A stretch of 64,000 bases of DNA from Candidatus Palauibacter scopulicola (GCF_947581915.1 NZ_CANPWG010000054.1:15672-79671); one strand, 5' to 3'; counted from the stretch's first letter, positions 1-64,000 are shown. A program made the numbers and translations. Notes: generated by a model not told the origin, from the sequence alone.

Positions 1-95
1 GCGGGAGATCCCAGGAAACCGATCCCGAGCGCCACCGCCGCGGCAACGGCGGCTCCCGAGACGCCCAGCACGAGGGCTCGCGTCGAGCGCTTCAT
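1..95 (-). CDS. 5' fragment of a secreted or membrane protein (runs off the window edge)
   Basis: The ATG at 95 (minus) overlaps the stop of the upstream gene as ATGA (92-95). The visible product MKRSTRALVLGVSGAAVAAAVALGIGFLGSP looks like a signal or TM segment. Only about 31 codons are visible. Confidence 0.35.
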   Translation of the reverse strand, partial: MKRSTRALVLGVSGAAVAAAVALGIGFLGSP

Positions 96-736
96 TCCGC
101 CGCCTCCTCCCTGCGCACGTCGCGGAGGAAGTACCCGAACAGCGAGCCGGTGATCGTCCCGACGGTGAGGACCTTCAGGGCGAACCGGACCGTGAGTTCG
201 CCGCCAAGAAGGTTGTAGACGATGCTCGTGACCACGCCGATGAGCGTGGCCGCGCCCACGAAGAGGGACAGGTACGTCAGCGATTGCCGAACGCGCGAGA
301 GCCGCCGGCCCGGGTCCTTCCGGACCGCGCGATCGTTCGTCCAGAAGACGAAGGCGAAGACGGGAAACGTCGCGACGAGGAAGGAGATCGACCACCGGAT
401 CTCTTCCCGCGCCATCTCGAGTGCGGCCGCGGGGGCCAGGGAAGGATCGGGAAACGCCTGGTGGATGAACGCGAACAGGAGGCTCCCGAAGCTGATCGCG
501 CTCCCGTACAGCGTGCCGAAGAGGACGAGGTAGACGAAGGCCTCGCGAGCGGACAGGTACGGGGCGGGACGCGGGACGGGAATCGGAAACGCGACGTCGG
601 CGAAACCGTCCAGGGCGCGTCGGACCTGGTCCCGCGGCCAGCCCGCCTCGAGAAGCACCCCCTTGAGTTGCTCGCGGGGCAGGCTTCGCTCCAGGCCCGC
701 CTTCAGGAATCCGGTAATCTCCTCGTTGCCGGCCAT
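92..736 (-). CDS. integral membrane protein, function unknown
   Basis: 214-aa ORF with a soluble N-terminal region of about 60 aa, followed by four hydrophobic helices (e.g. FVYLVLFGTLYGSAISFGSLLFAFI, ISFLVATFPVFAFVFW, LTYLSLFVGAATLIGVVTSIV). It is divergent from the TetR gene. Confidence 0.6.
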   Translation of the reverse strand: MAGNEEITGFLKAGLERSLPREQLKGVLLEAGWPRDQVRRALDGFADVAFPIPVPRPAPYLSAREAFVYLVLFGTLYGSAISFGSLLFAFIHQAFPDPSLAPAAALEMAREEIRWSISFLVATFPVFAFVFWTNDRAVRKDPGRRLSRVRQSLTYLSLFVGAATLIGVVTSIVYNLLGGELTVRFALKVLTVGTITGSLFGYFLRDVRREEAAE

Positions 737-772
737 CTTCCCTTCCCTCCTTCGAGTGGTCGATCCGAGCTT

Positions 773-814
773 GTTGACGCCGTCAACTTAGCGGGCCACG
801 TTGACGCTGTCAAC
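773..814. promoter_or_regulatory. pair of inverted-repeat operators, candidate TetR binding sites
   Basis: GTTGACGcCGTCAAC (773-787) is a perfect 7-1-7 palindrome. GTTGACGcTGTCAAC (800-814) matches 6 of 7. They are 27 bp apart centre to centre, inside the 113-bp divergent spacer between 92..736 and the TetR gene. Confidence 0.5.
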
Positions 815-849
815 ATTGCTGATCAACCCGAGACGGATACCTTGGCCGC

Positions 850-1458
850 ATGACCCGGGAAAGCACCGCGTATCACCACGGAGACCTGCGGGCGGCACTG
901 CTCGCCGAAGCCGCCGCGATGATCGACGAGGGGGGGACCTCGAGCGTGACGATGCGCGAGATCGGGCGGCGCCTGGGCGTATCGCGGTCCGCCGCCTATC
1001 GCCACTTCGAGGACAAGTCCGCGCTCCTGGTCGCGGTCGCCGCCGCCGGTTTCGACCGTCTCCGAGACCGCCTGGAGGCGGTGGGCGCCGGAGCCCCGGA
1101 CGCCGGGATCGAGCAGCTCCCGCAGGTCGGCCGGGTGTACGTGCGGTTCGCGCTCGAGAACCCGGGCCACTACCGCCTGATGTACGGCAAGGAAGCGATC
1201 ACCCGCGAGGACCACCCCGAACTCCGCGAGACCGCGAACGCCCTGTTCGACGAACTCGTCCGCATCGTCCAGTCATACCAGCAGAGCGGCACGATCAGGC
1301 GAGAGGACCCGCACCTCCAGGCCTACGTCGCATGGGGCGCCGTGCACGGCCTGGCTTCACTCCTGATCGAGGGCCAGATCCTCACCGCCGTGGACGTCGA
1401 CGCCCTGATCCGCCAAACCACCTCCACCCTCCTCGACGGAATGCGCGCCAACCGCTAG
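850..1458 (+). CDS. TetR/AcrR family transcriptional regulator
   Basis: The N-terminal HTH signature VTMREIGRRLGVSRSAAYRHFEDKSALL is typical of TetR. The size is 202 aa with a TAG stop. Confidence 0.9.
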   Translation: MTRESTAYHHGDLRAALLAEAAAMIDEGGTSSVTMREIGRRLGVSRSAAYRHFEDKSALLVAVAAAGFDRLRDRLEAVGAGAPDAGIEQLPQVGRVYVRFALENPGHYRLMYGKEAITREDHPELRETANALFDELVRIVQSYQQSGTIRREDPHLQAYVAWGAVHGLASLLIEGQILTAVDVDALIRQTTSTLLDGMRANR

Positions 1459-1567
1459 AGGCCGTACGCGAGGCATGTCGCACGCCCCCGAAATTGGGGG
1501 CTGCCAACGTCGCGAGCGAGACGAGTATGTCGCGTTCCTACGGGCCGTCGCGGCTGTCAGCGGGGGC

Positions 1568-1598
1568 GCGGATAACGCGGATAACAGGGGCGGATAAC
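1568..1598. repeat. three direct copies of GCGGATAAC upstream of the 1613 gene
   Basis: GCGGATAAC occurs at 1568-1576, 1577-1585 and 1590-1598. The last copy ends 14 nt before the ATG at 1613. Confidence 0.6.
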
Positions 1599-1612
1599 AA
1601 GGGAAGCAGAGC

Positions 1613-2164
1613 ATGAGAAAATACGGTGGACGAATCTGCGTGGGGCTGCTGGGCGCGGCGGTGGCTTACGCGGTCTTCGGGCCAGGCGATGCCTTCGTCG
1701 CGGTCGACGTAGCGGAAGGCGTAAGTCCGCTCCCCGCTGCATTCAGCCGACTGGGAGTCCTGTACGTCGTTGCGGTGTTCATCGAACGCGCGCTCGAGGT
1801 TCTCCTCAAGACATGGCGGCAGGGCGGGAAGCTTCGCCTCGAGGAAGAGGCGCGGTCAGCCGGAGAGGACGGCAGGGCCGCCGCCGAGGCGAAGCTCCGG
1901 CGATACAGTGTGGGGACCCAGCGGCGAGCACTTCTCTTCGGTTTGGTACTCGGAGTCATGGTGTCGCTCTCGGGCGTGCGGCTCCTTGGCTCGCTCTTCG
2001 AGTTTGGCGCCGGCACCCCGCCCTTCCAGCGAGATCTGTTCCAGTTCACCGACGTCATCGTGACGGCCGGACTGATCGCCGGCGGATCCGCCACCATCCA
2101 CAAAGCGATGGCACTCATCGAAGATCTGCTGAAAGCCAACCGAACACGCGCGAAGGACTCGTGA
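1613..2164 (+). CDS. hypothetical membrane protein
   Basis: 183-aa ORF with an ATG start preceded by AAGGGAAG. It has an N-terminal TM or signal segment, a charged central coil (EEEARSAGEDGRAAAEAKLRR) and two C-terminal hydrophobic helices. Confidence 0.55.
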   Translation: MRKYGGRICVGLLGAAVAYAVFGPGDAFVAVDVAEGVSPLPAAFSRLGVLYVVAVFIERALEVLLKTWRQGGKLRLEEEARSAGEDGRAAAEAKLRRYSVGTQRRALLFGLVLGVMVSLSGVRLLGSLFEFGAGTPPFQRDLFQFTDVIVTAGLIAGGSATIHKAMALIEDLLKANRTRAKDS

Positions 2165-2177
2165 CCCCAAGGCGCGA

Positions 2178-3128
2178 TCAGAACAGGCCGTTCGCCTTCA
2201 GGTAGTCCAGGGTCGCCGCCGCGCTCGCCTCGGGCTGCTCCAATTGGAGGAGGTGCGTGCCTCCGGGCAGATAGGCGTAGTCCACGGTCGGGATGTGATG
2301 GAGTTCGGTGGTCGGGAAATAGGTGTGCGGGATGGCGGGGTCGGCCCCCATGACCATCGTCGGACAGGCGAGGGCCCCGAAGTCGATCAACGCCGCGTAC
2401 TGTCCGCCGTACCTGTAGATCTGGGCCTCGTATTCGCGGGGACAACGGAGGATGTAGCCGTCTCCGTCCGGGGACCGGCGCAGCGTCGTCCGGGCCATGA
2501 GGCGGCGGACGCCGGGGACCACATGCTGGAAGGCGAGCATCTCACGAAGTACTTTCGCGAACTCCGCGCGAGTCGGATACCGCTCCGCGCGCGCAAGCGT
2601 CATCTTGGCCGCCCGCCTCGCCACCTCGACACACTCCTCCCTGGCCGGCCCGAACTCGCCCAGCGGCGGATCGAACAGCACGCGGGCCGTGAACTCCCCC
2701 CCTCGCGTCGGGGACAGCAGCGAGACCAGCCCGGAGAGTGAATGGAATACGCCGGCCTGCGGCTTCTTCCCGAATCCCTGCTCGATGGCATCCTGGATGC
2801 GCAGGTGGTCATCGATGAGTGTGGGCACGTGGTGGGTGCGCAGCGGCCCGGGAGCGTTCCAGCCGTGGTTCCTGAGATCGTAGACCACGAGATCGCAGGC
2901 GTCGGCGAACTGCGACCAGAACGGGTAGTAGAGGTCGATCGCGAGGCTGTTGCCGTGGCTGAGAACTATGCGCGGGCCGGAGGGATTCCCGTGGCGCCGG
3001 AGCGCGATCACGGCGCCGTCGCCCAGGCGCGCGTCGTGCACGGCCAGGGGCTCGGGCACCTGCCAGACCCGCGTGCGTTCCGGGCCACTCACGGCGGAGC
3101 CGGGCGCGGGCTGACGGTCGGGGCTCAT
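2178..3128 (-). CDS. alpha/beta hydrolase fold protein
   Basis: I take the internal ATG at 3128 (MSPDRQ...) as the start. The sequence shows an HG oxyanion motif (VLSHGNS), a nucleophile-elbow-like FHSLSG and a C-terminal GGTHL. Its start overlaps the upstream ATPase stop as ATGA (3125-3128). Confidence 0.8.
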   Translation of the reverse strand: MSPDRQPAPGSAVSGPERTRVWQVPEPLAVHDARLGDGAVIALRRHGNPSGPRIVLSHGNSLAIDLYYPFWSQFADACDLVVYDLRNHGWNAPGPLRTHHVPTLIDDHLRIQDAIEQGFGKKPQAGVFHSLSGLVSLLSPTRGGEFTARVLFDPPLGEFGPAREECVEVARRAAKMTLARAERYPTRAEFAKVLREMLAFQHVVPGVRRLMARTTLRRSPDGDGYILRCPREYEAQIYRYGGQYAALIDFGALACPTMVMGADPAIPHTYFPTTELHHIPTVDYAYLPGGTHLLQLEQPEASAAATLDYLKANGLF

Positions 3129-4351
3129 CGCCACAGGGCTCCGATCGGCGCCGCGAAGAGTCCGTCGCCGAACGACGTGGTGTGATCTCCGTCGTAGAGG
3201 AGCACGCCCATCCGGAACCGCTTGCCCGCGATGCGCCGGAGGCGCTTCAAGCCGATGAAGTCCCGGGGGCGCAGCGATGCCGCCGCCTTGACCTCGACCC
3301 CGTAGCAGTCGCCCGCGGCGTCTTCGATCACCAGGTCGACCTCGACCTTGTCCTTGTCGCGATAGTGATGGAAGGTCAGGGGCTCCTCCGTCCACAGCGC
3401 CTGTTTCCGCAGCTCGCTGTAGACGAACGACTCAAGGAGCGTCCCGAACTCTGCCGGATTGCGGAGCAGCCTGCGGCGGTCGATCCCTCGAAGGGCGCAC
3501 ATCATTCCGGTGTCGACGGCGTGCATTTTGGGCGTCCTGACCAACCGCCTGGACTCGCCGGCGTGCCAGGGAGGAAGGCGCTCGACGAGGAAGAGCTGTT
3601 CCAGGAGGGCAAGGTACTTGCCGGCCGTGATCCGGCTGAGCCCCAGTTTGCCGCCAAGCTCCGCGAGGTTGACCAGTTGACCGGAGTGAACGGCCGTCAG
3701 GCGGAGCAGCCGGGACATGGCTTCGACATGCCCGATCCGCGACAGGTCGTTCAGGTCGCGTTGAATCAGGGTCTTCAGATATTGCTGATGCCAGGCGCGC
3801 CGTCTCTTCTCGCTCTCCCGCAGAAGCGGTTCGGGAAAGCAGCCGGTCACGATCCGCCGGGCCAGCCGATCTCTGATCCGCACCTCTTCGGCCGCCGGGG
3901 CGTCGCCGCGCAGCAGCCCGTCGAGAAAGGTGGGCTCGCGACCGTTGATTTCGCACTCGGAAAGCGTTGCGAGGCGCACGGCCTCCATCCTCCCCACGAG
4001 CGCGTCGGAGACCCTGGGAAACAGCAGGGCGTTCGCGGAACCGGTCAGAAGAAAGCGGCCCGGGGTTCGGTCTTCGTCGACCGCCTGCTTGATGGCGAGA
4101 AGGGTATCCGGAACCCGCTGCACCTCGTCGAGCGCGATTCTCTTCGGAGGGAGATTGCGGATGAACCCCACCGGATCCGCCCTCGCCACCTCGGCCTGGG
4201 CCATGTCGTCGAAGGTGATGTACTCCCAGCCGGGATCGATCAGGCGCCTGACCAGGGTGGTCTTGCCGACCTGGCGGGCGCCCATGATGAAGACCACGGG
4301 CGTGTCGGCCAGCGCCTCCCGTACGAGGCGAGCGATGTAGCGCGGAAACAT
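3125..4351 (-). CDS. AAA+ ATPase with a DUF4143-type C-terminal domain (COG1373-like)
   Basis: Start taken at MFPRYIARL (ATG 4351). It has Walker A GARQVGKTTL and Walker B IALDEVQ. The C-terminal KVEVDLVIED...GVEVK pattern is typical of the AAA_14/DUF4143 architecture. Confidence 0.85.
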   Translation of the reverse strand: MFPRYIARLVREALADTPVVFIMGARQVGKTTLVRRLIDPGWEYITFDDMAQAEVARADPVGFIRNLPPKRIALDEVQRVPDTLLAIKQAVDEDRTPGRFLLTGSANALLFPRVSDALVGRMEAVRLATLSECEINGREPTFLDGLLRGDAPAAEEVRIRDRLARRIVTGCFPEPLLRESEKRRRAWHQQYLKTLIQRDLNDLSRIGHVEAMSRLLRLTAVHSGQLVNLAELGGKLGLSRITAGKYLALLEQLFLVERLPPWHAGESRRLVRTPKMHAVDTGMMCALRGIDRRRLLRNPAEFGTLLESFVYSELRKQALWTEEPLTFHHYRDKDKVEVDLVIEDAAGDCYGVEVKAAASLRPRDFIGLKRLRRIAGKRFRMGVLLYDGDHTTSFGDGLFAAPIGALWR

Positions 4352-4634
4352 GGCGATGGGCGCCTCTCGCAGGGTCCCGCGGCCGCTGTCTCGGTGCAGC
4401 GGCCGATTGGCCATCCTATCGGCGTCTGATCGACATGTAAAGCGCGTCTGATCGTCAACTGTCTTGCCGTCCAATCGTTATTTTCGCCCCTCGGCTCCGG
4501 CGGATGGCGGGGATTCGTCGCAATCGGGGGTCGGGATGCGTTGTACATGAGTCCCCGGCGCGCCGCGCGCGGCGGGGTCGACGGACGCGATTGCGTGTTC
4601 CGGCCGGTTCAGGCAAGCAAGGAGGAGTGTAGCG

Positions 4635-5276
4635 ATGAGGACCCGTTCTGCCCTGCTGGGTCTCCTGACGTTGGTCGTGGAGGGGTGCGTGAGCATTCCG
4701 AGCGAGGCGCCGGAGCTGTCGCAGACGCTCGGTCAACGCATCAAGGCTCTGGAGAACGCCAACGTCACGCTCCTGGAGCGGTACTTCGACCTCAAGCGTC
4801 GTGAGATCGACCGCTTTCTCGCCGAGGAATGGGTGCCGCGGTTCGCCCGGAACATCTTCGCCAACCCGCAGGTGGCGGCGGAGTGGCGTCGCATCGTCGA
4901 GGACGGGAGCGACGCGGACCGGCTCCGGTTTCTGGTCGATGCGGGCCCCGCTCTTCAGACGCAGATCAACGAGAAGCGTCTCGAGCTCGTGGCGCCGCTC
5001 GACGCGCTGGAGCGTCAGATCGGCCGGAGCATCAAGCGGGCGTATGACGAGGCGGCGGCGATCAACAACACGCTCACCAGCTTCCTCTGGTCCGCGGCGG
5101 AGGTCGCCGAGAACCGCGACCGCTTTCTCGACGCGGCCGGCGTGACGGAGGACCGGGTGTCCGGCGTGATCGATGGGGTCGACACCGCCGTGTCGCGCCT
5201 GGTGTCGGGCGCCGGCGAGGCCACCGAGTACCTGGAACAGCTCGAAGAGATCAAGACGACGATTGCGGGCAGCTGA
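4635..5276 (+). CDS. lipoprotein, function unknown (helical)
   Basis: A strong SD (AAGGAGGAG) precedes the ATG. The signal peptide has a lipobox-like LVVEGC. The rest of the protein is helical and charged. Confidence 0.7.
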   Translation: MRTRSALLGLLTLVVEGCVSIPSEAPELSQTLGQRIKALENANVTLLERYFDLKRREIDRFLAEEWVPRFARNIFANPQVAAEWRRIVEDGSDADRLRFLVDAGPALQTQINEKRLELVAPLDALERQIGRSIKRAYDEAAAINNTLTSFLWSAAEVAENRDRFLDAAGVTEDRVSGVIDGVDTAVSRLVSGAGEATEYLEQLEEIKTTIAGS

Positions 5277-5313
5277 CCAACGGGAGCTGACCAACCCGAG
5301 CTGACCAACGCGA
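5272..5313. repeat. 14-bp tandem repeat x3 (GCTGACCAAC+N4)
   Basis: The three units are GCTGACCAACGGGA, GCTGACCAACCCGA and GCTGACCAACGCGA. The first unit contains the TGA stop of the 4635..5276 gene. The array ends 14 nt before the next ATG. Confidence 0.8.
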
Positions 5314-5327
5314 GAGGAGAACGCCCC

Positions 5328-5591
5328 ATGGGCCTGGACTGGAGCAAAATCGCCGCAGAGGCGGCGCAGGAGACCGACCGTCAGTTGGCCGGCGATATCT
5401 CGTCGCTCACCACGATGACCGACCGCGAGATCGAGGAGCTGTTCCCGACCCACGACGACAAGCAGCGGCTGGCGGAGCTGATGGAGATCGTGAACGGGGC
5501 AGGCTCGCGGAACCGGAAGATCAACCGGATCGTCGACAACATCGAGGACCTGGCCGGCACCGTCCTCACGATCGCCGGAAAGCTGAGCTAG
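5328..5591 (+). CDS. hypothetical small protein
   Basis: 87-aa ORF with an SD-like GAGAGGAG upstream. GC3 is coding-like. I recognise no domain. Confidence 0.5.
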   Translation: MGLDWSKIAAEAAQETDRQLAGDISSLTTMTDREIEELFPTHDDKQRLAELMEIVNGAGSRNRKINRIVDNIEDLAGTVLTIAGKLS

Positions 5592-5878
5592 AAGCCGGAG
5601 CGGGTGAGCGTGACATCCTGTGTCAGGGCTTGGTTGGGCCGCTGGGTCGCCGACCCCATGAGCGTCCCGGCGGTCTCGAACTCTCCGGTGGGACTCGTGC
5701 GAAGGAAGTAGGAGCCGACCAGCGTCCCGTCGTTGTCGGTCAGCCGGATCCTGAACCCCCAGGCCCCCAACGGTCCCGCGTAGGTGCCGGTGATGTTGTC
5801 CCGCGGCGGGAGCGGCTCGGGCGGAGCCGGCTCCAGCGGCTCGGACGACTCGCTGCACCCCGCCAGCAAGAGCACCAC
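5588..5878 (-). CDS. small putative lipoprotein (start problematic)
   Basis: The lipobox LLAGC is followed by a Pro-rich linker and a beta-rich body. Only 7 residues precede the Cys when counting from the GTG at 5878. See the finding on the same-frame TAG junction. Confidence 0.45.
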   Translation of the reverse strand: MVLLLAGCSESSEPLEPAPPEPLPPRDNITGTYAGPLGAWGFRIRLTDNDGTLVGSYFLRTSPTGEFETAGTLMGSATQRPNQALTQDVTLTRSGF

Positions 5879-5884
5879 GGCGGC

Positions 5885-6760
5885 CTACAGGTGCTTCGGG
5901 CGCAGAGGCTGGGCTGCGGCCGCCATGACGGCGCTGGCGACACGCGAACGGTGACAGTCCCCAGAATCGCGTTCGTAACAGGTGATCGCCACGCGGTCTC
6001 CGGCGTCGATCCACCCCGCGATTCTGGCCACGGCGTCCTGGCATCGAGGCAGGGTCGTGGCTTCGTATTGGGCGAAGAGGCGCTCGTACGCCGCGCGATC
6101 CGTGAGGTCTGAGCGCGCTCCGGAATCGACGCCGAGCTCCCGGAATGGCTCATACCGGATGCCGAACTCGTCGCAGCCTTGCTGGAGAAGTCGCTTTGAG
6201 AATCCCCACTTGCGACTGATCGGGTTCCGGCGCACGTCGCAGAGGCGCGTGATTCCAGCCCGGAGAAGTTCGTTGAAGTAGGCTTCGTAGCTCCGCCCCT
6301 CGTAACCGATCGTCGCGAGGAGACCGCCCCTTGGCCTGCCGTTGCTGCGGGCAGCTTCATCACGACCGCGGGTAGCCGGCGGTCGGCGTTTCCCGCCAGC
6401 TACAGGATCGCGGCCTCCGCTCCGGCCGCTGGCTGCGAAGACGGAGACGTCGCCGTTCTTGAGATTGCCCGCGAGCCGATGGCCTTCCGGCGTGAGATGC
6501 CACGCACCGGAGACAAGGAAGCCACGGGCGGCGAGCTTGTCCCGGTCGGCCATGGCGGTGAAGGAACGCGGCCCGCCCTCGTCGGCGATGAAGTCATAGG
6601 GCGGCTCGATGCCGCGCTCCCGACACCGGCGGCCGTAGTCGAAGAGGAGCCACTGGACGTCGCGCTCACCCAGCTTCCCGCCGACGGCGCTCAGGAGAGC
6701 GAGAAGGACGCGCTGTCGACGGAATAGCCGGGGCATTGTCATACCGACGTCCTCACCCAT
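5885..6760 (-). CDS. DUF488 domain protein with an extra N-terminal domain
   Basis: The C-terminal half (LATIGYEGRSYEAYFNELLRAGITRLCDVRRNPISRKWGFSK...ITCYERDSGDCHRSRV) matches the DUF488 pattern. An uncharacterised N-terminal domain of about 110 aa is joined to it by an Arg/Gly-rich linker. Alternative starts are at 6742 and 6736. Confidence 0.8.
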   Translation of the reverse strand: MGEDVGMTMPRLFRRQRVLLALLSAVGGKLGERDVQWLLFDYGRRCRERGIEPPYDFIADEGGPRSFTAMADRDKLAARGFLVSGAWHLTPEGHRLAGNLKNGDVSVFAASGRSGGRDPVAGGKRRPPATRGRDEAARSNGRPRGGLLATIGYEGRSYEAYFNELLRAGITRLCDVRRNPISRKWGFSKRLLQQGCDEFGIRYEPFRELGVDSGARSDLTDRAAYERLFAQYEATTLPRCQDAVARIAGWIDAGDRVAITCYERDSGDCHRSRVASAVMAAAAQPLRPKHL

Positions 6761-6920
6761 GCGACAGCTGCCGTTTCACTTCGAGGTACTCGCGGACGGC
6801 ATCCGCGATGTTCGCCAGGGCTTCCTCCTCGGTCGCCCCCTGGGACGCACAACCCGGAAGGCCGGGAACCCAGACAGAGAATCCCTCTTCGGACTCTTGC
6901 AGCGCCGCCAGGTACTTCAT
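6753..6920 (-). CDS. HicB-like (UPF0150) antitoxin-fold protein, 55 aa (below the ORF-track size cutoff)
   Basis: My own translation is MKYLAALQESEEGFSVWVPGLPGCASQGATEEEALANIADAVREYLEVKRQLSHG. The VPGLPGC...EEAL..I..A core is the HicB/UPF0150 signature. A strong SD (GGAGGTGGAG) lies directly upstream. Its stop overlaps the DUF488 ATG (ATGGGTGA). Confidence 0.75.
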   Translation of the reverse strand: MKYLAALQESEEGFSVWVPGLPGCASQGATEEEALANIADAVREYLEVKRQLSHG

Positions 6921-7077
6921 CTCCACCTCCAGGTTTCATCTGATCGGGCTGGTCAGTAACGCACAGAGGGCCCGTTTCGTGACCAAGCCTCTGCCCGTTC
7001 ACGTCGGAGAGGTTCGCAGGCACAGCATCCGCCCAAGCGAAACGTTGACACGGCATTTGGGTGGTAACCTAAGATTC

Positions 7078-7710
7078 ATGCGAATCGAATTCGACAAGAT
7101 ACGACGCGCCAAGACGATCAGGACCCCAAGCAAAAAAACGAACGAGAACGACGGCTCTACGGCCCGAGGTTTTGATCCGGAAACGGCGCCCGACCTCTCC
7201 AGGGATGGCTGGCCGGAGAAGTTCGCCAAGCAGTCCGAGAAGGGAGGCCAGCAAGCTGTGAGCATCGACACCACTTTCCTGCGCCGCTGCATCGCTTCGC
7301 TGGAGCGGGCGGTCGAGGGCATCGAGCGGCAGGAGGATCGCGAGGATGTCATGTACGACATCTACCGCGCTGCCTGCGTCAAGGAATTCGAGCTCGTCCT
7401 CGGGCAGAGCGGAAGGTTGCTGCGCCGGCGGCTCGCCGCCTCGTTCGTCAATAGCCGCCAAACGGACCGTCTACACTTCAAGGACCTCTTCCGCCATGCG
7501 GCCCGCCACGACCTCATCGACTGCGCAGCGGCCGAACGGTGGCTGCGCTACCGGGACAACCTGGACGTCACGACGCGCAACTCCGGCGAGGACTTCGCCG
7601 AAGCCACGCTGAAGCTGCTGCCTGGCTTCATCGATGACGCCCGCGCGCTCGCCCACCTGATGGAACGGAAACAGGTGGTGGTCGCGGGGGGCGGCCATGC
7701 GAGCGCTTGA
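7078..7710 (+). CDS. HEPN-like protein resembling the HI0074 nucleotidyltransferase substrate-binding family
   Basis: The C-terminal 150 aa (FLRRCIASLERAVEG...YRAACVKEFELVLGQSGRLLRRRL...RHDLID...WLRYRD) follow the HI0074/HEPN helical pattern. An alternative start is the GTG at 7258, 10 nt after AAGGGAGG. The upstream 60 codons have lower GC. Confidence 0.55.
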   Translation: MRIEFDKIRRAKTIRTPSKKTNENDGSTARGFDPETAPDLSRDGWPEKFAKQSEKGGQQAVSIDTTFLRRCIASLERAVEGIERQEDREDVMYDIYRAACVKEFELVLGQSGRLLRRRLAASFVNSRQTDRLHFKDLFRHAARHDLIDCAAAERWLRYRDNLDVTTRNSGEDFAEATLKLLPGFIDDARALAHLMERKQVVVAGGGHASA

Positions 7711-7716
7711 ACGTCG

Positions 7717-8229
7717 CTATACGCCGAACTGCCTGAGGTGATAGTCGAGGTGTCGCCAGCAGATCGATCCCCATTCCTGCCCTGAGATCGAGCCGCACCA
7801 CGGATGGCGGCCCCACGGCTCGACGGGAGGCTTGTCACTGACGCGATCCACGAGGGCATGAAGTGAAGCGATATCCTCTCGCCACTCGCCCGGAGCCGCC
7901 CTCCGCATCTCGGGAGGAGCACGAAACCTCGCTTTCGGCCACGGCAGCCGGTGAACGAAGAGGTGTCGAACCGGCTTGAACCGAAGCAGCCCCGGGTTCA
8001 CCGCGATGTCCCGGCTACGGAATCTGAGCGCGAGCTTCCCCGGGTTGACCTGAGTGTCGCCCAGCGCGACGCGCAGGTGGTCAGCAACATGGCAGACCAT
8101 TTGCGCCGCCGACATCGTTCCCCAACGGGGATCGCTCTCCGGCAGGAGCCGGTCGATACGCGCGTGCATCCGTGCCACCGCCCGTCGGCTGAGGAGCGTC
8201 GGATTCAACCGCGCGTCCTTCTTTGCCAT
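7717..8229 (-). CDS. DinB-superfamily protein (DUF1569-like)
   Basis: It has His-rich helices (MVCHVADHL) and the C-terminal WRHLDYHLRQFGV typical of DUF1569. Its start overlaps the upstream stop (TGATG). Confidence 0.75.
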   Translation of the reverse strand: MAKKDARLNPTLLSRRAVARMHARIDRLLPESDPRWGTMSAAQMVCHVADHLRVALGDTQVNPGKLALRFRSRDIAVNPGLLRFKPVRHLFVHRLPWPKARFRAPPEMRRAAPGEWREDIASLHALVDRVSDKPPVEPWGRHPWCGSISGQEWGSICWRHLDYHLRQFGV

Positions 8230-9338
8230 CAGCGCTGGGCGGTTACCTGAGTCACGTCGAACCAGTTCACGCGGCGCTCCGGGATCACGCCGCCGACGTC
8301 GCGCTGCACCAGGACCGCGAGCGTGTTCCCCAGGACGTCCATCGCCACGACCTTGTCCGCTACCTGCAACGTCAGGGCATGCCGGGGGCCCTGCTCGGTG
8401 AGTCGAAACATGTCGATGTAGCTGAGGGCGGGGATCACGTCGTCCACCGAATTCCAGTGCGACACGGCCCAGAATCGACGTCCATCATCCACCACCCGTG
8501 CGCCGTACCAGACCTTGGGTCGCTCCCGGATCTCCTCTTCGCTGGAGAACGGGCGGAACCCGCCCGCCGGCAGTGAATTCAGCCATCCCATCAGCGCCGC
8601 CACATCCTCGTCGGACGGATACCGCTCGACGTATGTCGACCGCACGATGGCCGTGGGGTCTTCCGCGTCCCGGTCCGCATACCAGATGAGAAACTCGCCG
8701 AGGCACGTGACGAAGAGCAGACCGCCGCTGCCATCGGAATACCCTGCCCCGAGCGGAGGACGATCCCGGCCGGCCCGCGAAGTCGAGCAATCCACGACGT
8801 CCGCCTCTTCGGGGACCGTCCGTTCCCATATCACACGGCCCGTGGCGGCATCGATTTCCCCTTGTACGGAGGAAGAGCCCGCGCCCGGATCGAACTTCCT
8901 ATAGCGCGCGGTCATCGTCCCCCGCACGGCGGACGGATCGCTGTAGCTCAGGAGGTCCGGGAGCCCCGGCGTGGAGGCGATGAACTGGCCGGGCGGCGAG
9001 AACATGGACACGCGGTTCAGCCGTCTGTCCACGACGCCGATCGTGCCCGCCGGTCCGCGCAGAATATCGCTCGGATCCGTGAACTCACCCGGCCCTTCGC
9101 CCTCCGTGCCGAACGTGAACGAATCGCTTTCGGGGTCGGTGCAGACGACGCGGTACCAATACGTCTCGATGACGCACGCCGTGCCGCCCTCCAGCAGGAC
9201 GACCTCATCGCGCTGGCTGGGAGGGGACACGACGGAGGCGTACGGATCGAGCCGGATGTAGGGCGAAGCGGAATCGCTCGGCTCCCCGCAGGCGGCTGCG
9301 AGCAGGGCGGCGAGCGCGATCCCCGGCGCGGGTCGCAT
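8229..9338 (-). CDS. 6-bladed beta-propeller-type lipoprotein
   Basis: The signal peptide has the lipobox LLAAAC. NHL/TolB-like repeats are present (GEGPGEFTDPSDI..., GTIGVVDRRLNRVSMFS). It is a paralogue of 59472..60686. Confidence 0.7.
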   Translation of the reverse strand: MRPAPGIALAALLAAACGEPSDSASPYIRLDPYASVVSPPSQRDEVVLLEGGTACVIETYWYRVVCTDPESDSFTFGTEGEGPGEFTDPSDILRGPAGTIGVVDRRLNRVSMFSPPGQFIASTPGLPDLLSYSDPSAVRGTMTARYRKFDPGAGSSSVQGEIDAATGRVIWERTVPEEADVVDCSTSRAGRDRPPLGAGYSDGSGGLLFVTCLGEFLIWYADRDAEDPTAIVRSTYVERYPSDEDVAALMGWLNSLPAGGFRPFSSEEEIRERPKVWYGARVVDDGRRFWAVSHWNSVDDVIPALSYIDMFRLTEQGPRHALTLQVADKVVAMDVLGNTLAVLVQRDVGGVIPERRVNWFDVTQVTAQR

Positions 9339-10111
9339 CAGCCGATCGCGAATACGAGGCCGCCCTGGAAGGCTACGTGGCCGGTCTTCTTCCCCTCATC
9401 GTCGATTTCGGACAGGCCCCGGGAGTAGATGACCTCGAACGCCAGGTCCATCGAAGCGGAGAGTCTCACCTGGAACCCGCCGCCGACGGCGAGTCCGAAG
9501 TCGGTGGACTTGACGGCGCTCACGCCGCCCTCCCCGCAGGCGACTTCGGTGTCCTGCGCGCTCGCCGTCCTCCCGGCGCCCCCGGCCCCTGCCGCACCGA
9601 CGCGGTTGGGAATCCCCGGCGGGACTTCGGGGCGCAGGGGTCCGGGATCGACCGACGCCACCGCCACCTGGCAGGAGAGGTTGAAGGCCACGTAGGGTCC
9701 GGCGAGAAGGCCGAAGCTGAGATTTCCCCCTTCGCCGGCGGTGCCCGCGCGGAGGAGCCCGGAGAACTGCACGTAGTCCAACTCGGCCGTCGGCTCGGCG
9801 AGCAGGCGGCTCGCGGTGATCGACGGCGGCACCTCCACGGAGCCGCCCTTCTGGGCAAGTCCCATGCCGAAGCGCACGCCCAGGCCGCCGCTCAGCGGGA
9901 TCCCCGCGTCCACCCCCGCCACGATCCCGCCCCTGGGTTCGTCGAACGCCTGCCCGCCTCGCGCCGCCGCGTCCCCCCCGGACAGGGTCGCGGAACCGAG
10001 GCCGACCCTCAGGCCGATGGTCGTCTGCGCCGCAAGCGGCGCGGCCGCCAGGGCGAGAACCAGAGCCACCGCGTGGATCGCGGCTTGCGCGGAATTGCGT
10101 CCTGCGGACAT
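9338..10111 (-). CDS. outer-membrane beta-barrel (porin-family) protein
   Basis: Start taken at MSAGRN (ATG 10111). The signal peptide ends in AAQ. The body shows an alternating beta-strand pattern and ends in an aromatic/aliphatic C-terminus (GGLVFAIG). It is a paralogue of 13441..14166 and 22576..23232. Confidence 0.75.
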   Translation of the reverse strand: MSAGRNSAQAAIHAVALVLALAAAPLAAQTTIGLRVGLGSATLSGGDAAARGGQAFDEPRGGIVAGVDAGIPLSGGLGVRFGMGLAQKGGSVEVPPSITASRLLAEPTAELDYVQFSGLLRAGTAGEGGNLSFGLLAGPYVAFNLSCQVAVASVDPGPLRPEVPPGIPNRVGAAGAGGAGRTASAQDTEVACGEGGVSAVKSTDFGLAVGGGFQVRLSASMDLAFEVIYSRGLSEIDDEGKKTGHVAFQGGLVFAIG

Positions 10112-10339
10112 GGCGTCTCCCTCCATGCGAATTGCGTGCGCTGGTCGCCACCCACGGAGCGAGGCGGCGGTCCTCCCACGCACCATTCTCCGCCGTTGAC
10201 CTCCGATCATCAACTTCACGCGCTGTTGAGGTGGCTTCCCGCCTTCGTATTATGTGTGGGGCCGCCGCATAGTGTGTGGCGGCCACTTGAAGTCCTCTCG
10301 ACCACATCCTTCACTCTCACACATCCAGGTCTCCGACCC

Positions 10340-11179
10340 ATGATCGATATCAACGAAATCGGTGCGACCGCCTTCGTCATCGCGTCCATCCGGGCGCTGG
10401 AACCCGAGAAGCCGCGGCCGCTCTTCAACGATCCCTACGCGCCGTGGTTCTCGAACGACCGGGCGCGCACGGCCGCCCGGCAACTGGAGGCGGTGTTCCC
10501 GCCCTCGACGACGATGGTCCGCTTCCGCACCCGCTTCTTCAACCGCTTCGTCGAGCGCGGGATCGTGGACGGGGCCCGGCAGGTGGTGCTGCTCGGGGGC
10601 GGCTTCGACATGCGCGCCCACTTCTACCGCGGCACGGGCGCGACCTTCTACGAGGTGGACCAGAAGGCGGTCCTGGAATTCAAGCGCCACATCCTGACGG
10701 ACAACGGGATCGAACAGCCGCCGTCGCTCTTCGCCAACTACCTGGAGGAGGACGTTCCGGGCGGCCTGGCCGACCTCGGCTTCGACCCCGAGGCGCCCAC
10801 GCTGATGGTCTGGGAGGGCAACACGATGTACCTGCCCCCGCAGAGCATCATGCCGTTCCTGAACCGGCTCGGGAGCGCGATCCCGTCGTTCCGCATCGCC
10901 TTCGACTACTTCTCGGTCGACCTGCAGCGCCGCGAATTCGACAACGAAGAGGACCGCAGGCGGCTCGAAGGCGTGGAGCGCGCGATGAACGCCTCGTTCC
11001 CTACCGGCTTCCCCGACCTGACGGTGTTCGAGAAGCAGGCGCCGTTCGAGGTGGCCGAGTCCGGCACGTTCGCGGAGCTCGCGGAGGAATACGGCTTGGG
11101 CGAGATGGTCGCCGAGTACCCCGAAGACTGGCGCGAAACACTCAAACTCTACCGCTACTGCATCCTGCAACGGCGGTAG
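10340..11179 (+). CDS. class I SAM-dependent methyltransferase (leucine carboxyl / O-methyltransferase family)
   Basis: Start at MIDINEIG (ATG 10340). The motif VVLLGGGFDMRA is the typical LCMT-family SAM-binding loop, and a WEGNTMYL motif is present. Confidence 0.85.
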   Translation: MIDINEIGATAFVIASIRALEPEKPRPLFNDPYAPWFSNDRARTAARQLEAVFPPSTTMVRFRTRFFNRFVERGIVDGARQVVLLGGGFDMRAHFYRGTGATFYEVDQKAVLEFKRHILTDNGIEQPPSLFANYLEEDVPGGLADLGFDPEAPTLMVWEGNTMYLPPQSIMPFLNRLGSAIPSFRIAFDYFSVDLQRREFDNEEDRRRLEGVERAMNASFPTGFPDLTVFEKQAPFEVAESGTFAELAEEYGLGEMVAEYPEDWRETLKLYRYCILQRR

Positions 11180-11203
11180 CCGGCGGCGCCCGCCATGGCC
11201 GCA

Positions 11204-12253
11204 TCAGTCACGGGTTCCGTGGCGGTCGAAGAACTCGTCGGTGCGCGCGGGGAGGAGGAGACGGTCGGCGATGGCCGCGATCTCTTCCGCCTCCTTCCAC
11301 GCCTGTTCCAGTATCCAGAGTTCGCCCTCGAGCGCGCGGCGTTCCTGCTCTTCGTGAAGGGACATTTCCAGGGCGAGGCGGGTGGGCGGGGACATGCCGC
11401 GGATGCGTCCCTTCTGGCGCAGCGCGCCGACGCGATCCCGGTTGGCCACATCGGCGAGAAAACGGCTGGGGTGGCCGCTGGATTCGATTTCTGCCACGGC
11501 CCTTTGGACGGCGGAGCGGGAACCGCCCCATCCGTTCAGGTGCGGGACGACGGCCCCCGCCACCCGGCGGGCGTCTTCGCCTGCGAACCACGCTCTCCGC
11601 ATCGACCGTCTGATCTCGACGCCGAAGCCGAGGTCGCCATCGTCCGGCAACAAGCGGATGGAATTCAGATCGAGGAAGCTGAACTTCGCGACGGTGTCCG
11701 GAGTGACGGCGTCACCGTCGTTGGCCTTTCCGCCGACGCGAACCCTGGCCATTGGGCGAAGGTAGGCCCACGCCACCAGGGAGAACGAGGCGGCGGTGCC
11801 CCCTAGCCCGCCGATCGCGGCCATGACCGGGAAGGGGAGCTGCAGACCAACTAGCAACACGCCCCCCGAACTCCCAGCGGTCATGAGAACCGCACGGCGC
11901 ATCCGCTTCCCGAACTGGTCGCCGTACCGCCACGCCGCGAACTCGCCCCGCGGCGGCTTCCCGATCCGCACCAGGTCCAGCCCTTCCCGGTGGCGCGCGA
12001 TGCCGATGTTGTCGGTCGAGGCGCGGGTGCGCGTGTCGCGGAAGATGCGCTCGCAGGTCTCGATCGCCTCCCAGCGCTCCTCGAGCGGGGTCAGGTTCCA
12101 CCGGTAGCACTTCCTGCACACCACCCAGAGCCGCCCCTTCGCCGGATCGAATGCGAGCCTCCGTCCGACCGGGAACTCCTCCACCACCTCGTTGGAGTCG
12201 AGGGGCTTCTTGCAGAAGATGCAGGTCTTGTACACACGCTCGTCCTTGTACAT
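11204..12253 (-). CDS. hypothetical protein with an N-terminal zinc ribbon and central TM segments
   Basis: It has CIFCKK...VVCRKC (a CxxC...CxxC pair), two hydrophobic helices (VLLVGLQLPFPVMAAIGGLGG) and a C-terminal coiled region. I recognise no family. Confidence 0.6.
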   Translation of the reverse strand: MYKDERVYKTCIFCKKPLDSNEVVEEFPVGRRLAFDPAKGRLWVVCRKCYRWNLTPLEERWEAIETCERIFRDTRTRASTDNIGIARHREGLDLVRIGKPPRGEFAAWRYGDQFGKRMRRAVLMTAGSSGGVLLVGLQLPFPVMAAIGGLGGTAASFSLVAWAYLRPMARVRVGGKANDGDAVTPDTVAKFSFLDLNSIRLLPDDGDLGFGVEIRRSMRRAWFAGEDARRVAGAVVPHLNGWGGSRSAVQRAVAEIESSGHPSRFLADVANRDRVGALRQKGRIRGMSPPTRLALEMSLHEEQERRALEGELWILEQAWKEAEEIAAIADRLLLPARTDEFFDRHGTRD

Positions 12254-12287
12254 GCGCTCGGCGTCGGCCGTCAGGCGCCAGGCTGAA

Positions 12288-12307
12288 GTTGCTACGAGAC
12301 GTTCCCG
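12288..12307. repeat. 20-bp perfect palindrome GACGTTCCCGCGGGAACGTC (copy 1 of 3)
   Basis: The self-complementarity was read directly from the sequence. It lies in the divergent spacer between 11204..12253(-) and 12481..13041(+). Confidence 0.9.
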
Positions 12308-12480
12308 CGGGAACGTCCGTCAAGCTTCCGCGAGATTTCGCCGAGGTGCCCAGACGCCGGCGCCATCCCCCGAAGGCGCCGCCGACCGGCGTTCCTCTTC
12401 TTGTCACCGTCCGGTTGGATCGCCGATCATGAGATCCGACAGGGGAAGGTCCCGCTCACCCCCGGCAAGGGAGCGAATTC

Positions 12481-13041
12481 ATGGTTTCCGTGTTCAGTCT
12501 GTGGCTGCCGATCCTGGTCTCCGGCGTGCTCGTGTTTGTCGCGAGCTGCGTCATTCACATGGTCATCAACTACCACCGGCACGACTACCGCGCGCTCCCG
12601 GACGAGGACGGCGTGATGGATGCCCTCCGCGTCTTCGACATCCCCGGCGGGACCTACTCCGTCCCGCACGCCGCATCCCGCGAGGTCCTCATGAGCGAGG
12701 CGTTCCAGGAGAAGGTGAAGCGGGGCCCGGTCGCGTTCATGACGGTGCTGCCCCCCGGCCACCCGCTCATGCGGAGCAGCCAACTCGTGCAGTGGTTCGT
12801 CTACTGCCTCGTCGTGAGTCTGCTCGCGGCGTACGTCACCGGCCTCGGGCTCGGACCGGGCGCGGAGTACATGTCGGTCTTCAAGATCGCCTCGACCGCC
12901 GCGGTCATGGGATACGCGCTCGCCCACGCCCAGGACGCGATCTGGATGTTCCAGGGCTGGCCCGCGACGGCGCGCAGCATGTTCGACGGCGTCGTCTACG
13001 GCCTCCTGACCGGCGGCGCCTTCGGCTGGCTCTGGCCCTGA
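12481..13041 (+). CDS. hypothetical membrane protein
   Basis: 186 aa with SD AAGGGAG upstream. There is one N-terminal TM helix and three C-terminal ones. No domain is recognised. Confidence 0.6.
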   Translation: MVSVFSLWLPILVSGVLVFVASCVIHMVINYHRHDYRALPDEDGVMDALRVFDIPGGTYSVPHAASREVLMSEAFQEKVKRGPVAFMTVLPPGHPLMRSSQLVQWFVYCLVVSLLAAYVTGLGLGPGAEYMSVFKIASTAAVMGYALAHAQDAIWMFQGWPATARSMFDGVVYGLLTGGAFGWLWP

Positions 13042-13451
13042 CCCGGCCCTGAGGCGGCGCGGAGGTGGTTGGAGACGGCGCGGAGGTGGTCGCGCATGGC
13101 CTCTTCGCTGAGCGTGTTGCGGCGCCGGCACTCCACGCTCCACAGGGCGCCGTGGACCTGGGACACGATGAACGAGCCCGCAAGGATGGCGGAAGCGACG
13201 CGGTAGCCGTCGTAGGCGTCATCCGAATCGAACGCGTCGCGCGACTCGCCCCAGATGCCGGCGGCCTGTCCGAGGTGCCCCCAGCCGACGACGCCATCGA
13301 TGACCGGAGCGGCGAGGCTGCGGGTGCAGTCGCCGCGCGCCACCGGGCCCTCGCCCTTGGGCGGCCTGCGCATGAAGAGCATCGAGCACCCGCTCGAGAG
13401 CAGCGCGATGGCGAGGACGGCCGGGAGCGCAAAACGACGTTCACCCGACAA
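12996..13451 (-). CDS. putative lipoprotein
   Basis: The signal peptide has the lipobox LLSSGC. Its start overlaps the stop of the upstream beta-barrel gene. Its 3' end overlaps the convergent gene by 46 nt, so the C-terminal extent is uncertain. Confidence 0.5.
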   Translation of the reverse strand: MSGERRFALPAVLAIALLSSGCSMLFMRRPPKGEGPVARGDCTRSLAAPVIDGVVGWGHLGQAAGIWGESRDAFDSDDAYDGYRVASAILAGSFIVSQVHGALWSVECRRRNTLSEEAMRDHLRAVSNHLRAASGPGQGQSQPKAPPVRRP

Positions 13452-14166
13452 CGAACACGATCCCGCTTTGCAGGGCCAGGTGACGGTTTCGGGTTCCGTC
13501 GTCGTCGATTCGGGAGAGACCCATCGCGTAGATCACGTCCAGTGCCAGGCCGAGTGACGCGCCCAGTCGTACTTCGACCCCCGCCCCGAAGGCCAGTCCG
13601 AGATCGGTGGACCTGAAATCGGCGCCATCTTCCTTGAGGCAGGACGCTTCCGTTCTCCAGGGCGGAGACTTGCTGGAGGGCTGCTGCTGCCCCGATCCGG
13701 GCGGAGAATGGCGTGTCGTCACCGCGATGTCGCACGAATGGTTCAGGGCCACGTAGGGCCCGGCGAGGACGCCGACCTTCAGAAGCCCCCGCTCGGCATC
13801 GGCACTCGCGCGGAAAAGTGCGGAGAACTGCAGGTAGTCCAACTCGGCGGTCGCAACGACGAACGCTCTGCTCGAGGTGACCGACGGCGGTGTGTCCGTG
13901 CCGCCGCCCTTCTGGGCCAGCCCCATGCCGACGCGGAGATCCAGGGTACCGCTCAGGGGGATCCCGACGTCGATTCCCGATACGGCCCCGAATCGGGATC
14001 TGTTGAGTTCCCCCCGTTCCACTTGCGGCGCGTCCCGGGACAGGGTCGCGGTGCCGATGCCGCCCCTGAGACCGATGGTGGTCTGCGCGGCGAGCGGCAC
14101 GGCCGCCAGCGAGGTGAGCAGCGAGGCGAGAAGGGTGACGGTGAAGGACTTCGTCAGGGTGGACAT
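13441..14166 (-). CDS. outer-membrane beta-barrel (porin-family) protein
   Basis: It is a paralogue of 9338..10111, sharing AAQTTIGLRxGxGxATLS, GMGLAQKGG and TAELDYxQFS. It ends in IVFVVG. Confidence 0.75.
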   Translation of the reverse strand: MSTLTKSFTVTLLASLLTSLAAVPLAAQTTIGLRGGIGTATLSRDAPQVERGELNRSRFGAVSGIDVGIPLSGTLDLRVGMGLAQKGGGTDTPPSVTSSRAFVVATAELDYLQFSALFRASADAERGLLKVGVLAGPYVALNHSCDIAVTTRHSPPGSGQQQPSSKSPPWRTEASCLKEDGADFRSTDLGLAFGAGVEVRLGASLGLALDVIYAMGLSRIDDDGTRNRHLALQSGIVFVVG

Positions 14167-15779
14167 GAAGACTCCCGAAGTCTGAACCGCTGGATCTTTC
14201 CCGTCGCCGTCTTCGGCAGTTCGGCGACGAACCGGACCCAGCGCGGGTACATGTAGCGCGGCAGCTCCTCCTTACAGTGTCTGACGAGTTCCGCGGCGAG
14301 CGCGTCACCGGCCGACTCGGCGCCCACCCTCTCCCGGAGCGGCTCCGACAGCACGACGTGCGCCTCCGGCTTCACCAGGCCGTGGTCGTCCTCGCGGCCC
14401 ACGACCGCAGCCTCCAATACCGAGGGATGTTCCATGAGACGGGCCTCGATGTCGAACGGGGAGCACCAGATCCCGCCCACCTTGATCATGTCGTCGGCGC
14501 GGCCCTGGTAGTGGAACCAGCCTGCGGCGTCGCGCACGTACTGGTCGCCCGTGCGGAGCCAGCCGTCGACGATCGTCCGTCCCTCGAGTTCCGGACGGTT
14601 CCAGTAGCCGGGCGTCGTCGAGTCGCCGCGGATCTCGAGTTGCCCCGCCTCGCCGGGCCCCGACTCGGCGCCGTCTTCACCCACGATCCGCGCCTCGTAG
14701 CCGGGGACGACGCGGCCCGTGCTCCCGGGCTTCACGTCGCCAGGGGCGTTGGAGATGAAGATGTGGAGCGCCTCGGTGGAGCCGATCCCGTCCAGGATCT
14801 CGAGCCCCGTCGCCGCCTTCCAGCGGCGGAAGAGGTCGGGGGGCAGTGCCTCGCCGGCCGAGACGCAGAGCCGGAGCGAAGTCAGATCGGGACCGCCCTG
14901 CCCCGCCGGGCCGCCGCCCGCCGCGCCGGCTTGGTCCAGCGCCTGCAACTGGGCGGCGTACAGCGTCGGCACGCCGAAGTACGCCGTCGGGCGCAGCGTC
15001 TCGATCGTCTCGAACGTCGTCGCGGGCGTCGGCCGCCGCTCGTCGAGGATCGCGGTGCCTCCCACCCACAGCGGGAAGGTCATCGCGTTCCCCAGCCCGT
15101 ACACGAAGAAGAGCTTCGCCGCGGAGTAGCAGCGGTCGTCCTCGCCCAGCCCGAGGATCCCCACGGCATAGTGCTCGCACGTGGCGGGCATGTCGCGGTG
15201 GCGGTGCGGCACCCCCTTGGGACGGCCCGTGGTGCCCGAGGAGTAGAGCCAGAACGCGACGTCGTCCGGGCGGGCGGTCGCGGCCTCCAGCTCTGGAGGA
15301 GCGGCGTCGACGTCGTCCAGCACCCCGCCCTCCGCCTCGAGCGCGAGCCCGCGGGCGCCCGTGCGCGCCGCCGCCAGCGCCGGCACGACCTCGGCCGCGA
15401 ACTCCGGCGAGTAGACGACGGCCCGGCACTCCGAGTCGGCGACAATGAACGCGAGATCCCGCGCCCGCATGAGGTAGCTCACGGGCACAGGCACGATCCC
15501 CGCCTTGATCGCCCCCCAGAAGAAAAAGAAGAACTCGGGACCGTCCTTCACGACCATGAGCACCCGGTCGCCCGGCGCGAGCCCGAGCCCGAGGAGCGCG
15601 TTCCCCGCCTGCGCCACCCGCCCGGCCAGTTCCGCGTACGTGACCGTCGCCGCCGCCTGCTCGATGGCGACCTTGCCGCCCCGCCCCTCCGCCACATGCC
15701 GGTCGATGTACCAAGAGGCCGCGTTGAACGTCTCCCCATACCGGAGACGCGCGGGGACCACCGAACGCTCGATTCGCAT
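14154..15779 (-). CDS. benzoate-CoA ligase family AMP-dependent synthetase
   Basis: The AMP-binding motif YSSGTTGRPKGVPHRH is present. The N-terminal NAASWYIDRHV and overall layout resemble aryl-CoA (benzoate, hydroxybenzoate or aminobenzoate) ligases. Size is 541 aa. Confidence 0.85.
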   Translation of the reverse strand: MRIERSVVPARLRYGETFNAASWYIDRHVAEGRGGKVAIEQAAATVTYAELAGRVAQAGNALLGLGLAPGDRVLMVVKDGPEFFFFFWGAIKAGIVPVPVSYLMRARDLAFIVADSECRAVVYSPEFAAEVVPALAAARTGARGLALEAEGGVLDDVDAAPPELEAATARPDDVAFWLYSSGTTGRPKGVPHRHRDMPATCEHYAVGILGLGEDDRCYSAAKLFFVYGLGNAMTFPLWVGGTAILDERRPTPATTFETIETLRPTAYFGVPTLYAAQLQALDQAGAAGGGPAGQGGPDLTSLRLCVSAGEALPPDLFRRWKAATGLEILDGIGSTEALHIFISNAPGDVKPGSTGRVVPGYEARIVGEDGAESGPGEAGQLEIRGDSTTPGYWNRPELEGRTIVDGWLRTGDQYVRDAAGWFHYQGRADDMIKVGGIWCSPFDIEARLMEHPSVLEAAVVGREDDHGLVKPEAHVVLSEPLRERVGAESAGDALAAELVRHCKEELPRYMYPRWVRFVAELPKTATGKIQRFRLRESSCPP

Positions 15780-15843
15780 CGGCGGCTAACCGCTACGGCG
15801 GAGGAAGGACCAACCGGATTGGACGCCAAACCATAATCGTATT

Positions 15844-16455
15844 TTACATTTGGTCAGACCAAACGGAAAACACGGCTGCGGCGAAGGCCTCGACTTCGCG
15901 GGGGGACGCGAGGCGCACGAACCGGATTTGCGCCCAGCGCGGGCCCGACATGCACGCGAGCATGTTTCGCCGCTTGCGCCTGTGCTGCGTGATGATCCAG
16001 GCGAGGAGCGAGTCGTGCCGCCAGACCAGGAGGTGGCGCCAGAACCACTCCCGGTTCGTACCCCAAACCAGTTCCCCGGATCGCGAGCGTCGCCACGAGC
16101 GGCGGAGGAAGCGCCCCACGAGGAGCGGCAGCGGCAGGTCGAGCCAAACGACGGTATCGAGGCGCGGCCACAGCACCCGCCGGGAGAACTTCTCGTAGGA
16201 ACCCGCGACGACCCAACGTTCCCCCCGGGTCGCGTCTCGGATTCGGCGCTCGAACCTGTCGGGGTCCGTCTGGTTCAGCCCGACCCAGCCGGGCAGCCAG
16301 TTGAGCGCGTCCAGTTCCACGAACGGCGCACCCATCGCCTCCGCCAGCCGCGCCGCGAGCGTGCTCTTCCCCGACCCGCTGTTGCCCACCACCTGGACAC
16401 GGCCGCCGATCTCGGCGTCCGGCGCGATTCGACTACCATGAACTCGGCGGATCAT
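15844..16455 (-). CDS. P-loop NTPase/kinase (adenylate-kinase-like, topology-modulation-type)
   Basis: Start at MIRRVHG (ATG 16455). Walker A is VVGNSGSGKSTLA. Confidence 0.7.
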   Translation of the reverse strand: MIRRVHGSRIAPDAEIGGRVQVVGNSGSGKSTLAARLAEAMGAPFVELDALNWLPGWVGLNQTDPDRFERRIRDATRGERWVVAGSYEKFSRRVLWPRLDTVVWLDLPLPLLVGRFLRRSWRRSRSGELVWGTNREWFWRHLLVWRHDSLLAWIITQHRRKRRNMLACMSGPRWAQIRFVRLASPREVEAFAAAVFSVWSDQM

Positions 16456-16593
16456 GGTCGGCAGTCTACGGTGGAGCGCGCCGGGATGCTTGCCGGTCGG
16501 TCGGGGCGAGGGGCACAATGGCGGCCGGATGCCCGAGCCGAGGGCCGGCGCCCGATGTCCAACTCCGAACTCCAATCCCGGGAGTCATTTCAG

Positions 16594-18477
16594 ATGCGCG
16601 ACGCAGACCGAATTGATACCTCGCGGCCACGGTGGCCGACGTTCCGCCGCGTCCGGGCGCCGCTCTCGCTGGGTGCGTTCCTTGCGGTCTTATGGCTCGT
16701 CGGCGGGTGTCAGGCGGGGGACGCCGGGGCCGGGGCCGGCGCCGAAACGGGCGTTGCAACTTCCCCAGCCAGTGCCTTTAGCGAAGCGGGGGGCGCCTTC
16801 CCGGACGGGTGGCCCTTCGCGGCCGAAGACGCGCCGGTGACGGGCACGGAGGGGATGGTCGCCTCGACGGACGAGTTTGCGTCGCGCGTGGGTATCGAGA
16901 TCCTCGCGGCCGGCGGGAACGCGGTGGACGCGGCCGTGGCCACGGGACTCGCGCTCGCGGTCGTGAACCCGGAGGCCGGTAACCTGGGCGGGGGCGGGTT
17001 CATGATGATCCGCCTCGCCGACGGCACCGTCTTCGCGCAGGACCACCGGGAGAAGGCGCCGCTGGCCGCCACCCGCGACATGTACCTCGACGAGGACGGG
17101 AACGTGACCGACCGCTCCGTCCTGGGGCACCTGGCGGCGGGCGTGCCCGGGACGGTGTCGGGGCTGTGGGAGGCGCACCGGCGCTTCGGCGCGCTCGAGT
17201 GGACCGACGTGGTGCAGCCCTCCATCGACCTCGCGCACGGGTTCGAGGTCACGACGCGGCTGGTGTCCACGCTCGACGCGGCCCAGGAGGGGATCCGCGC
17301 CTTCCCGCACAGCGCGCGCATCTTCCTCCCCGGCGACGCCGTCCCCGGCCTGGGCGACACCTTCGCGCAGCCGGACCTCGCCGCCGTCCTCACGCGCCTC
17401 CGCGACCAGGGGCCCGACGACTTCTACCGCGGGGAGACCGCCGCCCTGATCGTGGCGGAGATGGAGCGCGGCGGCGGCATCATCACGCTGGAGGACCTCG
17501 ACCGCTACGAAACGGTGTGGCGCGAGCCGGCCGCCTTCGACTACCGCGGCTACACGGTGCACTCGATGCCGCCGCCGTCCTCGGGCGGCCTCACCATGGC
17601 GGCGATCGCCAACATCCTGGAACGCTGGGACCTGGGCGCCATGGGCTGGAACAGCCCCGAGACGATCCACGTGATGGCCGAATCCTTCCGGCGCGCCTAC
17701 GCCGACCGCAACGAGTACCTCGCGGACCCGGACTTCGTCGAGCTTCCCGCCGGCGAGTTCCTGTCGGAGGCCTACGCGGACCGCCGCGCGGCGACGATCT
17801 CCACGGAGCGGGCGACGCCCTCCGCCGAGGTCAATCCCGGGATCGACGCCTTCCTCGACGAGAGCCACACGACCCACTACGCCGTCGTCGACGCGGAGGG
17901 GAACGCGGTCGCGGTCACGACGAGCATCAACTCGTGGTACGGCGGCAAGGTCGTCGTGGACGGGGCGGGGTTCTTCCTCAACAACACGATGGACGACTTC
18001 GCGGCCAAGCCGGGCACGCCGAACCAGTTCGGCCTCGTGCAGGGCGAGCGCAACGCGATCGGCCCCGGCAAGCGCATGCTGTCGGCGATGAGCCCCACGA
18101 TCGTCGAGGACGCGGACGGCGACCTCTTCCTCGTCACGGGAACCCCCGGCGGCGCCACGATCATCACGACGGTGCTGCAGTCCATCTTCAACGTCGTCGA
18201 CCACGGGATGAACGTCGTGCAGGCGGTCCACGCCCCGCGGGTGCACCACCAGCACCTCCCGGACCTCGTCTTCCACGAGTTCGGGGGACTGGGGCCGGCC
18301 GCGGCGAGCGCGCTGGAGGCGCTGGGACACACAGTCCTCGAGCGCGACCCGGGCCCGCCCGACGCCTACTTCACCGGCGGGATGTCGGGCGACGTGCAGC
18401 TGATCATGGCGATGCCGGACGGATCCTGGACGGCCTGGTCCGACCCCCGCCGCGGCGGGACGGCGCTCGGCCGCTAG
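16594..18477 (+). CDS. ggt: gamma-glutamyltransferase
   Basis: It has GGNAVDAAVA, the catalytic-Thr region SHTTHYAVVD, FFLNNTMDDF and SAMSPTIV. The lipobox is LVGGC. An alternative ATG is at 16555. Confidence 0.9.
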   Translation: MRDADRIDTSRPRWPTFRRVRAPLSLGAFLAVLWLVGGCQAGDAGAGAGAETGVATSPASAFSEAGGAFPDGWPFAAEDAPVTGTEGMVASTDEFASRVGIEILAAGGNAVDAAVATGLALAVVNPEAGNLGGGGFMMIRLADGTVFAQDHREKAPLAATRDMYLDEDGNVTDRSVLGHLAAGVPGTVSGLWEAHRRFGALEWTDVVQPSIDLAHGFEVTTRLVSTLDAAQEGIRAFPHSARIFLPGDAVPGLGDTFAQPDLAAVLTRLRDQGPDDFYRGETAALIVAEMERGGGIITLEDLDRYETVWREPAAFDYRGYTVHSMPPPSSGGLTMAAIANILERWDLGAMGWNSPETIHVMAESFRRAYADRNEYLADPDFVELPAGEFLSEAYADRRAATISTERATPSAEVNPGIDAFLDESHTTHYAVVDAEGNAVAVTTSINSWYGGKVVVDGAGFFLNNTMDDFAAKPGTPNQFGLVQGERNAIGPGKRMLSAMSPTIVEDADGDLFLVTGTPGGATIITTVLQSIFNVVDHGMNVVQAVHAPRVHHQHLPDLVFHEFGGLGPAAASALEALGHTVLERDPGPPDAYFTGGMSGDVQLIMAMPDGSWTAWSDPRRGGTALGR

Positions 18478-18598
18478 GGTCCCGGCGCCGGGGGCACAGC
18501 GCAACGACCGGAGCTGGATTTCCCGTCCGCTGTGCGGCCAAGGGCACGGCGGTTACGTTGCGTTCCCCATCGCTCACACCTACTCCAGGAGACGAGGC

Positions 18599-18952
18599 TT
18601 GACGGCGGGGCGCATCATCTCGCAGCCCATCTCCCGCGCAGATCTCGCGCAAATGGCCGAGACCCAGTTCGGCGACTGGATCAAGGCCGTGGTCGACATC
18701 TCCCGGGAGGTCATGGCCGTCGGAGGCGATTTGCACGCGGATGATGAGGCGCTGCTCCTCCAGCACGACTCCCGCCAGCAGGATCTCTGGGGCATCAACC
18801 TGTATCTGGAGGACGAAGGCGCGGAATGGATCGAGTTCGACTCGCTGATAAACATTCGGCCCGCGCAGGCGAACCGCTCCCGCGGCGTAGACGACGAGCA
18901 GACGCGTGAGCGCATCCGCACGCTGGTCGAGTCGCTGGTTCTCGCCGAGTAA
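18599..18952 (+). CDS. conserved hypothetical small protein
   Basis: 117-aa ORF with a TTG start at 18599 and an internal ATG 18 codons later. GC3 is coding-like. Any family assignment would be a guess. Confidence 0.5.
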   Translation: MTAGRIISQPISRADLAQMAETQFGDWIKAVVDISREVMAVGGDLHADDEALLLQHDSRQQDLWGINLYLEDEGAEWIEFDSLINIRPAQANRSRGVDDEQTRERIRTLVESLVLAE

Positions 18953-18961
18953 GCGCGCACA

Positions 18962-19330
18962 ATGACGCCGCCTCTTCACAAGCAGGCCGCCGCGGGCGGA
19001 TGGGCCAAGCTCGATCTGGTCGAGCAGCTCGGGAACATCGGCAGCGAGGTGGAGCGCGCGATTCGCGCCCACGAGAGCGGGAAGGCGAGCCGGTTCGAGG
19101 GCGCTCTTGCGCGGGCGCTGGAGCTCTTCGACCTGACGGCCGCGGACCCCCGCTGGCACGGCCACCGCTGTCAGGAAGTTCTCCGCGCCCGCGAGGAGTT
19201 CTGCCGCCTCTTCTTCGACGCCGAAGCGCCTTCCGGCTCGGCGGAGGGACTGCGCAAGTATTTCTTCGGCTTCGCCTACGCCGCGCGCATGCGCCACTAC
19301 CGCCAGCACCCGGGGCTTGCCGAGGACTGA
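18962..19330 (+). CDS. hypothetical all-helical protein
   Basis: 122-aa ORF lying 9 nt after the previous gene. No domain is recognised. Confidence 0.5.
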   Translation: MTPPLHKQAAAGGWAKLDLVEQLGNIGSEVERAIRAHESGKASRFEGALARALELFDLTAADPRWHGHRCQEVLRAREEFCRLFFDAEAPSGSAEGLRKYFFGFAYAARMRHYRQHPGLAED

Positions 19331-19380
19331 TGGGCCTGCCGTATCATCTCCTTCATCCCGAGAGACCAGGAGATGACTCC

Positions 19381-22300
19381 ATGTACCAGCTATCGGTCCC
19401 GCGACTACGACGGCCGTCCAGCGCGCTGATCCCCCTGGCGGCGCGGTTTCTCCTGCCCCTGGCGCTGTTTCTCCTGTCCGGATCGCTTCTCCTGCCAACG
19501 GCGTCGCACGCGCAGGATCGCGAGGTACAGGTCACGGTGTCGGAGGGGACGAACATGGCGGCGGCGGTATCGCCGGACGGGAGCCGGATCGTGCTCGACC
19601 TGCAGGGGACGCTGTGGGTGATGGACGCGGGGGGCGGCGAGGCGCGCGCGATCACGGACATGTACTACGACGCGCGGCAGCCGCAGTGGGCGCCGGACGG
19701 GAGCCGGATCGTGTTCCAGTCGTTTCGGGACGGGCGCTGGCACATCTGGTCGATCGCGTCCGACGGGACCGATCCGGTGCAGCACACCTTCGGTCCCTAC
19801 GACGAGCGGGAGCCGGCCTATTCCCCCGATGGCGGCGCGATCGTCTTCGCCTCGGATCGTTCCGGCAACTATGACATCTGGACGCTCGACGTCTCGGGCG
19901 GGCCCGGCGACGGCCGAATCCAGCGGGTGACGGACGCGCCCACGCACGAGTTCACGCCGCAGTGGTCACCGGATGGCGAGTCCCTGGCCTACGCTTCGGA
20001 CCGCGCCCTCGGGGCGATCGTCGTCCGCGAGAGCGGCGGCTCGATCCGGGTCGTGGCGCGGAACGCGGGCGCGATTTCGCCGGCGTGGAGCCCGGACGGA
20101 AGCCGGATCGCGTACTCGGCCGTCGTCCAGGGCCAGACCGGCCTCTGGGTGGCCGACGCCGGCGCCGACGACAGCGGAGGCGGGGGCGCCGCCACGCCGA
20201 CGCGCCTCACCGAAGAAGGGGCGGACGTCTTCCCCTTCCGTCCCATGTGGATGGGGGACGGGATGGGAGACGGGACGGACGCCGCGGAGATCGCCTACAC
20301 CGGCGACGGCCGCATCCGGCGCGTGTCGGCGGACGGCGCGCCGGGGGCGGACATCCCCTTCGAGGCCACGTTCGCGTTCACGCGGCGCGACTACGAGCGC
20401 GCGCCGCGTTCGTTCGAGGCGGGAGGACCGGAGCCCGTGCAGGGGATCGTCGCCCCGGCGGTCTCCCCGGACGGTCGCCACATCGCCTTCACCGCGCTCG
20501 GCGACCTGTGGCTGCTCGACATCGGGGCGGGCGGAGCGGACGGGACCGACGAGGCGGGCGGCGCGAGGCCCCGGCGGCTCACGGACGACCCCTTCGTCGA
20601 CCTGATGCCGGCGTGGTCGCGCGACGGCTCGCGGCTTGCCTACGCCTCGGACCGGGCGGGCTCGCTCGACATCTGGGTGCGCGACATGGCCACCGGCACC
20701 GAGACGCGCGCCACCGCCGAGCCGGGCGGAGAGGTGGGCCCCGTGTTCTCCCCCGCCGGGGACCGGATCGTCTTCACCTCGGTCATGGGCCTGCAGGCCG
20801 CCGTGCAGGCCGTGGACCTCGCGACGGGCGAACTCACCACGATCCGCGGCGATCTCTTCGCTCCCAGCCGGCCGTCGTTCTCTCCGGATGGGCGGACGAT
20901 CGCGATGTCCGTCCTCTCCCAGTACTCGTCGCGCTTCCGGGAGGGGCGGAACGAGATCCTCCTGCAGCCGCTGGACGGAGGCGAGACGCGCGTGGTCACG
21001 GCGGCCGATCACGAGAACATGGGCGTGCGGGCGCTCGACGGGCCGGTGTGGTCGCCGGACGGGCGGCGCATGGCGTACGCCAGCGAGGGCGTGCTGTGGA
21101 TGGTCGAGGTCGACGCGGACGGCGTGCCCAGCGCGCCGCCGACACGTCTCTCCAACCACCACGCGGACGCGATCTCGTGGACGGGCGACTCGCGGTCCAT
21201 CGTCTATCAGTCGACGCGCGGCCTGCGCCGCTACCACCTCGACGACGGCCGCTCCGAGGAGATTCCGCTGCGGCTGGAGTGGCAGCGCCCCGCGCGCGAG
21301 GGTGCCGTGCTCGTGCGCGCGGCGCGCGTGTGGGACGGCGTCTCGGACGAGATCTCCCGCGACATGGACGTCATCATCGAGGGCAACCGGATCGTCTCCG
21401 TCGTCCCGCACAGCGACGCGAACCTCGCCGCGGTCATCGACGCGGGGGGCGAGGTCGTGGACGCGGGCGACCTCACCGTCCTTCCGGGCCTCGTCGACAT
21501 GCACTCGCACATGGGCTACGGGATGGGCGAGGCGCTGGGCCGCGCCTTTCTCGCCTACGGGGTGACGACGATCCGCGATCCCACCTCGGACCCCTACGAG
21601 ATCGCCGAGCGCCGGGAGTCCATCGACTCGGGCCGCCGCATCGGACCGCGGGAGTTCGCCACCGGCCGCACGATGGACGGCAACCGGATCTACTACTCGG
21701 GCGCCGGCTCCCTCGGCCCCAACGGGAACCTCGAGCTGGAGCTGGACCGCGCCGAGCACACGGGCTATTCGCTCATCAAGACCTACGTCCGCATGCCGGA
21801 CCTCATCCAGCGCCGCATCATCGAGTTCGCGCACGGGATCGGGATTCCGGTGGCGAGTCACGAGATCTATCCCGCCGTCGCCCACGGCCAGGACCACGTC
21901 GAACACATCTCGGGCACGAGCCGCCGCGGCTATTCGCCGAAGGTGACGGCGATGTACCGGACGTACGACGACGTGATCCAGCTCCTTACCGCCTCCGGCA
22001 TGACGATCACGCCGACGATGGCCCTCATGGGCGGCTGGTGGAAGTCCGTCGGCGACGACCCGTCGTGGACGACCGACGCTCGCTTCGAGGCCGTGTTCCC
22101 CGAGGGGATGGCCGAGGCCATGACCGCGCGCGCCCTCACGAGGGGCCGGGCCGGCGGCATCGACGGGCTGCTCGCCGACGCCGGCCGCACCGTAACCCGC
22201 GTCGTGCGGGGCGGAGGCAAGGTGGTGGCGGGAACGGACTCCCCCATCATCCCCTACGGCGCCGCCCTCATCGCGGAGGTCGAGAACTACGTGTGGGGCG

Positions 22301-22533
22301 GCCTCACGGAGGTCGAGGCGCTGCGCACGGCGACGTCGGTGGCCGCCGAGGCGCTCGCGATGGAAGGAGAGATCGGAACGCTGTCCGCCGGAGCCCTGGC
22401 CGACATCCTCATCGTCGAAGGCAACCCGCTGGAGGACATCGAGGACCTGCGCCGCGCCCGCATCGTCATCAAGGACGGCGAGATCTTCCGCCTCGAGGAC
22501 CTGTTGCAGCCCCCCCGCGCGCTCGTGCCCTGA
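19381..22533 (+). CDS. TolB-like beta-propeller repeats fused to an amidohydrolase domain
   Basis: Start at MYQLSVPRL with a signal peptide. Many repeats of the SPDGSRIVF/YASDRSG type (WD40-like/TolB) are present. The C-terminal metal-dependent hydrolase motifs are VLPGLVDMHSHMG and VVAGTDSP. Confidence 0.85.
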   Translation: MYQLSVPRLRRPSSALIPLAARFLLPLALFLLSGSLLLPTASHAQDREVQVTVSEGTNMAAAVSPDGSRIVLDLQGTLWVMDAGGGEARAITDMYYDARQPQWAPDGSRIVFQSFRDGRWHIWSIASDGTDPVQHTFGPYDEREPAYSPDGGAIVFASDRSGNYDIWTLDVSGGPGDGRIQRVTDAPTHEFTPQWSPDGESLAYASDRALGAIVVRESGGSIRVVARNAGAISPAWSPDGSRIAYSAVVQGQTGLWVADAGADDSGGGGAATPTRLTEEGADVFPFRPMWMGDGMGDGTDAAEIAYTGDGRIRRVSADGAPGADIPFEATFAFTRRDYERAPRSFEAGGPEPVQGIVAPAVSPDGRHIAFTALGDLWLLDIGAGGADGTDEAGGARPRRLTDDPFVDLMPAWSRDGSRLAYASDRAGSLDIWVRDMATGTETRATAEPGGEVGPVFSPAGDRIVFTSVMGLQAAVQAVDLATGELTTIRGDLFAPSRPSFSPDGRTIAMSVLSQYSSRFREGRNEILLQPLDGGETRVVTAADHENMGVRALDGPVWSPDGRRMAYASEGVLWMVEVDADGVPSAPPTRLSNHHADAISWTGDSRSIVYQSTRGLRRYHLDDGRSEEIPLRLEWQRPAREGAVLVRAARVWDGVSDEISRDMDVIIEGNRIVSVVPHSDANLAAVIDAGGEVVDAGDLTVLPGLVDMHSHMGYGMGEALGRAFLAYGVTTIRDPTSDPYEIAERRESIDSGRRIGPREFATGRTMDGNRIYYSGAGSLGPNGNLELELDRAEHTGYSLIKTYVRMPDLIQRRIIEFAHGIGIPVASHEIYPAVAHGQDHVEHISGTSRRGYSPKVTAMYRTYDDVIQLLTASGMTITPTMALMGGWWKSVGDDPSWTTDARFEAVFPEGMAEAMTARALTRGRAGGIDGLLADAGRTVTRVVRGGGKVVAGTDSPIIPYGAALIAEVENYVWGGLTEVEALRTATSVAAEALAMEGEIGTLSAGALADILIVEGNPLEDIEDLRRARIVIKDGEIFRLEDLLQPPRALVP

Positions 22534-22575
22534 CCGCGTGGGGACGCTTCGGCGGGTTACGGCGGGAGAATCTCG

Positions 22576-23232
22576 TCAGCCTCCGACCGGGAACACGAAC
22601 CCGGCCTGAAGCGCCAGGTGCCGCGTGTTGACGGTTCCCGTTGACGTGTCATCGATGTTCGCGAGTCCCAGCGAGTAAATCAGATCGACCCCCAGCCGCA
22701 CATCGCCGGAGATCGCCAGTTCCACCCCGGCGCCCGCCGCGATGCCGAAGTCGGTCGGTTTCGTATCGGCGTCGCACGACCCGGCCTCGCTCAACGATCC
22801 CAATTCGCCAAGATCGACCTCCACGCTCGTGTCGCAGGAAAGCAGGGAGGCCGCCCACGGGCCCAGCAGCAGACCGAAGGACGCTCCGCGGCCTCGAGGT
22901 GTTCCGATGCGCACGAGCGCCGACGCCTGTACCCAGTCCGCCTCGATGCGGCCCGACCCGACGCCTTCGATGCCTTCCGACGCGAGGTCCACGGACTGGG
23001 CCGTACCCTACTGGACATACGCTCCGCCGATCCGCAGCTCGACCGAGCTTCCGACCGGAAACGCGATGTCGAGGCCCGCAACCACGCCCCGCCGGGCCTC
23101 CTGGTCCCCAAACTCGTCCACATCCGTGGAGATGGTGGCATCGCTCAGCCCGCCACGAAATCCGAGCGTCGTTTGCCCCATCAGCGGGGCGGCGATCAGG
23201 AGGGGAAGGAGCGACGCGACGATTCTGCGCAT
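22576..23232 (-). pseudogene. porin-family beta-barrel paralogue interrupted by an in-frame TAG
   Basis: MRRIVASLLPLLIAAPLMGQTTLGFRGG...IGGAYVQ-TAG(23010..23008)-GTAQSVDLAS... continues in the same frame to 22576. The TAG aligns with the Lys of GMGLAQKGG in the two intact paralogues. Confidence 0.6.
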
Positions 23233-23264
23233 GTGGAAACCGACCTTTCGGAAGACACCGTGGC

Positions 23265-24176
23265 TCAGAAGAGACTCGTGACGATGAACAGTACGGCGAC
23301 GCCGCTCAGCACCCAAATCACGCGGTCGCTGCGCTGGAGGAGGACGTGCTTGTTGAGGATCGCCCCGATCGGGGCGGCGAAGGCGTAGGTCGCGAACAGC
23401 GTCATGTAGAAGTCCTGCACCAGGGAGAACGTGAAGCCCCCCGTGCCGCTGCTCGCCTCGATGATGTCGAAGACGGTGAAGATGATCGTGAACCAGACGC
23501 CGAACTGCAGGTAGAGCTTGGCCTCGGCGCGCCGGCGCCTGCGGAGGATGGCGAACGCGGCCAGCACCTGGCGGAAGGCGAGCGACACGGCCCCGCCGGG
23601 ATCGTTCGTGTAGTAGAACAGGCGCAGCCGGTGCGCCCAGCGGTCGAACCCCCGCAGGATTGGCAGGTTGGAGAGGGCGGCCCAGCGCGTTCCCAGCAGG
23701 GTGATCGCGATGAGCGCGAGCGCCGCGACGATCGGCTCGTAGATCCCGAAGCCGCGCGCGAAGGCGCCCATCGATCCGCCCGCCAGCATCATCACGACGG
23801 AGTCGGCGACCAGGCGGACGCGCGTCCCCCGCTTGGCGGCCCAGTGCGGCTCCGGCGGGAGCGTCTCCCCCTTGGCCGGCATGAAGGCGAGCTGGCGGGG
23901 CGGCAGGCCGAGGAAGCGCCGCCGCGCCTGGTCTTCGTTGAACTTCCGCACCATGCGCGGAATCAGGAGCACATCCAGCAGCCACCACAGCCCCGCACCT
24001 CCGAGCGTGAGGAGCATGAGGAGGCCGGTGCCGGGACGGTCGAGATAGAAGCGGTGGCCGCCGAAGATCCCCGTCAGGAGCCACAGCGGATAGGCGATGC
24101 CTTCGCGCTTCGGCCGGTAGCTGTAGAGCTGGTCGAGCACCGCCCGGGAGAAGTCGAGGTCGCCCCGCCCAGGCAC
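23265..24176 (-). CDS. TM2 domain-containing membrane protein
   Basis: The N-terminal AYPLWLLTGIFGGHRFYLDRPGTGLLMLLTLGGAGLWWLLDVLLIP is the TM2 signature, followed by further TM helices. It has a GTG start. Confidence 0.75.
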   Translation of the reverse strand: MPGRGDLDFSRAVLDQLYSYRPKREGIAYPLWLLTGIFGGHRFYLDRPGTGLLMLLTLGGAGLWWLLDVLLIPRMVRKFNEDQARRRFLGLPPRQLAFMPAKGETLPPEPHWAAKRGTRVRLVADSVVMMLAGGSMGAFARGFGIYEPIVAALALIAITLLGTRWAALSNLPILRGFDRWAHRLRLFYYTNDPGGAVSLAFRQVLAAFAILRRRRRAEAKLYLQFGVWFTIIFTVFDIIEASSGTGGFTFSLVQDFYMTLFATYAFAAPIGAILNKHVLLQRSDRVIWVLSGVAVLFIVTSLF

Positions 24177-24265
24177 CTGCGGCGGGCCCTGGTGCAGCGC
24201 GGAGAGCCCGAACAGGGTGTCGTCGGAGGCGTCGTCGGAGGTCCCGGCGGCGCGGTTTCGTCGCT

Positions 24266-25933
24266 TCAGAAGGCCACGGGCTCCTTGAAGCGGCCGTACA
24301 CCTTCTCCAGCACGATCCGGATCTCGCCCAGCGTCGCGTAGGCCCGCACGGCGTCGAGCAGCGGCGGCAGCAGGTTCTCGTCCTCGCGCGCGGCCCGCCC
24401 CAGCGTCTCGAGCGCCCGCTCGACCGCGCCGGAATCGCGGCGCGCGCGGAGATCCGCCAGCCGCGCCTCCTGCTTCGCGGCGGCCTCCTCCCCGATCTTC
24501 AGAATCTCGATCGGGGGCTCTTCCGCATCCTCGAAGCGGTTCACGCCCACGATCGTCTGCGTCCCCTTCTCCACCTCGTCCTGGAAGCGGCGCGCGGAAG
24601 CCGCGATCTGTGCCTGGAAGTAGCCGGACTCGATCCCGTACACGACCCCGCCGATGTCGTCGATCTCGCGGAAGATCTCCTCCGCCTCCGCCTCGAGTTC
24701 ATCCGTGAGCGACTCGACGTAGTAGGAGCCCGCGAGCGGATCGATCGTGTTCGGGACGCCGGTCTCGTAGGCGAGGATCTGCTGGGTGCGGAGGGCGATC
24801 TTCGCCGCCTCCTCCGTGGGGAGCGCGAGCGTCTCGTCCATCGCGTTCGTGTGCAGCGACTGTGTGCCGCCGAGCGCCGCCGCCATCGCCTGGTACGCGA
24901 CCCGCACGATGTTGTTGTGCGGCTGCTGGGCGGTGAGCGAGACGCCGGCCGTCTGGGCGTGCGTCCGCAGCCGCAGGCTCCGGGGATCCCGGGCCCCGTA
25001 CACGTCGCGCACGTGCCGGGCCCAGATGCGGCGGCCCGCCCGGAACTTGGCGATCTCCTCGAAGAAGTCGTTGTGCACGTCCCAGAAGAAGGAGAGCCGG
25101 GGCGCGAAGCTGTCCACCTCGAGCCCGCGTTCGATGCCCCGCTCCACGTAGGTGAAGCCGTTCTTGAGCGTGTAGGCGAGTTCCTGCGCGGCGGTCGCCC
25201 CCGCCTCGCGGATGTGATAGCCGGAGATGGAGATCGTGTTGAAGCGCGGCGCGGCGTCCGCCGACCACTCGAAGATGTCGGCGATGATCTTGAGCGCGGG
25301 CTCGGGGGGGAAGATCCACGCGTGCTGCGCCTGGTATTCCTTGAGGATGTCGTTCTGGATCGTGCCCCGGACCCGGTCGAGCGGCACCCCCTGGTTCTCC
25401 GCCGTGACCAGGAGGAAGGCGTACAGCATGAGGGCGGGCCCGTTGATCGTCATCGACACGGAGACCTGGTCGAGCGGGATCCCGTCGAAGAGCGTCTCCA
25501 TGTCGGCGAGGCTCGAGATCGCGACGCCGCACTTCCCCACTTCTCCTTCGGAGCGGCGGTCGTCGGAGTCGTATCCCATGAGGGTGGGGAAGTCGAAGGC
25601 GACGGAAAGGCCGGTCTGTCCGCGCCGGAGGAGGTACTTGTAGCGCTCGTTCGTCTCGTGCGCGGTGGCGAAGCCGGAGAAGAGGCGCATCGTCCACAGC
25701 TTCGTGCGGTACATCGAATGGTAGGGGCCGCGCGTGAACGGGAACTCGCCGGGCGTGCCGAGCCGGTCCAGGTAGCCCGCGGGGCCCGTGTCGCCGGCGT
25801 CGAGGGGGGTGTAGAGCGGCTTGATCTCCCGCCCGGAGATGCTCCGGAAGCTGGTGTCGTCGCGTTGCGGCGCCTGGCGGAAGACCGCCTCCCACAGCTC
25901 GAGTTGATCGCTCAGCGCACCGTGCTTGCTCAT
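24266..25933 (-). CDS. methylmalonyl-CoA mutase family, catalytic (N-terminal) subunit without a B12-binding domain
   Basis: It has GEFPFTRGPY, TMRLFSGF, LSVAFD, TMTINGPA and ISISGYHIREAG. It ends after the (beta/alpha)8 domain at 555 aa. Confidence 0.9.
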   Translation of the reverse strand: MSKHGALSDQLELWEAVFRQAPQRDDTSFRSISGREIKPLYTPLDAGDTGPAGYLDRLGTPGEFPFTRGPYHSMYRTKLWTMRLFSGFATAHETNERYKYLLRRGQTGLSVAFDFPTLMGYDSDDRRSEGEVGKCGVAISSLADMETLFDGIPLDQVSVSMTINGPALMLYAFLLVTAENQGVPLDRVRGTIQNDILKEYQAQHAWIFPPEPALKIIADIFEWSADAAPRFNTISISGYHIREAGATAAQELAYTLKNGFTYVERGIERGLEVDSFAPRLSFFWDVHNDFFEEIAKFRAGRRIWARHVRDVYGARDPRSLRLRTHAQTAGVSLTAQQPHNNIVRVAYQAMAAALGGTQSLHTNAMDETLALPTEEAAKIALRTQQILAYETGVPNTIDPLAGSYYVESLTDELEAEAEEIFREIDDIGGVVYGIESGYFQAQIAASARRFQDEVEKGTQTIVGVNRFEDAEEPPIEILKIGEEAAAKQEARLADLRARRDSGAVERALETLGRAAREDENLLPPLLDAVRAYATLGEIRIVLEKVYGRFKEPVAF

Positions 25934-26007
25934 GCCCCGTCCTGTATCGTCGGGCTCACGCCGCGGCCTCCCTGCCGCGCGCTACCGGCTCCCAAAGTAG
26001 GGAACGG

Positions 26008-26025
26008 ACGTTCCCGCGGGAACGT
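26008..26025. repeat. 18-bp perfect palindrome ACGTTCCCGCGGGAACGT (copy 2 of 3)
   Basis: It lies in the 137-bp divergent spacer between the mutase gene (-) and the 26071 outer-membrane gene (+). Confidence 0.9.
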
Positions 26026-26070
26026 GCCCGTGCAGACCACACCGGGCCGCGAACGCCTGAGAGAGGCAGG

Positions 26071-26922
26071 ATGATGCGCAGACGATGGATGGTTGGGACC
26101 CTCGCGATCGGCTCGCTCTTCGCGATGGCGACCGGGTCCGCGCACGGGCAGCGGGGACCGCTCGTGGCGGACCGGCCGGACTTCACCGAGGCGGCGGCCA
26201 CCGTGGGGCGCGGCGTGGTCCAGCTCGAGTTCGGCTACACGTATGAGTACGACCGGCCGGGCGACAGCAGCGGGGGCGGCGGGCGCGGCGGCGTGTGGAC
26301 GCACTCGCTGGGCGAGCCTCTCCTGCGGATCGGGGTGCTCGGCGAGCGACTCGAACTTCGGCTGGGCCTGAGCCCCGTGTCCGTGGGCGCGGGGGCGGAC
26401 GGGCGGAGCTTCACCGAGACCGGCATGGAGGACCTTTACCTGGGCACCAAGCTGTTGCTGGCCGAACAGGAAGGGCTGCGGCCCGCGCTGGCGGTCCTGC
26501 CCCAGGTGACCGTCCCCACGGGGAGCGATGCGTTCACGAGCGACCGCACGCTGCCGGGGGTGAACTTCATCTACGGCTGGGACCTCTCGGAGGACGTCTC
26601 GCTGGCGGGCAGCACGCAGGTGAACCGGGCGCTGAGCGATGCCGGCGGCGGAGGGCCCCGGGGCGAAGCGGCGGAGTACGCGGAGTGGGCGCAGTCGGCC
26701 GTGGCCGGGTTCTCGGTGGGCGCGCGGGCCGGGGTCTACGCGGAGTGGTTCGCCTTCTTCCACACGGAGGCGAGGGGGACCCGCGCGGAACACTACGCGA
26801 ATGGCGGCTTCACGTGGAGCTTCGGCGACGATCTCCAGTGGGACATCCGCGCCGGCCTGGGATTGAACGAGTCCGCGACGGGCTTCTTCGCGGGGACGGG
26901 ACTCGTCGTCAGGTTCCCCTGA
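26071..26922 (+). CDS. outer-membrane beta-barrel transporter (MetA-pathway/phenol-degradation-like family)
   Basis: The signal peptide ends in SAHG. The motif ADRPDFTE...VVQLEFGY and the C-terminal aromatic residue (VVRFP) fit this putative OM channel family. Confidence 0.65.
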   Translation: MMRRRWMVGTLAIGSLFAMATGSAHGQRGPLVADRPDFTEAAATVGRGVVQLEFGYTYEYDRPGDSSGGGGRGGVWTHSLGEPLLRIGVLGERLELRLGLSPVSVGAGADGRSFTETGMEDLYLGTKLLLAEQEGLRPALAVLPQVTVPTGSDAFTSDRTLPGVNFIYGWDLSEDVSLAGSTQVNRALSDAGGGGPRGEAAEYAEWAQSAVAGFSVGARAGVYAEWFAFFHTEARGTRAEHYANGGFTWSFGDDLQWDIRAGLGLNESATGFFAGTGLVVRFP

Positions 26923-27916
26923 GACCCTCCCTGAACTCCTCGTACAGCCGGCGCGCGAGCGCGTAGGGGGAGGCGCCGGAATCCAGCGCCTCGGGAGAGG
27001 CGGCGCGCCAGATCCGCTGCGCGTCGCGTTGGGAGCGGCGAAGGAGCGCGTCGTGCGCGCGGCGCAGGCGGGCGGCGCGGCGGTTCGCCTCGAGCCTTCC
27101 GGTGGACCGGAGCCAGTCGAAGTGCCGGTCCAGGTGCCCCGCGAACTCCTCGATCCCGCGGGCCTCCGAAGCGACCGTCTGGGTGATCGGCATGCGCCAG
27201 ACTTCGTCGGCGTCGTTGGAGCCACTCGCGCTGGCGCCCGCGCCGGCCGGGGGGCGGTTCGCGAAGCGGATCGACATGATGATCGCGATCTCCTTCTCCA
27301 GTCGGTCCGCGCCGGGCCGGTCCGACTTGTTGATGACGAAGAGGTCCGCCACCTCCATGAGCCCGGCCTTCATCGCCTGCACCCCATCGCCCGACTCCGG
27401 GACGAGGACGACGGCGGTCGTGTCGGCGGAGACGGCGATGTCGAGTTCCGCCTGGCCCACGCCGAGCGTCTCCAGGATCACGCGGTCGTAACCCGCCGCG
27501 TCCATGAGGTCGGCGGCTTCCCGCGTCGCGGTCGCGAGGCCGCCGAGCGACCCGCGGCTCGCCATCGAGCGGATGAAGACGCCGGGCTCGGTGGCGAGTT
27601 CTCCCATGCGGATGCGGTCGCCGAGCAGGGCCCCGCCGGTGAACGGACTCGTCGGGTCCACGGCGACGATCCCGACCTTGAGAGACTGGTCGAGGTAACG
27701 CCGCGTAAGTGCCGCCGTCAGCGTCGACTTGCCGGCGCCGGGCGGCCCCGTGATGCCGATGCGCCGCGCGCGTCCGGTGCGCCCGTCCAGCCGCTCGAGA
27801 AGCGCCTCGAATCCGTCGCTCTCGTTCTCGACGAGCGAGATCCCCCGGGCCAGCGCCAGGGGCTCGCCGCCCGCGATGCGCCCGGCGAGCCCCCCCGCAT
27901 CGAACGTCGGCCTCAC
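26909..27916 (-). CDS. meaB: methylmalonyl-CoA mutase-associated GTPase
   Basis: It has the P-loop GPPGAGKSTL, DPTSPFTGGALLGDR, ETLGVGQ and NKSD. The GTG start at 27916 overlaps the mgtE stop as GTGA. Confidence 0.9.
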   Translation of the reverse strand: MRPTFDAGGLAGRIAGGEPLALARGISLVENESDGFEALLERLDGRTGRARRIGITGPPGAGKSTLTAALTRRYLDQSLKVGIVAVDPTSPFTGGALLGDRIRMGELATEPGVFIRSMASRGSLGGLATATREAADLMDAAGYDRVILETLGVGQAELDIAVSADTTAVVLVPESGDGVQAMKAGLMEVADLFVINKSDRPGADRLEKEIAIIMSIRFANRPPAGAGASASGSNDADEVWRMPITQTVASEARGIEEFAGHLDRHFDWLRSTGRLEANRRAARLRRAHDALLRRSQRDAQRIWRAASPEALDSGASPYALARRLYEEFREGLRGT

Positions 27917-29274
27917 AGGAGGAACCGGGTCGCGAGCCCCAGCAGCAGCACGAACCCGAACAGGTCCGTGAAGGTCGTGACGAAGACCGACGAGGCGATC
28001 GCCGGGTCCACGCCGGACCGCTCGAGCAGGATCGGGAAGAACGCCCCCAGCGCCGAGGCCACGGCGAGGTTCCCCCACATCGCGATCATCACGACGAGCC
28101 CGAAGATGGCCCCGGTGTTGGGGAGCAGCAGCGAGACGAGCGCCACGAGCAGCCCGATCGCGAGCCCGTTCACCAGGCCCACGACAAGTTCCTTGACCAC
28201 GGCGGACCAGCGCTCCTCCGGCAGTTCGTCGGCGAGCGCGATGCGGCGGATCGTGACGGCCAGCGCCTGCGTGCCCGCGTTTCCGCCCAGTCCCGCGATC
28301 ACCGGCATCACGGCCGCGAGGATCGCCATCTGTTCGATCGTGTCGCGGTACAGCCACACCGCGACCGCGGCGACCGACAGCGTGAGCGTGTTCACCGCGA
28401 GCCACGGCAGCCGGCTCCGGATCGCGCCGAGCGTCGTCCCGCGCAACTGCTCCTCGTCCGACACCGAGGCGAAGCGCAGGATGTCCTCGGTGACCTCCGC
28501 CTCGACGACGTCGATCACATCGTCGAAGGTGATCTGCCCCACGAGCCGTTCCTCGTCGTCGATGACCCCGATCGCGGCGAGGTTGTAGCGGGACAGCAGC
28601 CGCCCCACCTCCTCCTGGTCGAGGTCCACCGAAACCACGGCCGGGGGTTCCTGGAGCAGGTCGGAGATCCGCGTCTCCGGCGCGGCGAGCACGAGGTCCC
28701 GCAGGGTGACGACGCCGCGCAGCCGCCCCCGCCGCCCGACGACGAACACGGTGTAGAGGTCCCCGGTCCCCTCCACCTGCCCCCGCAGTTCCTCGATCGC
28801 CGCGGCCGCCGTCGCCTCGGAGTCCACCGCGCACAGCTCGCGGGTCATGATCCCGCCCGCGGACTCCTCCGGATACTCGAGCAGTTCGCGGATCTCCCGC
28901 TCCTCCTCGTCCGGCATCGACTCGAAGACGCGGTCCCGCTCCTCCGGGTCGAGTTCGCCGATGAGGTCGGCCGCGTCGTCGTCGGCGAGTTCCTCGACGA
29001 TTTCGGCGATCCGCTCGGGCTCCATGCTCGCGAGCAGTTCGCCCGGCTTCTCCTCCTCCTCCATCTCGGCGAGGGAGTCCGACGCGAGGGCGGCGGGGAT
29101 GAGCTGGAGGAGGGCCATGCGCTCCCCCTCCTCGACGTGCTCGAGCACGTCCGCCATGTCGCTCGGATGCAGCGGTTCCAGGAACGCGCGGAGCGCGTCC
29201 CCGTCGCCCGCCTCGAGGCGGACGCGGACCTCCTCGATCAGGAGGTGGAGCTGCTCTTCCAGGTGCTCGTGCAT
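27913..29274 (-). CDS. mgtE: magnesium transporter MgtE
   Basis: It has the acidic N-domain, a CBS pair and the TM domain with PVIAGLGGNAGTQA. Confidence 0.9.
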   Translation of the reverse strand: MHEHLEEQLHLLIEEVRVRLEAGDGDALRAFLEPLHPSDMADVLEHVEEGERMALLQLIPAALASDSLAEMEEEEKPGELLASMEPERIAEIVEELADDDAADLIGELDPEERDRVFESMPDEEEREIRELLEYPEESAGGIMTRELCAVDSEATAAAAIEELRGQVEGTGDLYTVFVVGRRGRLRGVVTLRDLVLAAPETRISDLLQEPPAVVSVDLDQEEVGRLLSRYNLAAIGVIDDEERLVGQITFDDVIDVVEAEVTEDILRFASVSDEEQLRGTTLGAIRSRLPWLAVNTLTLSVAAVAVWLYRDTIEQMAILAAVMPVIAGLGGNAGTQALAVTIRRIALADELPEERWSAVVKELVVGLVNGLAIGLLVALVSLLLPNTGAIFGLVVMIAMWGNLAVASALGAFFPILLERSGVDPAIASSVFVTTFTDLFGFVLLLGLATRFLL

Positions 29275-29353
29275 GCTCGCTCGGGCGCCGGCCCGCGGAG
29301 GCGGGCGGTTCGCGGCTCAGGGCCTTCGGGGAGGCCCCGGAGGACGGGGAATG

Positions 29354-29872
29354 CTACGCGCGGCCGCGAAACTCGGCCAGCAGCCGCGCGAGCAGCCGCT
29401 CCTGGAGTTCGAACATCGGCGAGGCGTAGCGCGCCTCGCCTTCCGGATGGTCGTGCCCGAGCAGATGGAGGACGCCGTGGATGAGGAGGCGCAGGACTTC
29501 CTCGCCCGGATCGAGCCCCAGCTCGCCCGCGGAAGCCTCGGCGGCGTCCGGAGAGATGTAGATGTCGCCGACGAGCGGGTCCTCGCCGAGCCCGAACGCG
29601 AGCACGTCGGTGAGGGCGTCGACCCCGTGGTAGTCCCGGTTCAGGGCGCGCATGGCCGCCGCCGGGAGAAAGGCGATGGAAAGCTCGGCGCTCTCGCCCG
29701 GGCCTTGGCCCGTGCCGTCGTCCGCGCCCTCCCCGGGGGCCCGGTCCGCGCGCCCCGTGCGCAGGGCCGCCCGCGCGGCCGCCTTCAACTCCGCCTCGGA
29801 GGGACCCCGCCAACCCTCGGCCCCGCCGGAGGGGAAGTCGATGCGGATCTCGGACGGCACGGCTTCGGTCAA
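29354..29872 (-). CDS. ybeY: rRNA maturation RNase YbeY
   Basis: The zinc motif HGVLHLLGHDH is present. The TTG start overlaps the upstream stop as TTGA. Confidence 0.85.
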   Translation of the reverse strand: MTEAVPSEIRIDFPSGGAEGWRGPSEAELKAAARAALRTGRADRAPGEGADDGTGQGPGESAELSIAFLPAAAMRALNRDYHGVDALTDVLAFGLGEDPLVGDIYISPDAAEASAGELGLDPGEEVLRLLIHGVLHLLGHDHPEGEARYASPMFELQERLLARLLAEFRGRA

Positions 29873-32364
29873 TCCGTCCGCCCGCTTGCGACTCCTTCCG
29901 GCTCCGCGGCCGGTTCCGTGTCCCCATCCGGGAGTGAGTCCAGGGCCGGGATGGGGCCGGTGTCGCCCTGCGCGGCCTGCTCAAGGTCAATCGGCGCCGA
30001 CGCCGCCTTCTCCCCCGCGGTCGCCGCCGCCTCCTCCACTCCGTGCTTCTCCGGCCGCCCGCCAGCGGGCGGCGCACCGGGACCGCCGGGCGCTTCGCCG
30101 GGCCCCGCCGGCTTCGGATAGTCGATGCGGTGGTGATAGAGCCCCGTGAGGACGTGGGCGAACTCCCGCTTGACGATGCGGACGTCGCGGTACGTGAGCG
30201 GGCAGTCGTCGAGTTCGCCGGAGTCGATCCGGTCCTCCACGAGGCGGTCGATCAGCGCCCGGATGCGCTCGGGACTCGGGTTCGAAAGGACGCGCGACGC
30301 GGCCTCCACCGCGTCCGCCAGCATCGCCACGCCCGTCTCCCTGCTCTGCGGCTTGGGGCCGGGGTAGGCGAAGTCGCTCGGGTCCACCTCCGCGACGCCT
30401 TCGAGGGCGCGCGCCTTCTCGAGAAAGTAGCGGATGAGCTGCGTCCCGTGGTGCTCGCGGATGAAGTCCTTCACGACCTCGGGCAGGCGCGCCTCCTCGG
30501 CCATGACGAGCCCGTGGCGCACGTGGTCGCGCAGGATCTCGGCGCTCTGCCACGGCGTGAGGTGGTCGTGCGGGTTCAGCCCCCGGGGCTGGTTCTCGAT
30601 GAAGTACTGTGGACGCTCGAGCTTCCCGATGTCGTGGTAGTAGACCCCCACGCGGCCCTGGACGGCGTCGGCCCCGATCGCCTCGCAGGCCGCCTCGACG
30701 AGGTTCGCCACGTTGATGGAATGGGCGTACGTGCCGGGCGCCTCGCGGGCCAGCCGCCTCAGGAGCGGCCGGTTCATGTCGGAGAGTTCGAGCAGCGACG
30801 CCTCCGTCGTCCGCCCGGTGAAGGCCTCGAGCAGCGGGAGGCCGACGCCGACGCCGAGTCCGACGCACACGGTGGCGTTGAGGAACCCGAGCGCCGCGGT
30901 CGACCCCATCTCGCCCAGCGCGTAGTGGCCCGTGAGGACGAGCACGAGGCCGGCCCCCACGTAGGCCGCGGTGATCAGCATGACGAGGACCCAGCTCTGC
31001 GAGCGCGTGCGGATCGTGTGGACCGCGAAGGCTGCCGTGACCCCGCCCGCCACGGTCACCATCGGGGCCGCGAGTCCCGAGAAGTGCGGCTGGCCCATGA
31101 GGATCCCCGTGATCGTCGAGACGACGACGAGGCCGAGGAGGCTGTCGAACAGCGCCGCCGCGAGGAGGCCGGCCAACGCGACCGGCACGAGCGCGGGCGA
31201 ACCCTCCGTGGCGGCCACGGCGCCGGCCGCCGCCATCACGATGACGACGAGCCCGAGCAGGACGGTGAAGCTGGGCAGAGCCTCGTAGATGTCGCGGCGG
31301 AAGCGGAACGTCGCAAAGACGAGAATCCCGAGCATGCTCACGACGAGAAGGACCATGCCCACGCTGCGGAGGAAGTCCGATGTCGTGCGCGTCCCTCCAC
31401 GCTCCAGGATCTGGGCCTGGTAGGCGAGGAGCCGGCGGTATTCCTCCTCCGTCACCACCGTGTTCTCGGTGATGATGCGCTCTCCCTCGAGCACGAAGCC
31501 CTCGACCTGGGGGATCGCGGCGCGGGCCTGCTCGCGCGCCTGCCGGGTCGCGTCCTGGTCGATGCGCAGCGTCGGCTGCCCCATGAGGAGGAGTTGCTGG
31601 AAGAGCGCCGCGCCGCCGGGCGGCAACCGCTCTCCCGCCCCCTCCCGGGCCGCCCGCGTGAAGTCGCCGAGCCGGACGAGGTCCGCGACGGCGCGCACGC
31701 GGTCGTCGCCGGCAGATCCCTCGCGCACGACGACGTTCGCCGCGCTGATGTCCGCGAGTTCGCTCTCGCGGATCACGCCCTCGCGCAGTCCCTCGAAGGC
31801 CGCCGCGAGTTCATCGCGCAGCGCGCCGCGCGACGCTCCATCGAGGAGGTAGTCGACCTGCAGCGAGTCGATCACCCCCTCGGCGGTGAGGTCGATCCCG
31901 ATGCCGCCCGCGATCCGCCGCACTTCGTCCCGGACGAGCGCGGCGCCGGCGGCGGCCGGGAGTTCCTCCTCCTCGACCCGCGCCTGCGCCGCGGGGATGA
32001 CCGAGTCGAGCTGGGCGACGAAGGCATTGACGCGCTCGACGCTGCTGTCCGCGCGCGCGGGTTCGAAGCGCAGCCTCGGCGTCACGCCGGCCTCCGCGTC
32101 GTCCTGCTGCTCCCGCAGGCGGTCCGGGTCCTTCGGCACGTCAAAGTCGAAGTCCGCGTTGATCGTCTGCCGGGCGACGCTGCCGGGGTCGATGCCGTCG
32201 AACCCGCCCGGCGTGCTCTGCGGGAACATCAGGGGGACGGCGAGGGCGATGACGGCGACCATCCCGGCCCGGAACCCGTGGTGGACCCACGCGTCCCGGC
32301 GCCCGCCGGCCGGCGGCCGGTTCACGGGGCGCAGGTAGTCTCGGACGCGACCGAAGAAACTCAA
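29869..32364 (-). CDS. 7TM-HD (HDIG) membrane phosphohydrolase, PgpH/YqfF-like
   Basis: It has an extracellular N-domain, seven TM helices, an HD domain (AHSINVANL...YYHDIGK) and an acidic low-complexity tail. The TTG start overlaps the phoH stop (TTGA). Confidence 0.85.
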   Translation of the reverse strand: MSFFGRVRDYLRPVNRPPAGGRRDAWVHHGFRAGMVAVIALAVPLMFPQSTPGGFDGIDPGSVARQTINADFDFDVPKDPDRLREQQDDAEAGVTPRLRFEPARADSSVERVNAFVAQLDSVIPAAQARVEEEELPAAAGAALVRDEVRRIAGGIGIDLTAEGVIDSLQVDYLLDGASRGALRDELAAAFEGLREGVIRESELADISAANVVVREGSAGDDRVRAVADLVRLGDFTRAAREGAGERLPPGGAALFQQLLLMGQPTLRIDQDATRQAREQARAAIPQVEGFVLEGERIITENTVVTEEEYRRLLAYQAQILERGGTRTTSDFLRSVGMVLLVVSMLGILVFATFRFRRDIYEALPSFTVLLGLVVIVMAAAGAVAATEGSPALVPVALAGLLAAALFDSLLGLVVVSTITGILMGQPHFSGLAAPMVTVAGGVTAAFAVHTIRTRSQSWVLVMLITAAYVGAGLVLVLTGHYALGEMGSTAALGFLNATVCVGLGVGVGLPLLEAFTGRTTEASLLELSDMNRPLLRRLAREAPGTYAHSINVANLVEAACEAIGADAVQGRVGVYYHDIGKLERPQYFIENQPRGLNPHDHLTPWQSAEILRDHVRHGLVMAEEARLPEVVKDFIREHHGTQLIRYFLEKARALEGVAEVDPSDFAYPGPKPQSRETGVAMLADAVEAASRVLSNPSPERIRALIDRLVEDRIDSGELDDCPLTYRDVRIVKREFAHVLTGLYHHRIDYPKPAGPGEAPGGPGAPPAGGRPEKHGVEEAAATAGEKAASAPIDLEQAAQGDTGPIPALDSLPDGDTEPAAEPEGVASGRTD

Positions 32365-33344
32365 CGCTCGGACTCCCGGTACGCGCGGATGATCTCCTTC
32401 ACGAGTCGGTGCCGGACGACATCCGCGTCATCCAGGTAAACGAAGTCGATCCCGACCACGTCGCGCAAGACTTCCTCGATCTCCAGGAGTCCGGAATCCT
32501 CGGGGCGCGGGAGGTCGATCTGCGTCTTGTCCCCCGTGATCACGGTCTTCGAGTTCAGCCCGAGCCGGGTGAGGAACATCTTCATCTGGGCGGTCGTCGC
32601 GTTCTGCGCCTCATCGAGGATGAGGAACGCGTCTGAGAGCGTGCGGCCGCGCATGTAGGCGAGCGGGGCGACCTCGATCACGCGGTCCTCGATCGCGCGG
32701 CGGACGCGGTCGTGCGGCATCATGTCCTCGAGCGCGTCGTAGAGCGGGCGCAGGTAGGGGTCGACCTTCTCGCGGATGTCGCCGGGCAGGAAACCGAGCG
32801 CCTCGCCGGCCTCGACGGCGGGCCGCGTAAGAATTATGCGGCGGATCCGCTTCCGGTTGAGCGCCTCGACCGCCGCGGCGACGGCGAGATAGGTCTTTCC
32901 GGTGCCGGCCGGGCCGATGCCGACGACGATGTCCCGCTCGCGCATCGCGGCCAGGTACTTGTCCTGCCCCGGCGACTTGGGCCGGATCGCGCGCCGGGCC
33001 CCCGCCAGCGCGACCTCCTGTTTAGCGGACCGTCTATCGGAGCCCCGGGCGCCGGCGGACTTCCGCGAGCCGCCATCGCCGTCGGCGGGCGCTTCGAGAA
33101 AACGCTCGACATCCACCGCATCGAAGGGACGCCGCAGCCGCGCGTAGCGGATCATGCGCCGCGCGGTGGGGGAGGCGCGATCCACGTCCGCCTCCGGCCC
33201 GGAGAGGATCATCTCGTCGCGCCGGAGGACGACGCGGATGTCGCAGTGGCGGGCCAGCGTCGTGAGGTTCGAGTCGTTCACGCCGGCCAGCAACTGCTGG
33301 TCGGCCCCGTCGATGGAGAGGCGCCGCTCCGTCGCCACGCTCAA
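32361..33344 (-). CDS. phoH: PhoH family ATPase
   Basis: It has Walker A GPAGTGKTYLAVA, ILTRPAVEAGE..GFLPG and AFLILDEAQN. The start is TTG 33344 (TTGA overlap with aspS) or GTG 33338. Confidence 0.9.
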   Translation of the reverse strand: MSVATERRLSIDGADQQLLAGVNDSNLTTLARHCDIRVVLRRDEMILSGPEADVDRASPTARRMIRYARLRRPFDAVDVERFLEAPADGDGGSRKSAGARGSDRRSAKQEVALAGARRAIRPKSPGQDKYLAAMRERDIVVGIGPAGTGKTYLAVAAAVEALNRKRIRRIILTRPAVEAGEALGFLPGDIREKVDPYLRPLYDALEDMMPHDRVRRAIEDRVIEVAPLAYMRGRTLSDAFLILDEAQNATTAQMKMFLTRLGLNSKTVITGDKTQIDLPRPEDSGLLEIEEVLRDVVGIDFVYLDDADVVRHRLVKEIIRAYRESER

Positions 33345-35119
33345 GCGCCGTTCCCGGCTTCGCCAGTCACGGAAATCCCGAGTTCGTCGAGTTCGGCCGG
33401 GGTCACGGACGAGGGCGACCGCTCGAGCAGGCCCCGGGCCGCGGCCGTCTTCGGGAACGCGATGACGTCCCGGATGGACGCGCAGCCGGCCATCTCGGAC
33501 ACCAGGCGGTCCACGCCGACCGCGAACCCTCCGTGCGGCGGTACGCCGTAGCGGAACGCCTCGAGCAGGAAGCCGAAGCGCGCCTCGACCTCCCCGGGCG
33601 TGAGCCCCGTCGCCTCGAGGATGGCGCGCTGAACCTCGGGCAGGTGGCAGCGGATGCTCCCGCTCGCCAACTCGATCCCGTTGTAGACGATGTCGTACGC
33701 GATCGCGTTCACGGAGAGCGGATCTTCGCGCAGGCGCTCGGGGTCGGGGTCCGCCGGCATGGTGAAGGCGTGCTGAGCCGGCACGGGAAGGCCGGTGTCG
33801 GGATCCCGCTCGTAGAGGGGGAACTCCGTGATCCAGAGCCACGCTTCGCCGCTCTCGTCCACGGCGCCGAGTTCCCGGGCCGCCGCGCGCCGCAGCCGGT
33901 CGAGGGCGGGCGAACTCTCCGCGTCGCGGCCGGCGACGAAGAAGACGAGACAGCCCTCCTCCACCCCGAACTCCGCTTCGAGCCTGCCCGCGACCTCCTC
34001 GCCGACGACCTTCGCGGGCGGGCCGGACCAGCCGTCCGCGGTGCGCTTGAGCCACAGGGCGCCCTTCGCGCCGGCCTCCTGCGCGAGCTTGTCGTAGTGG
34101 GCGATCCGCGAGCGGGAGAGCGCCGCGCCGCCCGGCAGGACGAGTCCCCGGACGCGTCCGCCGGCCCGCGCGGCGCCGTCGAAGATGCCGAAGCCGATGC
34201 CGGTGAGCGCGTCCGTGAAGTCCCGTATCTCCCACGGGATGCGGAGGTCCGGCTTGTCCGTGCCGTAGTGCTCCAGCGCCTCGGCGTGGGGCAGGCGCCG
34301 GAAGGGCACGGGAAGGTCTCGATCGAGCCCGTCCCGCCAGATGCGCGCGAACATCTTCTCCGCGGCGCGGAAGACGTCGTCCTGCTCGACGAACGCCATC
34401 TCCACGTCGATCTGCGTGAACTCCGGCTGGCGGTCCGCCCGCAGGTCCTCATCCCGGAGACACTTCGCGATCTGGAAGTAGCGGTCGAAGCCGCCGCACA
34501 TGAGAAGCTGCTTGTAGAGCTGCGGCGACTGCGGGAGGGCGAAGAACCGGCCCCGGTGGACCCGGCTGGGGACGAGGTAGTCCCGCGCCCCTTCCGGCGT
34601 CTGCCGAGTGAGGAGCGGCGTCTCGATCTCGACGAATCCCTGCTCGCTGAGCGAGGCGCGCACCGCGTTCGTCGCCACGTGCCGGAGCCTCAGGTTGCGC
34701 TGCATCTCCGGACGGCGCAGGTCGAGAATCCGGTGCCTGAGGCGGAGTTCCTCCGAGGGCAACTCTTCGTCCGGCGGCTGATAGACGAGGATCGGGAGCG
34801 GGTCGGAGACGGACACCCGCCGCAGACTCGACACGCGGATCTCGATCTCGCCCGTGAGCATGTCCGGGTTGGGCTCGGGGCGCGGCGCGACGACGCCGGT
34901 CGCCTGCACGACGTCCTCCGGGTTCAGCTCCGCCACGAGCTCGAGGCAGGCGGCGTCCGACCACTCCGGGCCGAAGGAGAGCTGGAGCAGGCCGGTCCGG
35001 TCGCGCAGGTCGACGAAGAAGAGCCCTCCGAGGTCCCGTCGGCGGTGTACCCACCCGATGACCCGGACTTCGCGTCCGGACCACGAGGCCTCGACCTGCC
35101 CGCAGCCGGCGTCGCGCAA
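33341..35119 (-). CDS. aspS: aspartate--tRNA ligase
   Basis: It has the OB-fold N-terminus (VRVIGWVHRRRDLGGLFFVDLRDRTG) and class II motifs (FFALPQSPQLYKQ, QPEFTQID, GGFAVGVDR). I infer a TTG start at 35119 (MRDAGCGQV), giving 592 aa. Confidence 0.9.
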   Translation of the reverse strand: MRDAGCGQVEASWSGREVRVIGWVHRRRDLGGLFFVDLRDRTGLLQLSFGPEWSDAACLELVAELNPEDVVQATGVVAPRPEPNPDMLTGEIEIRVSSLRRVSVSDPLPILVYQPPDEELPSEELRLRHRILDLRRPEMQRNLRLRHVATNAVRASLSEQGFVEIETPLLTRQTPEGARDYLVPSRVHRGRFFALPQSPQLYKQLLMCGGFDRYFQIAKCLRDEDLRADRQPEFTQIDVEMAFVEQDDVFRAAEKMFARIWRDGLDRDLPVPFRRLPHAEALEHYGTDKPDLRIPWEIRDFTDALTGIGFGIFDGAARAGGRVRGLVLPGGAALSRSRIAHYDKLAQEAGAKGALWLKRTADGWSGPPAKVVGEEVAGRLEAEFGVEEGCLVFFVAGRDAESSPALDRLRRAAARELGAVDESGEAWLWITEFPLYERDPDTGLPVPAQHAFTMPADPDPERLREDPLSVNAIAYDIVYNGIELASGSIRCHLPEVQRAILEATGLTPGEVEARFGFLLEAFRYGVPPHGGFAVGVDRLVSEMAGCASIRDVIAFPKTAAARGLLERSPSSVTPAELDELGISVTGEAGNGA

Positions 35120-35293
35120 GGCGGTCTCGAGGGAGGCCGGCTCACGTCGTTCGGTCGGTGGCGATAGTTTGGTCAGGAGAACTCGCGGCGCCAGGGAATC
35201 GGTTCGGAATCGGGTCTGAGAAGTGCGGAACGCTGCGAAAGATAGCCGATTTTCGGCAACGCCAGCAAGAAGCGGGGGATCGGGAAGCGGGGG

Positions 35294-36364
35294 ATGACGG
35301 AAAGCACACGAGCGGAACTGCTCGCGGAGCCGGGAGACGGCGGACGGGAGCGGCTGGGGGCGTTCTTCGCGGCGCGTGGAGAGCCGGCGTACCGGGCGCG
35401 GCAGGTCGAAGAGTGGGTCTGGGAGCGGGGCGCGCGTTCGTTCGACGAGATGACGAACCTCCCCGCCGGCCTCCGGGAAGCGCTGGAGGCGGTCTTTTCG
35501 CTCACGCCGATCGAACCGGACTTCGTCGCCCGTTCGAAGGACGGGACGGTGAAGCACCTGTGGCGGCTCGACGACGGCGAGCGGGTCGAGTCCGTGCTCA
35601 TCCCGACGCGCGACCGCCTCACGCTCTGTCTCTCGTCGCAGGCCGGCTGCGCGCTCGCGTGCCGCTTCTGCGCCACCGGCGACTTCGGGTTCCGGCGCCA
35701 GCTGAGGGCGGCCGAGATCGTGGCCCAGTACCGCGACTCGCTACGCGTCGCGCGCGAGGAGATGGGGCGGCGCGCGTCAAGCCCGATCTCCAATGTCGTG
35801 TACATGGGGATGGGAGAACCGCTGGCGAACCTCGATGGGGTCATCGGATCGCTCGCGTCGCTGCACGGAGGGTTCGGTCTCGGGGCTCGGCGGATCACCG
35901 TGTCGACCGTCGGTCTCATCCCCGGGATTCTGGAACTCGCCCGGCGATCGGAGCCGTTCGAACTCGCCGTCTCGCTGCACGCGCCGTCCCACGAACTGCG
36001 GCTGGAGCTGATGCCGATCGAGAAGCGCTACCCGCTGCCGGAGCTGTTCGACGCCCTGCGCACGTACCAGAGCTACAAGAACCGGCGCATCAGCTTCGAG
36101 TACACGCTCATCCGGGGGGTGAACGACGACCCGGCGCTGGCGGAGCCGCTGGCGAGGCTGGCACGGGGGCTCATCTGCTTCGTGAACCTCATCCCCTTCA
36201 ACCCGATTCCGTCGCGTCCGGAGTGGGGGCCGAGTTCCGCCGAGGGGATCGCGCGTTTCTCGGAGGCGCTGGCCGCGCGAGGGGTGGGAAATGCGGTGAG
36301 GAGGCCGCGGGGACGGGACATCGCCGCCGCGTGCGGACAGCTGCGTCTGGCGCGGGAGAGCTGA
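35294..36364 (+). CDS. rlmN: 23S rRNA/tRNA (adenine-C2)-methyltransferase RlmN
   Basis: The radical-SAM motif is CALACRFCATG, and the C-terminal Cys region is DIAAACGQL. Confidence 0.9.
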   Translation: MTESTRAELLAEPGDGGRERLGAFFAARGEPAYRARQVEEWVWERGARSFDEMTNLPAGLREALEAVFSLTPIEPDFVARSKDGTVKHLWRLDDGERVESVLIPTRDRLTLCLSSQAGCALACRFCATGDFGFRRQLRAAEIVAQYRDSLRVAREEMGRRASSPISNVVYMGMGEPLANLDGVIGSLASLHGGFGLGARRITVSTVGLIPGILELARRSEPFELAVSLHAPSHELRLELMPIEKRYPLPELFDALRTYQSYKNRRISFEYTLIRGVNDDPALAEPLARLARGLICFVNLIPFNPIPSRPEWGPSSAEGIARFSEALAARGVGNAVRRPRGRDIAAACGQLRLARES

Positions 36365-36391
36365 TGCCTGCCGCCGGAACGCGGGTGCGGC

Positions 36392-37063
36392 TCAGTCCTT
36401 TCCGAGGTTGACGAGCAGGCCGGACCAGTCGCCCCCCACGACCACGCTCGCATCGAGGAAGAGCTCGGGATCGATGGCGACGGCGAGCGAGTCGGTACTC
36501 AGCTCGCGGGCCACGGCGAGCGCGGCGCCGAGACGGCCCGACCGATCCAGGACGTGTGTGACTTCGTGGTCGAAGTGCTCGGCGTTACCGGTCGCGACGA
36601 CGTCGAAGCCGAGCAGCCGGAGCCGGTCGGCGAACTGACGCGCGAGCCCCCTCTCGCCGGCCCCGTTGAGGACTTCGACCTTGATCCGGTCCGTCAAGTC
36701 GCCCCGTCCGGGAATCTCCCCGGTGGCCGAATCCGTCGCTGCGGGACCGTCCTCCCCCGCGCCCGCCGCGGTCGCGGCCGGTACGGGTCCGGCCCCGGCG
36801 AGCACCGCGAGCCGCACGACTTTCCATTCCTCCCAGAAGAGACCGATGAAGGCGCCGGCGCCGATGAGGATCGCCGTCGTGATCAGTCCCCGGAACGCGG
36901 AAGCCACTCGCTGGAAAGCGCCCTGCCGCCTGCGATAGCGGGCACGACCCTCGGGACCTCGTCGAGTTTCCCGCCTGGACCGCCGTCTGGACCTCGAAAG
37001 CACTTTGTCGCCTCCCGTCGTCCTCCCGTCCGCCCATCGACCGTGCCGGCCACCCCGCCTCAA
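36392..37063 (-). CDS. LytR_C domain membrane-anchored protein
   Basis: It has an Arg-rich N-tail, one TM helix, and the LytR C-terminal pattern IKVEVLNGAGERGLARQFADRLRLLGFDV. The start is uncertain (TTG 37063 or GTG 37003). Confidence 0.6.
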   Translation of the reverse strand: MRRGGRHGRWADGRTTGGDKVLSRSRRRSRRETRRGPEGRARYRRRQGAFQRVASAFRGLITTAILIGAGAFIGLFWEEWKVVRLAVLAGAGPVPAATAAGAGEDGPAATDSATGEIPGRGDLTDRIKVEVLNGAGERGLARQFADRLRLLGFDVVATGNAEHFDHEVTHVLDRSGRLGAALAVARELSTDSLAVAIDPELFLDASVVVGGDWSGLLVNLGKD

Positions 37064-37129
37064 ACCACGTGTGTCCCGCCGTCCCCGGCAATCTAATCAA
37101 CCGTTTGGCGATTTGCGAAAAACGGGCCG

Positions 37130-37645
37130 TCAGCGCGGGGCGGTGATCGCCTCCCAGAACCCGGCGGTGACGGCGGAAACGGGGATCAGGGCGTCGATGA
37201 GAACGCCGATCTTCGCGGTCGCGACGTCGACCAGAACGGCGTGCCAGTCGTCCGGCATGCGGCGGCGCAGGCCGGCGCGCTCCTCGGCCGAGGCGGGGCG
37301 GCCCGGCTCCAGGAAGTCGGCCATGTAGAGGGCCTGCCCGAGGGCGCCGAGATCCCGGTGTCCGGTGGTGTGAAAGGCGATGGCTCGCAGGAGCGGCTCG
37401 TCGTCGACACCGTCCGCGCGCAGCCGGCTCGCGCACGCCGGACCGTGGAGGAGCGCGTCGGGCCACTCCTCCGCTCCGTTGACGAGGGGTCGCAGGACGT
37501 CCACACCCTCCTCCTTGAGCGCGTCGTGCAGAAGGCCCGCCGCGCGCCAGCGGATCCGCGTCGCCGCGCCGTGCCCGAGGGCTTCCGCCCAGTCGCCCAT
37601 CAACGTGCCGACGCGTCCGGCATGGCGGATGCGCGCGGGGCTCAT
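37130..37645 (-). CDS. HD domain protein (YqeK-like)
   Basis: It has H...LLHDALK and FHTTGH motifs. I prefer the ATG at 37645. The upstream ATG at 37780 would overlap the divergent gene start by 8 nt. Confidence 0.6.
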   Translation of the reverse strand: MSPARIRHAGRVGTLMGDWAEALGHGAATRIRWRAAGLLHDALKEEGVDVLRPLVNGAEEWPDALLHGPACASRLRADGVDDEPLLRAIAFHTTGHRDLGALGQALYMADFLEPGRPASAEERAGLRRRMPDDWHAVLVDVATAKIGVLIDALIPVSAVTAGFWEAITAPR

Positions 37646-37772
37646 GACGGCCCAGTCGGGGAGGCGTTCCTCGGCGCCGGCCGCGTGGATGATCGGGTGC
37701 AGGTTGTCCACGTGAGGTTCGTCTCGATCGGTGAGTTTGTCGGGATCGCGCGGGGTCCCGAATATACCTGCA

Positions 37773-39572
37773 ATGGGCATCCGATACGACTCCCTCCTCG
37801 CCCGGGCCCTCGCCGGCGAGATCCTCGACCGCTGGCGGGGCGTCCGGATCGCCGGCCTCCGCATGGCATCGGGGCGGCGCGCCGTGGAACTCGTCTTCGA
37901 GGACGGGTCGCGGCTCGTCGCGATGCTGCATCCGCTGCATGGGTACATCCTCGAACTCGGCGCCGATGCGCCGGCCTCGGGGGTGGAGGGGAAGAGGCTC
38001 CGGGTCGGACGCCTGTCGCTCGTGGACGCGCGGGCGCCGGCGGACGAGCGGGCCCTGCTCCTGACGTTCGGGGACCGGGCGGGGCGGCCGTGGGAGATGC
38101 TGGCGATCGAACTCCCGGCCCGCCGCCGGAACGCCCTGCACTGCCGGCGAGCGGAGTCCGCCGCCGGGGAGTCCGGTGCCGGGGAGCCCGGCGGCGATTC
38201 CCGCCCGGCGTGGCGCATCGAAGCGGCGCTCCTGGCGCGGGATGCGGGCGACCGCTCGCTGCGTCGCGGGGCGCCGTACGTGCCGCCCTCGTCCGCGCGG
38301 CGAGCGGTGGACGCGCCGCCATCGGAGGCGGAATGGGCCGCCGTGCTGGCGGGAGACGAGGCCGACCGCCGGCGGGCGGTGCTGCGGACGTGGGCGTGGA
38401 CGAGCGCGCTCAACGTCGACTGGATCCTGGCCGGCTCCGACCCGGCGGAGTCGTACGCGCGATACCGGGCCCTGCACGCGCTCGCGGCGGCGCCTTCGGG
38501 CGACCCGGCCGCGTCCGATGCGCCGGGCGCGCCGCCCCGGCCGGCCTTCGTGCTCGACCGCCCGTGGGGCCCCCAGCCCTATCCGCACCCCGCCGGGGCC
38601 GGCAGCGGGTCCGCCGCCGGACTGCTGAACGCGGCCGCGCAACTGCTCGCCCCCGGCGGCGGCCCCGCCCCCGCGCTTCAGGCCCTCCCCGCGGCGGCCG
38701 ACGACGACGACGCGGGGGACGAAGCCGCGCAGATCCGGAAGCGCCTCCGCGCCCGCCGGAAGCGGCACCGGCGCCGGGCCGCCGCGCTCGAGCGGCAGTT
38801 GGCCGCGGCGGGTCCGCCGGACGAGCCCCGCCTCCTCGGCCAGATCCTTCTCGCCCGCAAGGATGAGGTGCCGAAGGGCGCTTCCGCCGTGACGCTGCCG
38901 GACTTCGATGGCGCTCCGCGCGAGATCGCGCTCGACCCCGCCCGCGATGCCGTCGCCAACGCGGAGGCCTTCTTCGACGAGGCCCGGCGCCGGGAGCGCG
39001 CGCTGGAGCGGCTGCCCGCCGCGGTCGCGACGGCCCGTGAGCGCGCGGCCGAGTTCGACGCCCACCTGGAGCGGCTCGCCGAGTCCGGCCCATCGGACGC
39101 CCTGTGGTCCGCGGCCGGGGGGAAGCCGGTGCGCACCCGCGCGGGCGGGACACGGGCCGGGGGGCCCGAACTCCGGATACCCTACACGCGGCTCCGGTCC
39201 TCGGGCGGGCTGGAGATCCGGGTCGGGCGCGGCCCCCGCGACAACGACGACCTCACCTTCCGCCACTCCGCACCGGACGACATCTGGCTGCACGCCTCTC
39301 AGGCCTCGGGCGCGCACGTCATTCTGCGCTGGGGGCGAAGGGACGAGAACCCGCCGCGCCGCGACCTGCTCGAGGCCGCGACCGCGGCGGCGGTTCACAG
39401 CGGCGCCCGCCACAACCGCACGGCCCCGGTCATCTGGACCCGCCGCAAGTACGTCCGCAAGCCGCGGAAGTCCCCGCCGGGCACGGTGACCGCGGACCGC
39501 GTGCAAACCATCTTCGTCGAACCGGATTCGGACCTCGTGAAGGCGATGGCCCGGCGCACGGAGGACGCATGA
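37773..39572 (+). CDS. NFACT-family (RqcH/FbpA-like) protein with a DUF814 RNA-binding domain
   Basis: The N-terminus MGIRYDSLLARALAGEILDRWRGVRI has the NFACT-N pattern. The C-terminal DDIWLHASQASGAHVIL...KYVRKPRKSPPG has the DUF814/NFACT-R pattern. Confidence 0.8.
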   Translation: MGIRYDSLLARALAGEILDRWRGVRIAGLRMASGRRAVELVFEDGSRLVAMLHPLHGYILELGADAPASGVEGKRLRVGRLSLVDARAPADERALLLTFGDRAGRPWEMLAIELPARRRNALHCRRAESAAGESGAGEPGGDSRPAWRIEAALLARDAGDRSLRRGAPYVPPSSARRAVDAPPSEAEWAAVLAGDEADRRRAVLRTWAWTSALNVDWILAGSDPAESYARYRALHALAAAPSGDPAASDAPGAPPRPAFVLDRPWGPQPYPHPAGAGSGSAAGLLNAAAQLLAPGGGPAPALQALPAAADDDDAGDEAAQIRKRLRARRKRHRRRAAALERQLAAAGPPDEPRLLGQILLARKDEVPKGASAVTLPDFDGAPREIALDPARDAVANAEAFFDEARRRERALERLPAAVATARERAAEFDAHLERLAESGPSDALWSAAGGKPVRTRAGGTRAGGPELRIPYTRLRSSGGLEIRVGRGPRDNDDLTFRHSAPDDIWLHASQASGAHVILRWGRRDENPPRRDLLEAATAAAVHSGARHNRTAPVIWTRRKYVRKPRKSPPGTVTADRVQTIFVEPDSDLVKAMARRTEDA

Positions 39573-40564
39573 ACGCGAAGGCGGCCGACGTTCCCGCGGG
39601 AACGTCTCGTGACCGGGACCCGAAGCTCGACCGCGCCCGCGGCTGCCTCATCGGCCAGATCGCCGGCGATTCGCTCGGCAGCCTCGTCGAGTTCCAGTCG
39701 GCCGAGGACATCCGCGACCTCCATCCCGAGGGGATCCGCGACCTCCGGGACGGGGGCACGTTCGACACGCAGGCGGGGCAGCCGACGGACGACTCCGAGA
39801 TGGCCCTCGCGCTGGCGCGCACGCTGATCGCTCGCGGCACGTACGACCCGGAGGCGGCGAACCGCGCCTACTGCGAGTGGCTCGACTCGGACCCGTTCGA
39901 CTGCGGCCTGACGATCCGCGACGGCCTGCTCGGAAATCCGCGCCGCGAGAGCCAGGCCAACGGGGCGCTCATGCGCATCGCTCCGCTGGGCATCTTCGGC
40001 TCCCGTCATCCACTCGACACCGTCGCGCGCTGGGCGCGGGAAGACGCCCGCCTGACGCACCCGAACCGCGTCTGTCTCGACGCGAACGCCCTCTTCGCGA
40101 TGGCGCTCGCCCACGCGATCGACAGCGGCCCGACGCCGCGCGAGTTGTACGAACGGATCGCGGCGTGGGCGAACGAGGAGGAGATCTGCGCGGCGGTGCG
40201 GGAGTGCGTCGCGGCGGCCGCCGCCGGGCCGCCGGACGACTACATGACGCACATGGGCTGGGTCCTGATCGCGCTCCGTAACGCGCTGTGGCAGTTGCGG
40301 CACGCCCCATCGCTCGAGGAAGGCGTCATCGACAGCGTGATGCGGGGCGGCGACACCGACACGAACGCCGCGATCTGCGGGGCGCTCCTGGGCGCGGTCC
40401 ACGGGCTGGAGGCGGTGCCCGCGCGCTGGACCGGGCCGATCCTCCGCTGCCGCCCGGAAGCGGGCCGACCCGGCGTCCGGCGCCCGCGCCCGAAGGTGTA
40501 CTGGCCGACCGACGCCCTCAACCTCGCCACTCAACTCCTACGCCCGGAACCCCCAGCGAGCTGA
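39569..40564 (+). CDS. ADP-ribosylglycohydrolase family protein
   Basis: It has GQIAGDSLGS, TDDSEMAL and GGDTDTNAAICGALLGA. The ATG overlaps the upstream stop (ATGA). Confidence 0.85.
   Translation: MNAKAADVPAGTSRDRDPKLDRARGCLIGQIAGDSLGSLVEFQSAEDIRDLHPEGIRDLRDGGTFDTQAGQPTDDSEMALALARTLIARGTYDPEAANRAYCEWLDSDPFDCGLTIRDGLLGNPRRESQANGALMRIAPLGIFGSRHPLDTVARWAREDARLTHPNRVCLDANALFAMALAHAIDSGPTPRELYERIAAWANEEEICAAVRECVAAAAAGPPDDYMTHMGWVLIALRNALWQLRHAPSLEEGVIDSVMRGGDTDTNAAICGALLGAVHGLEAVPARWTGPILRCRPEAGRPGVRRPRPKVYWPTDALNLATQLLRPEPPAS
39587..39606. repeat. 20-bp perfect palindrome GACGTTCCCGCGGGAACGTC (copy 3 of 3), inside a CDS
   Basis: It occupies codons 7-13 (DVPAGTS) of the ADP-ribosylglycohydrolase ORF. 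Confidence 0.9.
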
Positions 40565-40758
40565 CGTCCGGCGACAGTCCGCGGGCTCGGGATCCGCGCT
40601 CCGTCCTCTCGCAGACCGTCGAGATGGAAGGCGATCGCCTCCCGCATCTTCCGGGCAACCTCTCGCCTCGTGTCCCCGGTCGCGACGCAACCGGGCAGGT
40701 CCGGGACGTATGCCGAATAGTTGTTTCCGGCTCTCTCGACTATCACCGCGTATTTCAT
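40531..40758 (-). CDS. HicB family antitoxin-like protein (no hicA adjacent)
   Basis: MKYAVIVERAGNNYSAYVPDLPGCVATGDTRREVARKMREAIAFHLDGLREDG is the canonical HicB N-domain. The C-terminal tail runs antisense into the 3' end of the neighbouring gene. Confidence 0.75.
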   Translation of the reverse strand: MKYAVIVERAGNNYSAYVPDLPGCVATGDTRREVARKMREAIAFHLDGLREDGARIPSPRTVAGRQLAGGSGRRS

Positions 40759-40773
40759 CCCCGGCGTCTCTCC

Positions 40774-40848
40774 GGCGTAGGGCGACCACGCCCCAAGGTG
40801 TATGGGCCGGTCAACGCGTTGGACCTGGCGCAGAGGCTACCTGTGTAG
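40774..40848 (+). pseudogene. displaced remnant copy of the ADP-ribosylglycohydrolase 3' end
   Basis: It reads GVGRPRPKVYGPVNALDLAQRLPV*, against the in-frame gene end GVRRPRPKVYWPTDALNLATQLLRPEPPAS*. DNA identity is about 75% by eye. It sits 302 nt downstream and out of frame. Confidence 0.5.
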
Positions 40849-40854
40849 TGTCGA

Positions 40855-41109
40855 CTACTCTGCGTGGGCCTCGTAGTACGCGCGCAGGATGGCGTTGATC
40901 CGGGTTTGATAGCCCCTGCCCTGACTCTTCAACCACGTCAGGACATCGCTGTCCAGGCGGACCGTGACCTGCTTCTTGCCAGGCGGAACCACCACACGGG
41001 CGGTCTCGAAGAAGGCTGCGTTGACCTCGGGGATATCGGAGTAATCGATATCGTCATCACGCATCCGATCGATTCGCTTCAGATCGCTCTTGATAGGCTC
41101 GTTGCTCAC
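40855..41109 (-). CDS. brnA: BrnA-type antitoxin
   Basis: The pattern DDIDYSDIPE...KKQVTVRLDSDVLTWLKSQGRGYQTRINAILRAYY is the BrnA signature. An alternative start is at 41064. Confidence 0.8.
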   Translation of the reverse strand: MSNEPIKSDLKRIDRMRDDDIDYSDIPEVNAAFFETARVVVPPGKKQVTVRLDSDVLTWLKSQGRGYQTRINAILRAYYEAHAE

Positions 41110-41362
41110 GGCTATTGGCCTTTCTCATCGAAATAATCCGTGTGGTCTCGTCACGTGGAGTGTGTGCGATGACCACCATTCGACCGCGCAAGAAACCGAA
41201 CGTGATGTAGCGTTCCTCTCCGTATTCGAAACGAGTGTCTGCGAAGGTCAAGCACGGACCGCCCAAGACGATGGGAGCATCGTCGAAGCTCAGCCCGTGC
41301 TTACGCCGGTTCTCCTCGCTCTTCTCGCGATCCCATTCATACGACCCCACCTCACTCCCCAT
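41057..41362 (-). CDS. brnT: BrnT ribonuclease toxin (DUF497)
   Basis: YEWDREKSEENRRKHGLSFDDA...ERYITFG...RIISMRKANSRE is the BrnT signature. Confidence 0.85.
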   Translation of the reverse strand: MGSEVGSYEWDREKSEENRRKHGLSFDDAPIVLGGPCLTFADTRFEYGEERYITFGFLRGRMVVIAHTPRDETTRIISMRKANSREQRAYQERSEANRSDA

Positions 41363-41385
41363 CCCTCAGGAACGTTCCGCCATTC

Positions 41386-41402
41386 TGTAGCTACAATTGT
41401 AG
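41386..41402. promoter_or_regulatory. overlapping palindromes upstream of brnT, candidate TA operator
   Basis: TGTAGCTACAATTGTAG contains TGTAGCTACA (10-bp palindrome) and CTACAATTGTAG (12-bp palindrome). It lies 24-40 nt upstream of the brnT ATG. Confidence 0.4.
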
Positions 41403-41453
41403 TTCTATGGCATCGAAAAGGCAAGACTTTCTCCGGCGCCGCCCGGCTTCGGG

Positions 41454-42182
41454 TCAGCGGGCCTCGAGGAGTGCTCGGATCGCGGCCATTTCCTCGCGGA
41501 TCGCGTTCAGCTGGCGGTCCTTCGCGTCCTCCCGCGGCCGGATCACCCAGGACACCAGCGTGGCGGTCAGCGTTCCGACGAGCGCCGCGCCGACCGTCAT
41601 GAGGGCGAGGCCGATGGCGCGCCCTGCCGCGGTGACCGGAAACGGGTCGCCCTGCTGGCCTGTCATCACCGTGAAGAAGGACCACCACAGCGCAGCCGGA
41701 CCCGAGCCGATCTCGCCCCCCGCCGCCCGCTCGAGGTAAAGGACGGCGATACTCGCGCCCACGACCGTCAGGATCGCGACGGACACGGCGACGAGCGCCG
41801 TGGTCTGTGCCCGCCGTCCCATCCAGAACGAGCCGACGACCCTCGCGGCGCGCGCGGCGCGGAGGAACCTCAGGATCCGCAGTACGCGGCCGATTCGGAA
41901 CGCGCGGAGTTCCGTGATGGCGGGCAGGCTGGAGAGGAGATCGATCCAGCCCCAGGTGAGCATGTATCGCTTGCGGTCCTTGGCCCGAGCGAGGGAAAGG
42001 AGGAAGTCCGCGAAGAAGACGACGCAGAATGCCGTGTCCGCGTAGAAGAGGATGCGCAGGATCTCGGGGTCCAGCGGCAGCGCGAGTTCCAGGACGAGAG
42101 CCACGAGCACGAGCACGCAGCAGACCAGCATGAAGATCTGATACGGTGACGCGGTCGGAGGTGGTCGATCTGCTTCTGTCAT
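41454..42182 (-). CDS. voltage-sensor-containing ion transport protein (6TM channel family)
   Basis: The S4-like segment is RAFRIGRVLRILRFLRAARAAR. The pore region is LWWSFFTVMTGQQGDPFPVT. A C-terminal coiled coil is present. Confidence 0.8.
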   Translation of the reverse strand: MTEADRPPPTASPYQIFMLVCCVLVLVALVLELALPLDPEILRILFYADTAFCVVFFADFLLSLARAKDRKRYMLTWGWIDLLSSLPAITELRAFRIGRVLRILRFLRAARAARVVGSFWMGRRAQTTALVAVSVAILTVVGASIAVLYLERAAGGEIGSGPAALWWSFFTVMTGQQGDPFPVTAAGRAIGLALMTVGAALVGTLTATLVSWVIRPREDAKDRQLNAIREEMAAIRALLEAR

Positions 42183-42267
42183 GCTGCCTCCCGAGAGTGT
42201 GTTCGGAGTTGCGGTTGCGGGCTGCCAGAGTGTCCCGATCCGGAGCCTGACTCCGAATCAGGACATG

Positions 42268-44586
42268 CTAGAGGCCGATGGAGCCTCCGAGACTGGATTG
42301 GGGGACGTCGAAGGCGTCGACGAGGGGGAGAGCCTGGGGGCGGATTTCGGCGCAGAGCGCGGTCACGGTGCGGCGGATGGCCTTGCTCTTGGGGGGATCC
42401 AGGTAGCCCTGCTCCAGGAACCACGCCGCCTCGCGCTCGATCGCGGCGAGCGCATAGAGGCAGCGCAGCCGCTCGAGCCACTCCGCGACGCCGGAACTCG
42501 GCGTCCGCCGCTCGGCGGCGGTCATCGAGCGCAGGATCTCGCACTCGACGTGGGCCCGTGCGGCCGTGAGCGCGTGGTGCTGGCAGTCCGTGAGCGCATC
42601 GAACGCGGTCATCCCGCGGGCGATCCGGTGCCGGACCCGCCGCGCGAGCGAAAGCACGAGGTCCGAGCGGCGGGCGTCGAGAATCGCGTCCTGGAAGCCG
42701 GGGTCGCGGAGGTGGGCTTCGCTCGTCTTCCGTGCGATGATCCAGTTGCGCTCGGCGATCGCGCGGCGGGCGCGGGCGGCGGCGAAGCGCGCGATCCCGA
42801 GCGCGCCGAGATCCCCGAACTGCTGGCGGAAGCCCGTGAGGAGATCCTTCGCCACGAGTTGCATGAGGACGGTGTTGTCGCCCTCGAAGGTCGTGAATAC
42901 GTCGCTGTCCGCCTTGAGCGCGGCGAACCGGTTGTGCGCGAGGTAGCCGCGCCCCCCGCACGACTCGCGGCATGCCTGGATGGTGTCCGTCGCGTGCCAC
43001 GTGGCGCAGGCCTTGAGCCCGGCCGCAGCCGCCTCCAGGCGTCGCCGCCGCGCCATATCCCCTGCCTCCGGTTCGCCGGAGCCCCCCGCCTCCGCCGTCA
43101 CGGCGGCCAGGTACTCGGCCTGCAGGTCGTGGAGGGCGAAGTTGAGCGCGTACGTCGTGGCGAGGCGCGGGAGGAGTCGCCGCTGGTGGGCGGGATAGTC
43201 GAGCAGGATGCGCTCGGCCTCGCCGGACGCACCGAACTGCCGGCGCCGCGCGCCGTACCGGACCGCGATCGTGAGGGCGACCTTCGTCGCGCTGAGCGCC
43301 GCGCTCCCCACGGCGACCCGGCCGCTGACGAGGGTGCCGAGCATGGTGAAGAAGCGGCGGGCCGGACTCGCGATCGGACTCCGATAGGCCCCGTCGTCGT
43401 CGATGGAGGCGAAGCGGTCGAGGAGGTTCCCGAGCGGCACGCGCACGCGATCGAAGTGGAGGCGTCCGTTGTCCACGCCGTTCAGGCCGAGCTTCTCCCC
43501 GCAGTCCTCGATCGTCACGCCGGGCAGCGGCTCCCCGTCTTCGCCGCGGATGGGGACGAGGATCGCGTGTACGCCGCGCCCTTCCCCCTCGACCTCGAGT
43601 TGCGCGAACACCGTGGCAAGCCGGCCGTCCCGCGCGGCGTTCCCGATGTAGTCCTTGCGCGCTCCCGGCACCGGGGTGTGGACGACGATCTCCTCCGTCC
43701 CGTGATCGTAGACCGCCGCCGTCTGAATGTCCTGGACGTTGGACCCGTGCAGCGTCTCGCTCATCGCGAAGCACCCCGGGAGCGCCAGCGTGCCCGCGTC
43801 CCTCAGGTATTTCTCGTGGTGTCGCCGGGACCCGAGCTGGTGAATGCTGCCGCCGAAGAGCCCGAACTGGACGCCGAACTTCGTGAGCAGGCTGAGGTCG
43901 AAGAAGGCGAGCGTCTCGAAGGTGGCGAGGAAGGCCGCCGGATCGTCCCCGCCCCCAAACTCCGCGGGATAGCTGAGGGCCCCGAGTCCCTCGTCGGCGA
44001 GCACCCGGCACCACTCTGAGACGCGTGCGCGGTAGTCGTCGGTCGAGAGGCCGGCGACCGTCTCGAACCGTCCGTCCGAGAGGAGCGCGCGCACACGTTG
44101 CCGGGTCTCCGGAGCGGGGCCGCCGAGGAAGCGCGCCATCGCGCCCGGGTCGAACCGCGGCTGGACGTCGGGTAGCGGCGCGATCGGGCGCACCGGGTCG
44201 AAGAGCGTCGCCACCGCGTCCGGACCGCCCAGACCCAGCGCCTCCTCGATGCGGAGGATGGCCGCGCGCTCCTCCCGCGTGGGGTGGGCGCCGTCGGCCT
44301 TCGCGATCGCGATGCCGAGTTCGGTGAGGGATCGCCTTCGCTCGGGCGAGATGTCCGCCGCCCGCCGCCGCACCTCATCGAGGAGGTGGAGGAGCCGCTC
44401 CGCCGACGGGGGCGCGTCGGGATCGAGCCACTCCGCGAGGGCTCCTTCGGCAACCCCCGCCTGGCGCAGGTGCCCGCGCAGCATGGCGAGTTCTTCGGCC
44501 GCGAGTTCCCCGTCGGCCCACGCGACATAGAGGAGAGGATGAAAGGCGAGCGACCCCGGCTCGGCAGTGGGCCCCGGACCCGCCAC
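42268..44586 (-). CDS. acyl-CoA dehydrogenase/oxidase family protein with an N-terminal TerB-like domain
   Basis: The N-terminus YVAWADGELAAEELAML...IAIAKADG is TerB-like. The core has CFAMSETLHGSNV, GEKLGLNGVDNG and GGRGY motifs. It has a GTG start. Confidence 0.8.
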   Translation of the reverse strand: MAGPGPTAEPGSLAFHPLLYVAWADGELAAEELAMLRGHLRQAGVAEGALAEWLDPDAPPSAERLLHLLDEVRRRAADISPERRRSLTELGIAIAKADGAHPTREERAAILRIEEALGLGGPDAVATLFDPVRPIAPLPDVQPRFDPGAMARFLGGPAPETRQRVRALLSDGRFETVAGLSTDDYRARVSEWCRVLADEGLGALSYPAEFGGGDDPAAFLATFETLAFFDLSLLTKFGVQFGLFGGSIHQLGSRRHHEKYLRDAGTLALPGCFAMSETLHGSNVQDIQTAAVYDHGTEEIVVHTPVPGARKDYIGNAARDGRLATVFAQLEVEGEGRGVHAILVPIRGEDGEPLPGVTIEDCGEKLGLNGVDNGRLHFDRVRVPLGNLLDRFASIDDDGAYRSPIASPARRFFTMLGTLVSGRVAVGSAALSATKVALTIAVRYGARRRQFGASGEAERILLDYPAHQRRLLPRLATTYALNFALHDLQAEYLAAVTAEAGGSGEPEAGDMARRRRLEAAAAGLKACATWHATDTIQACRESCGGRGYLAHNRFAALKADSDVFTTFEGDNTVLMQLVAKDLLTGFRQQFGDLGALGIARFAAARARRAIAERNWIIARKTSEAHLRDPGFQDAILDARRSDLVLSLARRVRHRIARGMTAFDALTDCQHHALTAARAHVECEILRSMTAAERRTPSSGVAEWLERLRCLYALAAIEREAAWFLEQGYLDPPKSKAIRRTVTALCAEIRPQALPLVDAFDVPQSSLGGSIGL

Positions 44587-44589
44587 GCC

Positions 44590-45045
44590 TCAGAGTCCCT
44601 CCGCCTCGAACCCGATCTCCTTGTGGGACCCGTCGCAGAACGGCTTGTTGCTCGACGCGCCGCAGCGGCAGAGCCAGGGCTGCCGGAAGACCGCGGACCC
44701 CTCGTGCCCTTCCCCGCTGATCTCCACGACGCCATCGAAGTGCAGCGGACCGTTCGCGTGCGCCGTGACGACCGCTTCCCCGGCCTCCTCGCCGGACGGC
44801 GCCCCAGACGCCGACTCCGATTCCGACGCCGCGCGGCTCGTGTCGATCGGCCCGGAGGCCCGGAACTCGATGTCGCGGTGCGCCCCGTCACAGAACGGCT
44901 TGTTCGCCGACTGCCCGCAGCGGCACAGCGCGGCCTTCGGCTTCGCGATCCCGTCTTCCGCTCCCGCCGTTAGAACGCGCAGCGGGCTCCGAACGAGCAG
45001 CGGGCCGTCGCCGCCGCAGTGAACGATGCATCCGTTTGCCGTCAT
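44590..45045 (-). CDS. CDGSH iron-sulfur domain protein (two CDGSH motifs)
   Basis: The motifs CRCGQSANKPFCDGAH and CRCGASSNKPFCDGSH are both present. Confidence 0.85.
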   Translation of the reverse strand: MTANGCIVHCGGDGPLLVRSPLRVLTAGAEDGIAKPKAALCRCGQSANKPFCDGAHRDIEFRASGPIDTSRAASESESASGAPSGEEAGEAVVTAHANGPLHFDGVVEISGEGHEGSAVFRQPWLCRCGASSNKPFCDGSHKEIGFEAEGL

Positions 45046-45073
45046 CCGATCTCCGTCGCTGTTGGGTCCACCT

Positions 45074-47476
45074 TCAGGGGACGAGTTCGGTTCGCCTCGG
45101 TTTGAGGAGGAATACGCCCTCGAGCATGCTCGTCACGAGCACGGTCCCGCTCTCGAAGTAGGGGAACGCGGTCCATGCCCCGTTGAAGCCGGGAGGATCG
45201 GCCCCGTACGGCGTGGTGTCGAAGTGCCCGACCTCCCGCAGGTTCTCGGGGTCGCTGATGTCGATGACGCGGAAGCCGGCCTGGTAGTTGGCCTGGTACA
45301 TCCGGTCGCCCTTCACGTAGAGGTTGTGGTCCGTCGCGTTGTTCGGTCCGTAGTAGTCCGCGATCACGACGGGGTCATCAAGGTCGGTCACATCCCACAC
45401 GATTGTCTTCGTCCGGTCCGTGGTGCCGACGAGTTCGTCGAGTTCGTCGTCGAGGAAAAAGTAGCGCCGGTCGTCGCTCAGCCACCCCTGGTGAATGTAC
45501 GCGACGCCGGGGTACGCGGCGGCCGAGATCGGGCGCGGGTTCGCCTTGTCCGTGACGTCGACGATCCGGAGCGCGGTCTCGTTCGATGCGAAGCACAGCT
45601 CCCGGCCCCGGTAGTCCGTGTCGGGCCCGTCGTACACGAGGCACTGCGCGTCGTGCGTCCGCCCCTGGAAGATGAGCCCCTCGGTGTCCGTGTAGCAGCC
45701 GGCGAACTCGGGCGCCAGCGGCTGGCTGATGTCGATCATCACGAGGCCGCCGCCGCAGGTGTGCCCATCCCCGCTCGTGGAGACGGTGAAGGCGGTGCCC
45801 GCGCCGGTGTCGATGATGAGGTTGTGGGCGCTGCCGATTTCGTCCCAGCGGAGGTCGGGCGCGAACTCCACGGGGGGATTCGCCACGTCGCGCAGGCGGG
45901 TGAGGTCGAAGACGACGAGGCCGTGGGCGCCGGCCCCGTCCCCCGTGAAGAAGAGGTGGTCGGCGTAGACCTTGAGGTCGCGGGCGCCGCTGCGGTTCGC
46001 AGGGATGACGCCGAGATACACGGGGTTGACGGCGTCAGTGACGTCCACGATCGCGGCCCCGCCCGAACGGCCGACGAGGCCGTACTCGCGGCCCGTCTCG
46101 GGGTCCGTCCAGCCCCACGCGTCGCTCACGCGCTCCCCGGGTTCGGCGCCGATCGAGGCGAGCGGCAGATACGCTTGAAGGTCCACATCCGCGCAGTCGA
46201 AGCCGGCCGCGCGGTCGTCCTCGCAGCGCACCTCGGCCGACGTCACGGCGACGGGCGGTGTCCCGGGCCGCAGCCAGACCGGCCCCGACCAGGCGCCGTC
46301 CTCCGCCGCCTCGTAGACGGCCGCAAGCCCCGCGCTGCCCTCGGATTCCGGGCTGCCGACCACGGCAAGGCCGGGGCGAAGGGCGAGGGCCGCACCGAAG
46401 CCGGCCACGAGGCCCGTCTCCCGGGGCGCGAACGCGTGCGCGGCGCGCCATTCGTCGCCCGCATCCGCGCGGGTGAAGGCGTCCACCCGGCCCCGGCCGT
46501 CGTCCGCGCCGGGCGCCCCGACGATGAGTTCGTCCGCGGCGGCGGCGAGCGCGGTCCCGAAGCGCTGGCCGGGCCCCGGGTCCCCGGGCCGCAGTGTCGC
46601 CGTCTCGGCCCAGCCGCCCCCCGCCCCGCGGGCGAAGAGCACCACGCGGCCGACCGACCCATCCGCGGAGGGCGCGCCCACGGCGAGTTCGTCGTCCCCG
46701 GTGAAGAGCACGCTGGAGCCCAGCCCGGCGCCCCCGCTCAGCGCGGGCGCCTCGAGCGCCGCCTCACGAGTCCACCCCCCGCCGGCCCCGCGCACGAACA
46801 CGTACACGGTGCCCGAACCTCCCTGCCCCGGCGCCCCGACCGCCGCGAGCCCGCCGCGGATCGCCAGCGCCGCCCCGAACCGGGCGTTCGCCCGCAGGTC
46901 TCCGGCCTCCAGCGTGCCCGCGTCGCTCCACGCGCCGTCCGCCCCGCGCGCGTAGACCCGCACCTCGGTGCCGGCGCCCTGCCCGCCCGGCGCCGAGACG
47001 AGCGCCACATCCCCGTCCGCCGCGACGACGCGCGCCGGCGGCTGCAGGATCGCCATCACCCTGCCCATGCTCATCTCTTCGGGGGCCGCGGCGGCTTCGT
47101 CCCGCAGCGGCAGGGCACCCGACTCCGCCCAGGCCCCGTCCGCCCCGCGCGCGAACCCGTACGCGCCGATCATCACCTGCGGATCCCCGCTCGCCGCGAG
47201 GAATCCGCCCTCCACCGGCGCCAGCGTGCGGCCGAACGACTCCCCGAGCAGCGAGCCCGCCGACCACACCTCCTGGATCTGCGACCAGCCGGAGTCGCCC
47301 TTCCCGAACACGAGCACCGAGGCGGCCCCCCGGCCGAACTCCGGCTTGAGGACGAGGATCTCGTCCGCCGCCGGCGCCCATACCGCCGCCCCGAACCCAT
47401 CCTGCCCCGCCACCGGTACGGTCGCGGCGCACGCGAGCAGCGCAACCACTGCGAGGTGTCGCGAGCGAGCCATCAT
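45074..47476 (-). CDS. secreted beta-propeller protein: FG-GAP-like repeats plus a choice-of-anchor-B/LVIVD-like region
   Basis: It has a signal peptide and an N-terminal half with repeated FG..LA...(GAP) units. The C-terminal half has repeated IVDVTD, VFDLT, MIDIS, VWDVTD and VIDISD strands. Its ATG overlaps the trpA stop. Confidence 0.75.
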   Translation of the reverse strand: MMARSRHLAVVALLACAATVPVAGQDGFGAAVWAPAADEILVLKPEFGRGAASVLVFGKGDSGWSQIQEVWSAGSLLGESFGRTLAPVEGGFLAASGDPQVMIGAYGFARGADGAWAESGALPLRDEAAAAPEEMSMGRVMAILQPPARVVAADGDVALVSAPGGQGAGTEVRVYARGADGAWSDAGTLEAGDLRANARFGAALAIRGGLAAVGAPGQGGSGTVYVFVRGAGGGWTREAALEAPALSGGAGLGSSVLFTGDDELAVGAPSADGSVGRVVLFARGAGGGWAETATLRPGDPGPGQRFGTALAAAADELIVGAPGADDGRGRVDAFTRADAGDEWRAAHAFAPRETGLVAGFGAALALRPGLAVVGSPESEGSAGLAAVYEAAEDGAWSGPVWLRPGTPPVAVTSAEVRCEDDRAAGFDCADVDLQAYLPLASIGAEPGERVSDAWGWTDPETGREYGLVGRSGGAAIVDVTDAVNPVYLGVIPANRSGARDLKVYADHLFFTGDGAGAHGLVVFDLTRLRDVANPPVEFAPDLRWDEIGSAHNLIIDTGAGTAFTVSTSGDGHTCGGGLVMIDISQPLAPEFAGCYTDTEGLIFQGRTHDAQCLVYDGPDTDYRGRELCFASNETALRIVDVTDKANPRPISAAAYPGVAYIHQGWLSDDRRYFFLDDELDELVGTTDRTKTIVWDVTDLDDPVVIADYYGPNNATDHNLYVKGDRMYQANYQAGFRVIDISDPENLREVGHFDTTPYGADPPGFNGAWTAFPYFESGTVLVTSMLEGVFLLKPRRTELVP

Positions 47477-48297
47477 TCTGCCTTCCTCCAGGAATCGTTC
47501 TCGTGTACGGCGGCGGCGAGGGCGGCGGACAGCTCCGCGAAGGCGGTCTCGCCGCGGCCCAAAGCTGCGATGAGCGCGGATCCGACGACGACCCCGTCGG
47601 CCATGCCCGCGACCGCGGCGGCCTGCTCCGGCGTCGAGATCCCGAACCCCACCGCCACCGGCAGCCGCACCATCTTCCGGAGCCCTCTCACCTGGTCCTC
47701 AAGCGAGGCGTCGAGCGCCTTCCGCGCGCCCGTGACGCCGAGGCGGGAAATGTAGTACAGGAACCCCGAGGCGTGGCCGAGGATCGTCTCGAGGCGGGCC
47801 CGCGGCGTGGTGGGGGCCGCGAGCGGGATGAGGTCGAGCGACCCGGCGGCCAGCCGCCGCTCCAGCGCCGGGTGCGAACCCACGGGGAGGTCGGTGACGA
47901 GGAGTCCCGCAGCCCCCGCGGCCTCCGCCCGCGCCAGGAAGCGCTCCACTCCCATGCGAAGAATCGGATTCAGGTAGGAGAAGACGACGACCGGCGGCAG
48001 ATCGGCCGAGATCCCGGCCAGCTGGTCGAGCGTGGACTCGACCGTGACGCCCTGCTCCAGCGCCCGCCAGCTCGCGGCCTGGATCGTGGGCCCGTCCGCG
48101 AGCGGGTCGCTGAACGGGATCCCGAGTTCGATGATGTCCGCGCCGTCCGCCGCCAGCCGCTCCAGCAGTCGCGGCGTGTCCCCCGGTCCCGGAAACCCGC
48201 TGGACAGAAAGGGGATGAACGCCGCCCCCGCTTCCCGCCCCTCGAACGCGCCCCCGATGCGCGATCCGGCGCGGGCGACGGGGGCCGTGGCGGGCAT
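47473..48297 (-). CDS. trpA: tryptophan synthase alpha chain
   Basis: It has IELGIPFSDPLADGPTIQ, YYISRLGVTG and GFGIS. Start at MPATAPV (ATG 48297). Confidence 0.9.
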   Translation of the reverse strand: MPATAPVARAGSRIGGAFEGREAGAAFIPFLSSGFPGPGDTPRLLERLAADGADIIELGIPFSDPLADGPTIQAASWRALEQGVTVESTLDQLAGISADLPPVVVFSYLNPILRMGVERFLARAEAAGAAGLLVTDLPVGSHPALERRLAAGSLDLIPLAAPTTPRARLETILGHASGFLYYISRLGVTGARKALDASLEDQVRGLRKMVRLPVAVGFGISTPEQAAAVAGMADGVVVGSALIAALGRGETAFAELSAALAAAVHENDSWRKAE

Positions 48298-48314
48298 GGC
48301 GCCGCGGGGAACGC

Positions 48315-50402
48315 TCAAGAGCCGTTGTCCTCCGCGTCCTCTGCACCCTCCGCGTCCTCCGCGTCCTCCTCCGTCGTCACGGCCGGCCGGTGCGTCCCCC
48401 ACTGCTCGAACCACTTCCTCAGGTAGAGCTGCGTGCGCAGGAAGTTCGACGGGCGCGAACTCGTCCCGTGCCACTCCCCCTGGAAGCGCACCATGACCGT
48501 CGGCACGCCCTCGTAGTGCAGCGCCTGGTAGAACTCCTCCGTCTGACCCATCGGCGTCCGCAGATCCATCTCCCCCGTCATCAGCATCGTCGGCGTCGTC
48601 ACGTTCCCGACGTAGAAGATCGAAGACCGGTCCATCCACTCCTCCGGGTCCTCCCAGAAAGGCTGCTCGAAGGTGCGCAGATAGGCGATGGCGTCCGACG
48701 TCCCCATCGCCGACATCCAGTTCACGATGGGACAGTTCGCCGAGGCGGCCCGGAAGCGGTCCGTGTTCCCGACGATGTACGAGGTGAGGATGCCGCCGCC
48801 CGAGCACCCGTACACGAACAGGTTGTCCTCGTCCACGTAGCCGCGCCGCAGCATCTCGTCGACCCCGCCCATGAGGTCGGGAAAGTCCGCGCCCGGATAG
48901 TCGTGGTTGATCGCGTTCGCGAACTCCGTCCCGTATCCCGTGCTTCCCCGCGGGTTCGTATAGAGGACGACGTAGTCGTTCGAGGCGTGTTCCTGGAAGG
49001 CGAAGTTGAACCCGCCGTTGTACATCGCGTGCGGCCCGCCGTGGATCGCGAGCATCAGCGGATACTCGCGGTTCGGGTCGAAGTCGGGCGGCTTCACGAT
49101 CCAGCCCTGGATCCGGAAGCCGTCCGTCGACTCGTACCAGACCTCCTCCACCTCGCCGAGAGTCACGCCGTGGAGCACGTCCGCGTTGACCTCCGTGAGG
49201 CGGGTGGTCCGGCCCGGGTCCGACAGGGAGAAGCGGTAGAGGTCGCCGGGCTCGTGGTCCGTGGAGATCGTGCCGACCGCCGTGCCGTCGTCCGAGAAGG
49301 AGGTGAGGGAGAAGAGATGCGCCCCCTCCGTAAGCTGCGTGACGCCGCCGTCGACGGAGACGAAGTGGAGCTGCCGGTACCCTTCCCGGTTCACGTTGAA
49401 GTAGAGGCCGCTCCCGTCGGGCGCCCACTGGAAGCCGCCGGACTGCCGGTCATAGTCCCCGGAGATGAGCCGCGAGCCGGATCCGTCCCGGTTCATGACG
49501 TGGATTCTGCCGTTCCGGTAGGTGTCGCGGTGCTCGTCCCCGGCGCTGTACGCGATGAGGCGGCCGTCGGGCGAGGGAACGGGGCCCGCGTCGGAGCCGC
49601 GCCGGTCGGTGAGCTGGCGAATCTCGCCGGAGGCCACGGAGACCGCGTAGATCTCCGACTCCTGCCAGTGCTCGGGCCGGTCCCAGTCGGGGACGCGGTA
49701 CGAGGAGAAGTAGATCTCGGTCCCGTCGGGGCTCCAGGCGATCCCGCCGTGGTTCCAGTCCCCCGTCGTGAGCTGGCGGGCGGAGCCCCCGTCGGCGGGG
49801 ACGACGAACACGTGCGTCCAGCCGGTGTCGACGTACCCCTGGCGGTCGCGCTTGTAGCCGGCGCGCTCCACGATCTTCGGGCCCGTGGTCCACGTCGCCC
49901 CATCCGGCCGCGACGGAAGATCGACGCCGGCGAAGTCCGCGCGGTCGTTCACCCGGCTCGTGAAGGCGATCCACTCTCCGTCGGGCGACCAGAGGGGCGA
50001 GGAGGGGCCGTTCTCGAGGCGCGTGACCTGTGTCGTGGCGCCCTCCTCATCCATCCAGCGCACGAAGATCTGGCTCCCGGAGGGCTCGCCCGCCGCCGTG
50101 TACAGGATGCGCGTGCCGTCGGGCGACCAGCGCGCCCCGCCGCCCTCGAGGAGCGCCCGCTTCCGGCTGCCGTCCGCGTTCATCATGTAGAGGGACGACT
50201 CGCGGCGGTCGTTGACCTTGTCCACCCACCCGCGGGTGTAAACGATCCTCGACCCGTCCGGCGAGATCCGGGGGTTGGAGACCGACTCCATGTCCATGTA
50301 GTGGTCGAGGGACAGCCGGCGGGTCTGGGCCGCCGCGTCCGCGGCGAGCGCTCCGGCGGCGATGGCTGTCAGCAGGACGGCGCTTCCGAACTTCGTCTTC
50401 AT
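48315..50402 (-). CDS. S9 family serine peptidase with an N-terminal TolB-like propeller
   Basis: The propeller repeats are of the SPDGSRIVY type. The catalytic elbow is GCSGGG, with a C-terminal GEWHG. Confidence 0.9.
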   Translation of the reverse strand: MKTKFGSAVLLTAIAAGALAADAAAQTRRLSLDHYMDMESVSNPRISPDGSRIVYTRGWVDKVNDRRESSLYMMNADGSRKRALLEGGGARWSPDGTRILYTAAGEPSGSQIFVRWMDEEGATTQVTRLENGPSSPLWSPDGEWIAFTSRVNDRADFAGVDLPSRPDGATWTTGPKIVERAGYKRDRQGYVDTGWTHVFVVPADGGSARQLTTGDWNHGGIAWSPDGTEIYFSSYRVPDWDRPEHWQESEIYAVSVASGEIRQLTDRRGSDAGPVPSPDGRLIAYSAGDEHRDTYRNGRIHVMNRDGSGSRLISGDYDRQSGGFQWAPDGSGLYFNVNREGYRQLHFVSVDGGVTQLTEGAHLFSLTSFSDDGTAVGTISTDHEPGDLYRFSLSDPGRTTRLTEVNADVLHGVTLGEVEEVWYESTDGFRIQGWIVKPPDFDPNREYPLMLAIHGGPHAMYNGGFNFAFQEHASNDYVVLYTNPRGSTGYGTEFANAINHDYPGADFPDLMGGVDEMLRRGYVDEDNLFVYGCSGGGILTSYIVGNTDRFRAASANCPIVNWMSAMGTSDAIAYLRTFEQPFWEDPEEWMDRSSIFYVGNVTTPTMLMTGEMDLRTPMGQTEEFYQALHYEGVPTVMVRFQGEWHGTSSRPSNFLRTQLYLRKWFEQWGTHRPAVTTEEDAEDAEGAEDAEDNGS

Positions 50403-50501
50403 CCTTCGCTCCTTCGGCTTCTTGGGCGGCCCGTGGTCAGACCTGGAATTATCGGAGATGAGCCGAGCGGCGGCCAGCCGGAAGCCGACGGTAGAGGTCG
50501 G

Positions 50502-50774
50502 TCAGAGCGGACGGTAGACGGTTCCGCGGTGTGCGACGCGTACGACGAGAACGACGAGCGTCGCGTCCTGCACCTCGTACACCACGCGGTAGCCGCCGAC
50601 CCGGATGCGCCGAAGCCCGCGCAGGCCTCCCTTCAGGGAACTGCCCGCGTGGGGATGCTCCGCCAGTCCGTCGATGGCGTCCACGATGCGCACGCGGTCG
50701 TGCTTCGGAATCCGGCCAAGCGCCTTGACCGCGCTCCGCTTAATCCGAACGGAGTAGGCCACCCCTGACCTCAT
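50502..50774 (-). CDS. RelE/ParE family toxin
   Basis: YSVRIKRSAVKALGRIP...LRRIRVGGYRVVYEVQDATLVVLVVRVAHR is the RelE/ParE pattern. The start is ATG 50774 or GTG 50762. Confidence 0.8.
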   Translation of the reverse strand: MRSGVAYSVRIKRSAVKALGRIPKHDRVRIVDAIDGLAEHPHAGSSLKGGLRGLRRIRVGGYRVVYEVQDATLVVLVVRVAHRGTVYRPL

Positions 50775-50961
50775 CCCAGTCGAGTACCGGGTCGCTGGGG
50801 TCACGCAACCGCTCCACGGCAGCCGTCAGGTCATCGAAGTCTTCCAGATATCGCTCCAGGGCCTGGCGAACCACGTCGGCCCGGCTGCGCCTCAGCGTTG
50901 ACGCCGCGGCATCCAGCGCTTCGACCATCTCGTGCGGGACGCGCGCGGTGATCTGATCCAT
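50740..50961 (-). CDS. ribbon-helix-helix (CopG-like) antitoxin
   Basis: MDQITARVPHEMVEALDAAASTLRRSRADVVRQALERYLE is an RHH fold pattern. It overlaps the toxin start. Confidence 0.7.
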   Translation of the reverse strand: MDQITARVPHEMVEALDAAASTLRRSRADVVRQALERYLEDFDDLTAAVERLRDPSDPVLDWDEVRGGLLRSD

Positions 50962-51000
50962 GGTGCTGGTCTCTCCGATGTCTCTCACGTACATCGATGC

Positions 51001-51041
51001 AATGTCAATGAATGTCACTGCAGTCATAGTAATGTCACTGC
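51001..51041. promoter_or_regulatory. phased direct repeats upstream of the RHH antitoxin, candidate operator
   Basis: AATGTCA occurs at 51001, 51011 and 51031. The extended AATGTCACTGC occurs at 51011-51021 and 51031-51041. Spacings are 10 and 20 bp. Confidence 0.4.
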
Positions 51042-51065
51042 CGCATCCCCGGCAAGGAGACGACG

Positions 51066-51962
51066 CTAGAGGATTGCGGCGCCGAGGGCGGAGGCGACGA
51101 GGCCGACTCCGAGTTCGGCGGTCTGGTTGCGGTGGTCGAGGATGGGGTTGAGCTCGACGAGTTCGAGGCTCAGCAGCTTTCCCGAGTGCGCGGCCTTCTC
51201 GCACACCAGGTGCCCTTCGCGGTAGGTAAGGCCGCCGCGCACCGGCGTCCCCACGCCGGGGGCGATCCGCGGGTCGAGCGCGTCGACGTCGAACGAGAGG
51301 TGGAACCCGGACGTGCCGGCGCCGGCGCGCTCCACGGCCTCGTCCATGCAGGCCCCCACGCCGCGCTCGTCGATCTCCGACATCGTGAACACGCGGACGC
51401 CGAGCTCCCGGACGAGCCGCTTTTCGCCGGCGTCCAGCGACCGCGCGCCCAGGACGCTCACGTTTTCGGGCGCGACGCTCGCCGCGCCGCGGGTCAGTTG
51501 CGGCTCCCCGTGCCCCAGCAGCACCGCGAGCGACATCCCGTGGATGTTGCCGGTGGGCGTGGTGCCGGGGCGGTTCATGTCGGCGTGGGCGTCCACCCAG
51601 ATGACGCCGATGGACGCCCCCCGGGACCGGTGGTGGTCGGCGACCGCCGCCACCGATCCGATCGAGAGCGAATGGTCTCCGCCGAGCACGAGCGGCGTGC
51701 AGCCCCGGGCCAACCCTTCGCGCGCGAGCCTCCGCGTCTCCTCCGCGACGTGGACGATCTCGTCCAGAAAGCGCAACTCGTGCTCGCCTGCGTCGGTGGT
51801 CTCCAGCCCGCCGGCCGTCACGGTGCCCAGTTCGACGATGCGGTGGCCGATGGCTTCGATCTCCCGGCTGATCCCGGCGATGCGCAGAGCGGAAGGACCC
51901 ATGTCCACGCCCCGGCGTCCGGCGCCGAGGTCGATGGAGACGGAGATCAGCGCGATGTCCAC
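51066..51962 (-). CDS. rocF: arginase
   Basis: The ureohydrolase Mn-binding motifs are present: LGGDHS, VWVDAHADMN and SFDVDALDP. Confidence 0.9.
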   Translation of the reverse strand: MDIALISVSIDLGAGRRGVDMGPSALRIAGISREIEAIGHRIVELGTVTAGGLETTDAGEHELRFLDEIVHVAEETRRLAREGLARGCTPLVLGGDHSLSIGSVAAVADHHRSRGASIGVIWVDAHADMNRPGTTPTGNIHGMSLAVLLGHGEPQLTRGAASVAPENVSVLGARSLDAGEKRLVRELGVRVFTMSEIDERGVGACMDEAVERAGAGTSGFHLSFDVDALDPRIAPGVGTPVRGGLTYREGHLVCEKAAHSGKLLSLELVELNPILDHRNQTAELGVGLVASALGAAIL

Positions 51963-51972
51963 CGGGCCGCGA

Positions 51973-53259
51973 TCAGCGCGTGTAGCAGGGGGTGGCGTTG
52001 GCGGCGGCCCACGGATGAACGATCCGGAGGGCGAGCCCGCCGGCGCCGTCGTCCTGCCACTGGACCTGCAACCCCTTGAGCGCTCGCTGGGCCCCGGCCT
52101 CCGCGTCGCCGAGGGGGGAGACCTCGTACGGACCCGCGATGGTCCCGGTCCGGGCCGAGAACAGGAAGTCGCGGAGCGCGCCGCGGTTGGGTCCGCCCGG
52201 CCCGGAGAGCGTCTGGTCGAGTCCTTCGGCCATGAGTTCCACGGCCGCGAAACCGCCCGCCGCGTGGTAGCCCGGTGTCGTGCCGTGCGCCGCCTGGTAG
52301 CGGCTGACGAAGGTGGCGTTGTCCGCGATGAACCCGGACGTCTCGAGGGCCGGGTGCCAGGGCGAGTTGCCGGCGACGCACCGCGCGGCCTGCCCTACGT
52401 CCTCGACGAAGTGCTGCTGACCCGGCCCGATGATCAGGCTCATGAGGACCGGCCTGTAGCCCACGACGGGCGCCGCGGTGGCGAAGCCGGCGGCGTCGGC
52501 CGTGTAGCCGCCGCCGATGAAGAGGTCCGCGCCGGCGTCCCGGGCCGCGGTGGCGATCGCCTCGTGGTCGGCGGCTCCCACCTCATAGGACTGGTCCAGC
52601 ACGATCTCCAGTCCGTGGCGGCGGACCGCTTCGCGCACGCCCTCGACCACCGATGCCGGAAACGAACTGTTTTCGTACACGATCGCCGCGGTCCGGGCCC
52701 CGCCGAACACGGCCACCTCGACGGAACCCTGCAGGTAGGCCGGTCCCGGCGTCAGCAACTGGACGCTCCATTGCCGCTGCCGCTCGGACCAGATCGAGGG
52801 CGCCGCCGCCATCGGCGCGACCATCGGCATGCCCGCGGCCTCGTTCACGGCCAGGACGGTTTCCGTGATCGGGCTGCTGTAGGGTCCCAGCAGGGCATGG
52901 ACCGTGCCGGAGGCGATGAGTTCCGCGTACAGGCGCGCGCTCGCCTGCGCGTCGCTCCCGTCATCGCGAATCTCCAGCTGCACCGGCCGGCCGCGGATGC
53001 CGCCCTTCTCGTTGAGGATCTCAACGGCGAGACGATACCCGCGCACGACTTCGATCCCCTCCACGCCGTGCCGCCCGGTCTCGGAGATGGCCGCCGCCAA
53101 CGTGATCGGCGTCCCATCCGAGCCCGGCTCCGGCCCCGTGGGGTCCGCCGGGTCGTCCACGCACCCGGCCGCGGCCAGGGCCAGTGTCAGGAAGCCTGCG
53201 GCCAGGCCGATCGTGCGACCGCCGCGATGTGCCCGATGTGTATCGCTCATGAGTCCCAT
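51973..53259 (-). CDS. ABC transporter substrate-binding lipoprotein (LivJ/PBP1-like), orphan
   Basis: The lipobox is LAAAGC, and it has the type-1 periplasmic binding layout (VQLEIRDDGSD...LLGPYSS). No permease or ATPase gene is adjacent. An alternative start is at 53250. Confidence 0.75.
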   Translation of the reverse strand: MGLMSDTHRAHRGGRTIGLAAGFLTLALAAAGCVDDPADPTGPEPGSDGTPITLAAAISETGRHGVEGIEVVRGYRLAVEILNEKGGIRGRPVQLEIRDDGSDAQASARLYAELIASGTVHALLGPYSSPITETVLAVNEAAGMPMVAPMAAAPSIWSERQRQWSVQLLTPGPAYLQGSVEVAVFGGARTAAIVYENSSFPASVVEGVREAVRRHGLEIVLDQSYEVGAADHEAIATAARDAGADLFIGGGYTADAAGFATAAPVVGYRPVLMSLIIGPGQQHFVEDVGQAARCVAGNSPWHPALETSGFIADNATFVSRYQAAHGTTPGYHAAGGFAAVELMAEGLDQTLSGPGGPNRGALRDFLFSARTGTIAGPYEVSPLGDAEAGAQRALKGLQVQWQDDGAGGLALRIVHPWAAANATPCYTR

Positions 53260-53291
53260 GAATATCGCCTCGAAACTTGAAGACAGTTCTG

Positions 53292-53981
53292 CTAGCGCAG
53301 CTCCACGTCGTCGCCGTCCAGGGTACGGATCCTCGCCACGAGCGCGGGCTCCGGCCCCTCGTCCACTTCGAGCGCCAGGTTCAGCGACTCGAGGGTGGAT
53401 CGTACCGCGGCGGGGTCCGGATGTTCGGCCCGGAACGAGATCAGCCGCCCGCCCGGCGGCGTCGCGCGGGCCGGGTGCGGCGTCGTTCCCCAGTCGATGA
53501 AGAAAGGTACGAGACCGTCGTGCAGGACGGCGGCGAAGGCCGTGATCTCCCAGCTCAGTTCGCTGCCGTCCGGCCGCAGCCGGGAGCCGGGCCGCACCGG
53601 GCCCAGCGGCACGCCCCGGCCCGAGGCCCGCGCGACGAGCGCCGCGAGGTCGGTCCCGCGGGCCGCCCACGTGACGAGCCTCGGCTCGGCGAGTCCCTCG
53701 ATCCCGAACGGGAGCGGCTCGTCCCGGGGCGGCGCTTCGGGGTCCGGACCGAGGATCTCGAGATAGATGTCGCCCCCGAGCGAGAGGAGGTGGTTCGCGG
53801 TGCCGAGGTTCCCGTGGCGGCCGCCGAACGGGGCTTCGACGCCGAGCCGCTCGGCCACCCACGCCACCCCTTCCTCGAGGTCGGCGGTGCCCAGCAGCAG
53901 ATGGTCGAGATTCGCGGGAACGGCGGGGGCGCCCGGCATACCGGGTGCGCCCCGAGGCGGTGTCGGCGGGAGCATGGCCAC
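53292..53981 (-). CDS. VOC/glyoxalase-like domain protein
   Basis: LDHLLLGTADLEEG...YLEILGPDP is the glyoxalase-like domain pattern. Size is 229 aa. Confidence 0.7.
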   Translation of the reverse strand: MAMLPPTPPRGAPGMPGAPAVPANLDHLLLGTADLEEGVAWVAERLGVEAPFGGRHGNLGTANHLLSLGGDIYLEILGPDPEAPPRDEPLPFGIEGLAEPRLVTWAARGTDLAALVARASGRGVPLGPVRPGSRLRPDGSELSWEITAFAAVLHDGLVPFFIDWGTTPHPARATPPGGRLISFRAEHPDPAAVRSTLESLNLALEVDEGPEPALVARIRTLDGDDVELR

Positions 53982-53986
53982 TTCCG

Positions 53987-54532
53987 TCAGCCTCCCTCGT
54001 CTTCGAGTTCGACGCCGAGCCCGTCGGCGATCCGGTTCACGAACGCATAGTAGGCGGTGACCGCGCAGATATCGTGGATCGCGCGGTCATCGAAGCCGTG
54101 CGCCTTCAATCCGTCGACCGCGGATCCGTGCTCGCCGCCCGGGTCGAGCGTCAACCGCGCGGCGTAGTCGAGCATCGCCCGGTCGGCCTCGTCCAGTTCG
54201 GCCGCCGCTTGGTCCGTTGCGAGGGCGGCGATGAGGCGTTCGTTCTCCTCGCTGGAACCGCCGGCGTTGGCCGCGTCGAGCAGACGACGGAGACCCTCTC
54301 CGTGATGGACAATTCAGTAGCGGCAGGCGTTGAGGCCCGACACGACGACCGCGATCATCTCCCGCTGGATCCGGGTCAGCGGCCCCGGTCCGTACATCAG
54401 TTCGCGGTAGAGGTCGTAGTGGAGCCGGATGACGCGGCTATGGACGCCGTGAATGCGGATGATGTTGTCATCGTCCGCGACGCGGTCCTCCTCGGGAATC
54501 CCCGCCGGATCCGGGTAGTCGATGAAGGCCAC
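53987..54532 (-). CDS. AhpD/carboxymuconolactone-decarboxylase family 'peroxidase-related' protein with an in-frame TGA (candidate selenocysteine; otherwise a pseudogene)
   Basis: A single frame joins ORFs 54314..54733 and 53987..54175: ...REMIAVVVSGLNACRY-TGA-IVHHGEGLRRLL...AYYAFVNRIADGLGVEL. The TGA at 54316..54314 replaces the second Cys of the family NxCxYCxxHH motif. The GTG start at 54532 lies 2 nt after the trpB stop. Confidence 0.6.
54287..54303 (-). promoter_or_regulatory. SECIS-like hairpin downstream of the in-frame UGA
   Basis: On the minus strand the sequence reads UGA-AUUGUCCAUC-ACGGAG-AGGGU-CUCCGU. This is a perfect 6-7 bp stem with a G-rich apical loop starting 16 nt after the UGA. 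Confidence 0.4.
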
Positions 54533-54534
54533 GG

Positions 54535-55797
54535 TCAGCGCCCGCCAGCGCCGGGTTCGAGGCCGGGTTCGCCACCCGCCGCCAGGATGCGGGCGACTTC
54601 CTCCACGTCCTTGTCGCCCCGGCCGCTGAGACAGATGACGACGCGGCTCCCCGCCCAGCGCGCGGCTTCCCGCCGCAGGCCCGCCAGCGCGTGGGCGCTC
54701 TCGAGCGCGGGGATCAGCCCCTCGAGCCGGCACAGGTCCGCGAAGGCCGCGAGGGCCTCCTCATCCGTCACCGATTCGTAGCGGACCTGTCCCGTCTCCT
54801 TGAGCCACGAGTGCTCCGGGCCGACGCCGGGGTAGTCGAGGCCGGCGGAGACGGAATGGGCGGGGATCACCTGCCCGTCTTCGTCCTGGAGCAGGTAGCT
54901 GTAGTTGCCGTGAAGCACCCCGGGCTCGCCCGCCGTGAGCGAGGCAGAGTGCCGGCCGGTCTCGACGCCGTGCCCCGCCGCCTCCACGCCGACGAGGGCG
55001 ACCCGCGCCTCCGCCGCGACCTCGCGGTTGCGCTCGATGAAGGGGGCGAAGATGCCGATCGCGTTGGAGCCGCCGCCCACGCAGGCGAACACGGCATCCG
55101 GCTCCACGGCATGGTCGGCGAGTTGCCGGACCGTCTCGTCGCCGATGACGCGCTGGAAGTCGCGTACGAGTTCGGGATAGGGCGCCGGGCCGACGACGGA
55201 GCCGATGATGTAGTGCGTCGTGTCCACGTTCGTGACCCAGTCGCGGATCGCCTCGTTCGTCGCGTCCTTCAGCGTCCGGCTCCCGCTGGAGACGGGGATG
55301 ACCTCGGCGGCCAGCATCTCCATGCGCTCGACGTTGAGCGCCTGCCGGCGCATGTCCTCCTCGCCCATGTAGACGGCGCACTCGAAGTCGAGCGCCGCGC
55401 AGGCGGTGGCCGTCGCCACGCCGTGCTGGCCCGCCCCGGTCTCGGCGATGATCCGGGCCTTGTTCATGCGCTTCGCGAGCAGCGACTGGCCGAGCGTGTT
55501 GTTGATCTTGTGGGCGCCCGTGTGGTTGAGGTCCTCGCGCTTCAGCCACAGGTCGAGCCCGAGATCCGCCCCGAGTCGCGGCGCCCGGTAGAGCGGCGTG
55601 GGCCGGCCCACGTAATGGGCGAGGCTGGCCTCGAGCGCCTCCAGGAAGGAGGGATCGTCGCGCGCCTCCGCCCAGGCCGCGGTGAGCTCGTCGAGCGCCG
55701 GGATCAGCGTCTCGGGCACGAACTGCCCGCCGAAATCGCCGAACCAGCCGGGGGCCGGGCTGCTCAGTTGGCGGCCGCTCATTTCGCGGCTGCTCAT
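54535..55797 (-). CDS. trpB: tryptophan synthase beta chain
   Basis: It has [20 protein letters not shown] (the PLP Lys), GAGQHG and GGGSNAIG. The ATG overlaps the trpF stop (ATGA). Confidence 0.9.
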
Positions 55798-56423
55798 TTT
55801 GCGGCCGCCAGGAATTCGAGGATGAGGTCGACCGACTTCTCCCCGGGGGCCCGCTCGACGCCCGACGAGACATCGACGATATCGGGACGCACGTCGCGGA
55901 TGGCGCGCGCCACGTTGTCCGCGTTCAGCCCACCCGCGAGCGCGAGCCGACACCCGTCCCGCTCCAGCCCCGCCAGCCACTCGTACGGGAAGGCCGTCCC
56001 GGTGCCTCCGGGTCCGCGCGGCGAGAACCCCTCCAGGAGGATCGCGTCCGCCGCCTCCCGGTACTCGTCCCACCCCCGGACCAGAGCGTCGCTCGACGTG
56101 GGCCGGAGACCCTTCCAGACATCCAGTCCCTCGTCCCGCAGGCGGTCGCAGACTTCGGGCGGCTCCGAGCCGGCGAGCTGGGCGATGTGGAACTCCGCGA
56201 TGTCCCGTTTGACGAGGATCTCCGCCGGGCCCGCGTCCACGAACACGCCCACGGCGCGCGTGCCGCCCTCGAGCGCCGCCACGACCCCGGCGGCTTCCCC
56301 GGCCGTGATTTCCCTCACCCGGCCCGCGAACACGACGCCCACGTAGTCCGCGCCGGCGCGGGACGTCACCGTGGCGTGTCCCGGCTCCCGGAGACCGCAG
56401 ATCTTCACTCTGACCCGGCTCAC
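55794..56423 (-). CDS. trpF: phosphoribosylanthranilate isomerase
   Basis: It has VKICGL and ADYVGVVF, with GGLNADNV and VDVSSGVE near the C-terminus. The GTG start overlaps the trpC stop. Confidence 0.85.
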
Positions 56424-57271
56424 GGCGCGCCGTCGCTGTCGCCCGCCGCGTCGGCGCCCGCCGGCTGCATCCGGCCGCTCCGGGGCCGCTGCGGGTGGCC
56501 GACGAGCGCCTCGACGCCCGCCGCCGGGTCGCCCGCCATCAGCCAGCCGCCGACCAGCACCGCGTCCGCCCCCGCGGAGCCCGCCGCCGCCGCGTCCTCC
56601 GCGGACCGGATCCCGCTCTCCGCCACGGCCGCGACGTCGGCCGGAAGCTCCTCGATCAGGCGCAGCGAGCGCTCGAGATCCACCTCGAAGGTCGCGAGGT
56701 CCCGCGCGTTGACGCCGAGGATCCGGGCCCCGGCTTCGAGCGCCCGCGCCACCTCCTCCTCGTCGTGCGCCTCCACGAGCGCCCCGAGGCCGAGTTCGCC
56801 CGCGATTTCGAGCAGTTCACGCAACCGGGCGTCGCCGAGCGCGCGCACGATGAGCAGCACCGCATCCGCACCCGCGGCTCGCGCCTCGTACAACTGGACG
56901 GGATCCAGCGTGAAGTCCTTGCGGAGGACGGGCACTCCCACAGCGTCCTTCGCGGACCTCAGGTCGTCCAGCGAGCCGCCGAAGTAGCGCTCGTCCGTGA
57001 GGACCGAAATCGCGGCCGCCCCCGCGGAGGCGTACACGCTCGCCACGCCCGCGGCCTGGGCGTACGGGTTGATGTCGCCCGCGGAGGGAGAGCGCCGCTT
57101 GAACTCGGCGACGACGGAGACTTCCCCAGGCCGCCGCAGAGACGCCTCGAAGCCGCGGGGGGGCGGGGCTTCATCGGCCTGCCCGCGAATCGCGCTCCGG
57201 AACAACTGGAGCCGCGCGACCTCTTCCCGCTTCGCCGCGAGGATCTCTTCGAGAATCGTGTCGTGTGCCAT
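56420..57271 (-). CDS. trpC: indole-3-glycerol phosphate synthase
   Basis: It has [41 protein letters not shown] and VGVNARDL. Start at MAHDTIL (ATG 57271). Confidence 0.9.
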
Positions 57272-57345
57272 GGGCGCCAAGCTGCGACCGCCGCTATCCC
57301 GCCGCAAAACCCCGGCGGCCGCGCCGGTTCGGGTGGAAGGTTGCG

Positions 57346-57384
57346 CTTCGGTGCATGTTCGGGTAGATTTCGGTAACCGTTCGG
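57346..57384. promoter_or_regulatory. four NTTCGG motifs at exact 11-bp spacing in the trpC-lexA divergent spacer
   Basis: CTTCGG is at 57346, GTTCGG at 57357, TTTCGG at 57368 and GTTCGG at 57379. This reads as GTTC-N7-TTTC-N7-GTTC. A fifth, off-phase GTTCGG lies at 57327. Confidence 0.35.
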
Positions 57385-57441
57385 CCCGGCGCAAGAGACG
57401 GCGGGCCGCGCAGTGCGGAAGCGCGAGCGGAGCGAATAACG

Positions 57442-58050
57442 ATGGCGCTTACGAAGCGACAGCGCGAGATGCTGGATTTCCTCGAGGGCTTCATACGGTT
57501 CCGCGGGTATTCCCCGAGCTTCGAGGAGATCGCGGAGGAGTTCGGCTACCGCTCGCTCGCGACGGTGCACGAACATCTCCAGAACCTGCAGGCGAAGGGG
57601 TATATCCGAAAAAACTACAATGAAAGTCGGTCCGTCGAACTGGTGGAAGGAAAGCTCCAGGTCGCCGCGGTCGAGCTGCCGCTGTACGGCAACGTGGCGG
57701 CCGGCCAGCCGATAGAGGTCATCCAGGAGCAGGAGACGGTCTCCGTTCCCGAAGACATGATCGCGGGCTCACTGAGCGAGCACTATGTGCTCCGAGTGCG
57801 CGGCGATTCGATGATCGACGAACAGATCCGAGACGGCGACTACGTCATCGTCCAGTCGCGCGAGACCGCGCACAACGGCGAAATGGTGATCGCGCTCGTC
57901 GATGGCGAGAACGCCACCATGAAGAAGATCTACCTGGAGCAGGGCCGGATCCGGCTCCAGCCCGCAAACCCGGCGCTCACGCCGATCTACCTGCACCCCT
58001 CGCAGGTCACGATCCAGGGCGTCGTGATCGGAGTGATCCGGCGCTACTGA
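57442..58050 (+). CDS. lexA: LexA repressor
   Basis: It has the N-terminal wHTH (LTKRQREMLDFL...SFEEIAEEFGYRS), the cleavage-site region VAAGQP, and the S24 peptidase motifs GDSM and MKK. Confidence 0.9.
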   Translation: MALTKRQREMLDFLEGFIRFRGYSPSFEEIAEEFGYRSLATVHEHLQNLQAKGYIRKNYNESRSVELVEGKLQVAAVELPLYGNVAAGQPIEVIQEQETVSVPEDMIAGSLSEHYVLRVRGDSMIDEQIRDGDYVIVQSRETAHNGEMVIALVDGENATMKKIYLEQGRIRLQPANPALTPIYLHPSQVTIQGVVIGVIRRY

Positions 58051-58182
58051 CGACGGAGAAGAACCCTCACCGCAGTTGACGGAGGACCGCTCTCGACTCC
58101 CCGAGAGTTCCCGTCCCGACGGCCACCCACCTCCCACCAAAAACCGTCGGGGCGGAGGTTCCCGTCTCCGGAATCAACAAGC

Positions 58183-59346
58183 CTATTTGGTCCAGATCAC
58201 CACGGCGCCACAACGGGCGTCATAGCCGGAGAATTCCGCCGGGAGCACGGCCGCACCCGTGTACACCTCGAGCCCCTCGATCTCCGCCGGCAGGACGTAA
58301 TCGTTGATCGTCTCATTCTCCCTGGTCATGCGGCTCATGCGCAGGATCGCGGGGGGCACCTCCTCGGCGGCCCACCGCTCGTCGCTCCCTCGAATGACCA
58401 GGTTGCCGTCAACGAAGATGTTCAGCTTGCAGCCCTGGTTGCCGAAGCCCGCCGATGCCCTCGTGCCGTACAACTGGCAGCCGTGGGCCTGTACCCCGCA
58501 GTTGCCCAGCCGTACGCCCGGCACGTCCGCGATCATGTGCGAAATGCGAAGCGGGTTGCGGCGTTCGATGTCCTCGACGGTGAAGAACTCGCCGCCACCC
58601 GTGAGTTCCCCCCACTCTCTGCGTTCGTAGAACCCCGAGATCTCCAGACGCCGGGACCTCGTCGCGACTGCGACCAGAGGCGCCAGGACCACCGGGTCCG
58701 GAGACAAGCCGATCATGGCCTCGGTCGTGACGCCCCGCTCGACCGCCACCCGATGGACCAGGGGCGCGTAGCCGAGATGCCGCACCGACAGCTCGTGTTC
58801 GCCCACCGGCAGCGCGCTGAGCACAAAATACCCGCGGCTGTTGCTCTGAGCCGCCTCCGTCCGGCCCGGGACGGACACCGCGGCCGCAGCAACAGGCCGG
58901 TCGTTCCGCGCATCCCGAACCTGCCCGATGACCCGCCCCGTGGCCGTGGACCCGAACAAGAGGCGGAGTTGGACTGTAACTGCCGCTCCGGGCTCCACGG
59001 TCACTGCCATCTCCTCGCTCGACGCGTCGCCGAACTCGGCCCACAGGACGCCCTGTAGCGTGTTCGGCGGAACGCAGAGTACGAGCTGTCCGTCGGCGCC
59101 CACCGGCTCCCGCACCGGTCGCCGTTCCGCATCCGTCCAGCGCAACGCCACCGTCGCGCCCGGGATCGGCACCAGCCCCGAATCGTCGAGCACCTCAACC
59201 GCGAGCGACTCGCGGCCGCCACAGCCATCCTCCTGCAACGCGGCGAGGGATCCGCCGCCAGCTGTAACCGCAAACGCCAACATCCACGCAGCCAGCGAGC
59301 CCGCCCGCACCATCCGGCCAGCGTCGTTGCGCATCGGACCCTCCAC
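58183..59346 (-). CDS. carboxypeptidase-regulatory-like domain plus TonB-dependent-receptor plug-like domain protein (no barrel)
   Basis: It has GRVIGQVRDARNDRPVAAAAVSVPG...GYFVLSALPVGEHELSVRHLGY (CarbopepD_reg-like), followed by the plug-like FTVEDIERRNPLRISHMIADVPGV. An alternative ATG is at 59334. Confidence 0.65.
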   Translation of the reverse strand: MEGPMRNDAGRMVRAGSLAAWMLAFAVTAGGGSLAALQEDGCGGRESLAVEVLDDSGLVPIPGATVALRWTDAERRPVREPVGADGQLVLCVPPNTLQGVLWAEFGDASSEEMAVTVEPGAAVTVQLRLLFGSTATGRVIGQVRDARNDRPVAAAAVSVPGRTEAAQSNSRGYFVLSALPVGEHELSVRHLGYAPLVHRVAVERGVTTEAMIGLSPDPVVLAPLVAVATRSRRLEISGFYERREWGELTGGGEFFTVEDIERRNPLRISHMIADVPGVRLGNCGVQAHGCQLYGTRASAGFGNQGCKLNIFVDGNLVIRGSDERWAAEEVPPAILRMSRMTRENETINDYVLPAEIEGLEVYTGAAVLPAEFSGYDARCGAVVIWTK

Positions 59347-59471
59347 TTCAAACGCAGATCCGTGAAACCCGCACTTGAGTCAACTACCCGGAACAGGCCC
59401 CACTGATCCCGAGCAGACCTCCGTCGAGGCCACGAGCGAATCGACGGTGGCGGCACCCAACGGCATGGAGG

Positions 59472-60686
59472 TCAGCCCCCGGCCTCCCGCCGGTCTAACA
59501 CGATCTCGTAGCGTGCAACGTAGGGGATGTCGAGGGCATCCTTCTCCACGACCCAGGCCTCGGTCCGGTTGGCGTCCGACACCCTAGATGCGGCGGGGAG
59601 CCGAAACCGGCCGATGGTCGCGCCCGTGGGCTCCAAGACGAGCCAAGTCCGCTCTCCCGCTTCATCGGGCCCTGCGATCCAGACGGTGCCGTCGCTTCCC
59701 ATCTGAAGGTTGGTCACCGGGGGAAAGTACCGGACCCGCTCCAGGAACTCGCGCAGGGCATCCGCGAACTCCCGCCGGTCGGCGACGATGGGGAGATCCA
59801 GCGACTCCTCGATATCGCGATCGTAGTATCCGTTCGGCACGGGGAGCGGCTCATATGCGATGCGACGGTGGAACAGCGTGTCACCCTCTGAATCCACTCG
59901 CGTCACGCCGTACTCGGCCGGACCCGTACCTGTCCAACTCCGTCCTTGGACGATCACGGCACCCGAGCCATCGCGCGCGAATTGCCAAGTGTCGCCGCGA
60001 TCAAGAGGGTGGCGGCGGTGCAACACGCCGTCGTCCACCGCACCGGCGGTGATTGCGACGCGGACGGCCCGCCCGAGCGTTGCCAGCGTGCCGCGTACCC
60101 TCCCGGCGGTATCAAGCGCCACCAGCGGCATAGTCGTAAACGCCCCCCGCTCCGCTCCCGTGCCCGAGGGAATCCGGATGGCCGCCGCGCGCAGATCGAA
60201 CAACGGGACCAGGGGTTGAAACCCTGTCGTTCCATGCAGGTCCGACACATAGGCGTGGTACGGAATCGTCTCCGCTTCGCCGGATGCGACATCGAAGAAC
60301 GTGAACCGTCCCAGCCTCTGATCGCCGACCCAGATGGTCCCCGGTCCGCCCCAGCCGAGCATTGTCGGGGCCGTTAACTCGCCGGGGCCCACGCCCTGGC
60401 CGGCACCGAGGTCGCGGACGAACTCTCCACTCCGCGTGAACACTCGAATCTTGCCCTCCTGGGGCAGAATGACGTACACCCTATTCTCGCCGGCCAGCAC
60501 GTCGCCCACGGTCGAAAACCCGTAGATCGGATCGTCGGCGCTTCCGATCCTGACGGTCCTCCGCAGTGTCCACTCCGGCACCTCCCAGGGCGCTCCTTCC
60601 GGCACCGGAGCTGCGCAGGCGAGCGCCAGCGGAACGACGAGGATGCTTTTCAGAAACCGCTTGGCCACTCGCATACGCATGCCCAT
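59472..60686 (-). CDS. 6-bladed beta-propeller-type lipoprotein
   Basis: Start taken at MGMRMRVAKRF. The signal peptide ends in LALAC. NHL-like repeats are present (GKIRVFTRSGEFVRDLG...GPGELTAP). It is a paralogue of 8229..9338. Confidence 0.7.
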   Translation of the reverse strand: MGMRMRVAKRFLKSILVVPLALACAAPVPEGAPWEVPEWTLRRTVRIGSADDPIYGFSTVGDVLAGENRVYVILPQEGKIRVFTRSGEFVRDLGAGQGVGPGELTAPTMLGWGGPGTIWVGDQRLGRFTFFDVASGEAETIPYHAYVSDLHGTTGFQPLVPLFDLRAAAIRIPSGTGAERGAFTTMPLVALDTAGRVRGTLATLGRAVRVAITAGAVDDGVLHRRHPLDRGDTWQFARDGSGAVIVQGRSWTGTGPAEYGVTRVDSEGDTLFHRRIAYEPLPVPNGYYDRDIEESLDLPIVADRREFADALREFLERVRYFPPVTNLQMGSDGTVWIAGPDEAGERTWLVLEPTGATIGRFRLPAASRVSDANRTEAWVVEKDALDIPYVARYEIVLDRREAGG

Positions 60687-60696
60687 TCGTTGATTC

Positions 60697-61182
60697 CTAC
60701 AGCCGGAGGCGCGCCGTCGCATCCCGCGCTGCGCGCAAATCGTTGGGAGAATACCATTTTGCGATGATCCCGCCGTCGTAAGCCCGCCTCGGCCGCGCGT
60801 TGGGAGGCGGCACTGCAGAGACTTTCGTGGACGCGAACATCGCGGCGAGCGGCCTTGTTTCGCGGAGGTCATCGAAGTTGGGAGCCTCAGGCACCTCCGG
60901 TGCCAGCGAACGTCCGTCGAGTGAAAATATCAGCGCTCGTGCGATGTCAGCATCGCGATCCGTCACGAGGATCACCGGAACCCAGGGCCGTCTCAGTCCG
61001 AGATCCGCCAGCAGCTCCGTTCGTGCCCGCAGCGACCGGAGCCCACAGCCGACGATGATGCTGCTGGCACCGTTGTCGCCTGCGGTGAGTTCCCCCTCAC
61101 CGTCGACGACGTGAGCGGCGGCGCCGGCTGCCCGCCGTATGCGCTCGGCGTCGCTACGCGTATCCGCCAGAATCCAGATCAT
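60697..61182 (-). CDS. hypothetical protein
   Basis: 161-aa ORF. The N-terminal MIWILADTR...VPVILVTDRD is faintly receiver- or Rossmann-like. No confident family can be assigned. Confidence 0.45.
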   Translation of the reverse strand: MIWILADTRSDAERIRRAAGAAAHVVDGEGELTAGDNGASSIIVGCGLRSLRARTELLADLGLRRPWVPVILVTDRDADIARALIFSLDGRSLAPEVPEAPNFDDLRETRPLAAMFASTKVSAVPPPNARPRRAYDGGIIAKWYSPNDLRAARDATARLRL

Positions 61183-61298
61183 TCCACCCCCTCACCACTC
61201 GAAGTGATCGCACGGGGATACACATCCCCCTACTCCTAATAGGTTCCGAGTGGGCGAAACTTCGCTGTGCGGATTTTCCTCCGACGCTTCCGGCGGGG

Positions 61299-62312
61299 TT
61301 ATGCCGTCGGTTGAAACGATTGCAGGGATTGGAGTTGTGACTCCGCGGAGCCCGAATCGATGGATTGTTCGGCAGCGGCGACGCCGGCGGCGAGGGTGTC
61401 CACGGCGCCCGCGGCCCAGAAGGCGGCGGCGGCGTTGAGGACGACGGCCGCGCGGCCGGCCCCGGCTTCGCGGCCGTCGATCACGCGACGGACCCGTTCT
61501 GCGTTCTCCTCCGGCTCGCCTCCCGCCAGGTCGGACGGTGCGTACTCCGGCCAGCCGAAGTCGGACGGCGCGACCTCGAACTCGGACAGCGTCCCGTTCT
61601 CGATGCGGAAGACGCGGGTCGGGCCGAGGGGGCTCAGTTCGTCCATGCCGGGTTCGCCGTGGACGACGAGCGCGCGCTCGTGGCCGAGTTCGAGGAGGGA
61701 GTCGGCGACGAGGCGCTGCAGATCGGGGTGGGCGACGCCGACGACCTGCCGCCGCACGCCGGCCGGGTTCGCGAGCGGGCCGAGGAGGTTCATGATCGTG
61801 GTTACGCCGAGCGCGGCGCGGACGGGCCCCACGTGCCGCATAGCCGGGTGGTGGGCCGGGGCGAACATGAACACGAACCCGGTTTCCTCGAACATCCGCT
61901 TCTCGTCCTCGGGAGGAAGCTCGATGGGCACGCCGAGGATCTCCAGCACGTCGGCGCTGCCGCACTTCGAGGTGAACGAGCGGTTGCCGTGCTTTGCGAT
62001 GCGGACGCCGCCCGCCGCAGCCACGATGGCGGCCGCGGTCGAGATGTTGAACGTGGTCAGCGTGCCGCCGCCGGTGCCGCAGGTGTCGATGATGCGGTCG
62101 TCGTCGAGGGCGAGCGGGATCATGGCCTTCCGCAGCGCGCGGACGCCGCCGGCCACCTCGGCGGGCGTTTCCCCGCGCATCCTGAGCGCGGCGAGGAGCG
62201 CGGCCATCTCGGCCTGGGTGGCCTCGCCGCTCATGAAGCGGTCGAACGTGGCTTCGGCGGCGGCGGCATCCAGGGTCTCTCCGGAGAGGACGCGCCGGAT
62301 CGTGTTCGTCAC
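61299..62312 (-). CDS. trpD: anthranilate phosphoribosyltransferase
   Basis: It has DTCGTGGG, KHGNRS.TSKCGSADVLE and NLLGPLANPA. The GTG start lies 7 nt after GGAGGA. Confidence 0.9.
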   Translation of the reverse strand: MTNTIRRVLSGETLDAAAAEATFDRFMSGEATQAEMAALLAALRMRGETPAEVAGGVRALRKAMIPLALDDDRIIDTCGTGGGTLTTFNISTAAAIVAAAGGVRIAKHGNRSFTSKCGSADVLEILGVPIELPPEDEKRMFEETGFVFMFAPAHHPAMRHVGPVRAALGVTTIMNLLGPLANPAGVRRQVVGVAHPDLQRLVADSLLELGHERALVVHGEPGMDELSPLGPTRVFRIENGTLSEFEVAPSDFGWPEYAPSDLAGGEPEENAERVRRVIDGREAGAGRAAVVLNAAAAFWAAGAVDTLAAGVAAAEQSIDSGSAESQLQSLQSFQPTA

Positions 62313-62326
62313 CTCGATTCCTCCTC

Positions 62327-62368
62327 GTTTCCCCTCATCGGTTTCCCCTCATCGGTTTCCCCTCGTCG
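62327..62368. repeat. 14-bp tandem repeat x3 (GTTTCCCCTCATCG) in the trpD-truA divergent spacer
   Basis: Units lie at 62327-62340, 62341-62354 and 62355-62368. The last unit has one mismatch. Confidence 0.85.
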
Positions 62369-62392
62369 CCCGGAAGTCGCTAATCTTCGCGC

Positions 62393-63211
62393 ATGTCGGA
62401 TTCCACCGCCCCTCCCGCCCGTTTCCGGGCCACGATCGAGTACGATGGGACCTCCTTCCACGGATCCCAACTACAGCCCGGGGTGCGCACCGTCCAGCGC
62501 GAGGTGGAGGAGGCGCTCGGGAAACTCCTCGACCGCCCCGTGCGCATCGACCTCGCGGGCCGCACCGACGCGGGGGTTCACGCGACGGCGCAGGAGGTCG
62601 CGTTCGACGCGCCCCCCGCCTGGAGTCCGGAGGAACTGGCCCGGGCGCTCGGGGCGATTCTCCCCGACGATGTCGCGGTTCGGAGGGTGAGGAACGCGGC
62701 GCCCGATTTCCATCCGCGCTTCGAGGCGGAGGGACGACGATACCGCTACGTGATCGCGGACAGCGGCCGGAAGCGGCCGTTCCTGCGCGACCGCGTCTGG
62801 ACCCCGCGCTGGCCGCTCGACCGCGACGCGCTCGTCCGCCTGGCGGCGGCGATTCCCGGGGAACGGTCGTTCGAGCGCTTCGCCCGCGCCGGGCAGCCCG
62901 AGCGTGGGACGCGCTGCCGGGTCGCCAGCGCCGCCTGGCGCTTCGACAGACCTCCCTTCCTCTTCTTCGAGATTGTCGCCGACCGCTTCCTCCACCACAT
63001 GGTGCGTTACCTGGTCGGGACGTCCGTGGAGATCGCCGCGGAGCGCCGCCCGTTCGACGACCTCGAACGCCTGCTGGCGGGCGAAGCTGCATCGAGGCCG
63101 GTCTTCCCCGCCCCGCCGGGCGGCCTCTACCTGACGGGCGTGCGCTACGGCGGCGAATGGAATGCCGGCCCCGGGATCCCGTGGCTCCCGGCCGAGGGGC
63201 ATCGAAGGTGA
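62393..63211 (+). CDS. truA: tRNA pseudouridine(38-40) synthase
   Basis: It has YDGTSFHGSQLQPG and the catalytic Asp motif GRTDAGVHA. Confidence 0.9.
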   Translation: MSDSTAPPARFRATIEYDGTSFHGSQLQPGVRTVQREVEEALGKLLDRPVRIDLAGRTDAGVHATAQEVAFDAPPAWSPEELARALGAILPDDVAVRRVRNAAPDFHPRFEAEGRRYRYVIADSGRKRPFLRDRVWTPRWPLDRDALVRLAAAIPGERSFERFARAGQPERGTRCRVASAAWRFDRPPFLFFEIVADRFLHHMVRYLVGTSVEIAAERRPFDDLERLLAGEAASRPVFPAPPGGLYLTGVRYGGEWNAGPGIPWLPAEGHRR

Positions 63212-63321
63212 ACCCTCGGGGGTTGTCTGGCGTACAGTTATCGTGTGGGTCGCCGCCGCGCGTGTGGCGGCTTGCCGACCGGGCCTGAACGTGTCACGAG
63301 CGACATGAGGTATCGGAGTCC

Positions 63322-64000
63322 ATGAACGAGGGAAATCGGGTCAGGAGAATCCTGCTGGCGGCCGCGCGCGTGGTCGTGGCGGCCACGGTCCTGATCTTCG
63401 CCGGCCTCGGGGTGGGGGCGCTCGTCACCACGCTGGGGAACGCGCCGCGACAGCCGGAGGAGGAGAGCCGGCCCGCGGACAACCCGTTCGCCCGCACCTC
63501 GCTGGCCGGCCCCGCGAACCGGCCCGCGCCCCAGTCGCTGGCCGAGATCTCGGGGGCCCGGCGGACGCCCACGGTCATCGCCGCGGTCCGCGTGCTCCCC
63601 TCGGTCGTGAGCCTCCGGACGGAGCGGACCGTTCAGTCGCAGGACATGTTCACCCGCTTCTTCAACCGCGGCGGCCGTTCCAGGGTCGAGGCGGGCCTGG
63701 GTTCCGGGTTCGCGATCGACGACGCGGGCACGATCATCACGAACGCGCACGTGGTGAGCGGGGCGGACCGCATCGAGGTGGTGGACCGCGACGGGCAGCG
63801 GTTCGAGGCCGAAGTGGTCGGCTTCGACGAACTCACCGACCTCGCCGTCGTGCGGGTGCCTCCGGGCCGGGTGCCCGCGGCGCCGCTGGGTGCGTCCTCG
63901 AACCTCCTCATCGGGGAGCCCGCGGTGGCGCTGGGGAACCCGTCCGGCTACGCCCTCCGCAACACCGAGGCGACCGTGACCTCGGGCGTGGTCAGCGGCG
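63322..64000 (+). CDS. HtrA/DegP-family trypsin-like serine protease (3' end outside the window)
   Basis: My own translation from the ATG at 63322 is MNEGNRVRRILLAAARVVVAATVLIF...GSGFAIDDAGTIITNAHVV...DLAVVRV...GEPAVALGNP. It has an N-terminal TM anchor plus the S1C His and Asp regions. The frame is open to the window end. Confidence 0.8.
   Translation, partial: MNEGNRVRRILLAAARVVVAATVLIFAGLGVGALVTTLGNAPRQPEEESRPADNPFARTSLAGPANRPAPQSLAEISGARRTPTVIAAVRVLPSVVSLRTERTVQSQDMFTRFFNRGGRSRVEAGLGSGFAIDDAGTIITNAHVVSGADRIEVVDRDGQRFEAEVVGFDELTDLAVVRVPPGRVPAAPLGASSNLLIGEPAVALGNPSGYALRNTEATVTSGVVSG

Follow-up and report, generated by a model that had tools for sequence, protein, structure and literature searches.

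The gene on the minus strand at 53987..54532 of the window (the whole 64-kb stretch of DNA analysed here) very probably encodes an AhpD-like selenoprotein of the CxxU type, decoded through a SECIS element; a probability of about 0.92 is assigned to this reading. The kind of protein is already known and has been catalogued since 2005, and the gene of the window is an ordinary, poorly annotated example of it. In the selenoproteome of the Sargasso Sea (2005), the AhpD-like protein was described from 27 sequences, assigned to COG2128, with a CxxU motif and SECIS-like stem-loops (PMC1088965). In the GOS selenoproteome (2008), "AhpD-like 1" comprised 299 sequences and was the fourth most abundant family (PMC2398784). 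A 2026 review lists an "AhpD-like protein, TIGR01926, CxxU" (PMC13188914), and BSepDB has it among its browsable families (PMC13326102). The precedent in marine surveys, which the sequence-only reading had mentioned, is real. The AhpD-like and AhpD-like 1 selenoproteins share with the gene of the window the HMM family, the CxxU motif, Sec in place of the second Cys, a stem-loop directly past the UGA whose apical loop is small and contains G, and widespread Cys homologues; nothing essential differs. From a biological point of view, it adds a further member to a selenoprotein family that is among the most abundant in the sea.

According to this reading, UGA-73 would be recoded co-translationally, the hairpin at 54303..54287 with its G-rich apical loop acting as a bacterial SECIS element. 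The hairpin would recruit the SelB·GTP·Sec-tRNA(Sec) complex to the ribosome, where Sec would be inserted without termination by RF2. The predicted product is a 181-residue AhpD-like thiol/selenol oxidoreductase in which the second Cys of CxxC is replaced by Sec, and the Cys-Sec pair would be expected to cycle between the selenol/thiol and the selenenylsulfide. By analogy with DR1765 and with AhpD of Mycobacterium tuberculosis, this pair might act as the reductant of a peroxide, or else of a partner peroxidase or a disulfide. In the AhpD-like DR1765, full protection against H2O2 depends on the CxxC motif (PMC8945050). The participation of SelB and tRNA-Sec in this particular genome, as well as the incorporation of selenium, is what we infer from the gene and its relatives.

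Translation of the locus gives a frame of 181 sense codons with a single internal stop, from a GTG start codon (54532..54530, minus) to the true stop TGA (53989..53987, minus). The internal TGA is found at 54316..54314 (minus) in the context S-G-L-N-A-C-R-Y-[TGA]-I-V-H-H-G-E-G-L-R-R. It is the predicted Sec codon, residue 73, and occupies the second redox position of the C70-R-Y-U73 motif; the first residue of CxxU, Cys70, is encoded by the TGC at 54325..54323 (minus) and belongs to a near-invariant column. The sequence-only reading had described this read-through gene, its TGA and the hairpin at 54303..54287, and all its statements on coordinates and sequence are correct. Homologues can be aligned from residue 1, and the MAFIDY at the N-terminus of the product agrees with the MAFI.Y of these proteins. 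With Cys put at the TGA, the product matches the NCBIfam profile TIGR01926 (peroxid_rel) with 104.6 bits (cutoff 81.8) over residues 22-178, equivalent to profile positions 30-177 of 178, and the Pfam CMD profile PF02627 with 46.6 bits (cutoff 23). These profile matches place the gene in the TIGR01926/CMD-fold family, as had been proposed under the name of AhpD/CMD "peroxidase-related" enzyme, with a C70-x-x-U73 motif. The conserved His77, four residues after U73, is invariant in the alignment.

The column of the TGA corresponds to the second Cys of the redox motif, as the sequence-only reading had supposed. This is seen in the alignment with the Cys-form homologues, in which the motif is C-x-Y-C, and in the printed alignments with the PDB relatives 2pfx, 3c1l and 2oyo, where the column is the second Cys of CxxC. 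Likewise, PDB 6k40 and 2prr match across the motif-containing region. All these PDB relatives match the product at E values from 1e-16 to 1e-22 and have the motif region N-x-C-x-Y-C-x-x-x-H-G in common with it. The entry 6k40 is entitled alkyl hydroperoxide reductase AhpD, and we take it to be DR1765 of Deinococcus radiodurans. The difference from the Cys-type TIGR01926 structures (2pfx, 3c1l or Mlr4105, 2oyo, 2prr and 6k40) is that these have Cys where the gene of the window has UGA/Sec, and a SECIS element would serve no purpose in Cys-type genes.

A scan of GTDB representative genomes gave 570 confirmed relatives, and the best 80 of these 570 loci were compared together with the window and with one further relative (L007), 82 sequences in all. 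The TGA is present at the Cys column, as C-x-Y-TGA, in 82 of 82 sequences; each has that one in-frame stop only, followed by 101-127 open codons. The 81 loci other than the window span about ten phyla. TGA-carrying loci are found in Gemmatimonadota, Acidobacteriota/Thermoanaerobaculia, Calditrichota, Ignavibacteria, Zixibacteria and Neomarinimicrobiota/Fidelibacterota, and also in Planctomycetota, Chloroflexota, Desulfosarcina, Lentisphaeria and Synergistaceae. Among the best 80 of the 570, the closest relatives are Gemmatimonadota with 91% and 88% identity (the protein of OY762926.1 is the 88% identical one), followed by Candidatus Palauibacter with 76-79%; complete Ca. Palauibacter chromosomes among the closest relatives are NZ_OZ250143.1 and NZ_OZ244149.1. 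The relatives of the gene are mostly marine. Two clusters of proteins known as C-terminal fragments were traced to their DNA, represented by eight contigs from Tara-type marine assemblies and other metagenomes, and this DNA shows the in-frame TGA at the same column together with the same hairpin.

The part of the gene past the TGA has a dN/dS of 0.21-0.42 against eight Gemmatimonadota relatives, and the part ahead of it has a dN/dS of 0.04-0.18 (two more distant relatives are too saturated to be scored). These comparisons show a coding sequence past the TGA that is intact and under purifying selection. The earlier argument against decay, which rested on conserved motifs and coding-like composition after the TGA, is in this way strengthened by the orthologues, where further stops and frameshifts are absent.

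The core of the SECIS-like hairpin, ACGGAG / AGGGU / CUCCGU (54303..54287, minus), begins 10 nt past the TGA, and its G-rich apical loop begins 16 nt past the UGA. The 5' arm opens in the codon of His77, and the whole element lies within the codons of H-G-E-G-L-R. Taken singly, this hairpin is not significant: the single-sequence fold of 54260..54325 (66 nt) has a z of 0.70, with 153 of 200 dinucleotide shuffles at least as good, and the window, with its 70% GC, has 2.55 perfect 6-bp hairpins per kb on each strand. Its significance therefore rests entirely on the comparative data. A scan of 53900..54700 against Rfam gave chance-level matches only and no family, and RNAalifold proposed no consensus structure for the 82-sequence alignment of 55 columns. 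In place of RNAalifold, the pairs were counted explicitly, with shifted and shuffled controls.

By this count, 93.5% of the cells of the 82-sequence alignment are paired over the six base pairs of the core stem. The pairing falls to 27-56% if the 3' arm is displaced by 1-3 columns, and none of 500 shuffles reached the observed values. Four of the six pairs have compensatory changes on both sides. For instance, in three loci (L066, L070 and L087) a Gly-to-Glu replacement (G17 to A) is compensated by a silent change of the Leu codon from CTC to CTT (C27 to U), which turns a G-C pair into an A-U pair. In another three (L054, L078 and L081), reading the alignment by eye suggests that a different stem has been rebuilt around the same GGU loop. 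In the loop, G22 and G23 are near-invariant or invariant, and position 24, a U in the window, varies.

The hairpin overlaps the conserved peptide HHG[EA]GLRR, and part of the nucleotide conservation is due to the protein. The choice among synonymous codons is also skewed within the element. Arg is written as CGT in 84% of cases in the hairpin and in 10% over the rest of the same genes, Gly as GGA/GGG in 99% and 44%, Leu as CTC in 85% and 31%, and His as CAC in 93% and 72%. The Fisher p values of this skew range from 1e-5 to 1e-46 (from 1e-22 to 1e-46 for Arg, Gly and Leu) and are inflated by shared ancestry. The synonymous divergence from the marine relatives is near saturation, with a pS of 0.83 between the window and L016. 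Pairing, compensatory changes, codon skew and the loop Gs together show, at the level of aligned sequences, that the hairpin is under selection as RNA. With respect to the hairpin proposed by the sequence-only reading, its conservation, its compensatory pairs and its codon skew speak for it, but it does not stand out as a single sequence; the orthologues, for which a check of both TGA and hairpin had been suggested, carry the one in 82 of 82 cases and the other with the 93.5% pairing given above.

The distribution of the hairpin among genes without the TGA is less clear-cut. Two of the three Cys-form genes examined are without a hairpin in register. The notion that Cys forms always lack it had to be given up, as the locus L093 (2719-3261), a Cys form with TGC and 58% identity, keeps a similar stem in the same register, CGGAG-UCUGG-CUCCG, with a different loop; the stem alone is thus not diagnostic of Sec. 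This locus may represent a recent conversion of Sec to Cys. Its neighbours encode a DsbD_TM protein, a Redoxin/AhpC-TSA domain protein and pyridine-nucleotide disulfide oxidoreductases. Two other loci have a sense codon at the Sec column, CGA (Arg) in L096 (501-1073) and TTA (Leu) in L097 (238-786), each one substitution away from TGA. The ACGGRG/CUCCGU stem is still there in both, but the Gs of the loop are gone. Either locus may have lost Sec recently, may be an inactivated copy, or may reflect an assembly error.

The best studied bacterial element with which the hairpin can be compared is the SECIS of E. coli fdhF. In both cases the hairpin lies directly 3' of the UGA within the coding sequence, and the G-rich apical loop is situated about 16-17 nt past the UGA, with GGU(C) in the window. 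The core stem of the window is much shorter (6-7 bp), a bulged U is not evident in it, and the element is a predicted SECIS only. The likeness of the loop to the fdhF GGUC, which had been pointed out before, holds for the window itself but is only partly conserved, column 24 of the loop being variable across the AhpD-like family.

Several better known relatives were considered as possible identities of the product. AhpD of M. tuberculosis, the lipoamide-driven reductant of AhpC, has in common with it the CMD/AhpD core and a CxxC-type motif followed by His; it is a distant relative only, since the gene of the window belongs to TIGR01926 and not to the AhpD family itself. In the M. tuberculosis enzyme the nucleophile is the second Cys (Cys133), assisted by His137 four residues on, a pair that corresponds to U73 and H77. 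A canonical AhpD was rejected: only the generic AhpD core domain TIGR00778 is matched (44.6 bits, cutoff 27.8), and the ten ORFs that were scanned, which cover 48.3-59.4 kb and trpD (61.3-62.3 kb), include none with an AhpC/Prx domain. NF041238 (AhpD_rel_CFYUT), a different AhpD-related selenoprotein family, was also rejected: the product scores 44.7 bits where 175 are required and matches only the C-terminal part of its 357-position model. An identity with PcaC, the gamma-carboxymuconolactone decarboxylase, is unsupported: only the superfamily domain PF02627 is shared, the best NCBIfam model is TIGR01926, and no pca genes were seen among the ORFs scanned around the gene.

The gene is embedded in a set of tryptophan biosynthesis genes. 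Immediately upstream lies trpB (PALP domain; 54535..55800, minus), whose TGA stop (54537..54535) is 2 nt ahead of the start of the AhpD-like gene. On the other side, a Glyoxalase_3 (PF13468) gene (53292..53981, minus; 143.8 bits) has its GTG start 5 nt past the stop of the AhpD-like gene, with a GGAGG within the last codons of the latter. The order on the minus strand is trpD (61302..62348), trpC, trpF, trpB, the selenoprotein gene, Glyoxalase_3, Peripla_BP_6, an arginase-family gene, an S9 peptidase gene and trpA (47503..48267). The trp genes at 47503..57394 (minus) are interrupted, in that trpB and trpA, usually adjacent, are separated by about 6.3 kb. What lies ahead of trpA in the marine relative L001 is an insert of the selenoprotein gene, Glyoxalase_3 and Bax1-I. 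At the other end of the set, lexA (LexA_DNA_bind and Peptidase_S24; 57367..58050, plus) is divergent and overlaps the listed trpC ORF at the 5' end of the latter, and this lexA-trpC arrangement recurs in L007.

The order trpC-trpF-trpB, AhpD-like gene and Glyoxalase_3 was also found in the marine and other metagenome contigs of the two fragment clusters mentioned above. The trpB / selenoprotein / Glyoxalase_3 arrangement is conserved in Gemmatimonadota relatives only, and a literature search found no description of it; among the papers that full-text searches brought up, none reports the family from Gemmatimonadota or from within a trp operon. From this position inside the tryptophan operon it is conceivable, and on our estimate unlikely, that the selenoprotein and the Glyoxalase_3 protein serve the chemistry of tryptophan or indole in a specific role that depends on selenium, with the supply of selenium modulating the distal operon. 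Such a modulation could occur because the UGA lies upstream of Glyoxalase_3 and the later genes. If this were true, the pair might, for example, protect or repair an oxidation-sensitive intermediate or enzyme, a function other than general peroxide defence.

As for the Sec machinery, tblastn with the E. coli proteins found no SelA, SelB or SelD in the 64-kb window, and ARAGORN found neither tRNA-Sec nor any other tRNA in it. In the fetched loci, tblastn with E. coli SelA, SelB and SelD gave only generic GTPase matches (L030 and L064). A GC3-based screen of the window for other TGA-interrupted genes gave no convincing second selenoprotein; at 70% GC this screen is too noisy and missed the target gene itself. 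The literature search found nothing direct on selenoproteins of Gemmatimonadota or Palauibacter, the sole lead being two bins of sponge-microbiome Gemmatimonadetes (bin43 and bin94) that have one SelA (COG1921) and one SelB (COG3276) each (PMC5649159, Table S4). The selenoprotein reading would make the Gemmatimonadota lineage of the window a probable user of Sec, and this affects how other in-frame TGAs in the genome are to be read.

An alternative that dispenses with selenium is that the TGA is read through by a near-cognate Trp or Cys tRNA, or that the two halves are expressed separately, the hairpin being a pause or coupling signal that works without SelB. This is very unlikely in our judgement. 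The failure to find the Sec machinery within the 64-kb window agrees with it, and so does the retention of the stem without a TGA in L096 (CGA) and L097 (TTA). In some relatives, moreover, a GTG or ATG lies two codons past the TGA, at which gene callers start a C-terminal fragment. However, the window has GTC two positions past the TGA, which is no start codon, so the C-terminal half cannot initiate there; the next start, Met120, would remove conserved residues. The position concerned is the redox Cys of CxxC, a classic site of Sec/Cys exchange, and the small apical loop, the conserved Gs and the distance from the UGA are those of the published descriptions of bacterial SECIS elements in the AhpD-like family. 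The SelA and SelB of the related sponge Gemmatimonadetes bins also count against it. Read-through independent of Sec would leave unexplained why selection acts on a hairpin whose G-rich loop is conserved and lies at the distance typical of a SECIS.

A pseudogene or a sequencing or assembly error would be another account of the locus: an ordinary Cys-type gene in which TGC or TGT has become TGA, with the downstream part decaying or untranslated. Such a change needs one substitution only, Cys-form homologues with 51-58% identity do exist (P0004, P0009 and P0014), and in public gene calls the locus comes out as broken. Against this account stand the presence of the TGA at this column in 82 of 82 sequences from many phyla and in several independent marine metagenome assemblies, the freedom from additional stops or frameshifts, the purifying selection past the TGA (dN/dS 0.21-0.42) and the selection on synonymous sites of the hairpin. 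Conservation of the TGA, selection on the hairpin and purifying selection past the TGA effectively refute it, and the chance left to it is negligible. The candidate selenoprotein of the sequence-only reading is supported by the conserved TGA, the hairpin, the purifying selection and the literature.

The family is badly handled in public gene calls. In the protein search, the close relatives fall into three kinds: Cys forms of full length with C-R-Y-C and 51-58% identity, full-length proteins that have W or G at the Sec column, and fragments. Among the 120 nearest clusters, about 24 contain only a C-terminal part, 100-116 residues long (150 in one case); these fragments open with M/V-(V)-H-H-G-[EA]-G-L-R-R and so begin two or three codons past the TGA column. 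In many MAGs, the gene or its orthologues are wrongly called as a 72-residue stub plus a "peroxidase" fragment of about 105 residues, or with a spurious Trp or Gly in the active site, or are not called at all. Once the UGA is read as Sec, the redox enzyme is complete again, and the main value of the present analysis is this correction of the annotation.

A genome-wide reassignment of UGA to Trp or Gly (genetic code 4 or 25), to which the W in 47 and the G in 3 of the 120 nearest protein clusters at the Sec column might point, was rejected and has practically no chance of being right, given that TGA is the ordinary and dominant stop in the window, where it terminates 22 of 31 long high-GC3 ORFs, trpB and the AhpD-like gene itself among them, that the W of cluster P0001 corresponds in the DNA to a TGA, untranslatable under code 11, and is hence a gene-caller artefact, and that none of the UGA-reassigned lineages known to us fits a Gemmatimonadota genome of 70% GC. 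Two further clusters (P0012 and P0100) have S at the Sec column, and some relatives bear the name "peroxidase" or "carboxymuconolactone decarboxylase family protein".
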